From: Patescibacteria group bacterium
Lineage (GTDB): Bacteria; Patescibacteriota; Patescibacteriia; Magasanikbacterales; UBA922
Direction: 5' to 3'
Assembly (NCBI GenBank): GCA_041651535.1
Contig: JBAZIZ010000004.1
Coordinates: forward strand, 90,341-147,906
DNA length: 57,566 nucleotides
A model generated the notes under the pieces. That model was not told where the DNA came from. It did not search any database and worked only from the letters and a program-made list of their open reading frames with translations. A program made the position numbers and the translations under genes. Below, piece by piece: positions 1-57,566 of this stretch; positions within the stretch are counted from its first letter, which is position 1, and every line of letters begins with the position of its first letter.

Positions 1-170
1 CACAGCAATTTTTTTCAAAATCACTACTGGTAAAGTTTCTCCATCTTTTAGAACAGCCACATGGAGTTGTTCTGGCGAAATTGGCAAGAACAAATACTCA
101 GGTTTGGCAAATTCTTTTGGAACATGTGCGAAATCTCCATTGGGCAGAGGGATCCTTTTGTGTTTTTTCA
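1..170 (-). CDS. hypothetical protein, N-terminal fragment running off the window
   Basis: Minus-strand ATG at 168-170 preceded by an AAGGGGGAAGGG purine run. Reads MKKHKRIPLPNGDFAHVPKEFAKPEYLF... and stays open to position 1. Too short for the ORF track. Confidence 0.35.
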
Positions 171-185
171 TTTTCCCTTCCCCCT

Positions 186-524
186 TTAAAATGTGTTCCA
201 GTTATAACTAACTGAAATTTTTTTCTCAATATTTTGAGTAAAAATCTCAACTCCCTGGATAGAACGAATTTTTTTCAGAATGTCTTCATTTTTTTCATCC
301 TTGCGGATTTCGAAAAATGAAACCAAATAAGGGTTGTCCCTTATTTTTTTAATTTCGTCAACTTCTTCTCCTTCTAAAAAAGCTTCCCACTGTTTTTTAG
401 TGGGATAACAGAGAAAGGAACGGAGATGTTCTGGGATTTTTTCCATCTCCGCAAAAAAATTTGCGGATTTCCGTAATGCGTCCTCAGACAGAGGAAGGAT
501 TACGATCAGATTAACTTTTTTCAT
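186..524 (-). CDS. hypothetical protein (112 aa)
   Basis: Track ORF. Strong SD (AAAGGAGGAAAAAAATG on minus strand). No motif I recognise. Confidence 0.5.
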   Translation of the reverse strand: MKKVNLIVILPLSEDALRKSANFFAEMEKIPEHLRSFLCYPTKKQWEAFLEGEEVDEIKKIRDNPYLVSFFEIRKDEKNEDILKKIRSIQGVEIFTQNIEKKISVSYNWNTF

Positions 525-636
525 TTTTTTCCTCCTTTAAATTATAAAGAACATCTAAAAAATAATTTATTTTGTGTTTTTTGTCAAGTCAATTAAAAAT
601 AAATAATACAAATTTTTATTTTTTGTATTCTTCTGC

Positions 637-642
637 TATAAT
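637..642 (+). promoter_or_regulatory. extended -10 element (TGcTATAAT) upstream of rpiB
   Basis: tctgcTATAAT at 633-642, about 24 nt before the rpiB ATG. Confidence 0.4.
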
Positions 643-665
643 AAAAATATAAATTAATAACTTAT

Positions 666-1121
666 ATGCAAAATAAAAAAATCTATATTGCTTCTGACCA
701 TGCTGGCTACCGACTAAAAAAAAGATTGATTCGTTTCATCACCAATGAACTTAAATTAGAATTAGTTGATCTAGGACCAGAAAAATATAACAAAGATGAT
801 GATTATCCTGATTATGCTGTAAAAGTTTGTCAAAAAATATTAAAAGAAAAAACTCGTGGAATTTTAATTTGTGGAACTGGAATTGGGATGTGTATTACTG
901 CTAATAAAATAAAAGGAATCCGAGCTGCACTTGTCACAAATATAAAAATGGCTGAAGCTGCAGCAAAACACAATAATGCCAATTGTCTGTGTCTTGGTGG
1001 AAAAATTTTATCAGAAGATTTTGCAATGGCAATTATCAAAACATGGTTAAAAACTGAATACAAAAAAGAAACTCGTCATGAACGACGATTAAAAAAAATA
1101 GAAGCACAAGAAAAAAAATAG
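666..1121 (+). CDS. rpiB: ribose-5-phosphate isomerase B (RpiB/LacA/LacB family)
   Basis: IYIASDHAGYRLK...ILICGTGIGMCITANK...RAALV motifs typical of RpiB. About 150 aa. Confidence 0.9.
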   Translation: MQNKKIYIASDHAGYRLKKRLIRFITNELKLELVDLGPEKYNKDDDYPDYAVKVCQKILKEKTRGILICGTGIGMCITANKIKGIRAALVTNIKMAEAAAKHNNANCLCLGGKILSEDFAMAIIKTWLKTEYKKETRHERRLKKIEAQEKK

Positions 1122-1131
1122 GTATAAACAC

Positions 1132-2049
1132 CTATTTTTTTATTTTTGCTTTTTTAACTGCATATTTGATTATTTCTCCAGCTATATCTCTACCACTAGC
1201 TTTGGTTATTCCTTCTAAACCTGGGTTAGAATTTACTTCCAAAACTTTTGGTCCAGAACTAGTCCGTAAAATATCTACTCCTGCAATATCTAATTCACAA
1301 GCTTTTATAGCTGCAAAAGCGACATCTTTTTCTTTTCTTGACATTTCAATCACTCTTACTCTACCACCAAGTTGAAAATTTGATCTAAACTCTCCTTTTT
1401 TTACAGCTATTCTTTCCATCGCAGCAACTATTCTTTTGCCAACGATAAAAACTCTGATATCTTTTCCGGTAGATTCTTTTACATATTCTTGTACAGTAAG
1501 TGGAGCGCTGCCTTCACCATTTACCATCATATCAATAAGAGAAGATAAACCTCTTTTCTTTTCAACAATAGAAACACCCATACCATGTGAACCTGACATA
1601 GTTTTAATAATTACTGGATAATTTCCAATATCTTTGACAATTTCATCTATATATTCTGGAGTTCGTAAAATATAAGTTTTTGGAATTGGAATTTTATTTT
1701 TACTTAAAATTTGTAAAGTTTGTAATTTATTTTTTGATTTGATAACTGCTGATTTTTTATTTACTACAGTTATTCCAGCTAATTCAAATTGTTTTATCAA
1801 ACTAGCATGAAAATCAAGGGACTCTGTTAAAAAATTAGCTCTAACTAAAAGCACTTCAATTTTTGGTTTTTTATTTTTTACCAAAACTTCTGGTTTTTTT
1901 TCACTAAATTTCATTTGGACATCTCGAGCAAAAATTGGTTCCAATTCATGACCCAATTTTTTGGCTGCAATTGATAAAAGTTCTAAATCAGTTTTAACTG
2001 TTTTACTCAAATGATTTGGATTTGAATAAGTTAACACATGTATTTTCAT
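1132..2049 (-). CDS. rimK: RimK-family ATP-grasp alpha-L-glutamate ligase
   Basis: 305 aa ATP-grasp. PVIIKTMSGSHGMGV, DIRVFIVG, AGVDILRTSSGPKVLEVNSNPGLEGI resemble RimK/LysX ligases. Confidence 0.8.
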   Translation of the reverse strand: MKIHVLTYSNPNHLSKTVKTDLELLSIAAKKLGHELEPIFARDVQMKFSEKKPEVLVKNKKPKIEVLLVRANFLTESLDFHASLIKQFELAGITVVNKKSAVIKSKNKLQTLQILSKNKIPIPKTYILRTPEYIDEIVKDIGNYPVIIKTMSGSHGMGVSIVEKKRGLSSLIDMMVNGEGSAPLTVQEYVKESTGKDIRVFIVGKRIVAAMERIAVKKGEFRSNFQLGGRVRVIEMSRKEKDVAFAAIKACELDIAGVDILRTSSGPKVLEVNSNPGLEGITKASGRDIAGEIIKYAVKKAKIKK

Positions 2050-2050
2050 A

Positions 2051-2794
2051 TTAAAAAAATGTTTTTTTAAGCGAACGAGAAATTAATTTACTTGTTTTTA
2101 AGATATTTTCTTTTTTTCTAAAAAATTGATTGATTTCAAATTGCATTGCATAATCTTTGCGGTCGCCATGTCTATGAAATTGAATAGCTGAAGTTTTGCT
2201 CCAACCAGAATGGACTTCACCAATAGTAATTTTATATTCCATTACTTTTTTAGGAAAATTTTTAAAAAGTGAGTCGGCTAAATTTAATTTTAATTTTTTA
2301 ATTAAAGAAATTTTTAATGTTATTATTCCTGTATTAAATAAAAATTTACAAGCTTTAGAACCAAAAATATTATTTGAACAAAAATGTTTTTTTGCTCCAA
2401 CCCCAATATCAACCCCAATTTCATCAGATTTAAATCCATGCAAATAAACTACAACTGCTTTTTTAAAAGGACTAAAGTCTTTGGCTTTTTTAGCATACAA
2501 ATCTACATCTTTGAAAAATTTTTTCATTTCTGGTTTTTTTCTCTTCCAAAAATATTTTTGACTTTTACTGCCCCAACGTAAATTATTAAAATCTTCTATA
2601 AAATATGTATCTTTAATTCTTCTGTTTTCTGGTTTTTTAAATTTTTTGTTAACTACCAAAAAAGCTTTTAATTCATCAGCAACTTTTCTGGCCAAAAGAC
2701 CTGTTTTTAAATCATCACCAGCAGCATGCGGTGCTACTACGACAAAAAAAGACAAACCTTCTTGTTTTATTCCGTAATCGGTCTTCTCAACCAT
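2051..2794 (-). CDS. hypothetical protein, possible PghP(DUF867)/N-formylglutamate-amidohydrolase-like zinc hydrolase
   Basis: VVVAPHAAGDDLKTGLLARKVA and VVVYLHGFK resemble, from memory, the HGGxIExGT...A and xxHG motifs of poly-gamma-glutamate hydrolase-like proteins. The stop is 1 nt from the rimK start. Confidence 0.4.
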   Translation of the reverse strand: MVEKTDYGIKQEGLSFFVVVAPHAAGDDLKTGLLARKVADELKAFLVVNKKFKKPENRRIKDTYFIEDFNNLRWGSKSQKYFWKRKKPEMKKFFKDVDLYAKKAKDFSPFKKAVVVYLHGFKSDEIGVDIGVGAKKHFCSNNIFGSKACKFLFNTGIITLKISLIKKLKLNLADSLFKNFPKKVMEYKITIGEVHSGWSKTSAIQFHRHGDRKDYAMQFEINQFFRKKENILKTSKLISRSLKKTFF

Positions 2795-2870
2795 ATTTTA
2801 TATAAAAAAATAATGGGAAAATTATAACACAAAATAAATAAAAAATCAAGTCTAACTATATAAAATTTAA

Positions 2871-3839
2871 CTAAACAGATTCTGGATTTACTTTATTATT
2901 CTTTTTTATCATTTCTTCCATAGCGTTCCAAGTCAAAAGTCCTTTTTGCGCTCCATATTCTCCAATCACTCCACCAGCATTGGCTGTTCCATATTTCAAA
3001 GCTTCTTTAATTGTTTTATTTTTCATATAAGCTACTAAAAAAGCACTAGCAAAAGCATCGCCAGCTCCAGTTTTAGCTTTAGCTTTTATATTAAAAATAC
3101 TCATATGATACATTGCTTGACCATCAGAAACATAAGAACCATTTTCTCCATCAGTAATTACTACTATTTTAATTCCCATTTGACGCAAACTGTTGAAAAT
3201 TGATTTTAAATTTCCTTTTTTTCCACTTATTCTTTCTGCCTCTTCTTTATTCAAAAAAACAATTTGCGCTAAAGGAAAAATCTTTTTAATCTCTTCCAAA
3301 CCATATTTTATTTGATAAGAACCCGGATTAACAGCTAATTTTATTTCTGGATTTTTTTTGAGATGAGCTATTAGTTTTTTTTGTGTATTTCCAAAATTTT
3401 GACCCAAAGAAGTATAATAAATCCATTTAGTGTCTGGTATTTTTTTTAAATCATATTTTCTTTTGACATGATAAGAAAATATTGTACGTTCCCCTTGATA
3501 ATTTAAAACTACTGAATAACGTGTTTCTCCACCTTTAATCAATTTTAAATAATCAGTATTTACTTTTTTTCGTTCTAATTCATTTTTTATAACCAAACCA
3601 TTTAGATCATCACCTAATTCAGTAATAATCGCTGATTTCAAGCCAATTTTTGCAAAAGAAACTGCGGAATTACAAGCATTACCACCGATTGATTGTGTAG
3701 TAAAATTGATTGGAATTTTATCCGCAAAATTAAAACAAATTTTACAGTTTTCTTTTTTTAAATCACAACTTAAACTAGCATCATCAATAACTAGAAAAGT
3801 ATCTATAGTTGAATCGCCAATACTTAAAATATCAAACAT
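2871..3839 (-). CDS. PfkB-family carbohydrate/nucleoside kinase (ribokinase-like)
   Basis: GGNACNSAVSFAKIG near the N-terminus and the TGAGDAFASAFL anion-hole motif near the C-terminus. Confidence 0.85.
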   Translation of the reverse strand: MFDILSIGDSTIDTFLVIDDASLSCDLKKENCKICFNFADKIPINFTTQSIGGNACNSAVSFAKIGLKSAIITELGDDLNGLVIKNELERKKVNTDYLKLIKGGETRYSVVLNYQGERTIFSYHVKRKYDLKKIPDTKWIYYTSLGQNFGNTQKKLIAHLKKNPEIKLAVNPGSYQIKYGLEEIKKIFPLAQIVFLNKEEAERISGKKGNLKSIFNSLRQMGIKIVVITDGENGSYVSDGQAMYHMSIFNIKAKAKTGAGDAFASAFLVAYMKNKTIKEALKYGTANAGGVIGEYGAQKGLLTWNAMEEMIKKNNKVNPESV

Positions 3840-3840
3840 A

Positions 3841-4116
3841 TTATTTTTCTCTGATTAAAGTTTTTAAATTATATTTTTTATTTTGTTTATGAAGTCCAAA
3901 CATTATTTCTAAAAATTCAACTAAACTACACAAAGTAAAAATTCCAGAAGCAATAATAAAGACTAAATTTTCTATTGATAAAGCATAAAAAAATAAACAT
4001 AAAAACCCAATCATAAAAACAATATCTTGTTTTTTTTCAGTTTCTAGAAAAATCCCATACGAAATAAGAACTATACCAATAAAGGCAAAAATCTTAATAA
4101 GCGTTAAATAAATCAT
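3841..4116 (-). CDS. small integral membrane protein (about 3 TM)
   Basis: Hydrophobic 91-aa ORF abutting the kinase start (2-nt gap). Confidence 0.5.
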   Translation of the reverse strand: MIYLTLIKIFAFIGIVLISYGIFLETEKKQDIVFMIGFLCLFFYALSIENLVFIIASGIFTLCSLVEFLEIMFGLHKQNKKYNLKTLIREK

Positions 4117-4181
4117 ATTTAAAAAATTAATAAATTAAACTTTTTTATATTATAAAACATTTTTATAATTTTTGCACTTTA

Positions 4182-4520
4182 TTATTCAAAATCCAAACGA
4201 AATTCTTTACCATATTCTTTAAAACCTTGTTTTAAATACCAATCGTGTATTTTTTCTCTTTCTAAACGACTAGTGGCGATTAATTTGTAACAATCATTTT
4301 TTTTCGCTTCCGCAATAACATCAATCAAAAGCTTGGTACCCAAACCACTACCCCGATATTTTTCTTCAATAAAAACATCTTCCAATAATCCGTATGGTTT
4401 TTTATGTAAATCATTATAAATAATATATAAATAAGCATGACCAATTTCATTCTCATTTTCGCTAAAAGACAATCTCACAGCAAAAAAATCTCTTTTTATA
4501 TCTTTATTTAATTTTATCAT
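4182..4520 (-). CDS. minimal GNAT-family N-acetyltransferase
   Basis: EEKYRGSGLGTKLL (acetyl-CoA binding Q/RxxGxG/A motif). 4-nt ATGA overlap with the upstream yvcK-like gene. Confidence 0.75.
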   Translation of the reverse strand: MIKLNKDIKRDFFAVRLSFSENENEIGHAYLYIIYNDLHKKPYGLLEDVFIEEKYRGSGLGTKLLIDVIAEAKKNDCYKLIATSRLEREKIHDWYLKQGFKEYGKEFRLDFE

Positions 4521-5461
4521 AAAATTTTTTTTAATTTTTTACCTAATTTTATCGGACATAGACCACCTTGGGCTTTCTCAAAATCACACGCCATAATTTT
4601 TCGAGAAATTTTTTCTGGATCAAATACCAAAGTCTGCCAATCTTTTGTTTGATAAAATTTTGTTTGTTTACTAGTAAATTTATGAACATTATTTAAAATT
4701 AAATCAAAAGTCCGAGGTAAATATTTTTCTAAAGTTAAGACAACTTCACTAAAAATTTTTGGACCTGTTTCTCCTTTTTTTTCATAAGCATTGCCACAAA
4801 TATAAATTAACTTAGCTTTTGATTTTTTTATAGAATCAAAAATTCCTTGTGGTAAAAGAGCTGGAATTAAACTGGTATACAAACTACCAGGACCAATTAT
4901 TAAATAATCAGCTTTTTCTATTTCTTTTAATAAAGGTTTGTAAGCAGAAACTTCTGGTATAAGACCAACATTTTTAATCTGTAATTTTCTATCATAATTT
5001 GGTCTATCAATAGCACTTTCAGAAAAAATTTTTTGTCCATTTTCTAAAATCGCAAATAAATTAGTTTTTTCTAAAGTACTTGGCAATATTTTTCCTAAAA
5101 CACCAACACTTTGTGAAAAAGCTTCCAAAGTTTTTATAAAATCTCCATTATATTTTGTAGATAAAACTAAAAACAAATTTCCTAAATTATGACCACTTAA
5201 TTTTCCACAATTTTCAAATCTAACTGAATAAAAAATATCTTTTAAAATTTTATAATCATATTTTGATAAAGATAAAACAGCTCGCATAATATCGCCCGGA
5301 GGCAACAAATCAAATTCTTCACGTAATTTACCACTACTACCACCACTATCACACATCGAAATAGCTCCAACTATATCAAAAAATTTTTGGTTTTGTTTCA
5401 AAGCTGATAAAGTAATTGCACTACCATTACCTCCACCAAAAACAATAATTTTCTTTTTCAT
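4517..5461 (-). CDS. YvcK/CofD-family protein (UPF0052, gluconeogenesis factor-like)
   Basis: IIVFGGGNGSA...CDSGGSSGKLREE...PPGDIMRA are hallmark YvcK motifs. Confidence 0.85.
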   Translation of the reverse strand: MKKKIIVFGGGNGSAITLSALKQNQKFFDIVGAISMCDSGGSSGKLREEFDLLPPGDIMRAVLSLSKYDYKILKDIFYSVRFENCGKLSGHNLGNLFLVLSTKYNGDFIKTLEAFSQSVGVLGKILPSTLEKTNLFAILENGQKIFSESAIDRPNYDRKLQIKNVGLIPEVSAYKPLLKEIEKADYLIIGPGSLYTSLIPALLPQGIFDSIKKSKAKLIYICGNAYEKKGETGPKIFSEVVLTLEKYLPRTFDLILNNVHKFTSKQTKFYQTKDWQTLVFDPEKISRKIMACDFEKAQGGLCPIKLGKKLKKIL

Positions 5462-5466
5462 AAATT

Positions 5467-7290
5467 TTATTCCACGGTTACACTTTTTGCTAAATTTCTT
5501 GGTCTATCTACATCTCTTCCTAATGAAACAGCTATATAATAAGCAAATAATTGTAAAGGCAAAGCATTTAAAAGTGGTTCCAAAAGTTCCATAGTTTCAG
5601 GAACAAAAATAATATTATCACTTAAATCTTTTACATTTTCATCACCTTCATTGGCAATCAAAATCATTTTACTATGTCTAGCTTTTACTTCTTCTAAATT
5701 AGCTCGCATCTTGTCGTAAAGTTGATTTTTTGTGATTAAAGCTAGAACAGGAAAATTTTCTGACAAAAGAGAAATTGGGCCATGTTTCATTTCCCCACCT
5801 GGATAAGCTTCGCTATGAATATAAGAAACTTCTTTTAATTTTAAAGATCCTTCTAGAGCCACTGGATAATTTATACCACGTCCAAGAAAATAAAAATCTT
5901 TACTTTCTTTAAATTTTTCTGCAATTTGTTTTATTTTTTCAGCTTGTTTTAAAATTTTTTCCATTTTTTCAGGAATTTCTAATAAAGCCTTTATCAAACG
6001 TTGTCCAGTAGCTAAAGATAATCTTTTTAATCTACCAAATTGAATTGCATATAAAACCAAAACTGCTACCATATTTGTAAAAGCTTTAGTAGAAGCTACT
6101 GCCAATTCTGGTCCAGCATGAATATAAGTTCCACCTTGAGTTTCTCTGGCAATAGTAGAACCAACAACATTTACTATACCTCGCACAAACGCTCCACGTC
6201 TTTTAGCTTCTTTAACAGCAGCTAAAGTATCGGCGGTTTCACCTGATTGGGAAATTGCAAAAACTAAAGTATGATTATCAATAATTGTATCTCGATAACG
6301 AAATTCTGAAGCAACATCAACTTCAGTCGGGATTCCAGTCAATCTTTCAAAAACATATTTTCCAACTTGGGCAGCGTAAGATGCTGTTCCACAAGCTATT
6401 AAAAAAATTTTATTAATGCTTTGCATTTCTTCAGCTGTCATATTTAAACCACCTAACAGAGCTGTGCCTTCTTCTAAATGTACTCGTCCACGAATAGCAT
6501 CTTCAAAAACAGTCGGCTGATCAAAAATTTCTTTAAGCATAAAATGTTCAAAACCTTGTTTCTGGGCTTGTTCATCATTCCATTCAATTTCTTCAATATT
6601 TTTTATTATTATTTCATCTTTTAAATTATAAGTTTGCAAATTATTTTTAGTTATTTCTCCGATTTCACCGTCATTTAAAAAAATTACTTTTTTAGTATAA
6701 GCTAACATTGGACTGGCATCACTCGCTACATAATATTCATTTTCTCCAATGCCAATAACCAAAGGACTTCCTAATCTGGCCACAATGATTTTTTCTGGTT
6801 CAGTTGGGGATAAAACTGCAATACCATAAGTTCCTCGAACATATTTCAAAGCTTTGGCTACAGCTAAACGTAAATCATCAGTATAAAAAGAACTAATCAG
6901 ATTTGCCAAAACTTCTGAATCTGTTTCAGAATTATATTTATATTTTGAACCTAATTTTTCTTTTATCTCCCGATAATTTTCAATTATTCCATTATGAACT
7001 AATATAACTTTGCCATCACTTGAAATATGAGGATGGGTATTATTTTCAGTTACACCACCATGAGTTGCCCAACGAGTATGAGCAATACCAATTTTTCCAG
7101 TTAAATTTTGATCTTTTATTTTTTCAGCTAAATTATCTATTTTTCCGATCGATTTAACTTGTTTAATTTTTTCTTTATCCAAAATTGCAATCCCCGCGCT
7201 ATCATAACCTCGATATTCTAAACGACGCAAACCTTGTAATAAAATTGGCAAAGCTTCTTTGTCTCCAATATAAGCAATTATTCCACACAT
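5467..7290 (-). CDS. glmS: glutamine--fructose-6-phosphate aminotransferase
   Basis: MCGIIAY N-terminal nucleophile, two SIS domains, C-terminal KSVTVE. Start moved to the MCG Met (7288-7290) because Cys must follow the initiator Met. Confidence 0.95.
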   Translation of the reverse strand: MCGIIAYIGDKEALPILLQGLRRLEYRGYDSAGIAILDKEKIKQVKSIGKIDNLAEKIKDQNLTGKIGIAHTRWATHGGVTENNTHPHISSDGKVILVHNGIIENYREIKEKLGSKYKYNSETDSEVLANLISSFYTDDLRLAVAKALKYVRGTYGIAVLSPTEPEKIIVARLGSPLVIGIGENEYYVASDASPMLAYTKKVIFLNDGEIGEITKNNLQTYNLKDEIIIKNIEEIEWNDEQAQKQGFEHFMLKEIFDQPTVFEDAIRGRVHLEEGTALLGGLNMTAEEMQSINKIFLIACGTASYAAQVGKYVFERLTGIPTEVDVASEFRYRDTIIDNHTLVFAISQSGETADTLAAVKEAKRRGAFVRGIVNVVGSTIARETQGGTYIHAGPELAVASTKAFTNMVAVLVLYAIQFGRLKRLSLATGQRLIKALLEIPEKMEKILKQAEKIKQIAEKFKESKDFYFLGRGINYPVALEGSLKLKEVSYIHSEAYPGGEMKHGPISLLSENFPVLALITKNQLYDKMRANLEEVKARHSKMILIANEGDENVKDLSDNIIFVPETMELLEPLLNALPLQLFAYYIAVSLGRDVDRPRNLAKSVTVE

Positions 7291-7294
7291 ACTT

Positions 7295-7795
7295 TTATAA
7301 TTTATTTTTATTAAATATTTCAAAACCCAAAGAAAAAGCTTTTTTATTTTCTAACCAATTTGCTTTTTTTTCTAATTTAGTTTTCAAAATTTTAAAAACT
7401 TGTTTTTTTGTTAAAATTTTATCTTTTGTTAATAAAGAAGTCAAAAATCCAAGCAAAAAAATATTTAAAGATGTTTTTTCAATATTTTCTTCTTGTAAAA
7501 TATGTAAAAATTTTTTACTATCAATTACTAAAGTTTCTTTTGCACGATAGACCTGTGTTCTTTCATCAGCTTGCTCAGATAAAATTAATAAAATATCAGC
7601 TACAGAAAATTTTGGATATTTTATTTCTTCATCCGATAATCTTACAAAAACCAAAGAAACACCTCCACGCTGTTCCAAACCAAAATTTGGAATTGCACTG
7701 ACAAAAAATTTTTTATCAGAAAAAATTGCTTCAGAAAAAATACTAGCTATTGTTTGTATTCCCTGTCCGCCATCACCAGCAAATAAAATATTCAT
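7295..7795 (-). CDS. 2-oxoacid:ferredoxin oxidoreductase, gamma subunit
   Basis: MNILFAGDGGQGIQT... is typical of POR/KOR gamma. Start placed at the second Met. Confidence 0.8.
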   Translation of the reverse strand: MNILFAGDGGQGIQTIASIFSEAIFSDKKFFVSAIPNFGLEQRGGVSLVFVRLSDEEIKYPKFSVADILLILSEQADERTQVYRAKETLVIDSKKFLHILQEENIEKTSLNIFLLGFLTSLLTKDKILTKKQVFKILKTKLEKKANWLENKKAFSLGFEIFNKNKL

Positions 7796-7890
7796 AATAA
7801 ATAAATTCAAAAGTAAAAAGGGAAAAGGAAAAATTTTTTATTTATTTCCACTTTCCTTTTTATTTTTTAATTTTCTGATTAATTTTTGAC

Positions 7891-7918
7891 TTTTTAATTT
7901 TGTATTTTGAATTTTATT
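7891..7918. repeat. A/T-rich motif copy 1 (TTTTTAATTTTGtATTTTGAATTTTATT)
   Basis: One mismatch to the core TTAATTTTGCATTTT. Abuts the stop of the OFOR beta gene. Confidence 0.6.
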
Positions 7919-8582
7919 CTATTTCTCCAATTGGAAAAGTTTTTTTCATATTTTCTAAATAGTCAATTGTTGCTTTACCTTTGGTTTTCCAATTTGTCGG
8001 ACAAAAAGATAAAATTTCTATTAAAGAAAAATTTCCTTTCAACTGATTTTTTATTGCTAAAGACAAAACTCTTTTTAAATCTTTAATATCATTACAAGAA
8101 GTTCGAGTTAAAAAAGCTTTTTTATTTAAAGAACGTAATAATTCTGGTCCCAAAAAACTTTCTCCTTCAAAACCTTGTGGTGAAGTATCAGTTTTTTGTC
8201 CTTTTAATGTAGTTGGAGCTGTTTGTCCACCAGTCATCGCATAAATAGAATTATTAACTACAATTACAGTTATTGCTTCATTTCTTTTTGCTGTCCAAAG
8301 TAAACTTTGAAGTCCTATTGCATAAGCTCCGCCATCTCCAGTATATGCTATTGAAATTGAATCAGGATTAGCTTTTTTATAACCAACCATTGTCGGAGCT
8401 ACGCGGCCATGATGAGTTTGAAATGTATTGATTGGTAAAAAATTCCAAGCCAAAAGAGAACAGCCAATATCTAAACCCAAAACTGCTTTGTCTTCTTTTT
8501 TTAAATCTTGCAAAGTTTTATATAAAGCTTGTAAAATCATTACTTGTCCACATCCAGGACAAAAATTACTTTTAAATTCCAT
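7914..8582 (-). CDS. 2-oxoacid:ferredoxin oxidoreductase, beta subunit (TPP-binding)
   Basis: FCPGCG...GDGGAYAIG...NNSIYAMTGGQ are TPP-binding motifs. Confidence 0.9.
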   Translation of the reverse strand: MEFKSNFCPGCGQVMILQALYKTLQDLKKEDKAVLGLDIGCSLLAWNFLPINTFQTHHGRVAPTMVGYKKANPDSISIAYTGDGGAYAIGLQSLLWTAKRNEAITVIVVNNSIYAMTGGQTAPTTLKGQKTDTSPQGFEGESFLGPELLRSLNKKAFLTRTSCNDIKDLKRVLSLAIKNQLKGNFSLIEILSFCPTNWKTKGKATIDYLENMKKTFPIGEIE

Positions 8583-8585
8583 AAA

Positions 8586-9614
8586 TTAAATATTATTTTT
8601 TACAAATTCTTCTATTTCTGTTTTTTCAATACCTAAAGCTGGTTTTTGTAAAACAACTATTTCTGGTAAAAAATTCAAATTTTGTTTTATTAAATCAGCT
8701 AATTGTCCCAAACTTGATTCCACAATAAAAATTTTTTTTATCTTATTCATTTTTTCATTTAAATCTTGGACAGGAAACGGACTGAGTGTACAAGGTTTAA
8801 ATAAACCAATTTTGATTCCTTTTTTTCTTAAATCTTTTATTGATTCGTAAGCAACCGCTGCAACAATTCCATGGGCGATAATCGCATAATCAGCTTTTTC
8901 TAATTCAAAAGAATCTGATTCACTTATTTCTTTTGCCAACAAAACAAAATCTTCTTTATCTGAAAATAATTTTTCTGCTAATTCTTCTTCAGCTGTATAA
9001 ATATTTCTAATATTTTTTTGTTTTTTTTCAGTAAACAAAGGAAAAGCTTTTTCATTTCTAAATTGATTAACAATTTCAAAATCTTGTTTTGTCTTTAAAA
9101 GATAACCATCGGTTAAAACAATAGCTGGGAAACGATATTTCCAAGCAACATTAAAAGCATAACGAATAAAACGATATAATTCTTTTAAATCACTTGGAGA
9201 ATAAACTATTCTCAAGCCTTCACCATTTCCGCCATGAACTGTTAAATTTACTTCTTGTTGCGAATAAATTACTGTTCCTGAACTTGGACCGCCTCTCTGG
9301 GCAATAATTGCTACAAAAGGTAGACGCATTCCTTCAGCCATACTCAAAGCATCTTGCATCAAAACATTTCCTGGGCCAGAAGTTGCTGTAAAACTTTTTT
9401 TACCAGCTATTACAGAACCACACAAAGCAAAACCAGCGGCAATTTCATCCTCGGTTTGAAGATATTGTAATTTTTTATTTTTTTGCGCTTGTTTTATCCA
9501 TTCATTTAAAATATCACTTGAAGGTGTGATTGGATAACCATACATAAACTCAGCTCCAGCTTCAATACAAGCTTTAGTTGCTACTTCATAACCATTTAAA
9601 AAAAATTTTTTCAT
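8586..9614 (-). CDS. 2-oxoacid:ferredoxin oxidoreductase, alpha subunit
   Basis: GYPITPSS...TEDEIAA...TSGPG motifs of the POR/KOR alpha N-terminal domain. Confidence 0.9.
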   Translation of the reverse strand: MKKFFLNGYEVATKACIEAGAEFMYGYPITPSSDILNEWIKQAQKNKKLQYLQTEDEIAAGFALCGSVIAGKKSFTATSGPGNVLMQDALSMAEGMRLPFVAIIAQRGGPSSGTVIYSQQEVNLTVHGGNGEGLRIVYSPSDLKELYRFIRYAFNVAWKYRFPAIVLTDGYLLKTKQDFEIVNQFRNEKAFPLFTEKKQKNIRNIYTAEEELAEKLFSDKEDFVLLAKEISESDSFELEKADYAIIAHGIVAAVAYESIKDLRKKGIKIGLFKPCTLSPFPVQDLNEKMNKIKKIFIVESSLGQLADLIKQNLNFLPEIVVLQKPALGIEKTEIEEFVKNNI

Positions 9615-9628
9615 AATAAAATTTGTGA

Positions 9629-10393
9629 TTATTTTTCTTGTTTTTTTCTTTGATCAGCTTCGGCTAATTGTTCTGGGTTATTTATTCCAAACCATTCATT
9701 TGAATTTTCAAGACAAATAACTTCGTATTTCTTTTTTTGTTCACGAGCCATGGCTAAAACAGTTGGTAAACCATATTCTCCTAATTTTCTTAACATTGGC
9801 ATTTTAGGAAACATTTCTTCAAACCATTTTCTATTAAAAACAAATGTGTTAGTATTTATTTCATTAATTTTTTTTTGTTCTTCTGTAAAATATTCTTTTT
9901 CAATAATTTCAATGTCACCATTTTCATGACGAACTATTCTTCCTAAATCGCCTGGCTGAGGCAATTTGACAGAAAGCAAGGTTAAAATATTTGAATTTTT
10001 TAAATGATGTTCAATAATTTTTTCTAAAGTTTCTGCTTTATAAAAAGCACTATCATCCCCATTTAAAATCAAAACTGTTTCAATGTCTTTTGGTAAAGAA
10101 GAAATTCCGACAAAAGCAGCATGAGCTGTACCTTTTTGTTCTTCTTGAGTTGCATAACTTACTTTGTCAGAAAAAAATTCTTTAACTTTTTCTCTTTGAA
10201 AACCAACTACTAAACAAATTTGTTTATCTGTAAAATTCATTTTTTGCAAAGTTTCAACTGTATAACTTACTATTGGACGGCCACCTATTTCTTTCATTAC
10301 TTTTGGAATATCGACACAATTTAATCTAGTGCCTTTGCCAGCAGCTAAAATAACTCCGCCAATTTTATTGATATTTTGTTTGTACATACTCAA
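9629..10393 (-). CDS. sugar-1-phosphate nucleotidyltransferase (GlmU N-terminal domain only, no LbH acetyltransferase domain)
   Basis: GVILAAGKGTRL signature. 254 aa, too short to include the left-handed beta-helix half of GlmU. Confidence 0.8.
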   Translation of the reverse strand: MSMYKQNINKIGGVILAAGKGTRLNCVDIPKVMKEIGGRPIVSYTVETLQKMNFTDKQICLVVGFQREKVKEFFSDKVSYATQEEQKGTAHAAFVGISSLPKDIETVLILNGDDSAFYKAETLEKIIEHHLKNSNILTLLSVKLPQPGDLGRIVRHENGDIEIIEKEYFTEEQKKINEINTNTFVFNRKWFEEMFPKMPMLRKLGEYGLPTVLAMAREQKKKYEVICLENSNEWFGINNPEQLAEADQRKKQEK

Positions 10394-11009
10394 AAATTTC
10401 AGTTAAAGTGTTAAAAAAAGGAATCTGACTTTTTTTATAATCTTCTAGGCTATATTTTTTAAGATCAGTTTTAGAAATTACAACCACATTATTAAAAAAA
10501 TTTTTTATTAAAATATTTTCTTTTATATCATCATTTATAAATAAATACTGTTTATTCTTTTTAAGCACTTTATTTAAATATACTTCTTTTCCACCATCCA
10601 AAACTTGGACTTTATCAAAATATTTTTTTACATTTGTAAATCTTATCTTTTTCATTTGGAAATCTTTCTGTCCTACAGATAACAAAATATTTTTTTGAGA
10701 AAATTTTTTCATATTATTTAAAAAATAATCTGCATCATCAGCCAACTTTATCTTCAAAAAAATCTTATTCAGTTCTTTTAAAGTATTTTTACAATCAAAA
10801 TTGTAACCAAAATTCTGCAAAAATTCTATATGTTCTTCAAAACTATAATCATTTATTTTGGGAGAATAGGTATTACGAGATAATAAATAACTTTTTTCAT
10901 AATCTTCTCTAGTTACTCCTAAACTCATAAAAAAATCCGCTATTTTTTTTTTAAAATCATAACGATTAAATAATGTCTCGTCAAAATCAATAAAAGCTAT
11001 TTCAAACAT
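10365..11009 (-). CDS. HAD-superfamily hydrolase
   Basis: IAFIDFDETLF (DxDxT motif I) near the N-terminus. Start moved to MFEIAF to avoid overlap with the aldolase. Confidence 0.65.
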   Translation of the reverse strand: MFEIAFIDFDETLFNRYDFKKKIADFFMSLGVTREDYEKSYLLSRNTYSPKINDYSFEEHIEFLQNFGYNFDCKNTLKELNKIFLKIKLADDADYFLNNMKKFSQKNILLSVGQKDFQMKKIRFTNVKKYFDKVQVLDGGKEVYLNKVLKKNKQYLFINDDIKENILIKNFFNNVVVISKTDLKKYSLEDYKKSQIPFFNTLTEIFEYVQTKYQ

Positions 11010-11016
11010 AAAAAAA

Positions 11017-12018
11017 TTATAATTTACCACGACTAGCTAAACTGGCTTTTTTTGCTGAAAGTAAAAAAACCTTTTGTGCTGTTGCAAAATTTTCATCTTT
11101 TCCTTGCCAAACTTCCAAAGCTGAATTTTGTAAAGCTCTACCAAAAGAATAAGTTAATCTCCAAGGTAATTTTTTAAATATTTTTTTATTATTAATTGCA
11201 TTTAAATTAGCACAAGCTTGATCTTCCGATTGTCCACCAGACAAAAATACAATGCCTTTTACTTCTGCTGGGACACTTTCAGTAAAACAAGCAATTGTTT
11301 TATTGGCTACATCAGCTGGTAAATCAATCTTGTTTTCTAAACCTGAAATTATCATATTTGGTTTTAACAAAATTCCAGGTAAATAAACATTTTTTTTCTT
11401 TAATTCTAAAAATACTTTATTTAAAACTTTTTTTGTAGTTTCATAACAAGCTTCAATATCATGGCGACCATCCATTAAAACTTCTGGTTCAACTATAGGC
11501 ACAATATCATTTTCTTGACAGATAAAAGCATAATGAGCCAAATCAAAAGCATTACGGTTTAAACATTCTTCACTTGGTAAATCTTTTCCAATATTAAAAA
11601 TTGCTCGCCATTTAGCGAAAACTACACCTGTTTCTTTATATTTTTTTATTCTTTCTGCCAAATCATCCAAGCCTAGAGTATACTTTTCAACTTTATTATC
11701 AGGAAAAAATTCTGTACCTAAATCAACTTTTATACCCGGATTAATTTTGTTCTTTTTTAAAAAATCAGTAAAAAGTACATTTTCATTATTTTTTTGATAT
11801 AAAGTTTCTTCAAATAAAATAACACCACTTAAATATTTTTTTGCTTTAGGAGCAGTAAATAACATTTCTCGATATTTTCTGCGATTTTCAGGAGTTGATT
11901 CTAAATTAATTTTTGTAAATCTTTTGGCAATAGAAGCAAAACTTTCATCTGCTGCTAAAATTCCTTTTTTAGGCTGTAAAAGACTTTTTACAATCTTATC
12001 TAATTTTCTTTTATTCAT
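11017..12018 (-). CDS. fructose-bisphosphate aldolase, class I
   Basis: GILAADES...LLKPNMII (Schiff-base Lys region)...LSGGQS. Start placed at MNKRKLDKIV. Confidence 0.9.
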   Translation of the reverse strand: MNKRKLDKIVKSLLQPKKGILAADESFASIAKRFTKINLESTPENRRKYREMLFTAPKAKKYLSGVILFEETLYQKNNENVLFTDFLKKNKINPGIKVDLGTEFFPDNKVEKYTLGLDDLAERIKKYKETGVVFAKWRAIFNIGKDLPSEECLNRNAFDLAHYAFICQENDIVPIVEPEVLMDGRHDIEACYETTKKVLNKVFLELKKKNVYLPGILLKPNMIISGLENKIDLPADVANKTIACFTESVPAEVKGIVFLSGGQSEDQACANLNAINNKKIFKKLPWRLTYSFGRALQNSALEVWQGKDENFATAQKVFLLSAKKASLASRGKL

Positions 12019-12085
12019 ATTTTTAATTAAAAAACAGTACTTATAGAGTACCATTTTTAAAAAAAGTTTTCAATTGTTAAAAAAA

Positions 12086-12349
12086 TTAAAAATCTAAACC
12101 TGAACGACCTAAAGCTCCATCCCACAATTCTTCTAATTCATATTCTAAATCCAATTCTTCAGCTTGGTCCCCATACCATTGGTCAAAAGCGACTTTTAAT
12201 TCATCAATATCTGAAGCATTTTCTAAAGCATCTTCTAACATCGCGTATTTTTCTTCATGAGTTCTAGCCATACCTTCCTCAATTTCTTCTAAAACTTCTC
12301 TGATTTGTTCAAGAAGTGAGGTTTTCATTATTTCGTATTGTTCTTCCAT
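12086..12349 (-). CDS. highly acidic small protein (87 aa)
   Basis: Track ORF, D/E-rich throughout. No recognisable domain. Confidence 0.5.
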   Translation of the reverse strand: MEEQYEIMKTSLLEQIREVLEEIEEGMARTHEEKYAMLEDALENASDIDELKVAFDQWYGDQAEELDLEYELEELWDGALGRSGLDF

Positions 12350-12531
12350 AAAAACTAAAAAAATTAAAAATAAAATTATTCAAAAACAAATATATCACAA
12401 CAGAAAAATAATTCAAGTAATTTTTCTGTGGATAATATCCTTCTTTTTTAGATTACAGAAAATCTAGGTCAAGCTATTGACTTTTCAAAAAATATGCTAT
12501 ACTATGGGTGTTAATTTTTAATCCCGAAAAC

Positions 12532-13257
12532 ATGACTATAAAAAACGTTTTTTTAAATATTTTTTTAAAATTTATTTTGTTCGTTTTGTGTGGATTCGGA
12601 ATTTTCTTTTTAGTTTTTTTTGCTTATTATTTTTATCAAATTAAATTTGGTGATACTGAGAAGATAAATAAAATAAATGCTAATTTTAGTGCAGTTAGCC
12701 AAAATCAAGAGACTGATTTTCAAACCACTGAAATAAAAAATTGGGAAAATCTAATTAATAATTATAATCCTAAAAAAGGTGAGGATAATTCTCAAATAAA
12801 AATTATTGCTTTTATGGATTTTGAATGTTCTTACTGCAAACAAGATTATAAAAAAATATTAGATATACAAGAAAAATTTCCAATTAGTCAAATTATTTTT
12901 AAATATACTCCAATTTTAAATGGCACTGAAAATTTATCTTATAAAACTGCTTTAGCCAGTGCCTGTGCCAATGAGCAAGGTTATTTCTGGGAATATTATG
13001 AAAAATTATTTACAAATGAAAATCATACCCAAAACAATCTTTTTCAAATAGCTTCTGATTTAGGATTGGACACAGAAAATTTTCAAAATTGTTTCAATTC
13101 TGAAACTTATAAAAATCAAATCAACCAAGATTTAAAAGATTTTTCTGATTATAATTTTAGAGGCACACCAACTTATTTAATAAACGGTTATATTTTAGAA
13201 GGAGTGCAGGCTGAAAAAAATTGGACTGAAAAAATTTTACAACTCATAAATAATTAA
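12532..13257 (+). CDS. DsbA-family thiol:disulfide oxidoreductase, membrane-anchored
   Basis: N-terminal TM helix, FECSYCKQ (CxxC) thioredoxin motif, GTPTYLING. Start moved to ATG 12532, downstream of the TGcTATACT -10 at 12494-12502. Confidence 0.75.
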   Translation: MTIKNVFLNIFLKFILFVLCGFGIFFLVFFAYYFYQIKFGDTEKINKINANFSAVSQNQETDFQTTEIKNWENLINNYNPKKGEDNSQIKIIAFMDFECSYCKQDYKKILDIQEKFPISQIIFKYTPILNGTENLSYKTALASACANEQGYFWEYYEKLFTNENHTQNNLFQIASDLGLDTENFQNCFNSETYKNQINQDLKDFSDYNFRGTPTYLINGYILEGVQAEKNWTEKILQLINN

Positions 13258-13266
13258 TTAAAAAAT

Positions 13267-14631
13267 ATGCGAAAACTTTTTTTTCTGTTTCTATCCATAT
13301 TTTCTTTTTTACCTTTGTCCGTTGGAGCTGTTAATTTAGATACAAATCATTGTTGGGAAAAACAAAAATGTATCACCTATCGTGAACAAACTTTTTATTT
13401 AACGACAAACGAAGCAAAAGAAGGTTTCAAAATTACATCAGAATCTATGCTGATTTGTGATACAGATGAAAAAGGCAAAAGTAATAAATTTGATGGTGAA
13501 TTTGGTTTTTGTCTAGCTTCAAGTGCAGCTACAACCAATATTTCTATTGCTGGTAGAAATGATTTTACAGATTTAACTGATTTTATATCTTATATTTATA
13601 AATATGCTTTTGCGGCTGCTAGTATCGTAGCTATAATTATTATAATAATTGCTGGAATTCAATGGATTATATCTGGCGGAGAATCAAATGCTATTTCTGA
13701 AGCTAAGAAAAAAATTGCTGGAGCAAGTATTGGTTTAATTCTTTTAGCTTTATCTTACTCTATTCTTTACACCATAAATCCTTATTTAGTAAATTTTCGA
13801 CCAATGAATATTTATATGGTTAATGAAGATTATTATGCACCTTATTGTTCACAATTAAAAGATAAAAATACTTCCTTATATACAAGTCCGGCAACTAGTG
13901 CTAATAAATCTGAATCAGTTTCTTCAAGTCGAGCAATTTGTGGAAAAAATTATTATGTTGGCGCTGGAGAAAAAACTTGCCAAGGTAGTTATTGTGAGAA
14001 AGCTGGAACAATGTGTGCTTTAGCTGCTTTAAATACAACAACACCAAGTTGTATTGAAGCTAATATCACAGGCAAAGTTGTAAATAATGGTTTCCTTTAT
14101 ATTTTAAGTGAGATTGTGGATAGTGTTACTTTTTCTGAAGGCTGGGAATGGACTTGGGTAAATGAACCTAAAATTTATTATGTTTGTAACGATGGTACAT
14201 TTAATGATTTAGAAACAAAAATTTCAGAAACAAAAGAAGACAATGACTTAAAAGTACAAATATATAAAACGGGTTTAAGAAATCAAAAAATTGATCAAAA
14301 TTTATGTAATAAAAATAAAGGGTTAAAAGGATTTTTACTTGCTATTGAATTTAATGAAAATGGCGATGCTTCTGATGAAAAACACTTAGTCGGAATAACT
14401 GAATGTAATGATGCAAACATTTGTGTTGGAGTTGATATGAGTGATGTCTCTACTTCTGATATTTTTAATAAAGTAAAAACAATAGATATTTTAAAAGCAG
14501 CTAAAGAAAAATATTTTATTGATGAAGCAGAATTATTAAAAGGTATAACTATAAATATAAATGTTAAAAATTTCCAAGATATTGATGACGAAGACACTGA
14601 AAGAAAATTTTATGAATATTTAAGTAGATAA
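13267..14631 (+). CDS. secreted/membrane protein: VirB2/TrbC-like T4SS-pilin domain fused to a Cys-rich C-terminal domain
   Basis: Signal peptide. [48 protein letters not shown] matches, from memory, the two-helix pilin family common in CPR. About 270 further residues contain many Cys. Confidence 0.6.
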
Positions 14632-14635
14632 TAAT

Positions 14636-17437
14636 ATGAATGAAAAAATTAAAATAAAAAATGCCAAAGTCCATAATTTAAAAAATATTTCTTTGGAAAT
14701 TCCAAAAAATAAATTAGTAGTTATCACTGGTTTATCTGGTTCGGGAAAATCCAGTTTGGCTTTTGATACAATTTATGCTGAGGGTCAAAGACGTTACGCT
14801 GAGAGTCTAAACGCTTATGCTCGTCAATTTATGGACATGCAAGACAAACCTGATGTTGATGAAATCACTGGTTTATCACCAACCATTGCTATCGCCCAAA
14901 GAAACAATACTCAAAATCCTCGTTCAACAGTTGGCACTAGTACTGAAATATATGATTATTTAAGATTGTTATTTGCCAGACTAGGCGTACAATATTGCCC
15001 AAATTGTAATCAAAAAGTAAATTCAAATACTGTTGGTGAAATTACTGAAATTATTCGAAAAAAAATAAAAAATGGTGAAGAAGTTTTACTAAGTTCACCT
15101 ATTATTCGTCAAGAAAATATTAAAGTAAAAAATTTAAAAACAAGATTAGAAAAAACTGGATACGGTGAAATTCTGATCAATGGATCATTAAAAAAATTAA
15201 AAGATATTAATATTTTTCCTTTTAAAAATGATTCTTTATATGATATTGATATCGTGATTGGCGAAGTAAAAAAAATCAATCCAAAAAATCTTTTAAAAGA
15301 AATAGAAAAAGCTTTAGATTATTCTAATGGTTTTGTTAAAACTATAAATTTAGTTGATAATGAAGAAAATATTTTTTCTCTATTACCTATTTGTTCAAAA
15401 TGTAATAAAATTTTTGAAAAAATAAATCCTACTTTATTTAGTTTTAATAATCCGCATGGAGCCTGTCGCCGTTGTACTGGCTTGGGAAAAACTTTGGAAG
15501 TTGATCCGGAATTAGTAATTCCAAATCCAAAATTAACAATTGCTGAAGGTGCTATACAACCATGGACACGTTTAATTGGAAATGGACAAAATTATTTAAA
15601 TATTTTAGAAAAAGTTGCTGAAACTCATGGTTTTTCTATTCATACACCAGTCGAACAACTTGATCAAAAAGCTATTAACACTGTTTTATATGGAACTGAT
15701 GGTACTGAATATTTAATTGAAAATAAAAAATGTCATTATGAAGGAGTAGTGCCAAATTTAACTAATAAATATTTAGAAACAAAATCTGATTATGTAAAAA
15801 AAGAAATAGAAGTTTACATGAAAGAAAATGTCTGTCCGATTTGTCATGGCAAAAGATTAAAAGCTGAAAATCTAGCAATAAAAATAAACAACCAAAATAT
15901 TGCTGACATAGTTGAAATGAGTATTGAAGAATCTTATGAATTTTTCAAAAATTTTGTTAAATCAATGAACGAACAAAATAAAAAAATTGCTGAACCAATT
16001 ATCAAAGAAGTTTCTAAAAGATTAAAAAATTTACTTGAAGTTGGTTTAAATTATTTAACTTTAGACAGACCGCTAAACACTCTTTCTGGTGGTGAATCAC
16101 AAAGAATTAGATTATCAAGTCAATTATCAGCTGGGCTTTCTGGACTTATCTATATTTTAGATGAGCCAAGCATTGGATTACATCCAAAAGATAATGATAA
16201 ATTAATAAAAACTTTAAAATCTCTGCGTGATACAGGCAATACTGTAATTGTGGTGGAACATGATAGAGATTTGATGAAAGAAGCTGATTATATTATTGAT
16301 ATTGGTCCAGGAGCTGGTGAATATGGTGGAGAGATTATGGCAGCTGGTACAAACCAAATGATCCAAAAATCACAAAAATCTTTAACCGGACTTTATTTAA
16401 GTGGTAAAGTTAAAATTGAAGAAAATAAAAAATTTCGTCAAGGTAATGGGAAATTTATTTCTATTTTAGGTGCCAAAGCAAATAATTTAAAAAATATTGA
16501 TGTCAATATTCCACTAGGAAAACTAGTGAGTATTACCGGGGTTTCTGGTTCTGGTAAATCAACTTTAATTTTAGATATTTTAAGTAAATATTTAACAAAA
16601 TATTTTTATCGTTCAAAAGAAGAACCAGGAGCTTTTACTAAAATAAAAGGAATAAATAATATTGATAAAGTAATTTCTATAGATCAAACTCCGATTGGAC
16701 GCACACCTCGCTCCAATCCAGCCACTTATACTGGTTTATTTGCTTTGATTCGTGATTTATTTGCTGAATTACCAGAAGCTAAAATGCGCGGTTATACAGC
16801 TGGAACTTTTAGTTTTAATGTCAAAGGTGATGGACGTTGCGAAACTTGTGGAGGCGAAGGTTATATCACAATTCCAATGCATTTTTTAAATGATGTTTAT
16901 GCAGAATGTCCTGATTGTCACGGGACTAGATACACAAAAGAAGTTTTGGAAGTTCATTATCGTGAAAAAAATATTGCTGAAGTTTTAGATATGACTATTG
17001 AAGAAGCATTTAGATTTTTTCAAGGTAAACAAAATATTATAGAAAAATTACAAATTTTACGAAATGTTGGTTTAAATTATATCGGACTTGGACAACCTGC
17101 CACAACTCTTTCTGGTGGTGAAGCACAAAGAATAAAATTAGCTACTGAACTTTCACGTCGTTCAACTGGAAAAACTTTATATATTTTGGATGAACCAAGT
17201 ACTGGACTTCATTTTGAAGATATAAAAAAACTACTTCATGTTTTAAATCAATTAGTTGACAAAGGAAACACTGTTTTAATAATTGAACATAATACTGATA
17301 TTATCAAATCTAGTGATTGGGTAATTGATTTGGGTCCTGAAGGTGGAAAAAAAGGTGGTGAAATTATCGCCGAAGGAACTCCAAATGATATCAAAAAAAA
17401 TAAAAACAGTTTTACTGGACAATATCTTAAAAAGTAA
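14636..17437 (+). CDS. uvrA: excinuclease ABC subunit A
   Basis: [23 protein letters not shown], two ABC modules, zinc-finger Cys clusters. 933 aa. Confidence 0.97.
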
Positions 17438-17464
17438 AAAATTAAAAGGAAAAATTCAAAAATA

Positions 17465-17492
17465 AAAAAATCTGTTTTAAGCAGATTTTTTT
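17465..17492 (+). terminator. uvrA intrinsic terminator
   Basis: AAAAATCTG-TTTTAAG-CAGATTTTTTT hairpin plus T-run. Confidence 0.7.
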
Positions 17493-17496
17493 GTAA

Positions 17497-17522
17497 AACA
17501 AAACCCGAGCCGAAGCCCGGAT
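17497..17522 (-). terminator. UUCG-tetraloop terminator (CCGGGC-UUCG-GCUCGG + U-run on minus strand)
   Basis: Downstream of the minus-strand small membrane ORFs. Near-identical hairpin to 33817-33838. Confidence 0.7.
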
Positions 17523-17544
17523 ATAAAAACTCCAAAAAAATTTT

Positions 17545-17787
17545 TCAAAAACCGATGGTAATAAACCACCAGTTTATATTAAAAAAATAAAAAAACGGAG
17601 ACAAAATCATACAGCCTATCACTCCCAAAAGACTGAGGATGATTCCTGCGATAAAAAATCCTCCCAGAAAAAGAAAAAATTTAAAGAAAAAATTTTTTCT
17701 TGTTTCACAGGTTAAAAATTCGGTCCCTATTCCAAAAATGATAAAGACCGCCCAAAAAACAAAACCGAAAATTTCACTAGTTTTCAT
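17545..17787 (-). CDS. small integral membrane protein (80 aa)
   Basis: GGAGATTGTCATG SD. Three hydrophobic segments. Confidence 0.5.
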   Translation of the reverse strand: MKTSEIFGFVFWAVFIIFGIGTEFLTCETRKNFFFKFFLFLGGFFIAGIILSLLGVIGCMILSPFFYFFNINWWFITIGF

Positions 17788-17995
17788 GACAATCTCCTTT
17801 TTTTTCTTTTTGTTTAATAAAAAAATTAGAAATCAATTTTAAAATATAAAAAACAACGAGACAAAAAAAAGAATGACTAAAACTTACAGAAGATTCTTTC
17901 CAATTTTGACTTATTTTTGCCTCTAAACCGATAATCCCCAAAAAAATAAAAGCAAAAAAAAGCAAAAAACAAATAAACGAAACAAATCTTTTCAT
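17777..17995 (-). CDS. small integral membrane protein
   Basis: GGGGGAAAAGATG SD supports a start at MKRFVSF. Overlaps the next ORF by 11 nt. Confidence 0.45.
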   Translation of the reverse strand: MKRFVSFICFLLFFAFIFLGIIGLEAKISQNWKESSVSFSHSFFCLVVFYILKLISNFFIKQKEKKGDCHEN

Positions 17996-18102
17996 CTTTT
18001 CCCCCAACATAAATTATTAATGAGCAACTAATAAAACGATAGCAAAATAGAACTAACCTGTCAATAATAAAATTTTACTTTTTTATTTTAAAATGCTAAG
18101 AT

Positions 18103-18130
18103 AAAATAAATTAAAAATGCAAAATTAAAA
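18103..18130. repeat. A/T-rich motif copy 6 (inverted orientation: AAATAAATTAAAAATGCAAAATTAAAAT)
   Basis: Contains the reverse complement of TTAATTTTGCATTTT. Ends 1 nt before the ATG at 18132. Confidence 0.6.
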
Positions 18131-18131
18131 T

Positions 18132-18515
18132 ATGAAAAAAATAATTATTGGTTCAAGCATGAAATTTCGCAATATAATCAAAGAAACAATGAAAAAATTG
18201 GATGATTTGGGTTTTGTAGCAGTATTTCCAAATATTGATTATAGTGAAGAAAATAGAGATGTAGCTCTTTCTATTCAAGAAAAAGCAAAATTAGCAGAAG
18301 AACACCACAAAGCAATAGAAAAAGCAGATGCTGTCTATTTTATTTTACCAGAAGGTTATATGGGAACAAGTTGTAAAATTGAACTTGGTTATGCACTTGC
18401 ACTTAAAAAGGCAATTTATTTTTCTGAATTAACTAATGATTTAGGTATTGATGCTTATCCAAAAAAAATTATTTCTTTAAATAATTTAGAAGAATTTAAA
18501 AATGAATTAAAATAG
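18132..18515 (+). CDS. nucleoside 2-deoxyribosyltransferase-like superfamily protein
   Basis: IIIGSS...ADAVYFILPEGYMGTSCKIELGYALALKKAIYF resembles the GYxGxSxxxExGyA motif of this Rossmann-like family (from memory). Confidence 0.5.
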   Translation: MKKIIIGSSMKFRNIIKETMKKLDDLGFVAVFPNIDYSEENRDVALSIQEKAKLAEEHHKAIEKADAVYFILPEGYMGTSCKIELGYALALKKAIYFSELTNDLGIDAYPKKIISLNNLEEFKNELK

Positions 18516-18581
18516 ATAAAATACTATATTTTCTTGTTTTGAAACAATAAAATAAATACATACTTAATTTTATCAAATTTT

Positions 18582-18946
18582 ATGAAAAAAATTCTGTTTT
18601 TTTTCTAAAAAAACATGATTTTTTATTTAAACAATGGTGGTTTCGTCTAGGAATTATTTTATATATAATTTTTATACTTTATATTTTTGCGTTTGCCATT
18701 AATGATTATATGGATAGTTTTTTAAAATGTTATGATATCACCACTGACTTACACTTTAAACATTCTTATTATTCAACAAACATGCAATATGAAAACGCCA
18801 TGTTAGAATGTAAAAATAATGTTTTTAGAAATCTACCAATAGCTGCAGGATATGGATTATTGTTAACAATTTCTTCTCATTATTTATTTCAATTTATTTT
18901 CTTCGTAATAATAATAAATTTTATATATTTAGGTAGCAAAGAATAA
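18582..18946 (+). pseudogene. small membrane protein interrupted by a frameshift in a T8 run
   Basis: ATG 18582 (MKKILFFF) stops after 8 codons. The frame of track ORF 18710..18946 is open back to 18551 and encodes a TM helix (WWFRLGIILYIIFILYIFAFAI) with no ATG. A 1-nt slip in T8 (about 18596-18603) joins them. Confidence 0.3.
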
Positions 18947-18962
18947 AAAAACCATAATATTC

Positions 18963-18997
18963 AAAAAAACAGTCTTATTTTTCTAAGACTGTTTTTT
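18963..18997. terminator. bidirectional terminator hairpin (CAGTCTTA/TAAGACTG flanked by A7 and T6)
   Basis: Perfect 8-bp stem at 18970-18977/18984-18991. Confidence 0.7.
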
Positions 18998-19028
18998 AAT
19001 TTTGCATTTTGAATTTTTAATTTATTTT
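18992..19028. repeat. A/T-rich motif copy 2 (TTTTTTAATTTTGCATTTTGAATTTTTAATTTATTTT)
   Basis: Lies between the thrS stop codon (19022-19024) and its terminator hairpin. Confidence 0.65.
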
Positions 19029-20818
19029 CTCTCTTCAATTTCTTTTTTAATTTTTTCTAAAAATTTTTCTTTAGAAATTTTTAATTGTTCTTCCTCACCA
19101 CGAATTCTCACAGTCCAATCTTCTCCAGCAATTTCATTATCACCCACAACAACCATGTAAGGAGGTTTTTGGGCAGTCGCTTTTTTAATTTTTTTACCAA
19201 CTGTTTCATCAGCATCATCACTTTCTGATCTAATTCCCAATTCTTTAAATTCAGCAACTAATTTATTAGCAAAATCAATATGTTTTTCTGAAACTGGAAT
19301 AACTTTTATTTGAATTGGAGCAAGCCAAACTGGCAAATTGCCAATATAATGTTCAAGCATAATACCCATAAATCTTTCTATTGAGCCCAAAATAGCGCGA
19401 TGAAGCATTACTGGACGATGTTTTTCTCCGTCTTCTCCGATATAAGAAATATCAAATCTTTCTGGTAAATTCATATCAACTTGAAGTGTGCCCATTTGCC
19501 AATCGCGACCAATCGCATCACGCAAAACAAATTCTAATTTTGGTCCATAAAAAGCTCCTTCCCCTTTTGAAATTTCAAATTCATAATTATTATGTATCAA
19601 AGCATCAGCCAAAGCTTTTTCTGATTTATCCCAAACTTCTTCACTACCAATTCTCTTTTCTGGACGAGTTGAAAGTTTTATTCTTACTTTTTCAAAACCT
19701 AATTCTTTGTAAGTATCTAAAATAAACTTTACTACTTTTACACTTTCCTCTTCTATCTGTTCTGGAGTACAAAAAATATGTGCGTCATCTTGAGTAAATT
19801 CTCTAACTCGTAAAAGACCATGCAAAACGCCCGAAGCTTCATAACGATTTACTTTTCCAAATTCTGACATTTTGATTGGTAAATCTTTATAAGATTTTAA
19901 ACCGTTTTTATAAACTAAAATATTTCCTGGACAATTCATTGGTTTTACACAAAATTGTCTTTCATCTTCTGTTTTTCCAGAATAATTATGTTCACCATAT
20001 TTTTCCCAATGACCAGATGATTCCCAGAGTACTCTATCCATCAATCTTGGAGTTTCTACTTCTATATAACCTGATTTTTCTTGTTTTTCTCTCATGAAAT
20101 TTATCAGTGAACGATAAACAATCCAACCAGCTGGATGCCAAAAAACCGCACCAGGAGCATATTCAGGTTCAAAATGACATAAATCCATTGATTGTAATAA
20201 TTTTCTATGGTCTCTTTTTTCAGCTTCTTTTAAAAATTCAAAATATTCATTTAATTTTTCTTTTGTTTCAAAACAAACTCCATAAATACGTGTAAGTTGA
20301 GAATTTTTTTCATCGCCACGCCAATAAGCTCCAGCCAATTTTGTTAGTTTAAAAAAACCAACTTCTTTTGCTTTTTCTACATGAGGACCACGACATAAAT
20401 CAGTAAAATTTAAAGTTTTATATAAACTTACATTTTTTATATCATTTCCAAATGTATCAGCTAATTCTTTTTCTGAATTTATTTTTGTTGTTCCTTTTTC
20501 TTTAAGATCTTTTAAAAGCTCAACTTTATAATCCTGTTTTTCTGATTGAAAAAATTTTATCGCTTCATCTATTGGTAATTCCATTCTTTCAAAAAGCACG
20601 TTTTGTTTTTGTAATTCTTTAGCTTTTTCTTCAATTTTTTTTAAATCTTCTTCATTGATAGAATCTTTACCAAAATCTATATCATAATAAAAACCATTTT
20701 CTACTGTTGGCCCAACACCAAATTTAGCTATTGGATAAAGCTCTTTGACTGCAGCGGCCACTAAATGAGCGCAACTGTGACGCATCATTTCAATATTTTT
20801 TTCTTGTTTATTTTCCAT
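19022..20818 (-). CDS. thrS: threonine--tRNA ligase (no N-terminal TGS domain)
   Basis: RHSCAHLVAAAV editing-domain motif at residue about 12, class II motifs (FRVREFTQDDAHIF), anticodon-binding C-terminus. Confidence 0.95.
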   Translation of the reverse strand: MENKQEKNIEMMRHSCAHLVAAAVKELYPIAKFGVGPTVENGFYYDIDFGKDSINEEDLKKIEEKAKELQKQNVLFERMELPIDEAIKFFQSEKQDYKVELLKDLKEKGTTKINSEKELADTFGNDIKNVSLYKTLNFTDLCRGPHVEKAKEVGFFKLTKLAGAYWRGDEKNSQLTRIYGVCFETKEKLNEYFEFLKEAEKRDHRKLLQSMDLCHFEPEYAPGAVFWHPAGWIVYRSLINFMREKQEKSGYIEVETPRLMDRVLWESSGHWEKYGEHNYSGKTEDERQFCVKPMNCPGNILVYKNGLKSYKDLPIKMSEFGKVNRYEASGVLHGLLRVREFTQDDAHIFCTPEQIEEESVKVVKFILDTYKELGFEKVRIKLSTRPEKRIGSEEVWDKSEKALADALIHNNYEFEISKGEGAFYGPKLEFVLRDAIGRDWQMGTLQVDMNLPERFDISYIGEDGEKHRPVMLHRAILGSIERFMGIMLEHYIGNLPVWLAPIQIKVIPVSEKHIDFANKLVAEFKELGIRSESDDADETVGKKIKKATAQKPPYMVVVGDNEIAGEDWTVRIRGEEEQLKISKEKFLEKIKKEIEERK

Positions 20819-20842
20819 ATTAAAAATTAAATTTTAAATTAT

Positions 20843-21379
20843 TTATTTTTTATATTCTGATTTTAAAATACTCATCATAATTAAATCAGCATATTTTTTT
20901 GTAACTGGACTTATCACTCCTTCTCTTTTTACACCTTCTGTTTTAAATCCAACTCTTTTATAGACTTTTATTGCTCTTTTGTTTTCTTTATAAACATCTA
21001 ATTCAAAACGATTGTATTTTAATTTGTTAAAAACAAAATCAATCAATAATCGTATAGTTTCTGTTCCATAACCTTTATCCCATTCTTTTTTTTCTCCGAT
21101 AATTATCCCTAACGAAATTTTTTTATTTTTTTCAGATAATTTTAAATTAGTATTCCCAATAAGTAATTTGTTTTCGTTAACAATACTAAAAAAATATCTG
21201 TCTTTTTCTTTACTGATTTTTTTTATATATTTTTTTTCTTCTTCTAAATTTTTAACTTTTTGTACTGTTAAATATTTAATGACTTCTTTATCTTTTAGCC
21301 ACTTAAAAAATTTTTCAGCATCAGCAATCTTGACTGGTCTCAAAGTTAATCTTTTTCCTTTTAAAATTATTTTTTTCAT
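20843..21379 (-). CDS. GNAT N-acetyltransferase, RimJ/RimL-like
   Basis: LRPVKIADAEKFFKW...WDKGYGTE...NKRAIKVYKRVGF is the typical Acetyltransf_3 pattern. First gene after the T-box leader. Confidence 0.8.
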   Translation of the reverse strand: MKKIILKGKRLTLRPVKIADAEKFFKWLKDKEVIKYLTVQKVKNLEEEKKYIKKISKEKDRYFFSIVNENKLLIGNTNLKLSEKNKKISLGIIIGEKKEWDKGYGTETIRLLIDFVFNKLKYNRFELDVYKENKRAIKVYKRVGFKTEGVKREGVISPVTKKYADLIMMSILKSEYKK

Positions 21380-21391
21380 ATTTTTTTAATT

Positions 21392-21700
21392 TAAAAACCC
21401 CGACAAACAACTTTACAAATATAAAATTATCTATCGGGGTCCTTGTGTGAAAGACTTTTGGCAAAACCAGCAAGGTTTAAATAATTGAATATACAATTTC
21501 CAATACCTTGACGGTCTGCTGTTCTAAAGCTCACCAAAGGTGAGCGAAGGACGGTTCCACCCGTTTTTTTACTTTTTAAATTTTTATACTCCGAGAGTGG
21601 TATCTAAACGTTTTTCTCTTTAAAAAGGTTTTCAGCCACGACCTTTTTTCTCTTATAAAGGAAGCTAACGCCAGAATTGTTTCTCGTCCAAACGTATATA
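21392..21700 (-). promoter_or_regulatory. T-box leader, ACC (Thr) specifier, controlling GNAT-thrS
   Basis: Minus strand: CGGG-UGGAACC-GUCC (21563-21549) is the T-box core. GAU-ACC-A specifier context (ACC 21601-21599) is followed by CUCUCG pairing with CGAGA (21686-21682). There is an AGAGA bulge plus distal hairpin. A 13-bp terminator (21439-21427/21410-21398) with U5 has G-U pairs valid only in the minus sense. Confidence 0.7.
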
Positions 21701-21705
21701 ATTAA

Positions 21706-21734
21706 ATAATAGTATTTTTATCAAAAAATGTCAA
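21706..21734 (-). promoter_or_regulatory. sigma70-like promoter for the thrS T-box leader (TTGACA-17-TATTAT)
   Basis: Minus strand: TTGACA at 21734-21729, 17-nt spacer, TATTAT at 21711-21706. Confidence 0.55.
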
Positions 21735-21751
21735 ATCTTATAAATTAAAAA

Positions 21752-22147
21752 TTAAAAATGCAAAATTAAAAATAACCTAGTTATGGTTATTTTTGAATTT
21801 ATTATTATTGAACCAAGAATTTTGGATATTTCAATATTTTCTTTTATCAATTCATTAACCTGATGCTCTTTGATTTTATTTGTATCTTTTAATAAACTAA
21901 GCCAAAATTTTGTTTCATTAGATGATTTTAAAGAATGGTTTAGAAAATTTATAAAATCTTTTTTAGTACTCCCAGCTTGTGCTTCTATTATATTTGCTCC
22001 GATACTAGTTGAATTTCTTAATAATTGTTTGATAATTATTGAAAAACTTATTTCTTTATTTTTTGTTTCATCCAGTGTTTTGATAACATTAATCGCAAAT
22101 AAATAAGCCCTATATTTAATATTATTTTTCCCCTCCCATTTTTTCAT
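21752..22147 (-). CDS. four-helix-bundle protein (23S rRNA intervening-sequence protein family)
   Basis: KQLLRNSTSIGANIIEAQAGSTKKDFINFLNHSLKSSNETKFWLSLL matches the TIGR02436-type pattern from memory. Confidence 0.8.
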   Translation of the reverse strand: MKKWEGKNNIKYRAYLFAINVIKTLDETKNKEISFSIIIKQLLRNSTSIGANIIEAQAGSTKKDFINFLNHSLKSSNETKFWLSLLKDTNKIKEHQVNELIKENIEISKILGSIIINSKITITRLFLILHF

Positions 22148-22166
22148 ATTTTTTTAATTTTGCATT

Positions 22167-22186
22167 CCTGCCTGCCGGCAGGTAGG
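22167..22186. repeat. GC-rich palindrome CCTGCCTGCCGGCAGGTAGG inserted in motif copy 3
   Basis: Splits GCATT|TTGAA of the A/T-rich motif. About 8 bp of stem are possible. Confidence 0.6.
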
Positions 22187-22204
22187 TTGAATTTTTAATT
22201 TATT

Positions 22205-23338
22205 TTATTCTTCTCTAATAATAATCTCTACATTATCAGCTACATGAGGAATTGTTCTCATCCAAACTGGTTTAAAATTCATTTCAACACTTTTTACATG
22301 AGGTATTGCCATAACATATCTTTTTACTTCGTCTTCAGATTTTCCTAAAAACATTATTTTTTGTAATTCTCGACTATTTTGATCTATACTTACTAAACCA
22401 GAGTAAGACAAATTTAATTCAGCATCATTTTTAGCTAAATCTATTTTTTTGATACTAAGAGAAGCTTCATTATCAGAAGATTTTAAAACTTCACTATTGT
22501 TAGTAACTTCTCTATTTAATAAATCTACTGCGTAAGTATCAATTTGTTTTTTATCATAAAAAACTGCTGATATTGTTGCTTTTCCACTCAAAACAAAATT
22601 ATCAGCTTCTTCACCTATTTTTTTGCTATTTTCAAAAGTATATTGTTCTACTTGATAAAGACCTTCTCTATCAGAAAATTTTTCTCGCAAACTTTCTTTG
22701 CCTTTTTCTTTTAAAAATTCCACTAAAGCAGTTTCAGCTTCGGCAATATCTTTTTCATCTATTATACCAATTTTTCTAATTCCACCTTCCATTGCTTTTT
22801 CACTTTTAGCATAAATCTGACTTTGTTTTTCTTCACGCAAACCAGGAATAACAAAATCTCCAGCTTCAATATTTCCATTTGGACCTTCCTCATCAGCCAC
22901 AACTTCTGCTTTTACATTTCCTTTGGCTGGAACATTAACTCGCGATTTTAATCTAAACAAAATTCCATCTTTATTTAAAAGTCTAGTAGTAGCTACTAAA
23001 GGTTGATCAATTTCAGTTTCATTGTAAAGAGTAACTTCTCCTTCAGCTTTTGCTAAAATTGTTTTTTCTCCTTCTGGATAAAAAGTATTAGAAAATTCCA
23101 CAATCGTACTGGTTACTAAAGCATTTAAATTTAATTCTTTATCACTAAGTAGTAGCGAAGAATTTATTGAAATTGGTTCTGAAGAAGTAGAAATTACAAT
23201 TTCTGCACTTTTGCTTGACATAAAAATAATTGAGGCAAGCAAAAATAAAGTTAAAAATAAAAAAGTAATCGCAATTATTTTATAAAATTTGATAGACTGC
23301 GAAAACTGATTTTGATTATAATTTTTGTTACTAACCAT
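22205..23338 (-). CDS. membrane-anchored hypothetical protein (377 aa), last gene of the pilB operon
   Basis: Single N-terminal TM helix and a large extracytoplasmic beta-rich region. No domain recognised. Confidence 0.6.
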   Translation of the reverse strand: MVSNKNYNQNQFSQSIKFYKIIAITFLFLTLFLLASIIFMSSKSAEIVISTSSEPISINSSLLLSDKELNLNALVTSTIVEFSNTFYPEGEKTILAKAEGEVTLYNETEIDQPLVATTRLLNKDGILFRLKSRVNVPAKGNVKAEVVADEEGPNGNIEAGDFVIPGLREEKQSQIYAKSEKAMEGGIRKIGIIDEKDIAEAETALVEFLKEKGKESLREKFSDREGLYQVEQYTFENSKKIGEEADNFVLSGKATISAVFYDKKQIDTYAVDLLNREVTNNSEVLKSSDNEASLSIKKIDLAKNDAELNLSYSGLVSIDQNSRELQKIMFLGKSEDEVKRYVMAIPHVKSVEMNFKPVWMRTIPHVADNVEIIIREE

Positions 23339-23374
23339 ATAAAAAATGAAAAATAATTTATTTTTTTAATTTGT

Positions 23375-25099
23375 TTAATCAATAACTCGAAAAACTTCTT
23401 CTAAAGAAGTTATCCCTTGATTAGCTTTGACAACTCCATCTTCCACCATAGACAAAAAACCTTGTTTATGAAGTAATTCTTCTATAAAAGATTCTGCAAC
23501 ATTCCCCGCAGAAATCGCATTTTCAATATCTTTATTTACAATATAAATTTCATAAATTCCAATTCTGCCTTTATAACCAATGCCACTACATTTTTCACAG
23601 CCACGTTCACTAGCAACAAAAAATTTTTTATTTTCTTCAATATTTTTTTTCTCATCATTTGGCATAGTAGAAATTATTTTTTCTACTTTTTTCTTTTGTA
23701 CTTCTGGTAAATTTGCAAAATCAATTTCTTTTTTACAATGCGGACATAATCTTCTTACTAATCTTTGTCCCATCATACAATTTAAAGCAGGAGCTAATAA
23801 AAATGGTTTTAAACCCATTGCTAAAAATCTAGGAATTGTACCTGCAGCATTATTTGTGTGTAAAGTTGATAACATGAGATGTCCAGTTAAAGCTGCCTGA
23901 ACAGCGATGTCCGCAGTTTCTAAATCACGAATTTCTCCAACCATAACAATATCAGGATCCTGACGTAAAATAGAACGTAATCCTTTTGCAAAAGTATAAT
24001 CTTTACTTCTATCAATTTGACTTTGATTGATTCCTTCTAAACGATACTCTACTGGATCTTCTAAAGTAATTATTTTTACACCTGGTTTATTTAAAATATG
24101 TAAAATTGAATAAAGTGTTGTTGTCTTACCAGAACCAGTTGGACCAGTCGTGATAATCATCCCATTTGGTCTTTGAATTTCTTGCTTTAATAAATCAAAA
24201 GCTTTTGTAGATAAACCTAAATCTTCTAATTTTACTCCTTTTTCATCTTGAAACAAAAGACGCATAACTATGCTCTCCCCATAAACAGTAGGGATTGTAG
24301 AAACACGAACATCAACATCTCCACCGGGTTTTTTTATAGTAAATCGACCATCTTGTGGTTTATTAACTATGTTTATTTTTAAAGATGATTGTAATTTTAT
24401 TCTAGAAAGTAATTTTTCAAACAAATCTTTTGGCAATTCTGCTACATCATGTAAAATGCCGTCCAAACGAAAACGCAAAATAATTTTTCCTTCTTCAGCT
24501 TCAATATGAATATCACTAGCTTTTGTTTTCATACCAGCACCTAAAATTATGGTGATCATTTCACTAATTTTTTGTCCTGTTTTGAGAAGTTCGCGTATAG
24601 AACGAAAATCAACGACACTATCAGAAACTTTTTCCAAATCCTCAAGTTTTATTTCTATATCTTTACTAATTGGTTTAACATTTGGCATTGTGTCATAAAG
24701 TCTCATAACTCGTTTAAAACTAACTGGTGAAATAACATATAAAGCACCCCCAACATTTTTTCTGGATTTTAAATCATGAAGTAATTCTTCAACTTCAACA
24801 GCGGTTGGGTCTAAAGCACCAATTCTAATTTCTTCATTATCATAATAAAAACAAACAGCCCCAATTTTTAAAGCTGTTTCCTTTTCTATTTGTTTTAAAG
24901 AATCATGACTAACTGGAAATTTTGTCAAATTAATATGAGGAAAATTTATTTTTGCAGCAAATCTTTGTGCTTCGATTTCTAATTCTTTTTCTTTAATCTC
25001 AGTCATTTTTTTATCAAAAACTCCTTCGGTTTCATCCGAAGATATTTTTATTTTATTGTTATTAACTAATAAATCATTAATATTTCCCAAATCACTCAT
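23375..25099 (-). CDS. pilB: type IV pilus assembly ATPase (GspE/PilB family)
   Basis: GPTGSGKTTTLYS Walker A, DPDIVMVGEIRD, tetracysteine CPHC...CEKC motif. Confidence 0.9.
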   Translation of the reverse strand: MSDLGNINDLLVNNNKIKISSDETEGVFDKKMTEIKEKELEIEAQRFAAKINFPHINLTKFPVSHDSLKQIEKETALKIGAVCFYYDNEEIRIGALDPTAVEVEELLHDLKSRKNVGGALYVISPVSFKRVMRLYDTMPNVKPISKDIEIKLEDLEKVSDSVVDFRSIRELLKTGQKISEMITIILGAGMKTKASDIHIEAEEGKIILRFRLDGILHDVAELPKDLFEKLLSRIKLQSSLKINIVNKPQDGRFTIKKPGGDVDVRVSTIPTVYGESIVMRLLFQDEKGVKLEDLGLSTKAFDLLKQEIQRPNGMIITTGPTGSGKTTTLYSILHILNKPGVKIITLEDPVEYRLEGINQSQIDRSKDYTFAKGLRSILRQDPDIVMVGEIRDLETADIAVQAALTGHLMLSTLHTNNAAGTIPRFLAMGLKPFLLAPALNCMMGQRLVRRLCPHCKKEIDFANLPEVQKKKVEKIISTMPNDEKKNIEENKKFFVASERGCEKCSGIGYKGRIGIYEIYIVNKDIENAISAGNVAESFIEELLHKQGFLSMVEDGVVKANQGITSLEEVFRVID

Positions 25100-25104
25100 A
25101 AAAC

Positions 25105-26073
25105 TTATTTTTTAAACCAAGATAAAATTCTACTTACTATTCCTTCACGGCGCATTTTTATAAATAAAAATGTCCAAACACTTACATTAAAAACATTAAA
25201 CAAAGAAGAAATAAGTATTAAATAAATTGCAAAAGTTAAAACTCCAAAAATTATACACAAAACTGAAAAAAATACATTTGCTGAAAATAAAACTCCAAAC
25301 ATCAACAAAATACTTGGAAATAAGAAAATATAAAGACCTAAAATAGCTAACAAAAACAAAAGTAAATTAGCTAAAATCATGATAAAACCAACTTCAAATG
25401 AGACTAACCAGTGTTTTTTAAAAATATGCCAAGATAATTTAATTGCTTCCTTAAAATTTTTGTCTTCAGTAATTACAAAAGCTATCGCATAAATCATTAA
25501 AAATGATACAAGAATTCCAATCAAAGAAACCAAAAGAAATGAAAAAATAAATAAAAAATCTGACCACCATGAATTTAAAAATAAAACTTCAGCTAAAACA
25601 AAGATTAAAGAAAAAATTACAATTGACAAAACACCTTTCTTTAAAATGTTCAAAAAGAAAACTGGCCAAAACTTTTTAGCACCAGCATGCCAAGAAAGTG
25701 AAATATTTTCATATTTTCCTGTGTCAAAAAATGTAGCCGCATTTTTTATTAAAGCTCCTTGAGATACAATTGCGATATAAACAAAAACTAAAGCGAAAGC
25801 AAATAAAAAAGCTAAAACCCAAAATAACCATGACCATTGGCTAACACTTAAATAAATATTAGAAAATTTTATTCCAGACAAAGAAGAATAAAAATACCAA
25901 AACAAAGATGATGGTGTTTCTCCTCTAGCGACTAAAGTTATTTTAGATAAAAATTCAAAAATCCCAAATTGTCCTAATATCGAAATAAAAAAACCGTAAA
26001 ACCAAACTGATTTATGTTGCCAAGTAAATTTTAAACCAACTTTTATGGCTTCATTATATTTTGGTTCTGACAT
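25105..26073 (-). CDS. polytopic integral membrane protein (322 aa)
   Basis: About 7 hydrophobic helices. 5-nt gap to pilB. Confidence 0.6.
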   Translation of the reverse strand: MSEPKYNEAIKVGLKFTWQHKSVWFYGFFISILGQFGIFEFLSKITLVARGETPSSLFWYFYSSLSGIKFSNIYLSVSQWSWLFWVLAFLFAFALVFVYIAIVSQGALIKNAATFFDTGKYENISLSWHAGAKKFWPVFFLNILKKGVLSIVIFSLIFVLAEVLFLNSWWSDFLFIFSFLLVSLIGILVSFLMIYAIAFVITEDKNFKEAIKLSWHIFKKHWLVSFEVGFIMILANLLLFLLAILGLYIFLFPSILLMFGVLFSANVFFSVLCIIFGVLTFAIYLILISSLFNVFNVSVWTFLFIKMRREGIVSRILSWFKK

Positions 26074-26157
26074 ATTTTTATAATAAAAAATAAAAGAAAA
26101 TTGTTTCCAACTTAATTATAACATAAAAAGCTAAAAGTAAAAAGAGAAAAGCGAGTA

Positions 26158-26231
26158 AGCTCATAAGCTAGTAAGCTGATAAGTGTTTGGTTTTTTTCTT
26201 ACTTGCTTATATACTTTCGTGCTTACTAACT
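26158..26231. repeat. imperfect TAAGC/GCTTA-rich palindrome
   Basis: GAGTAAGCTCATAAGCTAGTAAGCTGATAAG ... CTTACTTGCTTATATACTTTCGTGCTTAC. The arms share the GTAAGC/ATAAGC units in inverted order. Confidence 0.45.
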
Positions 26232-26245
26232 ATTTCTAACAAACA

Positions 26246-26278
26246 AAAAACCGCTGCGATAATTTTACAACGGTTTTT
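26246..26278. terminator. terminator hairpin downstream of the lipoprotein gene
   Basis: AAAAACCGCTG...CAACGGTTTTT with flanking A/T runs. Confidence 0.6.
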
Positions 26279-26306
26279 AAATCTTAAAAATTTAATAACA
26301 TAGATT

Positions 26307-27167
26307 TTATAAAGTTGTAGTAATACCATAATTATTCAATAAAGTTTCTATGTTATAATCTAAAGGCAAATCATTTTCCGCTGAATATTTAACCGCATTA
26401 GCAATCAACATTAATTCATTCAGTTCATCAATTAACTGGTTGTGGTAATCTAATTTTTGATAATAATTAGTATCTTCTAATAATTTAGCTTGTTGTCCCA
26501 ATATAAAATTCATAGCTATGGGCTTCTCTTCTATAGAATAGTATTCGTCCTCAATTTCTACTATTTCTTCTTTTAAGGAATTAGCTTCTTCATTTCTTTC
26601 TTCCATTATTTCAAGTAACAACGTATTAACACGAACTGCTTCTTTATATATGTTTTCAATTCTTTTTTCTTCTATTTGTTTAAGTAATTCTTCTTGTTCT
26701 TCTTCGGCTGCTTTTGCCTCAGCTTCAGCCTGTTTTTTAGCTTCCTCTTCAGTTTGTCTTTTTATTTCAAGTTCTTTTTGTCTTTCTTCTTCGGCTTGTT
26801 TAAGTAATTCTTCTTGTTCTTCTTCGGCTGCTTTTTCCTCAGCTTCTTTTTTTGTATTTTCTTCAATCCCCACTATTTCTTCTTCATCTTGGTTTTGTTC
26901 TTTCTGTAAATCTTCTACAAAAATTTTTATTTTTTCTTGATTTTGTGTTATAGAATCTAATTTCGTTTGCTCTTTCTCTTCCACATTTTCTTCCAAAGTG
27001 GAAGATGTATTTTCTATTTTATTTTTTAACTCTAAATTTATTTTCTGTAAATTCTCAATCATTTCGTCTTTTTCTGATTGATCATTTTCACACCCAGCAC
27101 CCAGAATAGTAAAAAATGTAATTATAAAAAATAAAACGATTATTTTTTTATTGATTGTGCAAAACAT
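26307..27167 (-). CDS. lipoprotein with E/K-rich coiled-coil repeats
   Basis: Lipobox-like ILGAGC after a signal peptide. Internal 40-aa duplication (AAEEEQEELLKQ.EE). Confidence 0.6.
   Translation of the reverse strand: MFCTINKKIIVLFFIITFFTILGAGCENDQSEKDEMIENLQKINLELKNKIENTSSTLEENVEEKEQTKLDSITQNQEKIKIFVEDLQKEQNQDEEEIVGIEENTKKEAEEKAAEEEQEELLKQAEEERQKELEIKRQTEEEAKKQAEAEAKAAEEEQEELLKQIEEKRIENIYKEAVRVNTLLLEIMEERNEEANSLKEEIVEIEDEYYSIEEKPIAMNFILGQQAKLLEDTNYYQKLDYHNQLIDELNELMLIANAVKYSAENDLPLDYNIETLLNNYGITTTL
26677..26847. repeat. in-frame tandem-type duplication inside the lipoprotein gene (51-nt units 120 nt apart)
   Basis: 26677-26727 and 26797-26847 differ at 1 position. Confidence 0.8.
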
Positions 27168-27193
27168 AATTATTATGATTAAATATATTTTTT

Positions 27194-27341
27194 AAAACAA
27201 AAAAGGACGTGAGTTTGGATACACTGTTGCTTCATCCCGCAAAAGGAATTGGCTAAGTGAACTCACGCCCATCTCTGGTACCTAGTCAGAAAAACCATAA
27301 GATGGGCAATCAATTTGCGGAATTATTTTTGCAGTGTATCC
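27194..27341 (-). ncRNA. candidate structured RNA / riboswitch-like leader, class unknown
   Basis: Perfect helices: 27217-27226/27332-27341 (10 bp), 27237-27243/27314-27320 (7 bp), 27268-27274/27300-27306 (7 bp), 27208-27215/27260-27267 (8 bp, crossing the first two). The minus sense ends in UCCUUUUUUGUUUU. The island is GC-richer than its flanks. Confidence 0.45.
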
Positions 27342-27412
27342 AAAATAATTATATTATAAAAAATCAATATAGTCAAAAAATATTATTAAAAAACCACTAT
27401 AAGCTATAGTAG

Positions 27413-27447
27413 TTTTTTAATTTTGCATTTTGCATTAATTTTATTTT
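27413..27447. repeat. A/T-rich motif copy 4 (TTTTTTAATTTTGCATTTTGCATTAATTTTATTTT)
   Basis: Lies between the rpsA stop (27441-27443) and an upstream-coordinate hairpin (CACTATA/TATAGTA). Confidence 0.65.
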
Positions 27448-28616
27448 TTTTCTTCAGTTTTTTCTTCTTCATTTTCTTTTGTATCTTTTGTGTCTTTTTT
27501 TGTTTTTTCAGTATTTTCTTCTTCTTTTTTCTTACCAACTCCTTCAAGTTTTAAACCTAGACGGTGTTCTTGTGGTTCGATAGAAATTATTTCAAATCTT
27601 CTTTTTTCACCAATACTAAATTTTTCTAACAAAACTTTTACATCACTAATTCTTTTGTCAGTCAAATCAGAAATATGAGCTAAACCATGAATTTGATCAT
27701 CAAGTTTGATCATCAAACCAAATTGTTCAATTTTATGAATTTCACCTTCAACAATAGAACCAATTTTATATTTTTCTTTTACTGTTTTCCATGGATCATC
27801 TACCAATCTTTTTAAAGATAGATAAATTTTTGATTTATTTAAATCAATAATTTGAGCTTTTACTTTGTCACCTGCTTTTAAAACATCTTTTGGGTGATCT
27901 ATTCTTTGCCAAACTATTTCTGAAATATGAACCAAACCTTCTAAACCTTCACCAAATTTGATAAAAGCTCCAAAAGGAGTAAGCGCACTTACTTCACCGG
28001 AAACAACATCACCAATTTTATAAGAATCTAAAATATTTTTTTGTTCATCTTCCCAAATTTCTTTTTCAGAAAAAATTAGTTTGTCTTCATTAGCATTAGC
28101 ATCCAAAACTTTTACTTTTATATTTTTACCGATAAAAGAACGTAAATGTTCTAAAATTCTATTTTTATCACCACCTTGAACACGTGGATAATTATCAGGA
28201 TTAAGTTGAGAAACTGGCATAAAACCTACTAAAGCATCAGCTTTTAGCATAAGTCCGCCTTTGTTTGCTTGTAAAACTTTAGCAGAAATTACTTTGCCTT
28301 CTTTGGCATATTCAGCCATTCTGTCCCAAATCAATTTTTTACCAGCAGTACGGAATGAAAGTTCCATTTCGCCGTTTTCATTTTCTACTTCAACAACAGT
28401 GGCTTCAACTTCGTCGCCAACTTTTGTATCAGAAAATTCTCTTGATTCACTAAAAAGTTCATTTCCTCTAACAACGCCGATCACTAAACCGTTGATATCG
28501 ATTCTGATTTCGCCTTTGTCTATGGAAATAACTTTCCCTTTAATTAAATCCCCCTCTTTTGGTATGTTTGCGTAAAAATCTTCTAAAAGATCCGCAAATT
28601 TTTTACTATTTGTCAT
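27441..28616 (-). CDS. rpsA: 30S ribosomal protein S1 (four S1 domains, K/E-rich tail)
   Basis: Repeated G.V..G.V....FGAF. S1-domain pattern. Confidence 0.9.
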   Translation of the reverse strand: MTNSKKFADLLEDFYANIPKEGDLIKGKVISIDKGEIRIDINGLVIGVVRGNELFSESREFSDTKVGDEVEATVVEVENENGEMELSFRTAGKKLIWDRMAEYAKEGKVISAKVLQANKGGLMLKADALVGFMPVSQLNPDNYPRVQGGDKNRILEHLRSFIGKNIKVKVLDANANEDKLIFSEKEIWEDEQKNILDSYKIGDVVSGEVSALTPFGAFIKFGEGLEGLVHISEIVWQRIDHPKDVLKAGDKVKAQIIDLNKSKIYLSLKRLVDDPWKTVKEKYKIGSIVEGEIHKIEQFGLMIKLDDQIHGLAHISDLTDKRISDVKVLLEKFSIGEKRRFEIISIEPQEHRLGLKLEGVGKKKEEENTEKTKKDTKDTKENEEEKTEEKK

Positions 28617-28809
28617 ATTTTCGCGTATAACGCGTCAAATGATTAACCTGAAAAATCAAGTTTTTGAGAGCTTACCTCAAAAATTTATTAAAAGCCTGTT
28701 AAGCTTACCACAAAATCATCTTTTTTTCAAGAGACGACACTGGGGACAATTTTTTTATAATAAACTGTTAAAAATAGGCTGTAAAAATTAGTTTTTAGAC
28801 TATTTTTTT

Positions 28810-28838
28810 CTTGCCAAAAAAGTCTTGATTTGATATAA
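28810..28838 (+). promoter_or_regulatory. promoter TTGCCA-17-TATAAT for the 28874 gene
   Basis: cTTGCCAaaaaagtcttgatttgaTATAATag. Confidence 0.5.
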
Positions 28839-28873
28839 TAGACTAATATTTTTTCATAATTTAAATAAATTTT

Positions 28874-29488
28874 ATGCATATAACTTGGCTTGGAAACACC
28901 GCAATAAAAATACAAACAAAACCTGCTGATGTTGATTTGACAGTAGTCATAGATCCTTACAAACAAGAACAAGGAGAATTTCCTCGTAGTCTAACTCCAA
29001 ATATTGCAATTTTCACTCGTGGTGAAAAAAATTCTATAACTTTATCAGGTAATCCATATATTTTATCTACAGCTGGCGAAGTTGATATAAAAGATGTCAT
29101 GGTTTCTGCAGTAGAAGGACATAGCGAAGAAGAAACTATGATCCGAATTGATGTAGAAAAATTAAGTTTAGGACATTTAGGATTAACAAACAAAACCTTA
29201 ACTGAAAAACAAATTGATTTATTATCAGGTGTTGATATTCTTTTTATTCCAGTTGGCAATGAAAAATCTTTTGATACTGAACAAGCTATCAAAACAATAA
29301 ATAGTATTGAACCAAGAATTGTAATCCCAATGGCTTACAAAAGTGATAATGATCCAAAAGCTAAAGACATAGATAATTTCTTAAAAGAACTAGGTTTAAA
29401 AGATATAAATCCAGAAAAGAAAATTATTATTAAGAAAAAAGATCTTCCAGAAGAAGAAATGAAAATTATGTTATTGGAAAAAGAATAA
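28874..29488 (+). CDS. metallo-beta-lactamase-fold hydrolase-like protein (UPF0173-like)
   Basis: MHITWLGNTAIKIQT...VVIDPY opening is typical of this family. The canonical HxHxDH was not seen, so function is uncertain. Confidence 0.5.
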   Translation: MHITWLGNTAIKIQTKPADVDLTVVIDPYKQEQGEFPRSLTPNIAIFTRGEKNSITLSGNPYILSTAGEVDIKDVMVSAVEGHSEEETMIRIDVEKLSLGHLGLTNKTLTEKQIDLLSGVDILFIPVGNEKSFDTEQAIKTINSIEPRIVIPMAYKSDNDPKAKDIDNFLKELGLKDINPEKKIIIKKKDLPEEEMKIMLLEKE

Positions 29489-29498
29489 AAATAATTTT

Positions 29499-29948
29499 AT
29501 GAACGAAAAAATTACAGAAAATTCTGATTTTGAAAAAACAGTTGATGAAATATCAGATATTTTAAAAGAAGAAACTAAGAAAAAAAATTTAGAGAAAAAA
29601 AAACCAATTTATGAATCACCAATTGCTGGACAAAAAATACTTTTTTGGGGTGTTTTATTTTTTGTGTTATTAATAATTTTTTTGTGGTTAAGTAATGTTT
29701 ATGGGTTATTTAATAAAAATCAAAATATTGCACAAGAATCAGAAAAAATTATTGATGAGACAAAACAAGATTTAAAAGAAGTAATGAATAATATTGGAAC
29801 AAAATTAGAATCAATAAAAATTGAAGAAGATACAGTCTCGACAACAAATTCAAAAAATGAAGAAGGAAAAATGATTGAAAATATTTTAAATGAATTAAAA
29901 CAAATAAATACTTCAACTACAGATGTTGAAAAAAATAATTTAAATTAA
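29499..29948 (+). CDS. membrane-anchored hypothetical protein (149 aa)
   Basis: One central TM helix. K/E-rich. Confidence 0.5.
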
Positions 29949-29952
29949 ATTT

Positions 29953-32484
29953 ATGCCATTAATCAAGAAAAAATCGACTTTACAAAAAAAATCTAACGAA
30001 AAAACAGAAACAGAAGTTATAAACACAGAAGAAACTACAAAAAAAACTGATAAAATTTTACCAATTGTTTTGGAAGAAGAAATGAAAACTTCTTATTTGG
30101 ATTATGCCATGAGTGTTATTGTGTCTCGTGCTTTGCCTGATGTTCGCGATGGTTTAAAACCAGTTCATCGTCGTATTTTATATGCCATGTGGAATATTGG
30201 GTTAAAACACACTGCTAAATTTAGAAAATCAGCTCACGTAGTCGGAGAAGTAATGGCAAAATATCATCCACACGGCGACAGTGCTATTTATGATTCAATG
30301 GTTAGAATGGCTCAAGATTTTAATATGAGAAATCCTTTAGTCAATGGACAAGGAAACTTTGGTTCTATGGATGGTGATGGCGCAGCTGCAATGCGTTATA
30401 CTGAAGCAAAATTAAAAGCTATTTCTGACGAAGTATTAACTGACATTGAAAAAAACACTGTTGATTTTGTAGCAACTTATGATGGATCACATCGTGAACC
30501 AAAAGTATTACCAAGCAAATTACCAATGCTTCTTTTAAACGGTAGTATGGGTATTGCTGTTGGTATGGCAACAAATATACCTCCTCACAATTTAGGTGAA
30601 TTATGCGATGGTATAATTTATTTAATTGATAAACCAAATGCTAGTATAGAAGAACTTTGTGAAATAATAAAAGGACCAGACTTCCCTACTGGCGGGATAA
30701 TTTATAATCAAAATGATATCAATACAGCTTATGCTACAGGAAGAGGCGGAATTGTGGTACGAGCTAAAACAAAAATTGAAGAAATGGCTGGTGATAAATA
30801 TAGAATTTTAGTTACTGAAGTTCCTTATCAAATAAACAAAGCAACTTTATTAGAAAAAATTGCTACTTTAGTACAAGAAAAAAAGATTGATGGTATAAAG
30901 GATTTGCGTGATGAAACAAACAAAGATGGAGTTCGCATCGTAATTGAATTAAAAAAAGATGCTTATCCAAAAAAAGTTTTAAATCGACTTTTTAAATTAA
31001 CTGAGCTTCAAACAAGTTTTCATGTAAACATGATTGCTTTAGTAGATGGTGGAATCCAACCAAGAATTTTAAATTTAAAATCAATTTTAGAAGAATATGT
31101 AGCTCACCGACAAATCGTAGTTGTTCGCCGTACAGAATTTGATTTAGAAAAAGCAAAAGATCGTGCTCATATTTTAGAAGGTTTAAAAAAAGCTTTAGAT
31201 AAAATTGATTTAATAATTGCTACAATTAGAAAATCAAAAGATAAAGAAGAAGCAAAAATAAATTTGATGTCTAAATTTAAATTTAGTGAAAGACAAACAC
31301 AAGCAATTTTAGAAATGAAATTACAACAATTAGCCAATTTGGAAAGACAAAAAATTGAAGATGAACTCAAAGAAAAAATGAAAATCATCGCCGAGTTAGA
31401 AGCAATTTTAAAAAGTCCAAAAAAAGTTTTGGATATAATAAAAAACGAAACAAAAGAAATGAAAGAAAAATATGCTGATGAAAGACGAACCCAAATAATT
31501 AAACAAGGTATAAAAGATTTTAGCGTTGAAGACTTAGTACCAAATGAACCAACACTCATTATCTCAACAAAAGATGGCTATATAAAAAGATTGCCACCAG
31601 ATACTTTTAAAACTCAATCACGTGGTGGTAAAGGAGTAATCGGATTAACCACAAAAGAAGAAGATGTTGTTGACCAAATTATTTCAACTAACACTCATGA
31701 TAATATTTTATTTTTTACTAGTCGCGGAAGAGTTTTCCAACTTCGAGCTTATGACATACCACAAACAACTAGAACTTCAAAAGGACAGGCTTTGGTAAAT
31801 TTCTTACAACTTGCTCCAAATGAAAAAGTTTCAGCTATATTATCTATGGATGATATGGGAAAATATGCTTATTTAGTAATGACAACTAACAAAGGAACAA
31901 TCAAAAAAACAAAATTAGAAGATTTTAAAAATGTTAGAAAATCAGGACTTATAGCTTTAAAATTAAAAGAAGATGATATGCTTGAATGGGTTTTACCTTC
32001 AAACGGCAACAATGATATTATGCTTGTATCTTCTCTCGGACAAGCAATCAGATTCAAAGAAACTGGAGTTAGAGCAATGGGTAGAACAGCCAGCGGTGTT
32101 CGTGCTATGAGATTGAAATCAAAAGATGAAATAATTGGTATGGGCGTGATTTCTACTGATTTAGTTAAGAAAAAAGTTTTAGAATTATTAGTTGTTTCTG
32201 AAAATGGTCTTGGTAAAAGAACTCCGATCAGTGAATACAAAGTTCAAGGTCGTGGCGGTAGTGGTATAAAAACAATGGCAATCACAGAAAAAACTGGAAA
32301 AATAATTTCTACACGTGTAATCAATAATACTGAAGAAAAAGATATTATGCTGATGTCTGTACACGGACAAGCAATCAGAACTGGAGTAAAATCTATTTCA
32401 ACTTTAGGAAGAGCAACTCAAGGAGTAAGAATAATGAGATTTAAAAAAGAAGGTGATAAAGTTGCGAGCATTGCGATTATCTAA
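29953..32484 (+). CDS. gyrA: DNA gyrase subunit A
   Basis: [27 protein letters not shown], active-site region AAMRYTE, C-terminal beta-pinwheel repeats. Confidence 0.97.
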
Positions 32485-32502
32485 AAGAATAATAAAAATA
32501 AG

Positions 32503-32525
32503 ACTCCTGTAAAAGGGAGTTTTTT
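32503..32525 (+). terminator. gyrA intrinsic terminator
   Basis: ACTCC-TGTAAAAG-GGAGT followed by TTTTT. Confidence 0.75.
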
Positions 32526-32526
32526 A

Positions 32527-32582
32527 GTATCATACCAATTTAAACGAGAAACGTAAGTCTCTCGCTCAAATTGGTTTGGTAC
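32527..32582. other. long imperfect hairpin between the gyrA terminator and the small-ORF cassette promoter
   Basis: GTATC-AT-ACCAATTT-AAA-CGAGA-loop-TCTCG-CTC-AAATTGGT-TT-GGTAC. Confidence 0.5.
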
Positions 32583-32653
32583 TTTATTGACAAAATAGCA
32601 AAATTGAGGTAGTTTTAAAGTAGTTATTTACAATTTAATTTTTGGAGAAAAAG

Positions 32654-33031
32654 ATGAGTGAACAAAAAGAAAGTTTGATTGAGCTTCCAGATGGTTTTGA
32701 AGTGACTGACTATTTCATAAATTATGAAGCTGGCGATACTATATTATGGTTTTGCCGAACCTGTACAAAAAAAACAGGTTGCGAACACCAGAAATATTTA
32801 AGGCAAGCAATGGGAGAAAATTTTCCTTTTTGGTCTAAGAAATTTATTTTAGTAAAATGTTATCCTGACAAAAAAGTACCTTTCTATCCTAAAGATACTA
32901 CTTTTTGTGAAGATTACGAAAGTTTCCAGACAAAGCTTCCCTTTCCATCTTTTTCTGATGGGGTATTAAAGTTAATTGAATATATAAATGAAATGTACGA
33001 TGATAAAGATGAAGAGGAAACAAATGAGTGA
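32654..33031 (+). CDS. hypothetical protein with CxxC...CxH cluster (125 aa)
   Basis: GGAGAAAAAGATG SD favours ATG 32654 over the TTG at 32642. Has WFCRTCTKKTGCEH and an acidic tail. Confidence 0.5.
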   Translation: MSEQKESLIELPDGFEVTDYFINYEAGDTILWFCRTCTKKTGCEHQKYLRQAMGENFPFWSKKFILVKCYPDKKVPFYPKDTTFCEDYESFQTKLPFPSFSDGVLKLIEYINEMYDDKDEEETNE

Positions 33032-33389
33032 ACTAAAAAATATAGCTTGGAAAAATCTGAAAGAAGACTTCACAAATTTTTTTGAAAAACCAATGGTCTT
33101 TCCAACTAAAATTGGGGAGATTTATCCTTTGATCGACCAAAAAACAGGTGAAGATTTTCTTGGTATTTACATTGGTAAACACCAATTATACAAAGGAGAA
33201 AAAAAAGAAAAAATTCTTTTTGTTTTTCCAAACAAAAGGGATTTAATAATTTTTTCTTCCAACAACTTTTTTGTAAGTGAGGAAGAAGAGTGTTTTTTAC
33301 CCCCGACTCTCCCAGCAGGGTTGTCTGTAAGCAAAAACTGTATTGCGGACAAAAAAATAAAAAAAATCTTCTCAAAAAATTCGGAATAA
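33024..33389 (+). CDS. hypothetical protein (121 aa)
   Basis: ATGAGTGA start/stop overlap with the previous ORF. GAGGAAACAAATG SD. Confidence 0.5.
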   Translation: MSELKNIAWKNLKEDFTNFFEKPMVFPTKIGEIYPLIDQKTGEDFLGIYIGKHQLYKGEKKEKILFVFPNKRDLIIFSSNNFFVSEEEECFLPPTLPAGLSVSKNCIADKKIKKIFSKNSE

Positions 33390-33415
33390 AATTAATCAAA
33401 TAAACGGAGAAAACA

Positions 33416-33670
33416 ATGAAAAATTTTTCAATAAAAAGCCATAAAAGTGATTTTGTTTTTGTAATTTATTTTGGTATTTTACTTTTTATACCAAAAAAAA
33501 TAAAATACATAGCAACCAGTAATAATGGTAAACTCAGAGGCTTTTTCATAAAGCCAGAATTTAACGAAATAACCAAAAGCTGGGAAAGCCATGTCCCAGA
33601 AGACTGCTCAATTTCTTTGGGCAGAATAAAATATGATGGCGACCCAAGATCTTCTTTAAAGAAGATATAA
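33416..33670 (+). CDS. hypothetical small membrane protein (84 aa)
   Basis: ACGGAGAAAACAATG SD. One TM helix. Confidence 0.45.
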   Translation: MKNFSIKSHKSDFVFVIYFGILLFIPKKIKYIATSNNGKLRGFFIKPEFNEITKSWESHVPEDCSISLGRIKYDGDPRSSLKKI

Positions 33671-33701
33671 AAAATTATTATTTTTTTTAAAGGAGAGATA
33701 T

Positions 33702-33794
33702 ATGAACTTTTACTTTTTTAATGATCCTCTTGATGCCGAAGCTATGTCTTCGGACGAAAGAAAAGTATCCGAAGATTTTGACAGATGTGGTTAA
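33702..33794 (+). CDS. hypothetical 30-aa peptide MNFYFFNDPLDAEAMSSDERKVSEDFDRCG
   Basis: AAGGAGAGATATATG SD. Followed by a strong terminator. Below the ORF-track length cutoff. Confidence 0.35.
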   Translation: MNFYFFNDPLDAEAMSSDERKVSEDFDRCG

Positions 33795-33816
33795 ACCACA
33801 ATCTGCAGAATCTTCT

Positions 33817-33847
33817 AACCTGGGCTTCGGCTCGGGTTTTATTTTTT
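33817..33847 (+). terminator. UUCG-tetraloop terminator (AACCUGGGC-UUCG-GCUCGGGUU + U-run)
   Basis: 9-bp stem. Same hairpin core as 17503-17520 on the opposite strand. Confidence 0.8.
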
Positions 33848-33856
33848 AAACAAAAA

Positions 33857-33878
33857 GCTACTTAATATAAGTAGTCTT
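33857..33878 (-). terminator. terminator hairpin for the methyltransferase gene
   Basis: CTACTTA/TAAGTAG stem with flanking A/T runs. Confidence 0.55.
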
Positions 33879-33887
33879 TTTATAAAA

Positions 33888-33927
33888 ATAACCCCACCTT
33901 GATCCTCCCCCTAATAGGGGAGGAAAA
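33888..33927. repeat. GC-hairpin repeat element copy A (AACCCCACCTTGATCCTCCCCCTAATAGGGGAGG)
   Basis: The reverse complement aligns with 56938-56979 over about 40 nt. Confidence 0.7.
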
Positions 33928-33939
33928 AAATCTGAAATC

Positions 33940-35070
33940 TTAATTCTTAAATTTAAATATTTCTCTTTCTACCACTTGTCCTGGACGAGCATAAACTAAA
34001 GTTTTTTGTTTTTTAAATCCAACATTTTCAAAACCAATTTTTTCTATTTCTTTTTTACAATCAATTTCTAAAATTTTACCTTGAATATTAAATCTTGGGA
34101 TAATGCCTAAAATAATTCCGTCCTTTTTTAAAATTTTCTTGAATTCTGTAAAAGCATCTACAAAAAGATTTCTTAATTCCATTATTTGCTTTAAAATCAT
34201 TTTTTCATCTTCTCTGCCTCTGATCGGTTTACCCATAAACGGTTCAAAAACAATAAAATCAATTGATTTAAGGGAAATTTTTTGTGATAATTCTCTGACA
34301 TCAGATTTAAAAATTTTAACTGAAATTTTTTCATTTTTTTTGCGAGAAGTATTTATTAACCAAGTAATATTTTTTTCTGTATCAGTCACTGCTTTGGCTG
34401 ATAAATCACTACCGATAATTTTTTCAAAACCAAGATCAATAGCTTCAGTCAAAACTGTTCCACTACCACAAAATGGATCTAACAAAACTTTTTCTTTTTC
34501 TTGTCCAGCTAAATTGATCATAATTCTAGCAAGTTTTGGTGGCAACATTCCACTCACACTATCACTTTGTGGACGATCAAAATCACGTCGAGAAAATTCT
34601 TCTATATCTTGTATTGCCAAAGTTACAAAAACACCTTTTTTATCAATAAAAAAATCTCCACCTTTATCTAAAATATCATTATGAATAACGCTAGCACTAT
34701 TTTTTATTTCTACATATCTAGCTGAAATTCCTTCTTTTTTTAAATTTTTTTTCATTTCTATTCCTAGTCTTTGGGCATATTTTTTATCTTCAGCTGAAAT
34801 AGAAAACACTATTTTAGATTCTCGTTTTTTATTTTTCAAAAATTCCACTATTTCTTTTTGAGAATTTGAACCTAAAAATTGTGATATTTTTACCGTGCCA
34901 CCTAAATCACGCATAATTTCTGTGGCATCAATTATAAAATCAATTTCAAAAAAAGCTTGTTTTTGTTTTTGTTCAAGCAATTCATATTTGATGTTTTTTC
35001 TTTCTAAAACTGAAAAAATTTCTTCCAAAGAAATTTGTGGTTGATGACCGAGTTCAAATAAATAAAGCAT
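33940..35070 (-). CDS. class I SAM-dependent RNA methyltransferase (Trm11/Trm-G10/RlmL-like)
   Basis: LLDPFCGSGTVLTEA SAM motif I and FEPFMG (degenerate D/NPPY/F motif IV). Confidence 0.6.
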   Translation of the reverse strand: MLYLFELGHQPQISLEEIFSVLERKNIKYELLEQKQKQAFFEIDFIIDATEIMRDLGGTVKISQFLGSNSQKEIVEFLKNKKRESKIVFSISAEDKKYAQRLGIEMKKNLKKEGISARYVEIKNSASVIHNDILDKGGDFFIDKKGVFVTLAIQDIEEFSRRDFDRPQSDSVSGMLPPKLARIMINLAGQEKEKVLLDPFCGSGTVLTEAIDLGFEKIIGSDLSAKAVTDTEKNITWLINTSRKKNEKISVKIFKSDVRELSQKISLKSIDFIVFEPFMGKPIRGREDEKMILKQIMELRNLFVDAFTEFKKILKKDGIILGIIPRFNIQGKILEIDCKKEIEKIGFENVGFKKQKTLVYARPGQVVEREIFKFKN

Positions 35071-35079
35071 AAAAAAATA

Positions 35080-35514
35080 TTATAAAGAAATTTCAATTTG
35101 ATCTTTTTTTTCTGATGGTTCTGAAAGCAAAGAATTATTTTGTGTTTTTGTTTCTTCTACCAATTCTTTAATTGCTAAATCTGCTTCTGTACTTAATTTA
35201 TTTTCTTCAAAAATAGTTGTAGTAGAAACAACAGTTTGATAAAAAGGATCCATTTTAATGTAAATTTTGTCTTTTTTTATTTTATTTTGCCAAGCCGTTA
35301 AAGTCTTTTCATACAAATCAAAATCAATTGGTTCAAAATCTGGATTAATTTTTACTAAAACATGATTTTTTCCAGTATCAATAGTTTTATAAATATTATG
35401 ATAAATAAAACATAAAGAAGCAAGAGCAATCACAGCCACAAAAGCAATAATTACATAATTTAAAATTATAATTTTCTCAACTTTGTTTTTTTCAAAAAAC
35501 ATTTGGTTTTTCAT
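35080..35514 (-). CDS. membrane-anchored hypothetical protein, distal gene of the pilus operon
   Basis: One TM helix. Position after pilO-like. Confidence 0.45.
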   Translation of the reverse strand: MKNQMFFEKNKVEKIIILNYVIIAFVAVIALASLCFIYHNIYKTIDTGKNHVLVKINPDFEPIDFDLYEKTLTAWQNKIKKDKIYIKMDPFYQTVVSTTTIFEENKLSTEADLAIKELVEETKTQNNSLLSEPSEKKDQIEISL

Positions 35515-35517
35515 ATT

Positions 35518-36102
35518 TTATTCAAAACTGTTATAAAAATTTACTGTACTGTTCAAAATCAAAGATAAATTAGCAAAAACTGTTCCATTACTTTGATTTT
35601 TTTCAAGACCAAAAGAAATTTGATCTATTAAAAAATAGTAAGGCAATTCTTCTAAATCATCTAAATAATTTAAAATATCTACATATTTACCCACAAGTTT
35701 TAATTTGAAAACATAATGTGGTTTATTGTATAAATTATCTTTAGAAAGTGTTTTACAATCATTAAAATTCACATCTAAAGTTTGTAGTACATTATTTTGA
35801 CTAGCCAATGATTCTAAAACTTTTATTACACTTAATTCATCCCCTTCATCCAAAGTCAAAAAATAAAAAGGCTCTACTTCTGACTTTATTTCGCCTAATT
35901 TATTGATTGAATTTTTTAAAGAATTTATTTTTTGATAAGATTTTTCAATTTCATTTTCAGTTATTTCAATATTTCTTTTTAAACCTTTTATGTATTTTAC
36001 TGTTGGCATAATTATACCAAAACTCACCAAACATAGAGCTAATAAAATTCCACCTGTAGATAAAACTATTTTTTGTTTCGCAGATATTTTTTTTATAATC
36101 AT
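35518..36102 (-). CDS. PilO-like pilus assembly protein
   Basis: N-terminal TM plus coiled coil. Position after pilN. 4-nt overlap. Confidence 0.5.
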   Translation of the reverse strand: MIIKKISAKQKIVLSTGGILLALCLVSFGIIMPTVKYIKGLKRNIEITENEIEKSYQKINSLKNSINKLGEIKSEVEPFYFLTLDEGDELSVIKVLESLASQNNVLQTLDVNFNDCKTLSKDNLYNKPHYVFKLKLVGKYVDILNYLDDLEELPYYFLIDQISFGLEKNQSNGTVFANLSLILNSTVNFYNSFE

Positions 36103-36623
36103 ATTTCCAAAGTTAAACTAAAATCAATATCACTTTGTTTGGCCAAATCAGACAATGGTGAAAAAGCTGTTTTAACAAAATCTAATTTTTCTAAATTTTC
36201 TTTGAATTCAATAAAAATTTTACGATCGGCCGCATTACCATTTATAATTATTTTATTTTCAGAAAATTTTAAATTTAAAGAATAAAATTTTATTCCAGCT
36301 GGAGTTTTTTCTGCTATTTTTATTAAAAACGGCGAAACTTCATGATAATTTTTTTGTAAATCACTCGTATTTTTTACTAATTGATTTATTTGACTGATTA
36401 ACATTATTTCTTTAGTTTTTTCATTGCTAATATCAACAACATTTGAAGTTAAAGAATTAAAATAATTTTGTAAAATCCATTGTGATAATAAGAGAAAAAT
36501 AGCAATAATACTGAGTAAAAGTAAAAACAATTCAAAAATAGATTTGATAAACTGAAAATTTCTAATTTTTTCTAAATTTTTCTTTTTTTCTGGAGATAAT
36601 AAATTTATTCTTATTGGAAACAT
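36099..36623 (-). CDS. pilN: PilN-like pilus assembly protein
   Basis: INLLSPEKKK N-terminus, single TM. Follows pilM. Confidence 0.65.
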   Translation of the reverse strand: MFPIRINLLSPEKKKNLEKIRNFQFIKSIFELFLLLLSIIAIFLLLSQWILQNYFNSLTSNVVDISNEKTKEIMLISQINQLVKNTSDLQKNYHEVSPFLIKIAEKTPAGIKFYSLNLKFSENKIIINGNAADRKIFIEFKENLEKLDFVKTAFSPLSDLAKQSDIDFSLTLEI

Positions 36624-36627
36624 AAAA

Positions 36628-37731
36628 TTAAATTGAATCTTTTACGAAAAAAGGATTATCGGCGGCACGTAAAGCCAAACCGATAGCTGTCGCGTAATTT
36701 AAAGAATCACCTGAAACTTTTTTATCAATTTTTGGATCATTGAGATTTTTCCATACCTTACCAACTCGGCATTCATTTTTTAATTCCAAAGATAAAATTT
36801 TATCTAAATGCTTTAATTTACTACCAGCCCCACACATGGTGATATGTTTGATACGATTAGTATCAGCAAAATGACTATAATAAAAATAAATTGCTTTTCT
36901 AATTTCTGTAGCAAAATCTCGACTATAATTCATAAGTAAATCCCAAACTTGTTTTTGTTTTTTATATTGTAAACCGTATTTTATTTTTATAGTTTCAGCT
37001 TCTTCTCGACTAATTTTTAATTTTTGAGCTAAAGCTGTTGTTAATAATTCACCAGAAAAAGAAAAATCAGCACTAAATTGGACAGTTTCATTATCATAAA
37101 CAATAAAACTAGATCTAGTAGCTCCAATGTCTAGTAAACCCCGCGCTTCATTTTTATATTCTTTTCCAGCGGTAACCATAGTTCTAGCGACAGACAAAGC
37201 TTCATTTTCTAAAGCTAAAACTCCTAAACCTGCACTTTCTAATAACTTTGTGTAACTATCAGCTGTTTTTTGCATAATAGCTGAAATCAAAATTCTAGTT
37301 GTATTTTCTTTAATAGAAGGTAATATTTCCCAATCTAAATAATATTTTTCTTCTTCAGCAAAAGGAATGTGTTTTTTAGCTTCAATAATTATATCTTCAT
37401 CAATAACCTCTTCACGACTTTTATTTAAAGTTATTAACTTTATAAAACTTTGTAATTCTGGTAAAGAAGCTACGACCCATAAATTTTTTATTTTTTTCTC
37501 TCCTTTTTTTGTGCCTTGCAACAATTTTAAAATATAATTTTTAATTTTTTCTTCTTGTTCTATATCTCCGTTTACCACAAGACCTGTCGGCAAAGAAATT
37601 TCTCGTGCTGTTTTTAATTTGTAAGCGTATTTTTTTGACAAATGATTTGAAACATTTTCCAATTGTACTAATTTAATAGACAAATCACTAATATCTAGTC
37701 CAAATGCGCCTGGAAAAGGATTGTTAAACAT
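36628..37731 (-). CDS. pilM: type IV pilus assembly protein PilM (actin-like ATPase fold)
   Basis: GLDISDLSIKLVQL...LLDIGATRSSFIV...CGAGSKL. Confidence 0.85.
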   Translation of the reverse strand: MFNNPFPGAFGLDISDLSIKLVQLENVSNHLSKKYAYKLKTAREISLPTGLVVNGDIEQEEKIKNYILKLLQGTKKGEKKIKNLWVVASLPELQSFIKLITLNKSREEVIDEDIIIEAKKHIPFAEEEKYYLDWEILPSIKENTTRILISAIMQKTADSYTKLLESAGLGVLALENEALSVARTMVTAGKEYKNEARGLLDIGATRSSFIVYDNETVQFSADFSFSGELLTTALAQKLKISREEAETIKIKYGLQYKKQKQVWDLLMNYSRDFATEIRKAIYFYYSHFADTNRIKHITMCGAGSKLKHLDKILSLELKNECRVGKVWKNLNDPKIDKKVSGDSLNYATAIGLALRAADNPFFVKDSI

Positions 37732-37739
37732 AAATAAAA

Positions 37740-38873
37740 TTAAAAACTATTTATCATACTATACATCGGCATGATAATTGCCGAAGCCACAATCGCAACT
37801 GCTAAACCTAAAACTAAAATAATTGCAGGTTCAATAATTGTAGAAAAATTTTTCATTGTTTTGTCGACTTCACTAGAATAAAATAAAGATAATTCACCAA
37901 GCAATCTTTCTATTTCACCAGTTTTTTCTCCAACCATAATCATTTCAGTCACCATTGGTGGAAATAAATTTTTATTTTCTTCTAAAACACTAGATAAATT
38001 TACACCCTTTTTAATTTTTTCAGCTGCTTCTTTTAAAATATTTTGATAAATTTTATTACTACAAGTTTCAGCAGTTATTTCTACAGCTTCCACAATTGGC
38101 AAAGTACTTCTAAGAAGTGAAGAAAGAGTCAAAGAAAATCTAGCTAAATTTATTTGCTTAATTACCCCACCAAAAATTGGTAAATGTAAATTTATTTTAT
38201 GAATTAAAATTTTAAATTTTGGTGATCTTTTCAAAAGTTGTAAAAAAGAAAAAATAAAAACTGTTAAAAAAATTAAAATTAAAATTAAATTCAATGGTTG
38301 ACTCATAAAATCAGTCACTCCAATAAGAAGTCTGGTCGTCCATGGTAATACAATATTCATTTCAGAAAAAAGAGACATCAGTTTTGGTAAAACAACTGTC
38401 ACCATCAAAATAGCAACGACAGTTATAGCAAATACGATCACAGCAGGATAAACCATCGCTCCACGAATACTAGAAACTAATTCATTATTTTTTTTCATTT
38501 GATTGACAATTTGTTCTAAAGATTCTTCCAATTTTCCTGACATTTCTCCAGAAGCAATCATTTTTACATAAATAGATGGAAAAATTTTTGGATATTTTTC
38601 TAAAACTTCACTAAATTGTTTTCCTTTTTCAGTATCTTCTTTTATTTCACCGATAATTTTTTTCATTTTTGGATTTTCAGATTCATTACTCAAAACTTGT
38701 AATGATTCTACCAAAGATAAACCAGCATGAACCATAGTTCTCAAATGATCAAGAAAAAATATTTTGTCATTTACTGAAATTCTATTCAAAAAAACAGCCA
38801 AATCAAATGGTTCTTTTTTTATTTTTGGATTTTGTTTGTTTGCCATATTTTTATTTCTTAAATTATACCACAA
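37740..38873 (-). CDS. pilC: type IV pilus platform protein PilC (GspF family)
   Basis: Two GspF repeats and 3 TM segments. The true start may be MANKQN at 38846. Confidence 0.85.
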   Translation of the reverse strand: MWYNLRNKNMANKQNPKIKKEPFDLAVFLNRISVNDKIFFLDHLRTMVHAGLSLVESLQVLSNESENPKMKKIIGEIKEDTEKGKQFSEVLEKYPKIFPSIYVKMIASGEMSGKLEESLEQIVNQMKKNNELVSSIRGAMVYPAVIVFAITVVAILMVTVVLPKLMSLFSEMNIVLPWTTRLLIGVTDFMSQPLNLILILIFLTVFIFSFLQLLKRSPKFKILIHKINLHLPIFGGVIKQINLARFSLTLSSLLRSTLPIVEAVEITAETCSNKIYQNILKEAAEKIKKGVNLSSVLEENKNLFPPMVTEMIMVGEKTGEIERLLGELSLFYSSEVDKTMKNFSTIIEPAIILVLGLAVAIVASAIIMPMYSMINSF

Positions 38874-38894
38874 ACAAAGATAAAATAAAATTTT

Positions 38895-38922
38895 TTAAAT
38901 AAAAAACGGTTTTTGCAACCGT
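38895..38922 (-). terminator. rpsR terminator (ACGGTT/AACCGT + U-run)
   Basis: Palindromic stem at 38906-38911/38917-38922 with T-runs on both sides. Confidence 0.7.
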
Positions 38923-38942
38923 CTTTTATTTTTTTTAAAAAA

Positions 38943-39167
38943 TTATTTTGCAGTAAATGCTAGTAAACCAGCAATTCTAGCTTGTTTTATTGCTTTTGCA
39001 ATTTGTCTTTGGTGTTTAGCACACAATCCGCTTCTTCTTCTTGGTTGGATTTTCATATAAGAAGAAGTAAAACGACGTAATGTTTGATTATCTTTATAAT
39101 CTATTTGTCTGTCTTTATGTTCACAGAAGAAACATTTTTTTTCTTTTTTCAAATTTTTCTTATTCAT
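38943..39167 (-). CDS. rpsR: 30S ribosomal protein S18
   Basis: IDYKD...LRRF.S...KI.PRR.SGLCAKHQR.IAKAIKQAR. Confidence 0.95.
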   Translation of the reverse strand: MNKKNLKKEKKCFFCEHKDRQIDYKDNQTLRRFTSSYMKIQPRRRSGLCAKHQRQIAKAIKQARIAGLLAFTAK

Positions 39168-39176
39168 ATTTTTTTA

Positions 39177-39617
39177 TTAAAATGGGATATCTTCAACTTT
39201 TATTTCATCGTCTCCATTATTTTGTATTGGAGAATTTTCAATTGTTGGCACTGAAGAGTTGTTGCCAGAATTAAAATCACCACTTTTTGAACCACTATCA
39301 AGCATAATTAAATTTTCAGCAACTATCTCTGTACGATAACGTTTTACTCCATCTTGACCTGTCCAGTCTCTAGTTTCAATTCTACCTTCCAAATAAACTC
39401 TGCGACCTTTTGCTAAATAATTTCCAGCTATTTCTGCCAATTTTCCCCACAATACACAATTGTGATATTCTACTCTTTCTTGTTTTACTCCGTTATTATC
39501 GGTCCAGATTCTATTAGTAGCCAAACTTAGTGAAGCTACACTTTGTCCATTTGGAGTAGTTCTAACTTCAGGGTCTCGTGTTAGACGACCGATTATAGTG
39601 GCACGATTTAGATCCAT
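39177..39617 (-). CDS. ssb: single-stranded DNA-binding protein
   Basis: OB-fold NRATIIGRLTRDPE and C-terminal acidic tip DIPF. Confidence 0.95.
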   Translation of the reverse strand: MDLNRATIIGRLTRDPEVRTTPNGQSVASLSLATNRIWTDNNGVKQERVEYHNCVLWGKLAEIAGNYLAKGRRVYLEGRIETRDWTGQDGVKRYRTEIVAENLIMLDSGSKSGDFNSGNNSSVPTIENSPIQNNGDDEIKVEDIPF

Positions 39618-39647
39618 ATTGATAAAATTAAAAATAAATTTTGGACA

Positions 39648-40241
39648 TTAAACATTGTCAATGTCCTTTTTTAAAATTTCCTCCAATTTTTTGTCAATTT
39701 CATCAATAGAAATTTCCTCCTTTTTAGTTTTTATTCTTTTTGTTTTTGGTTTTTTTACCTCAATTTCTTCAACTGTTTTATTTTCTTCACTTTTTTCTGA
39801 TTCAATATTAGATGTTTCTTTTATTGGTTCAGATTCTTCTTTTGCAGTTTCTTTCTTTTCTTTTTTAAAAGATTTATATTCTCTTACATTTTCTGGTTTT
39901 TCCTTTGCACTTGGGGCAGTAGGATCAACAGCTAAAATATAATCGCGATCTTTTTTTGGATCGTAAGTTCTCAAAGTAACACGAATAATATTACCCAAAA
40001 GACGAATACTTCTTTCTAATTCGCTTGTTTTTTCATTTTCCAATTCAAAATGGAAAAGTTGAAAATAACCATAACGGATATGTTTTATAGGATAAGCTAA
40101 TTTGCTTTTACCCATATCCTTTATGACTATATTTTGGGCTTCTTTATTTTTCAAAGTTTCTTTGATTTTGTCTACGATCGGAGCTACCTCATCTTCTGCA
40201 AGAGTACCAGGTAGCACACACAACAATTCGTAATTGTTCAT
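39648..40241 (-). CDS. rpsF: 30S ribosomal protein S6 with about 95-aa K/E-rich C-terminal extension
   Basis: MNNYELLCVL...YGYFQLFHFE S6 core. Gene order rpsF-ssb-rpsR. The C-terminus ends DIDNV (no Glu tail). Confidence 0.85.
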   Translation of the reverse strand: MNNYELLCVLPGTLAEDEVAPIVDKIKETLKNKEAQNIVIKDMGKSKLAYPIKHIRYGYFQLFHFELENEKTSELERSIRLLGNIIRVTLRTYDPKKDRDYILAVDPTAPSAKEKPENVREYKSFKKEKKETAKEESEPIKETSNIESEKSEENKTVEEIEVKKPKTKRIKTKKEEISIDEIDKKLEEILKKDIDNV

Positions 40242-40323
40242 AGATTAAATTAAGTAAATATTTTGTTTTAAATTAGATTTTTTCACCAAAGACGACCGAA
40301 AATAATATATCACAAAGACTTTT

Positions 40324-43300
40324 TTATGTCAAGCCTGTTTTCTTGAATTTTTTTAGATAATTTTTTAGCTTATTTGAGTGATTATTTATAAATAAACCAC
40401 ATAAAATTGCAGTCAGAGCTCCAGCTGTAGCAGTAAGGTATTTTTCAGCTAAATCTTGGGTGTTTTCTTTATTTTCAATATTTTTTTGGTCAGAAAAATT
40501 AGTTGATATTCCAGTTTTTTGAATATCGTTTTGATTACGAGGCAAAAGTTCATAATTTCCGTCAGATAAACGAGTCAAGATACCGTTTACTGATACTAAA
40601 TCTCCCTCAGCTAATAATTTTTTATCAATTTCAGCTCCTTTTTTAAAATACACTTTAAGTTCTGCACTTCCGTCATCAATATACATATAAGAACTTTTTA
40701 TTTCAGTTATTTCTCCATCTATTTTTACTAACCAAGAACTAAAAGAATTTACTTCTCCAATTTCTATTTTTTTACTTTCTGGTTCACCATAATTATCAAT
40801 AACAATAATATCATTTTTATTGTTTGTTTTTAAACGCAATTCCCCATTAGTTTCTGATAATTCTCCTATAACTTCTACTTTGTCGCCAACTTTTAAATCA
40901 GGAAAATCTTTTTTATAAGAATAAATTTGTAAACCTGGAGAACCAACTATATAAAAATATTGGCTACCCAAAATTCCAGGTTCAACAGCTACAGTCCCAG
41001 TTAATTTTACAAAATCACCAACATCTTCATTTCTAACTTTTTCTAAATCAGTTTCAATAACTGGTTTATTCATATTACTCTTGTTAATAGTTTTTGTTTT
41101 TATTTTTTCTTTAATTTCACTTAAAATATTTTCCTCTCCAGGTGTGAGTGTTCCTGTCCATGTCCAAACATTATCTTTATTTCTGACATAAGAAGAATTT
41201 TCCAAAGCATCTTCATAAACAACGTTATCAATAATTGTGCCGTTTGGATACAAATAACGGACAGAATCATTTGTATTATTTAAAGCTAATTTTGTATCTT
41301 GTTTACCAAAAATTTTATATTCTCCTGCTAATATTATTGTACCTTCAGGAAAAGTATAAGCTCGAGAACCACCATCTTCATCATCTAATTTTAAACCAGA
41401 GACATTTATATCTTCAGAACTTGGGTTAAATAATTCAATAAATTCAGTACTATCACTGCCTTCTGGGTTGGCTAAAATTTCAGAAATATAAATTTTTTCT
41501 ACATTTGGCAAACCTGCATATCCACCAACAAAATCTAAACTATTTTTTACATTAATTATAATTTTTTTCTCACTTTCATTTTCCGAATTTTTTACTTTTA
41601 AAACTACAGAATAAATCCCTTCATTTAAATAAGTATGGTTAGTTACAGATCCACCTGATTCTGAACCATCGCCAAAATTCCAATTAAATTCAATTTTTTC
41701 ATTATTAGGATCAAAAGTATCACTGGCATCAAAAATTATTTCTTCCCGTACAATAACTTCAGTATCAACATCAATCGAAATAACTGGCGCACCAGATTTT
41801 CCTTTTATTATATTTTCTGTACCTGGCGTTATTTCGCTTGTCCAAACAAAAATTCCATTTTGATTTAAAGCAAAACTAAGATCATCTTCGGCTGAATCAA
41901 TATATTTTATACTTTGAATTAAAGAGCCATCAGAAAAAAATAATTTTACTTCATCGCCACCACCATTATTTAAAGCAATTTTACTTTGTTCTCTTTTTAA
42001 AACATAAAATTCATTTGGTTTCAAAGATAAATTATTAATTTTATATTTAGTTTTTGACGAATCGCTTAACGACCACCCATCTAAATTAACAGTTGTTTCC
42101 CCTTCATTTTTTAATTCTATAAACTCATCTTTGCTATCATCACCTTTAGGATTAGGAAAAATTTCATTAATAATTATATCAAATGTTTTTTCTGAAATTT
42201 TTTCATCGTTTTCTCCGCCACTTAAAATATTTTTTTGACCTTTAGTAATTGTGTTTGTCAAAACAAAATCATAAAAATCATTATCACTGTCTAAATTTTC
42301 AATTTTTCTAATCAAACTCCAAGGATCTTTTGGTGCTGGTGAATTATCTGCTAAATTTCCATCATCAAAATCACCGAAAACCATTTTATCTATTTCTAAA
42401 TTATCAGGGGCAAAAAGAACAACCAAATCTCCAGAATTATTTAATTTTCCTTTGGGATTTTCAATAACAAAATAAGAATGAGAAGCAATTTCACCAGATA
42501 ATAAAGTTTTACCTTCACTACCATCTTCCAAATACCAAGAATTTAAATTTATTTTTTCAGTTGTATTATTATATAATTCCACAAATTCAACTTCGTCATC
42601 TGCCGGATCACTAACAATTTCATTTATTAAAACTGAACTTTTTTTATAAATATTTACAGGACTGTTTACTATTATATTTTCAATTTCATTAGTAGTTTCT
42701 TCCTCAAAAGAATTTTCTATTAAATTAATAGAATTTTTTGTTGGTTCAAATATTTCTTTAAAATCCGAAATCGAATCAGTGTCTCCACCATTAGGTATTC
42801 TAGCTAAACTGTGTCCTTTTGCTGGTGCAATCAAAGAAATTCCATAACTAATTTCATCAATAACTTCTCCACTTTGATTTTTTAGATGTAAACTATCGCC
42901 AGAATTATTTAATCGAGCGCTTCCGATATCTAATATAAAAAAATTATTTATAATAAAATCATTATCATCAAAAGTAATTATTTTACCAGCTCCATCCCAA
43001 AGAGAATATCCAGCTAATTTTAAATTATTTTGATTAGAATAAAATTCTACCCATTCATTTCCTGCTAATGGATTGGGATAAAATTCATTAATTAATAAAA
43101 TAATTTCATCTGTAGAATTTTGTTGTTCTCCTAAAATATTGATTTGTTTTGTAATTATATTTTCTAAACCAAAAGAATCAATTATTTTTAATCTAATGTT
43201 TAAAGTACCTGTCGTCAAAAAAGTTTTTTTCATTTCAGCTATTCCTGAGATAAAAATTCCATCGCCAAAATCCCAAGCATAATTTATTTCATCTCCATCT

Positions 43301-43965
43301 GAATCAAAAGAATTTATTGCGGAAAAAACTGTCTCTTCATTTATTTTTATTGATTCAGGACAATCTAAAATGGCGGTTGGTGCTGTATTTTCAATTTCAT
43401 TTGAAAAATCTTCCTGATAATTAAAATTTTTTTGGCCAACACTGTTTGAATCTGGATGTTCTAACCAGTTTGATTCTAAATTTGAAGCTACAGAAAAAGC
43501 TATTCTTTCTAAAGAATGATTATTTTCTATTTTTTTATAAACAAATTTTTCGACAAAATTTCCACCAGAATCTTTTAAACCAATTTCTTCACCACTTTTA
43601 TTTAAAGTTCCCCATGAACTATCTAAAACCAAAACTGAATTTTCTGGATAAATAGAAAAAAAATTTTGATCATCTTGAACTATCAAAGCATATTCACCTG
43701 ATTCTAAAATAAAATTTTGTTTAATACTTAGAGGACTTATTTTTAAAGAATGATTTGTTTGTCCTTCAAAAAAAATCCAATTTGTTAAATCAATGGTAGT
43801 ATCACTTTGATTGTAAATTTCTATCCACTGAAAACCACTTTCCCCACAACCAGTAGGACAAATTTCACTAAAAATTACAGAATCTCCTTGCGACCTAACA
43901 TAATTAAAAAATATACTAAAAAATAAAAAAATAATAATTATAAAAAATAAAACTTTTTTATTCAT
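40324..43965 (-). CDS. giant surface protein: 5 lamin-tail domains, 2 PKD-like domains, OB-fold, C-terminal TM anchor
   Basis: Five INE(I/F).(P/S).P..(D/G)..EF(I/V)EL.N LTD signatures. Two W(D/N)FGDG PKD motifs. Signal peptide. AAGGAGGGTTATG SD. Confidence 0.75.
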   Translation of the reverse strand: MNKKVLFFIIIIFLFFSIFFNYVRSQGDSVIFSEICPTGCGESGFQWIEIYNQSDTTIDLTNWIFFEGQTNHSLKISPLSIKQNFILESGEYALIVQDDQNFFSIYPENSVLVLDSSWGTLNKSGEEIGLKDSGGNFVEKFVYKKIENNHSLERIAFSVASNLESNWLEHPDSNSVGQKNFNYQEDFSNEIENTAPTAILDCPESIKINEETVFSAINSFDSDGDEINYAWDFGDGIFISGIAEMKKTFLTTGTLNIRLKIIDSFGLENIITKQINILGEQQNSTDEIILLINEFYPNPLAGNEWVEFYSNQNNLKLAGYSLWDGAGKIITFDDNDFIINNFFILDIGSARLNNSGDSLHLKNQSGEVIDEISYGISLIAPAKGHSLARIPNGGDTDSISDFKEIFEPTKNSINLIENSFEEETTNEIENIIVNSPVNIYKKSSVLINEIVSDPADDEVEFVELYNNTTEKINLNSWYLEDGSEGKTLLSGEIASHSYFVIENPKGKLNNSGDLVVLFAPDNLEIDKMVFGDFDDGNLADNSPAPKDPWSLIRKIENLDSDNDFYDFVLTNTITKGQKNILSGGENDEKISEKTFDIIINEIFPNPKGDDSKDEFIELKNEGETTVNLDGWSLSDSSKTKYKINNLSLKPNEFYVLKREQSKIALNNGGGDEVKLFFSDGSLIQSIKYIDSAEDDLSFALNQNGIFVWTSEITPGTENIIKGKSGAPVISIDVDTEVIVREEIIFDASDTFDPNNEKIEFNWNFGDGSESGGSVTNHTYLNEGIYSVVLKVKNSENESEKKIIINVKNSLDFVGGYAGLPNVEKIYISEILANPEGSDSTEFIELFNPSSEDINVSGLKLDDEDGGSRAYTFPEGTIILAGEYKIFGKQDTKLALNNTNDSVRYLYPNGTIIDNVVYEDALENSSYVRNKDNVWTWTGTLTPGEENILSEIKEKIKTKTINKSNMNKPVIETDLEKVRNEDVGDFVKLTGTVAVEPGILGSQYFYIVGSPGLQIYSYKKDFPDLKVGDKVEVIGELSETNGELRLKTNNKNDIIVIDNYGEPESKKIEIGEVNSFSSWLVKIDGEITEIKSSYMYIDDGSAELKVYFKKGAEIDKKLLAEGDLVSVNGILTRLSDGNYELLPRNQNDIQKTGISTNFSDQKNIENKENTQDLAEKYLTATAGALTAILCGLFINNHSNKLKNYLKKFKKTGLT

Positions 43966-43983
43966 AACCCTCCTTTAAAAAAA

Positions 43984-44655
43984 TTATGGCAAACTTATTT
44001 TATAACCCATACCTGAAATAGTATGAATTATTTTTTTCTTATTTGTACAAGAAATTTTTTTTCTTAAACTTAAAATATGTGATTCCACTGTATTTGAAAA
44101 AAGATCAAAATCACTTTCCCAAACATGCTCCATAATCATTTTTCTTGATAAAATTATACCTTCGTATTTCAATAAATATTCTAAAAGCATGTATTCTTTT
44201 TTTGTTAATTTTATTTGTTTACCACCTCTGACAACTACTTTGCGTCCAGAATCTAAAACTAAATCATCAATTCTATAGATATCTCCTTTTAATTCTTTTG
44301 GGCGACGCAAAAGAGCTCTAATTCTAGCAACAAATTCATTGTTATCAAAAGGTTTTGTCAAATAATCATCAGCTCCAGCTTTTAATAATTCTGTTTTTTG
44401 TTGACTGTCTGAAAAAATTGATAAAATTAAAATTGGCATTTGTTTGTGAAAAAATCTAAGTTCACGACAAATATCTTTAGCTTTTTTGTAAGGTAAAAAA
44501 TTATCTAAAATCAATAAATCATAATCATTTATTTTTGCTAACTTTAAACCTTGACCACCGTCCACAGCAAAATCAACTGAAAATTTTTCTTTATTTAAAA
44601 TTTTTTTTATATTTCTTAAAATCTGAATATTATTTTCAATTATTAAAATTTTCAC
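43984..44655 (-). CDS. OmpR-family response regulator (GTG start), no adjacent histidine kinase
   Basis: Receiver DLLILDNFLP plus winged-helix LTKKEYMLLEYL...GMGYKI. Confidence 0.85.
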   Translation of the reverse strand: MKILIIENNIQILRNIKKILNKEKFSVDFAVDGGQGLKLAKINDYDLLILDNFLPYKKAKDICRELRFFHKQMPILILSIFSDSQQKTELLKAGADDYLTKPFDNNEFVARIRALLRRPKELKGDIYRIDDLVLDSGRKVVVRGGKQIKLTKKEYMLLEYLLKYEGIILSRKMIMEHVWESDFDLFSNTVESHILSLRKKISCTNKKKIIHTISGMGYKISLP

Positions 44656-44764
44656 AATAAAAAAATTATTTTACTTATTATATTATAAACTAAAAAGATA
44701 AAATTTTTATAAAATTTTTTGAGTTATCAACAGAAAATAAAAACAAAAATAATTTTATATTTTT

Positions 44765-44793
44765 AAAACAGTCTTTTCTTAGACTGTTTTTTT
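44765..44793. terminator. terminator hairpin CAGTCT/AGACTG, near-copy of the 18970-18991 hairpin
   Basis: AAAACAGTCTTTTCTTAGACTGTTTTTTT. Confidence 0.65.
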
Positions 44794-44807
44794 ATTTTTT
44801 AAAATTG

Positions 44808-45878
44808 TTAATTATTCTGCAATTCATTTTTATAGTAATGTTCGTAAATTGTCATAAAAGCAATACACAACGAAGCAATAATTGGGCCAATAATAAACCC
44901 AGAAATTCCCAACCAAATCAATCCTCCCAAAGTTGAAAAAAAGACAATCAAAGGATGTAATTCTATATCTTTTCCTAAAAGTGGTGGACGAATAACATTA
45001 TCAACCGTACTAATTATAATTGCACCGATAGCTAAAACTACACCTTGCCAAATGTTTCCTGATAAAAACATAATGATTGTTGCTGGTACAGTTATAATTG
45101 GAGTTCCTAAAGCTGGAATTATAGCGGCTAACATCATAATAACTCCCCAAACCAAAAAACCTTTTATACCAACAATCGCAAATAATATTCCACCAAGAAA
45201 ACCTTGGAAACCACCGACAATGAAAGTTGTTTTAAGTGTTGCTTTTGTAGTTGAAATAAATTTGCTGTAAAGCATTTTTTCATAAACATCTCCAAGCGGT
45301 GAATAATGCATCAATTTTCCTAAAATTTTTTCTCCATCTCTCAAAAAGAAAAACAAAGTATAAGTCATGATAAAAAATTGAATTATAAAAGTTAAAGAAT
45401 TTTTTGTTATATTAGTAATACTATCAACAAGTAAATTACTTCCCCATTCAGTAGCTTTCAAAACAAATTGACCACCTTCATAACGAAGAGTTTCAATAAA
45501 TGGACCAAAAATAGAATTATTTAACCAATCGGCTATAAAATTTGGATTATCCCAAATAGAATTAGCACTGATTATAGTATAGATTTCTACAGTTTGTTTT
45601 AATAAAAGTAAAATCAAAATTGTTAAAGGAATAAATAAAACTAACATTATAACTAAAATACACAAAATTGCTGAAAGCGAAGAATTTTTCAAATGATTTT
45701 TTATTTTATTAAAAACTGGATGAAAAAGAATTGCTAAAACTGCTGCCCAAAAAATTGTATAAGCAAAAGGCTTAAACAAAAACAAAGAAGCTATTGTAAG
45801 TAAAATAAAAGAAGCAAAAAAAACAAAAGATCTCATTTTACCAAAAGCTATTTTATTTGTATTGTCTGTTTTTGACAT
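44808..45878 (-). CDS. AI-2E family transporter (PerM-like permease)
   Basis: About 8 TM helices. Conserved ...DN.IRP.L.G... region near the C-terminus. Confidence 0.7.
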   Translation of the reverse strand: MSKTDNTNKIAFGKMRSFVFFASFILLTIASLFLFKPFAYTIFWAAVLAILFHPVFNKIKNHLKNSSLSAILCILVIMLVLFIPLTILILLLLKQTVEIYTIISANSIWDNPNFIADWLNNSIFGPFIETLRYEGGQFVLKATEWGSNLLVDSITNITKNSLTFIIQFFIMTYTLFFFLRDGEKILGKLMHYSPLGDVYEKMLYSKFISTTKATLKTTFIVGGFQGFLGGILFAIVGIKGFLVWGVIMMLAAIIPALGTPIITVPATIIMFLSGNIWQGVVLAIGAIIISTVDNVIRPPLLGKDIELHPLIVFFSTLGGLIWLGISGFIIGPIIASLCIAFMTIYEHYYKNELQNN

Positions 45879-45941
45879 AATTAAAAAAATTAAATACAGT
45901 TAAATTATACCATATTTAGGTTTTGACAACAAATATTTTGA

Positions 45942-46703
45942 TTAAATAATATTTTCTTTTTTGATAAATTTCCATTTTCCAACTGGCAAAGTATTTAATC
46001 TTAATTTTTTAATTCTTACTCTTTTTAAAGATTGAACATGATAACCTAAATTACCAAACATTTTTCTGATTTGACGATTTTTACCTTCTTTCAAAATAAC
46101 ATTCAAAAGTGTTCGTCTGCCTTTATTAAATTCTCGTAAAATTTTTATACCTTGAACAAATTCAGTTTTTTCAGCATCCAAAAACATTCCAATTTCTAAA
46201 ACCTTTTTTGCTTTTTTATCTAAAGCTTTGTCAATCATAACTTCGTATTCTTTTTCATGTTCAAAACGAGGATGAGTTAAAATGTTTGTAAGATTTCCAT
46301 CATTTGTCAATAATACTAAACCTTCAGAATCTTTGTCCAAACGTCCTACCGGAAAAACTCTGGTTTTTAAATCTTTTTTTTGTAAATTATTTTCTTTTGT
46401 CAATAAATCTAATACTGTTTTTCCTTGTTCACCACTATTGCTACAAATATAATCGATTGGTTTATTTAAAGCTATATAAACTAAACTATTTTTTTTCTCT
46501 TCTTCGTTTTCATTTTTTAATTTTTTCCATTCTTTATTAAAAAAAACATCAACTCGATCTAAAGATGGATCAACTTTTGTACCTAATTCCGTTGTAACTT
46601 GTCTATTAACTTTTACTTGACCAGAACCAATTAATTCTTCAGCTTGGCGACGAGAACAAATTCCTTGACTGGCAATATATTTTTGTAATCTGATTTTTTC
46701 CAT
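45942..46703 (-). CDS. pseudouridine synthase, RsuA/RluB family
   Basis: S4 domain RLQKYIASQGICSRRQAE and catalytic VGRLDKDSEGLVLLTNDG. Confidence 0.9.
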   Translation of the reverse strand: MEKIRLQKYIASQGICSRRQAEELIGSGQVKVNRQVTTELGTKVDPSLDRVDVFFNKEWKKLKNENEEEKKNSLVYIALNKPIDYICSNSGEQGKTVLDLLTKENNLQKKDLKTRVFPVGRLDKDSEGLVLLTNDGNLTNILTHPRFEHEKEYEVMIDKALDKKAKKVLEIGMFLDAEKTEFVQGIKILREFNKGRRTLLNVILKEGKNRQIRKMFGNLGYHVQSLKRVRIKKLRLNTLPVGKWKFIKKENII

Positions 46704-46712
46704 ATTTTTAAA

Positions 46713-47591
46713 TTAAACCATTTCATTAATAATTCCATCTGTTAAATCATTATTACTAGGTACTATATAATCGACACCTAATTTTTCTGCGACTTTCAGA
46801 TAAACAGATTGACCAATCGCAACGTTATTGGCGAAATCTGGATCTTTCTCATAAAAAGATCTAAGTTTGTCAATTTCTGTTTCTCTTAATTTTTCTACTA
46901 AGAATCTGTAAGTGTTTATGTCTAACTCAAAAGGATGTCCGGGTAACGAACTATCAATAAATTTAAAACCTAATTTTGGTGCAACTATACTTAAAAAGTC
47001 TAAAACACCTGTAATAAAAAATTTTTTTATATTATTATCGTATTTTGTAATATTTTTTTCTAAAAATTCATCTAGTGAGTCCCAGTCTTTTTTTTCATCA
47101 CAAAAACTTTTTTTAAGAAAATTGACACCAAAATCTAATTTCTGTGAATATACCATATTATAATTATTTCCTACTATTATTTCCGTACTGCCTCCACCGA
47201 TATTTGTGGCAGCAAAGTTGTCATCTATATTAAGCAAACCAACAAATCCGTTGTATAAATAAAAAGCTTCCTTTTCATGATCTAAAATCACTACATCGAC
47301 GCCTGTTAATGTCTTTATTTTTGAGATAATTTCCTCGGCTTGTTTTGATTTTCTAAAAAATTCTGTGCCTACCAAGTTCAATTTTTCAACATTTAATTCT
47401 TGATTCAAATCTAAACATTTTTTTATCGTGGACAATAATCTTTCTTCAGTGTCTGGTGACATCTCAGCATCAGCACCCAAATTAACTTCTGAAAAACGTT
47501 GAAAATGTATCAATTCCTTATCAGAATCAAATATTTTAAATATATAATGTTTTAGACTCTTAGTACCAATATCAATAATAGAAATATTCAT
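46713..47591 (-). CDS. Ppx/GppA-family phosphatase (N-terminal actin-like domains only)
   Basis: IIDIGTKSLKH and NIGGGSTEI phosphate-binding motifs. Confidence 0.75.
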   Translation of the reverse strand: MNISIIDIGTKSLKHYIFKIFDSDKELIHFQRFSEVNLGADAEMSPDTEERLLSTIKKCLDLNQELNVEKLNLVGTEFFRKSKQAEEIISKIKTLTGVDVVILDHEKEAFYLYNGFVGLLNIDDNFAATNIGGGSTEIIVGNNYNMVYSQKLDFGVNFLKKSFCDEKKDWDSLDEFLEKNITKYDNNIKKFFITGVLDFLSIVAPKLGFKFIDSSLPGHPFELDINTYRFLVEKLRETEIDKLRSFYEKDPDFANNVAIGQSVYLKVAEKLGVDYIVPSNNDLTDGIINEMV

Positions 47592-47701
47592 AATATTATG
47601 TTAAATATTCCTCAATTATAACAAATTTTCACACAAAAAAGAAGGTTTTACTTTTTAATCTATGGTGCTATAATTAACACAAATTAACTAAAACAAATTT
47701 T

Positions 47702-48109
47702 ATGAACAGCTTTGATCATATCGCAAAAAATCTTCAAAAAGAAAAGAAGGTGGTTTTTACAGCTCAATCTTGCAAAAATTTTCACCAAAGAATGCTAATT
47801 TGTAAACATGCTTTGGAGCAGGGAGTGGTTCCTTTAAACCCATTTAATGTTTTTGGATATTATCTTTATGAATTAGTTGACAGGGATTTAGTGAGAAATG
47901 GAAATAACAACCTTATGAAAAGATGTGATGAATTATGGGTTTATGGAGAAATTAGTGACGGTGTTCTTGCTGAAATTCAAATGTTTAAACAACTAAACAA
48001 ACCTATAAAATTTTTTGACATTTCAAAATTACCTAAGGAAGTTAAAGAAGTTTCTAAAAATGAAGCGATTTTCGAAGATGAAATAAAAGAATTTATTGAT
48101 TCTATTTAA
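47702..48109 (+). CDS. nucleoside 2-deoxyribosyltransferase-like superfamily protein (DUF4406-like)
   Basis: CDELWVYGEISDGVLAEIQMFKQLNKPIKFF resembles the C-terminal motif of this family (from memory). Confidence 0.4.
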   Translation: MNSFDHIAKNLQKEKKVVFTAQSCKNFHQRMLICKHALEQGVVPLNPFNVFGYYLYELVDRDLVRNGNNNLMKRCDELWVYGEISDGVLAEIQMFKQLNKPIKFFDISKLPKEVKEVSKNEAIFEDEIKEFIDSI

Positions 48110-48181
48110 AATCTTTAATCTAAATTCCTTTGACTTTTTGTTATTTTTCCTGTATGTTATAGCTACTTATTTTTCAAAATT

Positions 48182-49510
48182 ATGAAATATAAAGTTATAA
48201 CTTTTGGCTGCCAAATGAATAAAAATGATTCTGAAAGACTAGAATCAATTTTAGAATATCTAAATTTCAAAAAAACCAGAAAAACAGAAGAAGCAAATTT
48301 AGTAATTTTAAATAGTTGTTCAGTTAGAGAATCAGCTGAAAATCGTATTTATGGTTTTGTAAGTAATTTATCTAAAAGAAAAAAAATTGACAACAATTTA
48401 ATTATTGGTGTTTGTGGTTGTTTACCTGGAAGAGATAAAGATAAAAAAATCTACGAAAAAAATTTAAAAGAAAAAGGAGTTGAACTCTATTTTTCCAATC
48501 AAGAAATGATAAAATTACCAGAAATGCTTCATAATTTAAATTCAAAAATAGAAAAAAAAGAATTACCAAAAGATTATTTTAAAATTGAAGCCAAAGCAGA
48601 AACAAATTATAAAGCTTTTGTGCCGGTACAACATGGTTGTAATCAATTTTGTACTTATTGTGTAGTTCCTTATTCACGTGGTTTAGAAATAAATAGAAAA
48701 TTAATTGATATTTTAAATGAAATCAATTGTTTTGACCAAAGAAATTTTAAAGAAATAACTTTGCTTGGAGAAATTATAAATCATTACGTTGCTCCTGATC
48801 CAGAAAATTTTTCTGCTGAAAATCCTTATAAAAAAAATGATTTTGCTAAATTACTTTGGGAAATCAACAAACAAACAAAAAATATTGAAAGAATAAACTA
48901 CACAGCGCCACACCCACTTTATATGGATGCTGAAGTGATTGACGCCCTTACTCTGCCAAAACAAATAAATTATCTACATATTCCAGTTCAGGCTGGCAGT
49001 GATAATATGTTAAAAAAAATGAATCGCAAACACGATCGCCAATTTTTTATTGATATCATTAAAAAAATTAGAGAAAAAAAACCAAATATTGCAATTGGCA
49101 CTGACATGATTGTTGGTTTTTGTGGAGAAACTGCAGAAGATTTTGCAGAAACAATTGATCTTTACAAAAAATGTGATTTTGATATTTGTTATACAGCAAA
49201 ATATTCTGATCGATCTGGTACTTTGGCTAATAAAAATTTTTCTGATGATGTTTCTATTGAAGAAAAGAAAAGACGCTGGTTTGAAATCCAACATTTAATG
49301 GAAAAAATAACTTACCAAAAAAATCAAAAATTTGTTGGCGAAACAGTTTCTGTTTTAGTTGATAAATTTGAAAATGGAAATTGTTATGGCAATTCTAACG
49401 AATTAAAATTAGTAGAATTTCCCAGCGAACATGATTTAACTGGAAAAATAATCAAAGTAAAGATAAACAAAGCTGAAACTTGGATTTTGTACGGAAATAT
49501 TGTATTATAA
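48182..49510 (+). CDS. miaB: tRNA methylthiotransferase MiaB (radical SAM)
   Basis: FGCQMN UPF0004 domain, CNQFCTYCVVP radical-SAM CxxxCxxC, TRAM C-terminus. Immediately upstream of miaA. Confidence 0.85.
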   Translation: MKYKVITFGCQMNKNDSERLESILEYLNFKKTRKTEEANLVILNSCSVRESAENRIYGFVSNLSKRKKIDNNLIIGVCGCLPGRDKDKKIYEKNLKEKGVELYFSNQEMIKLPEMLHNLNSKIEKKELPKDYFKIEAKAETNYKAFVPVQHGCNQFCTYCVVPYSRGLEINRKLIDILNEINCFDQRNFKEITLLGEIINHYVAPDPENFSAENPYKKNDFAKLLWEINKQTKNIERINYTAPHPLYMDAEVIDALTLPKQINYLHIPVQAGSDNMLKKMNRKHDRQFFIDIIKKIREKKPNIAIGTDMIVGFCGETAEDFAETIDLYKKCDFDICYTAKYSDRSGTLANKNFSDDVSIEEKKRRWFEIQHLMEKITYQKNQKFVGETVSVLVDKFENGNCYGNSNELKLVEFPSEHDLTGKIIKVKINKAETWILYGNIVL

Positions 49511-49516
49511 AAGTGT

Positions 49517-50461
49517 ATGAACAAAGAAGACAGAGTAAAATTACAAAAATTAGTAGTGGTGTTAGGACCAACAGCTTCTGGAAAAACAAACTGGAGTTTG
49601 AAAATGTCAAAAAAATTTGATATTGAAGTTATTTCAGCCGATTCTAGACAAATTTACAAAGACATGACTATTGGTACAGCCAAAGAAAATGGCGAGTGGC
49701 GCCGTAATGGACTTCGAAAAACATTCTTTGTAGAAGATGTTCCGCATCATAACATTGATTTTTTAAATCCAGGAAAAAAATTTACTGTAGCTGAATTTCG
49801 CGATCGCAGTGTCAAATACATAAAAATGGCTCATAAAAATAATAAAATACCTTTTTTAGTTGGCGGTACAGGTTTATACATTTCTTCAGTAGTAGATAAT
49901 TTTCATATTCCAAAAATTGAAGAAAATAAACAACTTAGAAAAAGTTTTGAAGAAAAATCTTTAATAGAACTTTTAAATTTATTGGAAAAAATCGATCCAA
50001 AAAGTTTTGAGACAATAGACAAAAAAAATAAACGCCGAGTAATGCGTGCTTTAGAAGTCGCGATTATTTCCGGCGAATCTTTTATAGAACAAAAAAAGAA
50101 AGGTGATAAACTTTTTAATACACTGCAAATTGGTGTATTATGGAATCGTGATGAACTTTATGAAAGAATAAATAAACGTATTGATCAAATGGTAGAAAAA
50201 GGTCTTATTGATGAAATAAAATTTTTACTTAAAAAAGGATATAACTGGAATTTAAATAGTATGAGCGGAATCGGTTATCGTCAATTTAAAGATTATTTAG
50301 AAGGAAAAGACACATTAGAAAATGCCATTGAAAAACTCAAAAGGGACACTCGCCGTTTTGCCAAAAGACAATTAACTTGGTTTAGAAGAGACAAAGATAT
50401 AAAATGGTTTGAAAATTATGATGAAGCCGAAAAAGAAGTAGAAAAATTTTTAAAAAATTAA
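49517..50461 (+). CDS. miaA: tRNA dimethylallyltransferase
   Basis: LGPTASGKT P-loop, ISADSRQIYKDMTIGTAK. Confidence 0.92.
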   Translation: MNKEDRVKLQKLVVVLGPTASGKTNWSLKMSKKFDIEVISADSRQIYKDMTIGTAKENGEWRRNGLRKTFFVEDVPHHNIDFLNPGKKFTVAEFRDRSVKYIKMAHKNNKIPFLVGGTGLYISSVVDNFHIPKIEENKQLRKSFEEKSLIELLNLLEKIDPKSFETIDKKNKRRVMRALEVAIISGESFIEQKKKGDKLFNTLQIGVLWNRDELYERINKRIDQMVEKGLIDEIKFLLKKGYNWNLNSMSGIGYRQFKDYLEGKDTLENAIEKLKRDTRRFAKRQLTWFRRDKDIKWFENYDEAEKEVEKFLKN

Positions 50462-50483
50462 ACAATTTTTGCTAAAAATTATA

Positions 50484-50520
50484 AAAACCTTGTTTATGGA
50501 ATTAAACAAGGTTTTATTTT
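50484..50520. terminator. bidirectional terminator between miaA and ruvA
   Basis: AAACCTTGTTTA/TAAACAAGGTTT 12-bp stem. Confidence 0.75.
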
Positions 50521-50543
50521 AAAAAAATATTGTTTTGACTTTC

Positions 50544-51128
50544 CTAAACTTTTGCTAAATATTTCAAAACTTCACGCAAAATTCCTTCACTGTTTTTATT
50601 TTCTATATCAATTTTTTTTATGACCAATAAAATATCTTCTTTTTTATAACCCATAGAAATTAAAGCATCAATTACTTCTTCCAATTTATCACCGACTAAT
50701 TCTTCGCCATTTGTTTTCAAATCATATTTAGCTACTTTATTTTTTAATTCCACAACTATTCTTTCTGCACTTTTACGACCAATTCCATTTACTTTAATTA
50801 AATAATTTACATCAGCGTTAGCAATCGCTTTTTCAATTTCTTCTATTGAACCTAAATCTAAAATATTGAGTGCACTTTTGGGACCAACACCATTGACTGA
50901 AATTAAAAGTTCAAAAAAGTTTTTTTCTATTAAATTTCTAAAACCAAAAAGATCAATAGAATTTTCTGTAACTTTCATATAAGTAAAGACTTCAATATTT
51001 TCCTCATTGCGTAAACTAAGAAAAAAACTTCCAGAAATATTTATTCTAAAACCAATATTGTTTTCAGTAATTAAATTTATAACTCCGTTTTTTTGTTTTA
51101 AAATTTTTCCTTTTAAATAACAAATCAT
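50544..51128 (-). CDS. ruvA: Holliday junction helicase subunit RuvA
   Basis: MICYLKGKI..., two HhH motifs (GVGPKSALNIL, GIGRKSAERI). Confidence 0.9.
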   Translation of the reverse strand: MICYLKGKILKQKNGVINLITENNIGFRINISGSFFLSLRNEENIEVFTYMKVTENSIDLFGFRNLIEKNFFELLISVNGVGPKSALNILDLGSIEEIEKAIANADVNYLIKVNGIGRKSAERIVVELKNKVAKYDLKTNGEELVGDKLEEVIDALISMGYKKEDILLVIKKIDIENKNSEGILREVLKYLAKV

Positions 51129-51130
51129 AT

Positions 51131-52408
51131 TTATTTTTTTAATTTAGCAAAAATAATACTCATTTTTTCTACCGGTTTTTTTGTTTTTAAAATTATATTA
51201 TAATCAGCTCCTCCATGACCTGATTCTATTTTTTTTCCTTTTTCATTATACATTTCTTTTATAGAAAAAATCAAATCTGGATTTTTTATTTGCATAATTC
51301 TGATATTATCTCCAACTCTGATCGCGTTATGTGGACGAATTAAAACTTCAAAAGTTTGGCCATTTTTTTTGGAATCCAAAACTTCGCCAACAAATTCTTC
51401 TTCACTTTCAATGTGAGTTTCAGTTAAATTTTGTTCTACAGTATCTCGACCAAATAAAAAACCAGTAGTATAACCACGATGTACTAAGTCATCTAAATAT
51501 TTTTTCTTTAAAAATTTTAATTTTGTTTTAATTTTTTTAGGATCTTTTTCTTTAATAATAAAATCAAAAGCTTCCCGATAAGCTTTGACAACTGTAGCTA
51601 GATAAGCTGGACTTTTTGCTCGTCCTTCAATTTTAAAACTACTTATTCCAGCTGACATCATTTCTGGTAAATATTCTATAAAACACATATCTTTGGAATT
51701 AAAGATATAAGTTCCATGTGAATCTTCTTCAACTGGAATATTTAAATTAGGTCTTTTTGGTTCAGTTATATTTGCTTCAATAATTTTGGCGTCTTTTATT
51801 TTGTAAGCCCAGCGACAAGGTTGGACACAATCTCCTAAATTTGCCGAACGGCCAACAAGCCAAGAACTAAGCATACAACGTCCAGAATAACTCATACACA
51901 TTGCGCCATGAACAAAATATTCAAGTTCACAACGAGGATTTTTTTGAGAAATTTCTTTTATTTCTTCTAAAGTCGTTTCGCGACCAAGAATTATTCTTTC
52001 AAAACCATTTTTATGCCAAAATTTTACTGTGGCAAAATTTGTAGCGTTGGCTTGAGTAGATAAATGTTTTTTAATTTTTGGACAATATTTTTTTGTCAAT
52101 TCAAAAACTCCTGGATCTGAAATTATTAGAGCATCAGGTTGCCACTCATTAATTTTTTTTAAATATTTTGGTAATGCTTCTAAATGATGATTGTGAGCTA
52201 CAATATTTACTGTTATATAAACTTTCTTTTTTATTTTATGAGCGTAGTCAATAATTTCTTTGACATCATTTAAATCAAATTTGTTTATTCTAACTCGCAA
52301 AGAAAAATCAGGTATTCCTAAATAAACAGCATCAGCACCATAAGCAAAAGCATATTTAGCTTTTTCTAAACTTCCAGCTGGAGCTAAAAGTTCAATCTTT
52401 TTTTTCAT
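51131..52408 (-). CDS. peptidase U32 family protein (RlhA/TrhP-type)
   Basis: ELLAPAGSLEKAKYAFAYGADAVYLG N-terminus and E.FVHGAMCMSYSGRC motif. Confidence 0.85.
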   Translation of the reverse strand: MKKKIELLAPAGSLEKAKYAFAYGADAVYLGIPDFSLRVRINKFDLNDVKEIIDYAHKIKKKVYITVNIVAHNHHLEALPKYLKKINEWQPDALIISDPGVFELTKKYCPKIKKHLSTQANATNFATVKFWHKNGFERIILGRETTLEEIKEISQKNPRCELEYFVHGAMCMSYSGRCMLSSWLVGRSANLGDCVQPCRWAYKIKDAKIIEANITEPKRPNLNIPVEEDSHGTYIFNSKDMCFIEYLPEMMSAGISSFKIEGRAKSPAYLATVVKAYREAFDFIIKEKDPKKIKTKLKFLKKKYLDDLVHRGYTTGFLFGRDTVEQNLTETHIESEEEFVGEVLDSKKNGQTFEVLIRPHNAIRVGDNIRIMQIKNPDLIFSIKEMYNEKGKKIESGHGGADYNIILKTKKPVEKMSIIFAKLKK

Positions 52409-52410
52409 AA

Positions 52411-53370
52411 TTATTTTTTATTACGCGAATGGCGGATCAATCCTCCAACCGGCAAAATTTCTATACCTTTTTTTTCTAATTCATCCAAAAATAAATTCAT
52501 ACCAAGTGAATCTGAAGCCATATGACCAGCAATCAAAACATTCATATAATATTCATTTGCAACTTTTCTAGCACCATCACGCATATGCATGCCAACAACA
52601 GTACTTACACCATAATTAGATAATTCTTTATATAAACTATCCGCTGGGTTGGTACCGCCAGTCATTTCCATAATCCATTTACCAACTTTATTTCTTTTAT
52701 TACCTGCAAAGATATAAGGTCCAGCTCCTCGTTTTTTTGCTTCAGCATATTCAGGAATTTCTAATAACAAATCGACCATTTCACCCAAAGTTTCTGGTTT
52801 CATTTTTGTAAAATATTTTTGTAAATATTCATGAACTAAATTATCAGTAATTGTGTGAATATTTAATAAATTTACTTTTAATAATTTTGCCATGTCAATA
52901 ATTTTGTAATGATTTGAAGGATGAACACTGCGACTAACTTCAGAAATTCTTTCTTCCATAATTTTTTCCGCAACATGAACAGGAATGCCAGCATCTTCAA
53001 AAATATCAATTTGCATATTCATCACAGCGTGTAAATCTGCTAAACTTTTTCCAATTGGATGATGCGCAATCACTAAATCAATTTTTTGATTTCTTTCACC
53101 AAGTTGACTAGCAAGTAAAAGTTCACTTTCAGCGATATCAATACCAGTTAAAATTCTTTTTACTTCTGTTTTACCGTCATCATTATGTATTCTAGAATCA
53201 GCATAAGGATTAGTTAACATTTCTTTATCAAAAAATTTTTGCTCATTTTTTGACAAATTTTCATAATCTTTTTGAATATTTTGCAAATACTTTTTAATAG
53301 CATTTACGCCACGTGGATCACTTTTTAGACCCATTTTTAAAGCGAGATCAAAAATTTCTTTTACTTTCAT
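52411..53370 (-). CDS. NIF3-family (YbgI/YqfO-like) dinuclear metal-centre protein
   Basis: IDLVIAHHP and AGHMASD motifs in NIF3-like spacing. Confidence 0.6.
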   Translation of the reverse strand: MKVKEIFDLALKMGLKSDPRGVNAIKKYLQNIQKDYENLSKNEQKFFDKEMLTNPYADSRIHNDDGKTEVKRILTGIDIAESELLLASQLGERNQKIDLVIAHHPIGKSLADLHAVMNMQIDIFEDAGIPVHVAEKIMEERISEVSRSVHPSNHYKIIDMAKLLKVNLLNIHTITDNLVHEYLQKYFTKMKPETLGEMVDLLLEIPEYAEAKKRGAGPYIFAGNKRNKVGKWIMEMTGGTNPADSLYKELSNYGVSTVVGMHMRDGARKVANEYYMNVLIAGHMASDSLGMNLFLDELEKKGIEILPVGGLIRHSRNKK

Positions 53371-53464
53371 ATTTTTTATAATTAAAACAAATTATGCTCT
53401 TATCTTAGCAATAAAAAAATAAAAAGTCAAAAACAATTTAAAATCATTTATCCCCTGTTTTTTC

Positions 53465-53493
53465 TTGACAAAAAACCTATTTTCAAATATAAT
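53465..53493 (+). promoter_or_regulatory. consensus promoter TTGACA-17-TATAAT
   Basis: TTGACA 53465-53470, 17-nt spacer, TATAAT 53488-53493. The GGAGG SD is at 53517-53521. Confidence 0.6.
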
Positions 53494-53528
53494 AATGCGC
53501 ACGTGTTTATTTTTTTGGAGGAAACAAA

Positions 53529-53696
53529 ATGTTTAAAAAAAGGCCGCCACATGAAGTGGCAAAAATTTGTAAAAAAAGGCAAATGTCGTTGAAGGAGTAT
53601 GGTTCTGAGGAAAGTTTCATTGAAAACGATGAGACTGAAGAAGAACCTACTTCGGACGATGAAGAAGAGACGGTTTTTGAAAAAAACTTCTCTTAA
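53529..53696 (+). CDS. 55-aa peptide, basic N-terminus and acidic C-terminus
   Basis: TGGAGGAAACAAAATG SD. MFKKRPPHEVAKICKKRQMSLKEYGSEESFIENDETEEEPTSDDEEETVFEKNFS. Not in the track (short). Confidence 0.45.
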   Translation: MFKKRPPHEVAKICKKRQMSLKEYGSEESFIENDETEEEPTSDDEEETVFEKNFS

Positions 53697-53733
53697 AAAC
53701 ACAAAAAACACATTTTTAATAAAGGAGGAAAAA

Positions 53734-53832
53734 ATGTGCAGAAACACGAATTCAGAAAATTCTTCTGAGCTAACGCCAGAAGAATGGGAGAAAATCAAAG
53801 AAGCAGTGGGCAAAACACCACCTGGCTTCTAA
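53734..53832 (+). CDS. 32-aa peptide MCRNTNSENSSELTPEEWEKIKEAVGKTPPGF
   Basis: AAAGGAGGAAAAAATG SD at an internal Met of track ORF 53599..53832. Confidence 0.4.
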   Translation: MCRNTNSENSSELTPEEWEKIKEAVGKTPPGF

Positions 53833-53858
53833 AAATTTTCTCTTATTTCTGAGATTAC

Positions 53859-53885
53859 AGGCTCATTGATTTGAGCCTTTTTTTA
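53859..53885 (+). terminator. terminator of the two-peptide operon
   Basis: AGGCTCA-TTGATT-TGAGCCT followed by T7. Confidence 0.75.
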
Positions 53886-53947
53886 TTACAAAAAAAACAG
53901 TCATAATTTTATGGCTGTTTTTTCTTGTTTAGTAACTCAATTTTTTT

Positions 53948-56881
53948 CTAACTTTTACTTATTTCTAAAACAATATTTTTTTCCGCAATCTTTTTTTCTT
54001 CACCTTCATTTTGCTTTTCAGTAATTTCACTAGCTAAAACATTTTTCTTTATTTCTGAATTATATTTTTCAAAAACATTTCTTATGAGTTCATCTTCAGT
54101 TTTAAAATAAATTTTAACCTGATCGCTGATTGTTAAATTTTTCTCTTTTCTTATTTGATTGATTGTTCTTACAATTTCTCGGACTAAACCTTCTTCTTTT
54201 AATTCTTCGCTCACAAAAACATTCAAACAAACTTTTAAATCAGTGTCTTCTTTAACAATTTCATTTTCAACTAATTTTGTATTATCTAAAAATAAAACTT
54301 GTTTAACATTTAATTCCTCAGCTATTATATCCAAATAATTTTTATCAATTTTATTTTTATTTATTTTTAAATAATTTAATGGCTGACGAACTTTTATTTT
54401 TGCTTCTTCACGCAAGGCTAAACCAAACTCAACTATTTTTCTTACTGATTCCATATCTGACAAAACTTTTTCATTTATTTTATCTTCAAGACTTTCAGGA
54501 AAATATTCTAAATGTACTGATTCTTGATTTGGATTTAATTTCAAAAATATTTTTTCCGCAATAAAAGGTGTGAATGGGGCAATTATTTTTGTTGTTTCTG
54601 TCAAAACATAGTGCAAAGTTTGTAAAGCTTTTTCTTTATCTTTTGCATCATCACCTTTAAAACGATCACGACTTCTTCTAACATACCATTGTGAAAGTTC
54701 AGTTATAAAATCTAAAATTGGACGAGCAGCTTCGGCTAATTTATATTCTTGCATCTTTTCATTAACTTCTTTTAACAAACTTTGTAATTTAGAAATTATC
54801 CAAATATCCAAAACATTATCTGAATCGGCTTTTATTTTTTTCGCAACAAAATCTCCAGAAAACATTTCGTAAAAAGAATAAATATTCCACAAAGTATTTA
54901 TAAATTTATTATACATTTCTTTTACACCTTCTTCAGCAAAATTTAATTTTTCAGCATGCATGACTGGTGAAGTAACTAGATAATAACGCATTGCATCAGC
55001 TCCATATTTTTCCAAAACAAGCATTGGATCAGGAAAATTATTTTTTGATTTTGACATTTTTTGTCCGTCTTCAGCCAAAACTATACCGTTAACAATTACA
55101 TTTTTAAAAGCTGGTGAAGAATCGTCTTTTTTTATCGCTGGATTTTTTCCTCCAGTCAAAGCTGTGGCTAAAACGTGGAGTGTATAAAACCAACCACGAG
55201 TTTGATCTTGTCCTTCAGCAATAAATTCTGCTGGAAAAATTTTTTCAAATTTTTCTTTATTTTCAAATGGATAATGCATTTGTCCATAAGGCATAGAACC
55301 AGATTCAAACCAACAATCCAAAACTTCTGGAATTCTTTTATATTCTTTGCCGTCTTTTTTAATAATTATTTTGTCAACAATATGTTTATGAATATCTGTA
55401 ATTTTTTCTCCAGATAATTTTTCCAATTCTTCCACACTGCCTATACAAATAGTATCGCCGTCTTCACTACGCCAAATAGGCATCGCTGAACCCCAAAAAC
55501 GATTTCTAGAAATTGCCCAGTCACGAGCACCTTCAAGCCAAAGACCAAAACGTCCATCTTTGATATGTTCTGGAACCCAATTTGTTTTTTTATTATTTTT
55601 TAATAATTCTTCTTTTAAACTAGTAACATCTACAAACCAAGAAGAAGTAGCATAATTTAATAAAGGAGTATCACAACGCCAACAATGCGGATAACTATGC
55701 TCATATTTTTCTTTACTAAATAATTTTCCATTATGAGCCAACCATTTTATTATTTCAATATCAGTACTACTATGATCTTCTTTTGGTTTTACTTCCAAAC
55801 CAGCAAAATCAGTTACATCTTTGGTAAAAGTTCCATCCATATTTACATGTTGAACAAAACCAACTTTATATTTTCTACCAACTTCATAATCATCTTCACC
55901 AAAAGCTGGAGCAATGTGGACTATACCTGTTCCGTCTTCAGTACTTACAAAATCAGCTCCAACTACTTGAAACGCATTTTCTGTATTAGCAAAATATGGA
56001 AATAAAGGTTCATATTTCAAACCAAGCAAATCTTTTCCTTTGACAACTTTTAAAACTTCAAAAACATCATTTTCTTCATCTTTAAAAATATCTAGAAGTC
56101 TTTCTTTGGCTATAATATAAATTTCATCATTATGTTTTACAAAACTATATTCTATTTTTTCTCCCACAGCTAACAAAACATTTCCTGGTAATGTCCAAGG
56201 AGTTGTTGTCCAGGCGAGTATAAAAACATCTTGACCAAAACCAAATTTTTCTTTTGAGTCTAAAATTTTAAACTTTGCTGTCGCTGAAATATCTTTTATA
56301 TCTTTATATCCTTGAGTTACTTCAAAATTAGAAAGTGGAGTCACACAATGAGGACAAATATGCATTGCTTTTTTTCCTTCATAAATCAAACCTTTATTCC
56401 AAAGTTCTTTGAAAACCCACCAAACTGTTTCCATAAAACTAAGATCCATAGTTTTGTAATCATTTTCCATATCTACCCAGCGTCCAGTTCGATGGATTAT
56501 TTTTTTCCAATCTTCCGCATATTTCATAACTGTTGCTCGACAAGCTTCATTAAATTTATCTACTCCGTATTCTTCAATCGCTTTTTTAGAATTCAAATTT
56601 AATTTTTTTTCAATTATATTTTCAATTGGAAGTCCATGACAATCCCAACCCCATTTTCTTTCTACTCTTTTTCCTTTCATTGTCCAATAACGTGGTACAA
56701 CATCTTTCATCAAACTAGCGACTATGTGTCCATAATGTGGAAGTCCAGTAGCAAAAGGTGGACCATCATAAAAAGCGTAGGGATTTTTTTCATCTCGTTC
56801 TGAAATTGATTTTTCAAAAATCTTTTTTTCATCCCAATATTTTAATATTTCTAATTCGTTTTCATTTGAGTTATATGGCAT
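53948..56881 (-). CDS. ileS: isoleucine--tRNA ligase, type 2 (eukaryote-like)
   Basis: YDGPPFATGLPHYGHI (HIGH), KMSKSKNN, CP1 editing insertion. 977 aa. Confidence 0.97.
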   Translation of the reverse strand: MPYNSNENELEILKYWDEKKIFEKSISERDEKNPYAFYDGPPFATGLPHYGHIVASLMKDVVPRYWTMKGKRVERKWGWDCHGLPIENIIEKKLNLNSKKAIEEYGVDKFNEACRATVMKYAEDWKKIIHRTGRWVDMENDYKTMDLSFMETVWWVFKELWNKGLIYEGKKAMHICPHCVTPLSNFEVTQGYKDIKDISATAKFKILDSKEKFGFGQDVFILAWTTTPWTLPGNVLLAVGEKIEYSFVKHNDEIYIIAKERLLDIFKDEENDVFEVLKVVKGKDLLGLKYEPLFPYFANTENAFQVVGADFVSTEDGTGIVHIAPAFGEDDYEVGRKYKVGFVQHVNMDGTFTKDVTDFAGLEVKPKEDHSSTDIEIIKWLAHNGKLFSKEKYEHSYPHCWRCDTPLLNYATSSWFVDVTSLKEELLKNNKKTNWVPEHIKDGRFGLWLEGARDWAISRNRFWGSAMPIWRSEDGDTICIGSVEELEKLSGEKITDIHKHIVDKIIIKKDGKEYKRIPEVLDCWFESGSMPYGQMHYPFENKEKFEKIFPAEFIAEGQDQTRGWFYTLHVLATALTGGKNPAIKKDDSSPAFKNVIVNGIVLAEDGQKMSKSKNNFPDPMLVLEKYGADAMRYYLVTSPVMHAEKLNFAEEGVKEMYNKFINTLWNIYSFYEMFSGDFVAKKIKADSDNVLDIWIISKLQSLLKEVNEKMQEYKLAEAARPILDFITELSQWYVRRSRDRFKGDDAKDKEKALQTLHYVLTETTKIIAPFTPFIAEKIFLKLNPNQESVHLEYFPESLEDKINEKVLSDMESVRKIVEFGLALREEAKIKVRQPLNYLKINKNKIDKNYLDIIAEELNVKQVLFLDNTKLVENEIVKEDTDLKVCLNVFVSEELKEEGLVREIVRTINQIRKEKNLTISDQVKIYFKTEDELIRNVFEKYNSEIKKNVLASEITEKQNEGEEKKIAEKNIVLEISKS

Positions 56882-56937
56882 ATATAAAAGTTTATAAGTT
56901 AATAAGCTTGTAAGCTAATTTATTTGTTAAATTTTTT

Positions 56938-56979
56938 GTTTTCCTCCCCTATTAGGGGAGAAACAAGGTGGGGTTATTT
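56938..56979. repeat. GC-hairpin repeat element copy B (TTTTCCTCCCCTATTAGGGGAGAAACAAGGTGGGGTTATTTT)
   Basis: Inverted relative to copy A (33888-33927). Lies between the ileS T-box and the ileS ATG. Confidence 0.7.
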
Positions 56980-57031
56980 TAAAAAAAATAACCTCCTCCT
57001 GATCCGCCAGCTAGCGGAAACTTTAAAGATA

Positions 57032-57232
57032 TAAAAAAACACTTGCAAATATAGGAACTTGAAATTCAAGCGGTACCATCCTATTTCTACAAATGTAGCA
57101 CTTATTTTAGCTATTACGGGCAAACCCGAGAAGTTCTACTTTTTTTCCGCCTAAGACGGATAAATTTCTTCTTCTAACCTGTAAAAAATACTTTCTGCTG
57201 ATAACAGATCAAAGGTTTTTATAATTATTTTA
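57032..57232 (-). promoter_or_regulatory. T-box leader controlling ileS
   Basis: Minus strand 57083-57050: AUAGGA-UGGUACC-GCUUGA-AUU-UCAAGU-UCCUAU is a canonical antiterminator with a 7-nt bulge. It is preceded by Stem III-like CUAC/GUAG (57097-57086) and CGGG-UUUG-CCCG (57127-57116). A U7 tract lies at 57038-57032. Confidence 0.75.
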
Positions 57233-57238
57233 CAAAAT

Positions 57239-57267
57239 GATTATATAATTATTTATGTTTTTTGTCA
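57239..57267 (-). promoter_or_regulatory. consensus promoter TTGACA-17-TATAAT for the ileS leader
   Basis: Minus strand: TTGACA 57267-57262, 17-nt spacer, TATAAT 57244-57239. Confidence 0.6.
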
Positions 57268-57312
57268 ATTAAAAACATTTTTTTAAAATTATTTATGCCA
57301 ACTAAACTTAAA

Positions 57313-57342
57313 TTGACTTTCCAAATAAATAATTGCTATAAT
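57313..57342 (+). promoter_or_regulatory. orphan promoter TTGACT-18-TGcTATAAT pointing rightwards
   Basis: TTGACT 57313-57318, TGC at 57334-57336, TATAAT 57337-57342. No ORF over 15 codons downstream before the window end. Confidence 0.4.
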
Positions 57343-57566
57343 ATAAACAAAATAATTTTATTCATAAAACTCCTTGATTTAAAATTTATATAAATATTTT
57401 AGCAAATTTTAGCTAAAAATTTAATAAGTTTGTATAAAAGATGTTATGTGAAATAGCCATAAATTTCTTTACTATTTTTTAAGATTTTTTTTGGCAATTT
57501 ATTTCGGGTCGAACATAGCTTGTGATATAATTTAGTCAGTTTAATAATTTAATCAATAAACCTATG

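Follow-up and report, generated by a model that had tools for sequence, protein, structure and literature searches.

A probable tRNA-Thr T-box leader with a 106-nt insertion in antiterminator helix A2 upstream of a GNAT–thrS operon from Patescibacteria

The window, i.e. the whole stretch of 57,566 nt that was analysed, carries on its minus strand, in this order, a gene encoding a 23S-rRNA-IVP four-helix protein, a 372-nt intergenic gap (21380–21751), a gene encoding a GNAT N-acetyltransferase and thrS, separated from the GNAT gene by 24 nt. The initial annotation described the gap as ORF-free, GC-richer and 360 nt long; it is indeed GC-richer (33.5% vs 27.7% for the whole window) but slightly longer. 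The folding energy of the leader has a z-score of -5.4 relative to shuffled controls, and five terminator-like sites are found in the region for 0.3 expected. A 50-aa ORF (21321–21473) was considered as a leader peptide and rejected, as it begins with TTG, extends across the GNAT start and shows no conservation. The nearest named relatives of the UvrA protein (66–73% identity) come from Candidatus Parcubacteria, Portnoybacteria and Magasanikbacteria; the host therefore belongs to CPR/Patescibacteria, in agreement with the CPR-like genome proposed initially. The leader and the two genes that follow it comprise these features:

21706–21734, minus strand: sigma-70-type promoter (TTGACA at 21734–21729, 17-nt spacer, TATTAT at 21711–21706)
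21585–21698, minus strand: long Stem I, where RF00230 aligns and which the minimum free energy fold reproduces
21599–21601, minus strand: putative threonine specifier codon ACC, with a purine (A, 21598) next to it on the 3' side and thrS downstream
21564–21584, minus strand: A-rich linker, read from the sequence; RF00230 deletes the matching model regions
21549–21563, minus strand: T-box core CGGG-UGGAACC-GUCC
21443–21548, minus strand: 106-nt insertion in the apical loop of helix A2, an indel relative to the leaders L081, L212 and L213
21435–21442, minus strand: antiterminator 3' strands, GGAC (A2) and CCCG (A1)
21393–21441, minus strand: intrinsic terminator, a hairpin of 19–20 pairs followed by U5 (21397–21393)
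20843–21379, minus strand: first gene, GNAT N-acetyltransferase (Acetyltransf_3, RimJ/RimL-like; Pfam E=4.8e-28; no NCBIfam equivalog cut-off reached)
19022–20818, minus strand: second gene, thrS, encoding threonyl-tRNA synthetase (Pfam tRNA_SAD, tRNA-synt_2b and HGTP_anticodon)

All the sequences quoted in the initial annotation occur on the minus strand at the positions that it assigned to them. The promoter, in which 11 of 12 positions agree with the consensus, is the top promoter-like site within 20700–22300; transcription is predicted to start near 21699, about 7 nt past TATTAT. The base of Stem I consists of a helix UAUAC/GUAUA and a K-turn-like GA/GA motif, the latter lying on the flanks of a helix in which CGAGA (21686–21682) pairs with UCUCG (21596–21592). 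The stem also carries an AGAGA bulge (21653–21649) and a distal hairpin, AAAAAGGU/ACCUUUUU, with the loop CGUGGCUGAAA at 21640–21630, all located where they had been claimed to be; at the sequence level, AGAGA and CGUGGCUGAAA match the platform motifs of RF00230 (AGAGA and GgUUGGUGaaA). The 3' side of the specifier loop presents ACC-A in the context GAU-ACC-A, i.e. a codon matching the regulated aminoacyl-tRNA synthetase, followed by a purine. In the linker that follows (about 22 nt), neither the sequence, the fold nor RF00230 reveals any stable Stem II, Stem IIA/B or Stem III hairpin. The place directly 5' of the T-box sequence is therefore devoid of a Stem III, which counts against the T-box reading; in the T-boxes that have been studied, this stem contributes to the stability of the helix that the bulge forms with the 3' end of the tRNA (PMC7778990). 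The linker keeps an AAGUAAA motif, which is the loop of a mini Stem III of 4–5 bp in three related leaders (L110, L173 and L089).

The T-box core is made of the 5' strand of helix A1 (CGGG, 21563–21560), the bulge UGGAACC (21559–21553) and the 5' strand of helix A2 (GUCC, 21552–21549), so that a 7-nt UGGNACC bulge lies between the two helices. Its exact sequence, GGGTGGNACCG, has a single match in the window, and three matches are found with at most one mismatch for 0.2 expected. The complementary GGAC-CCCG starts exactly 106 nt after GUCC, and its CCCG is common to helix A1 and to the 5' arm of the terminator, making the two structures mutually exclusive. The terminator hairpin (21439–21398; 21441–21396 according to a terminator scan) has an energy of -27.2 kcal/mol and is the best-scoring one of its kind in 20700–22300. 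It contains the three G-U pairs, occurring solely in the minus-sense RNA, that were described in the initial annotation; the distance between its U-run and the GNAT ATG (at 21379), however, is 13 nt rather than 14 nt. No helix sequestering the Shine-Dalgarno sequence or the start codon, as in class II T-boxes, was found in the leader, the hairpin and U5 leaving the ATG uncovered. Such a strong hairpin followed by a U-run argues for transcriptional control rather than for Shine-Dalgarno sequestration.

These elements had led the initial annotation to propose a T-box with a threonine specifier upstream of GNAT–thrS, and the leader is very probably a class I, transcription-attenuating T-box riboswitch for tRNA-Thr(GGU). 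The RF00230 match near threshold that was put forward as a check of this proposal was not obtained: RF00230 is the top local Rfam hit and lies on the correct strand, but it reaches 24.5 bits (E=0.002 in a permissive local scan of 651 nt) vs a gathering score of 93, which is an operational threshold and not a mechanistic feature. The alignment includes Stem I only (GA motif, AGAGA, distal loop, GAU-ACC-A and GGAG) and does not extend into the model's 3' half, and no family attains its gathering score in a comparison of the whole window with Rfam. As the score is far under gathering, which counts against the T-box reading, the case leans mainly on the comparison with relatives. This comparison includes leaders that RF00230 recognizes poorly or not at all: whole-locus scans of the relatives give no T-box match at E<=1, so that region-restricted scans were needed for their alignment, and two groups of leaders (exemplified by L089 and L206) do not match the model at all. 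These null results speak for the alternative that the leader is not a T-box: the likeness would have arisen by chance in a structured leader of another kind, for instance an attenuator bound by a protein, or the control would be translational and not transcriptional. This alternative is nevertheless highly improbable. Besides the terminator, which argues against Shine-Dalgarno sequestration, a codon, a bulge, an antiterminator and a terminator co-occur, with covariation, upstream of thrS in ten leaders. In addition, a region-restricted scan of L212, a close relative lacking the insert, gives an alignment over the whole of the bulge and antiterminator (34.1 bits, E=7.5e-6), the equivalent GGACCCCG being assigned to the antiterminator 3' strand with a high posterior probability. 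A second T-box, which scores better, was also found within the same window.

This second T-box lies upstream of ileS (57204–57050, minus strand; RF00230 54.6 bits, E=4e-11, below the Rfam gathering score); its antiterminator is compact and the bulge contains UGGU. Both aminoacyl-tRNA synthetase genes identified in the window, thrS and ileS, are thus preceded by T-box leaders; in Firmicutes, both genes rank among the best-conserved targets of T-boxes (PMC2494555). The bulges read UGGA upstream of thrS and UGGU upstream of ileS, as would be expected if the variable base tracks the discriminators of the tRNAs. From the former, a discriminator U73 is predicted for tRNA-Thr(GGU); no tRNA gene was found in the window, nor any tRNA-Thr gene in the related loci that were fetched.

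The relatives of the ThrS protein include five close ones (80–89% identity), the next being at most 60% identical. Leaders were collected from the contigs of these close ThrS relatives, from those of GNAT relatives and from four metagenome matches to the 15-nt core. This gives ten distinct leaders: that of the window, L081/L212 (essentially one leader), L213/214, L084/085, L089, L110, L173, L206, L211 and L134, the nine others than the window's coming from related low-GC contigs. The metagenome scan for the 15-mer core retrieved 120 loci, mostly chance matches in high-GC coding DNA, among which only L110, L134, L173 and L206 are real thrS leaders. The core CGGG-UGGAACC-GUCC, which the initial annotation located at 21563–21549 in the window, is identical in all ten leaders; four of them were retrieved by searching for this very sequence, so that its invariance there is in part a product of the search, which also counts against the T-box reading. 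The element is not universal in CPR, a Paceibacterota thrS locus (L077) having no T-box core. Likewise, no T-box core was found upstream of thrS among the matches listed in a scan of a genome collection for ThrS (44–54% identity, mostly proteobacterial).

All ten leaders are located directly upstream of thrS or of GNAT–thrS, the latter gene order being also found in L081, L084, L089, L173, L211 and L212. A TTGACA -35 box occupies the equivalent position in L081, L212, L213, L084, L089, L173, L206 and L134, this comparison being restricted to the leaders with upstream sequence to hand. Every leader presents ACC-A in a loop, despite three different Stem I architectures, in support of the threonine specifier proposed at 21601–21599. 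The 3' strand of the antiterminator is G(G/A)AC-CCCG or a near variant in each of them, and a hairpin re-using CCCCG and followed by a U-run is always present; the sequences of these hairpins differ and the changes are compensatory (for example, ACUA/UAGU in L084 vs ACCA/UGGU in L089). Among the long-Stem-I leaders (alignment A2), 99.1% of the cells are paired vs 42–51% in slid controls, a figure that covers the Stem I and terminator cells of four leaders. In the same alignment, compensatory changes occur at three pairs of the helix above the specifier loop; with four sequences, the evidence is consistent although modest, as 9 of 500 shuffles attain the same level. The alignment of homologous thrS leaders, which was one of the checks that the initial annotation called for, therefore shows conservation of the specifier and of the bulge flanks together with covariation of Stem I and of the terminator.

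Three types of 5' modules are found among these leaders. The long Stem I is shared by the window, L081, L212, L213 and L134. In L084, L089, L110 and L173, it is replaced by a four-way junction, in which an outer stem and a conserved GAUUG precede a hairpin, the stem of which covaries, that presents (C/U)(U/C)ACCAA in a loop of 7 nt; the remainder of the module consists of two small hairpins and a conserved CUAA. L206 and L211 carry a short Stem I. Every pairing of Stem I type with presence or absence of the insert occurs, and the presence of the GNAT gene also varies; these module combinations suggest that the leaders recombine or undergo rapid modular evolution. The four-way-junction and short-Stem-I leaders are devoid of an elbow-binding platform and yet have strong intrinsic terminators. 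As transcriptional T-boxes generally need a long Stem I with its platform (PMC7583486), these leaders would be exceptions if they are functional.

The initial annotation pointed out an antiterminator with an unusually large loop. The 106-nt loop is real, and the two hairpins noticed in it, at 21545–21529 and 21510–21471, are both present. From 5' to 3', the insert consists of UUC, a first hairpin or hp1 (GCUCACC-UUU-GGUGAGC, 21545–21529), a 9-nt spacer, a long imperfect hairpin (21519–21461) that contains the one at 21510–21471, and an 18-nt tail (21460–21443). Its boundaries are defined by L081, L212 and L213, which are about 90% identical to the window leader through Stem I, core and terminator. 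In these leaders, GUCC is followed by just UUAUAA or UAUAA, i.e. a 5–6-nt loop, before GGAC-CCCG, and alignments A1 and A2 show a clean indel of about 100 nt at the A2 loop with near-identical flanks. Since these relatives are near-identical and insert-less, the 106 nt of the window represent a clean insertion in the apical loop of helix A2. Together with the Rfam alignment of L212, these compact leaders also show that the long-range pairing of GUCC with GGAC and of CGGG with CCCG, as proposed initially, is the real antiterminator. P0121, a GNAT protein 95% identical to that of the window, provides only 40 nt of upstream sequence, and the window-type insert was accordingly not seen a second time.

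Several other origins for the insert were rejected. It is not a repeat or a mobile element, no second copy being found in the window or in any locus, nor a known RNA family, as it has no Rfam match. The hypothesis that hp1 is a displaced Stem III was rejected on topology, as this hairpin caps A2 and is not stacked under A1.

Inserts are found at the same position in five of the ten leaders, those of L084, L089, L110 and L206 being of 69–86 nt, and each of them opens with UUCG and the hp1 hairpin. This hairpin is fully Watson-Crick in all five insert-bearing leaders, with compensatory double changes at four of its seven pairs. A second hairpin with the motif CGGCAAGCCGUC is common to L084, L089, L110 and L206, whereas no homolog of the second hairpin of the window (21519–21461) was detected among the loci compared. 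This conservation could mean that, in a genuine T-box, the insert is a functional domain and not a passenger, a possible but rather doubtful explanation. It might contact the acceptor arm, tune tRNA discrimination as stem Sa does or bind another factor; it might also delay transcription and thereby give more time for tRNA capture, which would offset the absent Stem II/III spacer. In agreement with such a role, deletion or grafting of stem Sa alters read-through and isoacceptor discrimination (PMC9177973), and a review proposes that insertions of this kind aid folding or contact the tRNA (PMC7583486). However, L081, L212, L213, L173, L211 and L134 manage with loops of 5–15 nt upstream of the same genes. 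Furthermore, the lack of a detectable homolog for the second hairpin of the window speaks against this role, and the covariation of hp1 may just keep the loop compact for A2 closure. The insert is most likely tolerated or mildly modulatory.

Folding energies are consistent with this latter view. In the comparison of folds that the initial annotation called for, the expression platform has an energy of -65.5 kcal/mol with the terminator and -50.4 kcal/mol with the enforced antiterminator; the terminator is thus about 15 kcal/mol more stable. The gap between the two states is +15.1 kcal/mol in the window leader vs +15.3 kcal/mol in the compact L213 and ranges from +10 to +15 kcal/mol in every leader but one. 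As the insert alone folds at -31.5 kcal/mol, i.e. as a self-contained structure, and leaves this gap unchanged, it appears to be thermodynamically neutral to the switch, which is a further point against a functional domain. By contrast, the tail of the insert includes a GUCUUU (21455–21450) that can pair locally with AAGGAC. In the nascent RNA, this local hairpin is 1.6 kcal/mol better than the canonical A2, a result that counts against the T-box reading, and it could weaken antitermination; a similar competing fold, 2.0 kcal/mol better than the canonical A2, is found in L206.

These data raise the question of whether the T-box of the window has been impaired by a recent insertion and is now a mostly constitutive attenuator or a decaying element, which appears improbable. 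The cause of the impairment would be that the long spacer and the GUCUUU/AAGGAC hairpin hinder the formation of the antiterminator, and this proposal is just as improbable. The window leader is the sole insert carrier among the four near-identical long-Stem-I leaders, an observation that fits such a recent event and also counts against the T-box reading; the non-canonical fold is favoured in the nascent RNA, and there is no Stem III to stabilise the tRNA-bound state. Nevertheless, all the functional motifs are intact and the differences in Stem I are compensatory; homologous inserts with a conserved hp1 persist in several diverged lineages; and the energy gap of the window leader matches that of its compact relatives. 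Moreover, permanent termination would be costly, since the operon has an essential gene, thrS, in second position.

For the preferred reading, i.e. a working class I T-box with a tolerated or mildly modulatory insert, the following model can be drawn. Transcription would start about 7 nt beyond the TATTAT box. Stem I (21698–21585) would fold first and capture tRNA-Thr through the pairing of ACC with the GGU anticodon, the elbow of the tRNA stacking on the platform formed by AGAGA and the distal loop. The UGGAACC bulge would be made next, followed by the 106 nt, which would fold as two autonomous hairpins and bring GUCC and GGAC back together. If the tRNA is uncharged, its 3' NCCA would pair with UGGA and stabilise the antiterminator (CGGG/CCCG and GUCC/GGAC), so that the polymerase would read through into the GNAT gene and thrS. 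If the tRNA is charged, the terminator, which is more stable by about 15 kcal/mol, would form by re-using CCCG, and transcription would stop at U5.

The main value of this locus is to provide evidence for a CPR T-box regulon overlooked by standard models. T-boxes are largely known from Firmicutes and Actinobacteria, plus a few other phyla (PMC2494555), and gene regulation in CPR/Patescibacteria is essentially unknown (PMC11665869); a search of the full-text literature in one library retrieved no report of a T-box for CPR, Patescibacteria, Parcubacteria or Saccharibacteria. As both leaders of the window score below gathering and two of the three related architectures have no RF00230 match, automated annotation would miss this regulon. 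A broader hypothesis, which is put forward tentatively, is that one CPR clade carries fast-evolving modular transcriptional T-boxes invisible to current models, in which the A2 insert (hp1 and a hairpin with a CAAG loop) is functional, either contacting the tRNA acceptor arm or serving as a co-transcriptional timer, and replaces Stem III/II, and whose platform-less relatives work by intrinsic termination. If this is true, a long Stem I with its platform would not be a requirement for transcriptional T-boxes, contrary to the current view. The contributions of A2 insertions, Stem III and the Stem I platform are open questions of the field (PMC7583486), and the natural series of leaders with and without insert, combined with the three Stem I designs, constitutes a ready-made test of all three.

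Among known systems, the window leader is closest in its anatomy to the class I T-boxes of the glyQS type (RF00230). It shares with them a long Stem I with a GA/K-turn-like base, a specifier codon followed by a purine, the AGAGA bulge and distal-loop platform motifs, the absence of Stem II and IIA/B, a 7-nt UGGNACC bulge separating A1 from A2, a terminator hairpin that takes up the 3' strand of A1 and precedes a U-run, and the control of a cognate aminoacyl-tRNA synthetase gene. It differs from them by its score of 24.5 bits vs 93, by the lack of Stem III, by the 106-nt two-hairpin insertion in A2, by its CPR/Patescibacteria host and by the GNAT gene lying between the leader and thrS.

The insertion itself is not unprecedented. 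Stem Sa, a 42-nt element in the antiterminator domain of the staphylococcal glyS T-boxes, escaped detection tools and was found to modulate read-through and isoacceptor discrimination (PMC9177973), and A2 insertions of unknown function are frequent in translational T-boxes (PMC7583486). With these precedents, the odd spacing noticed in the initial annotation falls into an already known category of variation. The window insert shares with stem Sa (PMC9177973; Apostolidi et al. 2015, PMC4574755) the status of a lineage-specific insertion in A2 of a transcriptional T-box without Stem II, a length that varies among related species and a failure of standard tools to detect the element. It is larger (106 nt and at least two hairpins vs 42 nt), and the likeness is one of position. 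All staphylococci possess stem Sa, whereas the CPR insert, although apical in A2 and conserved within the lineage, has a patchy distribution (five of ten leaders) and is absent from the closest relatives of the window leader; furthermore, the staphylococcal T-box keeps a Stem III. The class II T-boxes from Actinobacteria (PMC7583486) also have an extra structured element atop helix A2 of the antiterminator/antisequestrator. Most of these insertions, however, are associated with a short or ultrashort Stem I and with control of ribosome binding, whereas that of the window accompanies a long platform-bearing Stem I and a terminator. What is new here is the CPR host, the size of the insert, the lack of Stem III, the association of the insert with a long Stem I and a terminator, and its patchy spread. 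From the comparison of the leaders, the 106-nt spacer is best viewed as an apical loop of helix A2 that has expanded in this particular lineage, i.e. the same kind of variation as stem Sa.

The leader upstream of the GNAT-thrS operon has a close counterpart in a syntenic relative (L213/L214), and the genes on either side of it vary. The features concerned are the following.

L213 5642-5923 and L214 5939-6220: near-identical long-Stem-I leaders, compared with 19022-21751 of the window
20843-21379, minus strand: generic RimJ/RimL-like GNAT acetyltransferase gene, between the Thr T-box and thrS
21752-22147, minus strand: 23S-rRNA-intervening-sequence-protein gene (four-helix bundle), immediately upstream of the leader

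UvrA is 84% identical between the window and the L213/L214 locus, which lacks the GNAT gene and carries a thrS just 60% identical to that of the window. The ThrS of the window is devoid of the N-terminal TGS domain and, its own small clade aside, its best named matches among those listed are alphaproteobacterial (about 57% identity). The conserved leader appears to have been kept while the genes downstream of it were replaced. The GNAT protein of the window reaches no NCBIfam equivalog cut-off, and the presence of its gene varies among relatives (it is absent from L110, L206, L134 and L213). As this gene is located between the Thr T-box and thrS, it should be co-regulated through tRNA-Thr charging. 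On the upstream side, the 23S-rRNA-intervening-sequence-protein gene is missing from this position in L081, L084 and L213, where the gene encoding the 376-378-aa protein lies immediately upstream of the leader. The intervening-sequence-protein gene seems to have been inserted locally in the lineage of the window.

The tail of the insert carried by the upper antiterminator helix (A2) can form a local structure with the 3' strand of this helix.

21445-21455 with 21437-21444, minus strand: GUCUUU/AAGGAC local 6-bp hairpin

In the nascent RNA of the window, this fold has an advantage of 1.6 kcal/mol over the canonical antiterminator. The hairpin resembles the compact GUCC-loop-GGAC top found in relatives and could be either a decoy or the remnant of the insertion event. 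In the nascent transcript of L206, whose A2 insert is 86 nt long, an alternative fold likewise beats the canonical antiterminator, by 2.0 kcal/mol.

Scans of the whole window (1-57566, 57.5 kb) found no tRNA gene, and none of the Rfam families reached its gathering threshold there. A second T-box leader precedes ileS (53948-56881).

57050-57204, minus strand: T-box leader upstream of ileS

It scores 54.6 bits against RF00230, the Rfam T-box family (E=4.2e-11; gathering score 93). Its Stem I is short, its specifier region reads GAAAUUUAUCC (AUU or AUC, both Ile), its Stem III is CGGG-UUUG-CCCG, and the bulge UGGUACC is found with a compact antiterminator. About 165 nt, holding further hairpins, separate this leader from the ATG.

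Among the related thrS loci, two 5' architectures differ from the long Stem I.

L206 3490-3570 (reverse-complement coordinates) and L211 1-95: short Stem I, a third 5' architecture
L084 3150-3260, L089 880-975, L110 55-140 and L173 610-692: four-way junction in place of the long Stem I

The short Stem I of L206 and L211 consists of AAAGA/UCUUU and GGAG with the specifier GGUACCAC, and the elbow-binding platform is absent from it; in L211, the A2 hairpin is extended (GUCCGGAUU-AAAAU-AAUCUUGAC). Elsewhere in L206 (1111-1213, minus strand of the locus), a long perfect hairpin matches Wolbachia sRNA 46 (RF02625) below threshold (55.7 bits for a gathering score of 65.3, E=2e-9); this match is unrelated to the T-box finding.

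The four-way junction has an outer stem, a hairpin whose stem covaries and whose 7-nt loop reads (C/U)(U/C)ACCAA, and two small hairpins; the motifs GAUUG, ahead of the first hairpin, and CUAA are conserved. A search of these leaders with RF00230 gave no match. They do not carry the elbow-binding platform but are followed by a strong intrinsic terminator, and their four-way junction may be an undescribed variant of Stem I for transcriptional T-boxes.

Follow-up and report, generated by a model that had tools for sequence, protein, structure and literature searches.

A probable ultrashort-Stem-I T-box riboswitch, most likely attenuating transcription, in the ileS leader of a Patescibacteria group bacterium

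The window, meaning the whole stretch of 57 566 nt that was analysed (Patescibacteria group bacterium, GCA_041651535.1 JBAZIZ010000004.1:90341-147906), has a G+C content of 27–29% and carries ileS on its minus strand (53948..56881). The gene encodes an isoleucyl-tRNA synthetase of 977 aa, recognized by Pfam tRNA-synt_1 (9.6e-144) together with Anticodon_1 and DUF5915. Its best named homologues were isoleucine--tRNA ligases of Candidatus Magasanikbacteria, and other Patescibacteria were also among the closest. The leader described here (57217-57033) lies in front of ileS, and all of its elements are on the minus strand. It follows a sigma-70-type promoter (57240..57268, with TTGACA at 57268-57263, a 17-nt spacer and TATAAT at 57245-57240), which had been pointed out in the initial annotation of the locus and which scored 12/12 in a consensus scan. 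Transcription is predicted from this promoter to start near 57233. The other elements listed in that annotation were likewise all recovered on the minus strand, but the coordinates given there for AUC-A, A1/A2, CGCUUG and CAAGUG were one base too low; AUC-A, for example, lies at 57202-57199 and had been placed at 57201-57198.

Searches against Rfam were run at gathering and at relaxed thresholds. At gathering thresholds no match was obtained in the whole window or in 20 related loci (21 leaders tested). At relaxed thresholds RF00230 (T-box) was the sole Rfam match in the 57.5 kb; it covered 57204-57050 with 54.6 bits, below the RF00230 gathering threshold of 93 bits, and its E-value was 5e-11 for the region by itself and 3e-9 for the window as a whole. 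Model positions 146–219, which represent the discriminator, were aligned at high posterior probability, with A1-bulge-A2 at positions 189–219. The same alignment deleted 47 nt of distal Stem I, misassigned Stem I and contained several non-pairs. As a structural guide it was rejected, because it merges Stem I with Stem II and implies UUU (Phe) as specifier.

Related leaders were collected by a protein-guided scan restricted to one genome per species, which yielded 80 ileS loci, mostly from Magasanikbacteria or unclassified Patescibacteria; UGGUACC was present upstream of ileS in about 43 of the 80. An alignment made with MAFFT alone was dropped, since it misplaced the 3′ strand of Stem I wherever an insert was present, and a covariance model was used instead. 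This model (R1) was built from 17 related leaders with the window excluded, and spans Stem I, Stem II, Stem IIA, the linker and the bulge. It matched 46 of the 80 loci and gave a single match in the window (57220-57072, 61 bits, E = 1e-12), which it laid out as AAC-CUUUGA-UCUG-UUAUCAG-CAGA-[insert]-GUU, AGAAG-AAGAAA...AAGUAGAA-CUUCU and CGGGUUUGCCCG. Both models support the identification as a T-box, and the initial description of an ileS T-box with a near-consensus antiterminator holds. In the R1 alignment 96.4% of cells pair, compared with 72% in shuffles and ~52% when partners were slid by one column, and changes on both sides were seen in 21 of 22 pairs; none of 500 shuffles reached the observed values. 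These figures come from an alignment fitted to the model, which favours the structure, and the hairpins were also found independently by plain search. Covariation around 57193-57216, the region where it had been expected if the proposed short Stem I was real, was accordingly positive. Among the 34 loci with no R1 match (two Acidimicrobiia included), nine were searched at the relaxed threshold and no T-box was found in them; L066, a locus with an R1 match, gave no T-box match in a relaxed-threshold search.

Stem I, as placed by the R1 alignment and by covariation, is ultrashort (57176..57217). It consists of a base helix AACCU/AGGUU (57217-57213 / 57180-57176), a 5′ internal loop UUGA, an upper helix UCUG/CAGA (57208-57205 / 57197-57194), a terminal loop UUAUCAG of 7 nt (57204-57198) and a U-rich insert of 13 nt on the 3′ side (57193-57181), which is replaced by a second hairpin in some relatives. 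In related leaders Stem I comprises a base helix of 3–5 bp and a 4-bp hairpin whose 7-nt loop carries an invariant AUC-A. Covariation is seen in both helices: each of their 7 pairs has changes on both sides. Of 43 related leaders, 42 carry AUC plus a following A or G in the loop of a hairpin, usually a loop of 7 nt with the sequence NNAUCAN, and the hairpins take forms as different as CCCG-UCAUCAA-CGGG, CCUG-UUAUCAG-CAGG, CUCG-UUAUCAG-CGAG, GUGG-CAAUCAA-CCAC and CUUUAG-CUAUCA-CUAAAG. In the window AUC (57202-57200) and the following purine A (57199) occupy the loop from position 3, the codon taking positions 3–5 as in an anticodon loop. The proposal that AUC-A in the UCUG/CAGA loop inside AACCU/AGGUU is the specifier is therefore upheld by the R1 alignment, and the reservation that the specifier was ambiguous falls away, because AUC is invariant in this loop across the relatives.

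A long Stem I with a specifier internal loop, an AG bulge and a distal loop was absent from the window leader, in line with the initial annotation. The Rfam model has to delete 47 nt of distal Stem I to fit the leader, and promoters directly upstream of Stem I leave no room for one hidden further 5′: the promoter and Stem I are ~20 nt apart in the window, promoters scoring at least 10/12 were found in 30 of 46 related leaders, and the median distance from the end of the −10 box to Stem I in the relatives was 14 nt. Candidates for other arrangements were inspected and set aside. An apparent tandem Stem I in L049 was a single T-box with an insertion of ~130 nt in Stem II, and a supposed short-stem valS T-box (L099) had a normal long Stem I.

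Stem II (57129..57175) was supported by covariation. Its base helix AGAAG/CUUCU (57175-57171 / 57133-57129, with AGUAGAA at 57140-57134) is followed by a conserved internal loop AAGAAA / AAGUAGAA, where T-boxes have their S-turn, and its distal hairpin in the window is UUUAUCCGUC-UUA-GGCGGAAAAA. All 11 pairs of Stem II covary, and GAAGAA and AGUAGA are nearly invariant in the relatives. The region of the IIA/B pseudoknot (57109..57128) contains the conserved Stem IIA helix in the hairpin CGGG-UUUG-CCCG (57128-57117), then CCCGUAAUAGC, with the F-box-like sequence CCCGUAAUAGCU. The pseudoknot pair links the penultimate base of the loop to the base that follows GC, and it covaries: among 43 relatives it is A-U in 20, G-C in 13 and C-G in 2. 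It is a U·U mismatch in the window, so the IIB helix would be weaker there. Stem II, the CGGG-UUUG-CCCG hairpin with its F-box-like sequence and Stem III had all been named in the initial annotation and all are present, the helices of Stems II and IIA being covarying or conserved.

The discriminator (57051..57106) comprises the purine motif AAUAAGUG (57106-57099), Stem III CUAC-AUUU-GUAG (57098-57087), A1 AUAGGA/UCCUAU (57084-57079 / 57056-57051), the T-box bulge UGGUACC (57078-57072), invariant in 46 relatives, and A2 GCUUGA-AUU-UCAAGU (57071-57057), which closes with a G·U pair. A1 covaries in the relatives (AUAGGA, ACAGGG, GUGAGA, CAAGA, GCAGGA), and Stem III is absent from about half of the CPR leaders. 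UGGU in the bulge fits the discriminator base A73 usual for tRNA-Ile, and the specifier AUC is an isoleucine codon and matches the downstream ileS. A tRNA-Ile gene from which anticodon and base 73 could be read was found neither in the window, which held no tRNA gene, nor in 60 related loci. The RRRxG-Stem III-AA layout of the window agrees with that given in a review (PMC7583486). According to published work, Stem III and its purines are needed for binding of the tRNA 3′ end, and the Stem III/purine segment latches the tRNA/T-box helix only with uncharged tRNA.

The minimum-free-energy fold contains a predicted nested terminator (57033..57095). In this fold CAUUUGUAGA (57095-86, the loop and 3′ strand of Stem III) pairs over 10 bp with UUUGCAAGUG (57049-40), and the helix runs on through A1 to give 17 stacked positions with one A·A mismatch, the bulge and A2 remaining intact on top. 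U7 (57039-57033) follows directly 3′ of the helix. The calculated energy of the nested hairpin was −20.4 kcal/mol, compared with −12.0 kcal/mol for Stem III, A1 and A2, and a flank-pairing shuffle test on the window gave p = 0.008. A simple terminator scan made no call at the window leader because the helix is AU/GU-rich and interrupted. A terminator of the canonical, mutually exclusive type, in which the 3′ strands of A1 and A2 are paired downstream, was considered and rejected: no downstream complement to UCAAGUUCCUAU (these two 3′ strands) was found, and the stable alternative keeps A1/A2.

In 43 of 44 CPR leaders a U-run of at least five (U5–U8) starts 30–50 nt after the bulge and 9–19 nt after A1; the background chance of such a run was ~0.09 per 20-nt interval, and in the CPR leaders the run always follows a helix. 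An enclosing helix analogous to that of the window, with different sequences, was found in ~21 of 44 relatives, and 14 of these 21 gave p ≤ 0.05 against shuffles. In these relatives the bases that precede the U-run pair with a stretch that directly follows the purine motif and is often the Stem III 5′ strand, in variants such as GCACC:GGUGU, GCGCC:GGCGU, GCCAC:GUGGU, UCACAG:CUGUGA and GAGUGAAACU:AGUUUCGCU. The register of the window differs from that of most relatives, in that the loop and 3′ strand of Stem III are used rather than the G of the purine motif and the Stem III 5′ strand. In ~18 of 44 relatives there is instead a separate hairpin that adjoins A1 with an overlap of 0–3 nt, and a few were canonical. 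When the 3′ domain was folded by minimum free energy, A1-bulge-A2 remained in 31 of 43 CPR leaders, compared with 1 of ~16 canonical T-boxes. In several relatives, the genes that precede the ileS promoters are likewise followed by hairpin-plus-U terminators.

The closest relative, L201, has an IleRS that is 83% identical and a leader that, apart from the hairpin block described below, is ~92% identical by eye. Its Stem II shows a compensatory change in the base helix (AGAAG/CUUCU to GAAAG/CUUUC) and a different distal hairpin; the enclosing helix is kept with one bulged C and no compensatory change. Between the terminator and the ileS start the window carries a block of ~100 nt with three strong hairpins (56926..57021, minus strand), outside the T-box. 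This block is absent from L201 and holds a 45-nt repeat, of which a second copy lies at 33887-33930. The block is an insertion and not part of the switch. The hairpins at 57018-56936 were considered as a second regulatory element and were rejected as part of the T-box, the block being missing in L201.

Taken together, the ileS leader probably combines a T-box riboswitch of the ultrashort-Stem-I (US) class with an intrinsic transcription terminator, its dependence on tRNA and the termination step being inferred from sequence, and it most likely attenuates transcription. Transcription termination as the output is indicated by the positioned U-run after a helix, by the lack of a Shine-Dalgarno sequence before the ileS AUG (56881) of the window, which lies 150 nt beyond U7, and by the use of hairpin-plus-U terminators in the relatives. 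In the proposed sequence of events, transcription would start near 57233 and the nascent leader would fold a small Stem I presenting AUC-A in an anticodon-like loop of 7 nt. Stem II, carrying the S-turn, would fold next together with the IIA/B pseudoknot and form the pocket for the anticodon, and the discriminator, with its purine motif, Stem III, A1, UGGUACC bulge and A2, would fold last. Uncharged tRNA-Ile(GAU) would pair through its anticodon with AUC and through its 3′ ACCA with UGGU; it would keep Stem III and the purines in place and so block the 10-bp extension, and the polymerase would read through U7 into ileS. With charged tRNA-Ile the latch would be absent, the 3′ flank UUUGCAAGUG would invade the 4-bp Stem III and extend A1 by 10 bp, and the long interrupted hairpin with U7 would then terminate transcription. 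We infer that the competitors of the terminator are Stem III and the purine latch and not the 3′ strands of A1 and A2; in the window the enclosing helix consumes the Stem III/purine segment. The competition mechanism is not uniform across the family, given the ~18 relatives with an abutting hairpin and the roughly half of leaders that have no Stem III; for either group the Stem III competition step gives no account. Also weighing against the main reading are the U·U mismatch in the IIB pseudoknot of the window, the lack of a call in the terminator scan, the differing register of the enclosing helix and its retention in L201 with no compensatory change. The kinetic argument that transcriptional T-boxes need an elbow-binding platform (PMC7583486) speaks against an efficient transcriptional switch that has none.

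Other readings of the leader concern its specifier and the pairing of its terminator. It is barely credible that the Rfam alignment is right and that the leader has a truncated canonical Stem I (AAGUA ... GAA) with a specifier near 57163-57158, UUU or AUU, the AUC hairpin being unrelated 5′ sequence. The cmscan alignment does put AAGUA and GAAGAAGAAAUUUAUCC on the specifier-loop positions of RF00230, and the canonical example L099 has the layout GAA-N-codon-A (GAA-G-GUC-A), but this layout would read UUU (Phe) ahead of ileS, needs the 47-nt deletion and the non-pairs noted above, and draws its nucleotides from GAAGAA, an invariant part of Stem II, and the helices of that stem covary in 46 leaders; the conserved and covarying AUC hairpin contradicts it as well. 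The terminator pairing proposed in the initial annotation is very unlikely. There, CGCUUG (57072-67, the last bulge base and the A2 5′ strand) was paired with CAAGUG (57045-40) before U7, so that the switch would break A2 from its 5′ side. This six-base complementarity is present in the sequence, and in two relatives (L054 and L059) termination appears to involve a helix between downstream sequence and the 5′ strand of A1 with the bulge. At −6.8 kcal/mol and with a loop of 21 nt, however, the CGCUUG/CAAGUG helix is weaker than the fold of Stem III, A1 and A2 that it would have to replace and than the nested hairpin. It was absent from the minimum-free-energy and centroid folds and had an equivalent in no relative, and CAAGUG forms part of the 10-bp helix that extends A1 downwards, its partners there being the loop and 3′ strand of Stem III. 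The pairing through the A2 5′ strand was accordingly given up.

With regard to output, a translational switch as in the actinobacterial US ileS T-boxes, with the U-run as incidental AT-rich sequence, is improbable. The US T-boxes described so far are all translational (PMC7583486; bioRxiv 10.1101/2023.02.28.530422), and in L138, a low-GC US leader from a metagenome, there is no U-run and the 3′ strand of A1 is able to base-pair with a Shine-Dalgarno-like sequence. Against it, nothing resembling a Shine-Dalgarno sequence precedes the ileS AUG of the window, and between the discriminator and the start codon there are ~150 nt (in L201 ~60 nt), which puts the latter out of reach of a sequestrator helix; the U-run has its fixed place behind a helix in all but one of the leaders compared. 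A Shine-Dalgarno sequestrator was also looked for directly and rejected: there was none near the AUG, and AGGAGGAGG at 57000-56992 sits in the inserted repeat block that the closest relative lacks. The hairpin and U7 might instead act as a constitutive or leaky attenuator, with tRNA acting otherwise, for example on RNA stability or polymerase pausing. We regard this as unlikely, albeit less so than the preceding alternatives. It draws on the persistence of A1-bulge-A2 in the terminator fold, owing to which tRNA binding need not oppose termination: in most family members the predicted structures contain both the antiterminator fold and the terminator, and in the abutting-hairpin class almost nothing of A1 is overlapped. 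On the other side, a whole tRNA-sensing apparatus is conserved and covarying just upstream of the terminator in 46 species, and the enclosing helix consistently takes the Stem III/purine segment that, in published work, is needed for capture of the tRNA 3′ end.

A search for T-boxes in Patescibacteria/CPR found no paper in the literature collection that was searched. In a published T-box database, translational ileS T-boxes were sought only in Actinobacteria and RF00230 was used for the rest. Since the Rfam threshold misses all 21 leaders tested, T-box regulation in Patescibacteria is invisible at that threshold, and model-based annotation would in addition give the wrong specifier (UUU). Reviews hold that the elbow platform of a long Stem I is essential for transcriptional T-boxes, because tRNA capture must precede the arrival of the polymerase at the terminator, and that only translational T-boxes can dispense with the platform (PMC7583486, section 6.2). 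To judge from the leaders compared here, the CPR family appears to be a counter-example to the platform requirement for transcriptional T-boxes. It is possible, although on balance not quite probable, that the CPR lineage (dozens of species) and a few other low-GC lineages have transcription-attenuating T-boxes that make no elbow contact, with terminators that leave A1-bulge-A2 folded and a decision taken by competition for Stem III and the purine latch. If true, this would contradict the current view, by which rapid capture of tRNA in transcriptional T-boxes depends on the Stem I platform, and the antiterminator fold would not in itself be what prevents termination. A natural family that combines a US Stem I with a terminator would offer a direct test of the kinetic argument, and the nested terminator would allow one to ask whether the Stem III/purine latch alone sets the outcome.

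Compared with canonical T-boxes (RF00230; B. subtilis tyrS and glyQS), the window leader shares A1-bulge-A2, the G·U pair closing A2, Stem III with its purines and the region of Stem II, IIA/B and F-box. As in those T-boxes, a predicted intrinsic terminator ending in a U-run follows, and the gene downstream encodes an aminoacyl-tRNA synthetase. The window leader differs in having no long Stem I, specifier internal loop, AG bulge or distal loop, and in a predicted terminator formed between the Stem III region and the 3′ flank while A1-bulge-A2 is kept. When canonical leaders were folded in the same way, the 3′ strands of A1 and A2 became the 5′ strand of the terminator, as in the textbook mechanism.

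The nearest known counterparts belong to the US class, which is described as having a short helix with the specifier in its terminal loop, no elbow-binding double T-loop, ileS as sole target and translational control (bioRxiv 10.1101/2023.02.28.530422). US ileS T-boxes have so far been described only from Actinobacteria, namely Mycobacterium smegmatis, M. tuberculosis and Nocardia farcinica (Sherwood, Grundy and Henkin 2015, as cited in PMC7583486 and bioRxiv 10.1101/2023.02.28.530422). Metagenomes scanned with a pattern for Stem II/IIA only yielded many ileS leaders of high G+C content (0.60–0.75), apparently actinobacterial, and R1, although a CPR-only model, matched such leaders at 35–58 bits. 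Their Stem I reads GGC-GUUGAU-CCGG-CCAUCAC-CGGG-GA-GCC, and that of a CPR example AGC-AUUUGA-CCUG-UUAUCAG-CAGG-GA-GCU. This common plan agrees with the initial comparison of the architecture with actinobacterial short-Stem-I ileS T-boxes: both sets have a 3-bp base helix, a 5′ loop of 6–7 nt, a 4-bp helix, a 7-nt NNAUCAN loop and a 3′ loop of 2 nt, no elbow-binding double T-loop platform, an S-turn in Stem II, a IIA/B pseudoknot, a discriminator with a UGGUACC bulge, and ileS as the regulated gene. The host differs, being Patescibacteria/CPR here, and the GA of the K-turn-like 5′ loop varies in the CPR set (GA, UA or AA). The high-GC sequence GGC-GUU-GA-U...G-GA-GCC fits a K-turn; in the window, 5′ UUGA is separated from its 3′ partner by the 13-nt Stem I insert, at the place where relatives may carry a whole extra hairpin. 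Absence of Stem III from about half of the leaders is a further difference of the CPR set. A U-run was present in 1 of 41 high-GC US leaders; AT-rich DNA commonly contains U-runs, so base composition accounts for part of this contrast. In those high-GC leaders that were inspected, a hairpin was followed by a Shine-Dalgarno-like AGGAG near the start codon. The expression platforms also differ, being a hairpin with a U-run in CPR and a Shine-Dalgarno sequestrator in Actinobacteria.

Between the terminator of the window T-box and ileS lies a block of approximately 100 nt (window 56926-57021, minus strand) with three strong hairpins at 57018-57003, 57000-56966 and 56966-56936 (all minus strand), and the folding z-score for this region was −6.4. 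The block forms an insertion separating terminator and gene, and was not present in the leader of L201, the closest relative. It contains AGGAGGAGG, with no start codon located 3' of this element. A repeat of approximately 45 nt, AAUAACCCCACCUUG..CUCCCCUAAUAGGGGAGGAAAA, was found at two sites in the window, one copy lying within the ileS leader (56935-56978, minus strand) and the other between convergent ORFs, adjoining a hairpin plus T-run (33887-33930, plus strand); its core was not found in 80 related ileS loci. No tRNA genes and no Rfam families at gathering threshold were detected in the window (1-57566, 57.5 kb).

Among the related ileS loci, T-boxes were located roughly 550-750 nt upstream of the gene in L049 (1020-1290) and L050 (1284-1453). 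The L049 T-box carries an insertion of approximately 130 nt in distal Stem II, its terminator is separated from ileS by a 126-aa ORF, and a tRNA-Ala(UGC) gene is positioned directly upstream. The ileS T-box was absent from the related genome represented by L018, in which a SAM riboswitch (RF00162; L018:894-1003, plus strand; 46.3 bits, threshold 44.4) was located approximately 1 kb upstream of ileS.

Stem I was arranged as a three-way junction in L002, L003, L007, L017, L028, L031, L039, L048, L060, L067, L072, L075 and L076, with a second, variable hairpin following the specifier hairpin on its 3' side, where the window has a 13-nt U-rich insert (57193-57181). Stem III, the hairpin 5' of antiterminator helix A1, was absent from the 3' domain in L010, L011, L013-L016, L021, L022, L027, L037, L040, L045, L057, L058, L072 and L076. 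In these leaders the terminator hairpin begins directly 3' of A1 (for example, GCACGAA-UUA-UUCGUGU); if A1 has a GC extension, the hairpin has no more than 2-3 nt in common with it.

Ultrashort-Stem-I ileS leaders were also present in L136 and L138. In L136 (3702-3814 and downstream, minus strand; 0.53 GC), whose IleRS shares only 41% identity with the window IleRS, a nested terminator like that of the window was predicted, in which AUCACC of the Stem III loop pairs with GGGUGAU, followed by U5. Given this shared arrangement, the predicted nested-terminator design is not limited to Magasanikbacteria. The metagenome leader L138 (7613-7721 and downstream, minus strand; low GC, 0.44) contains no U-run, and CCCUUU, the 3' strand of its A1, is able to pair with AAAGGGGG, immediately 5' of an AUG. 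Outside Actinobacteria, then, there seem to be leaders of both output types.
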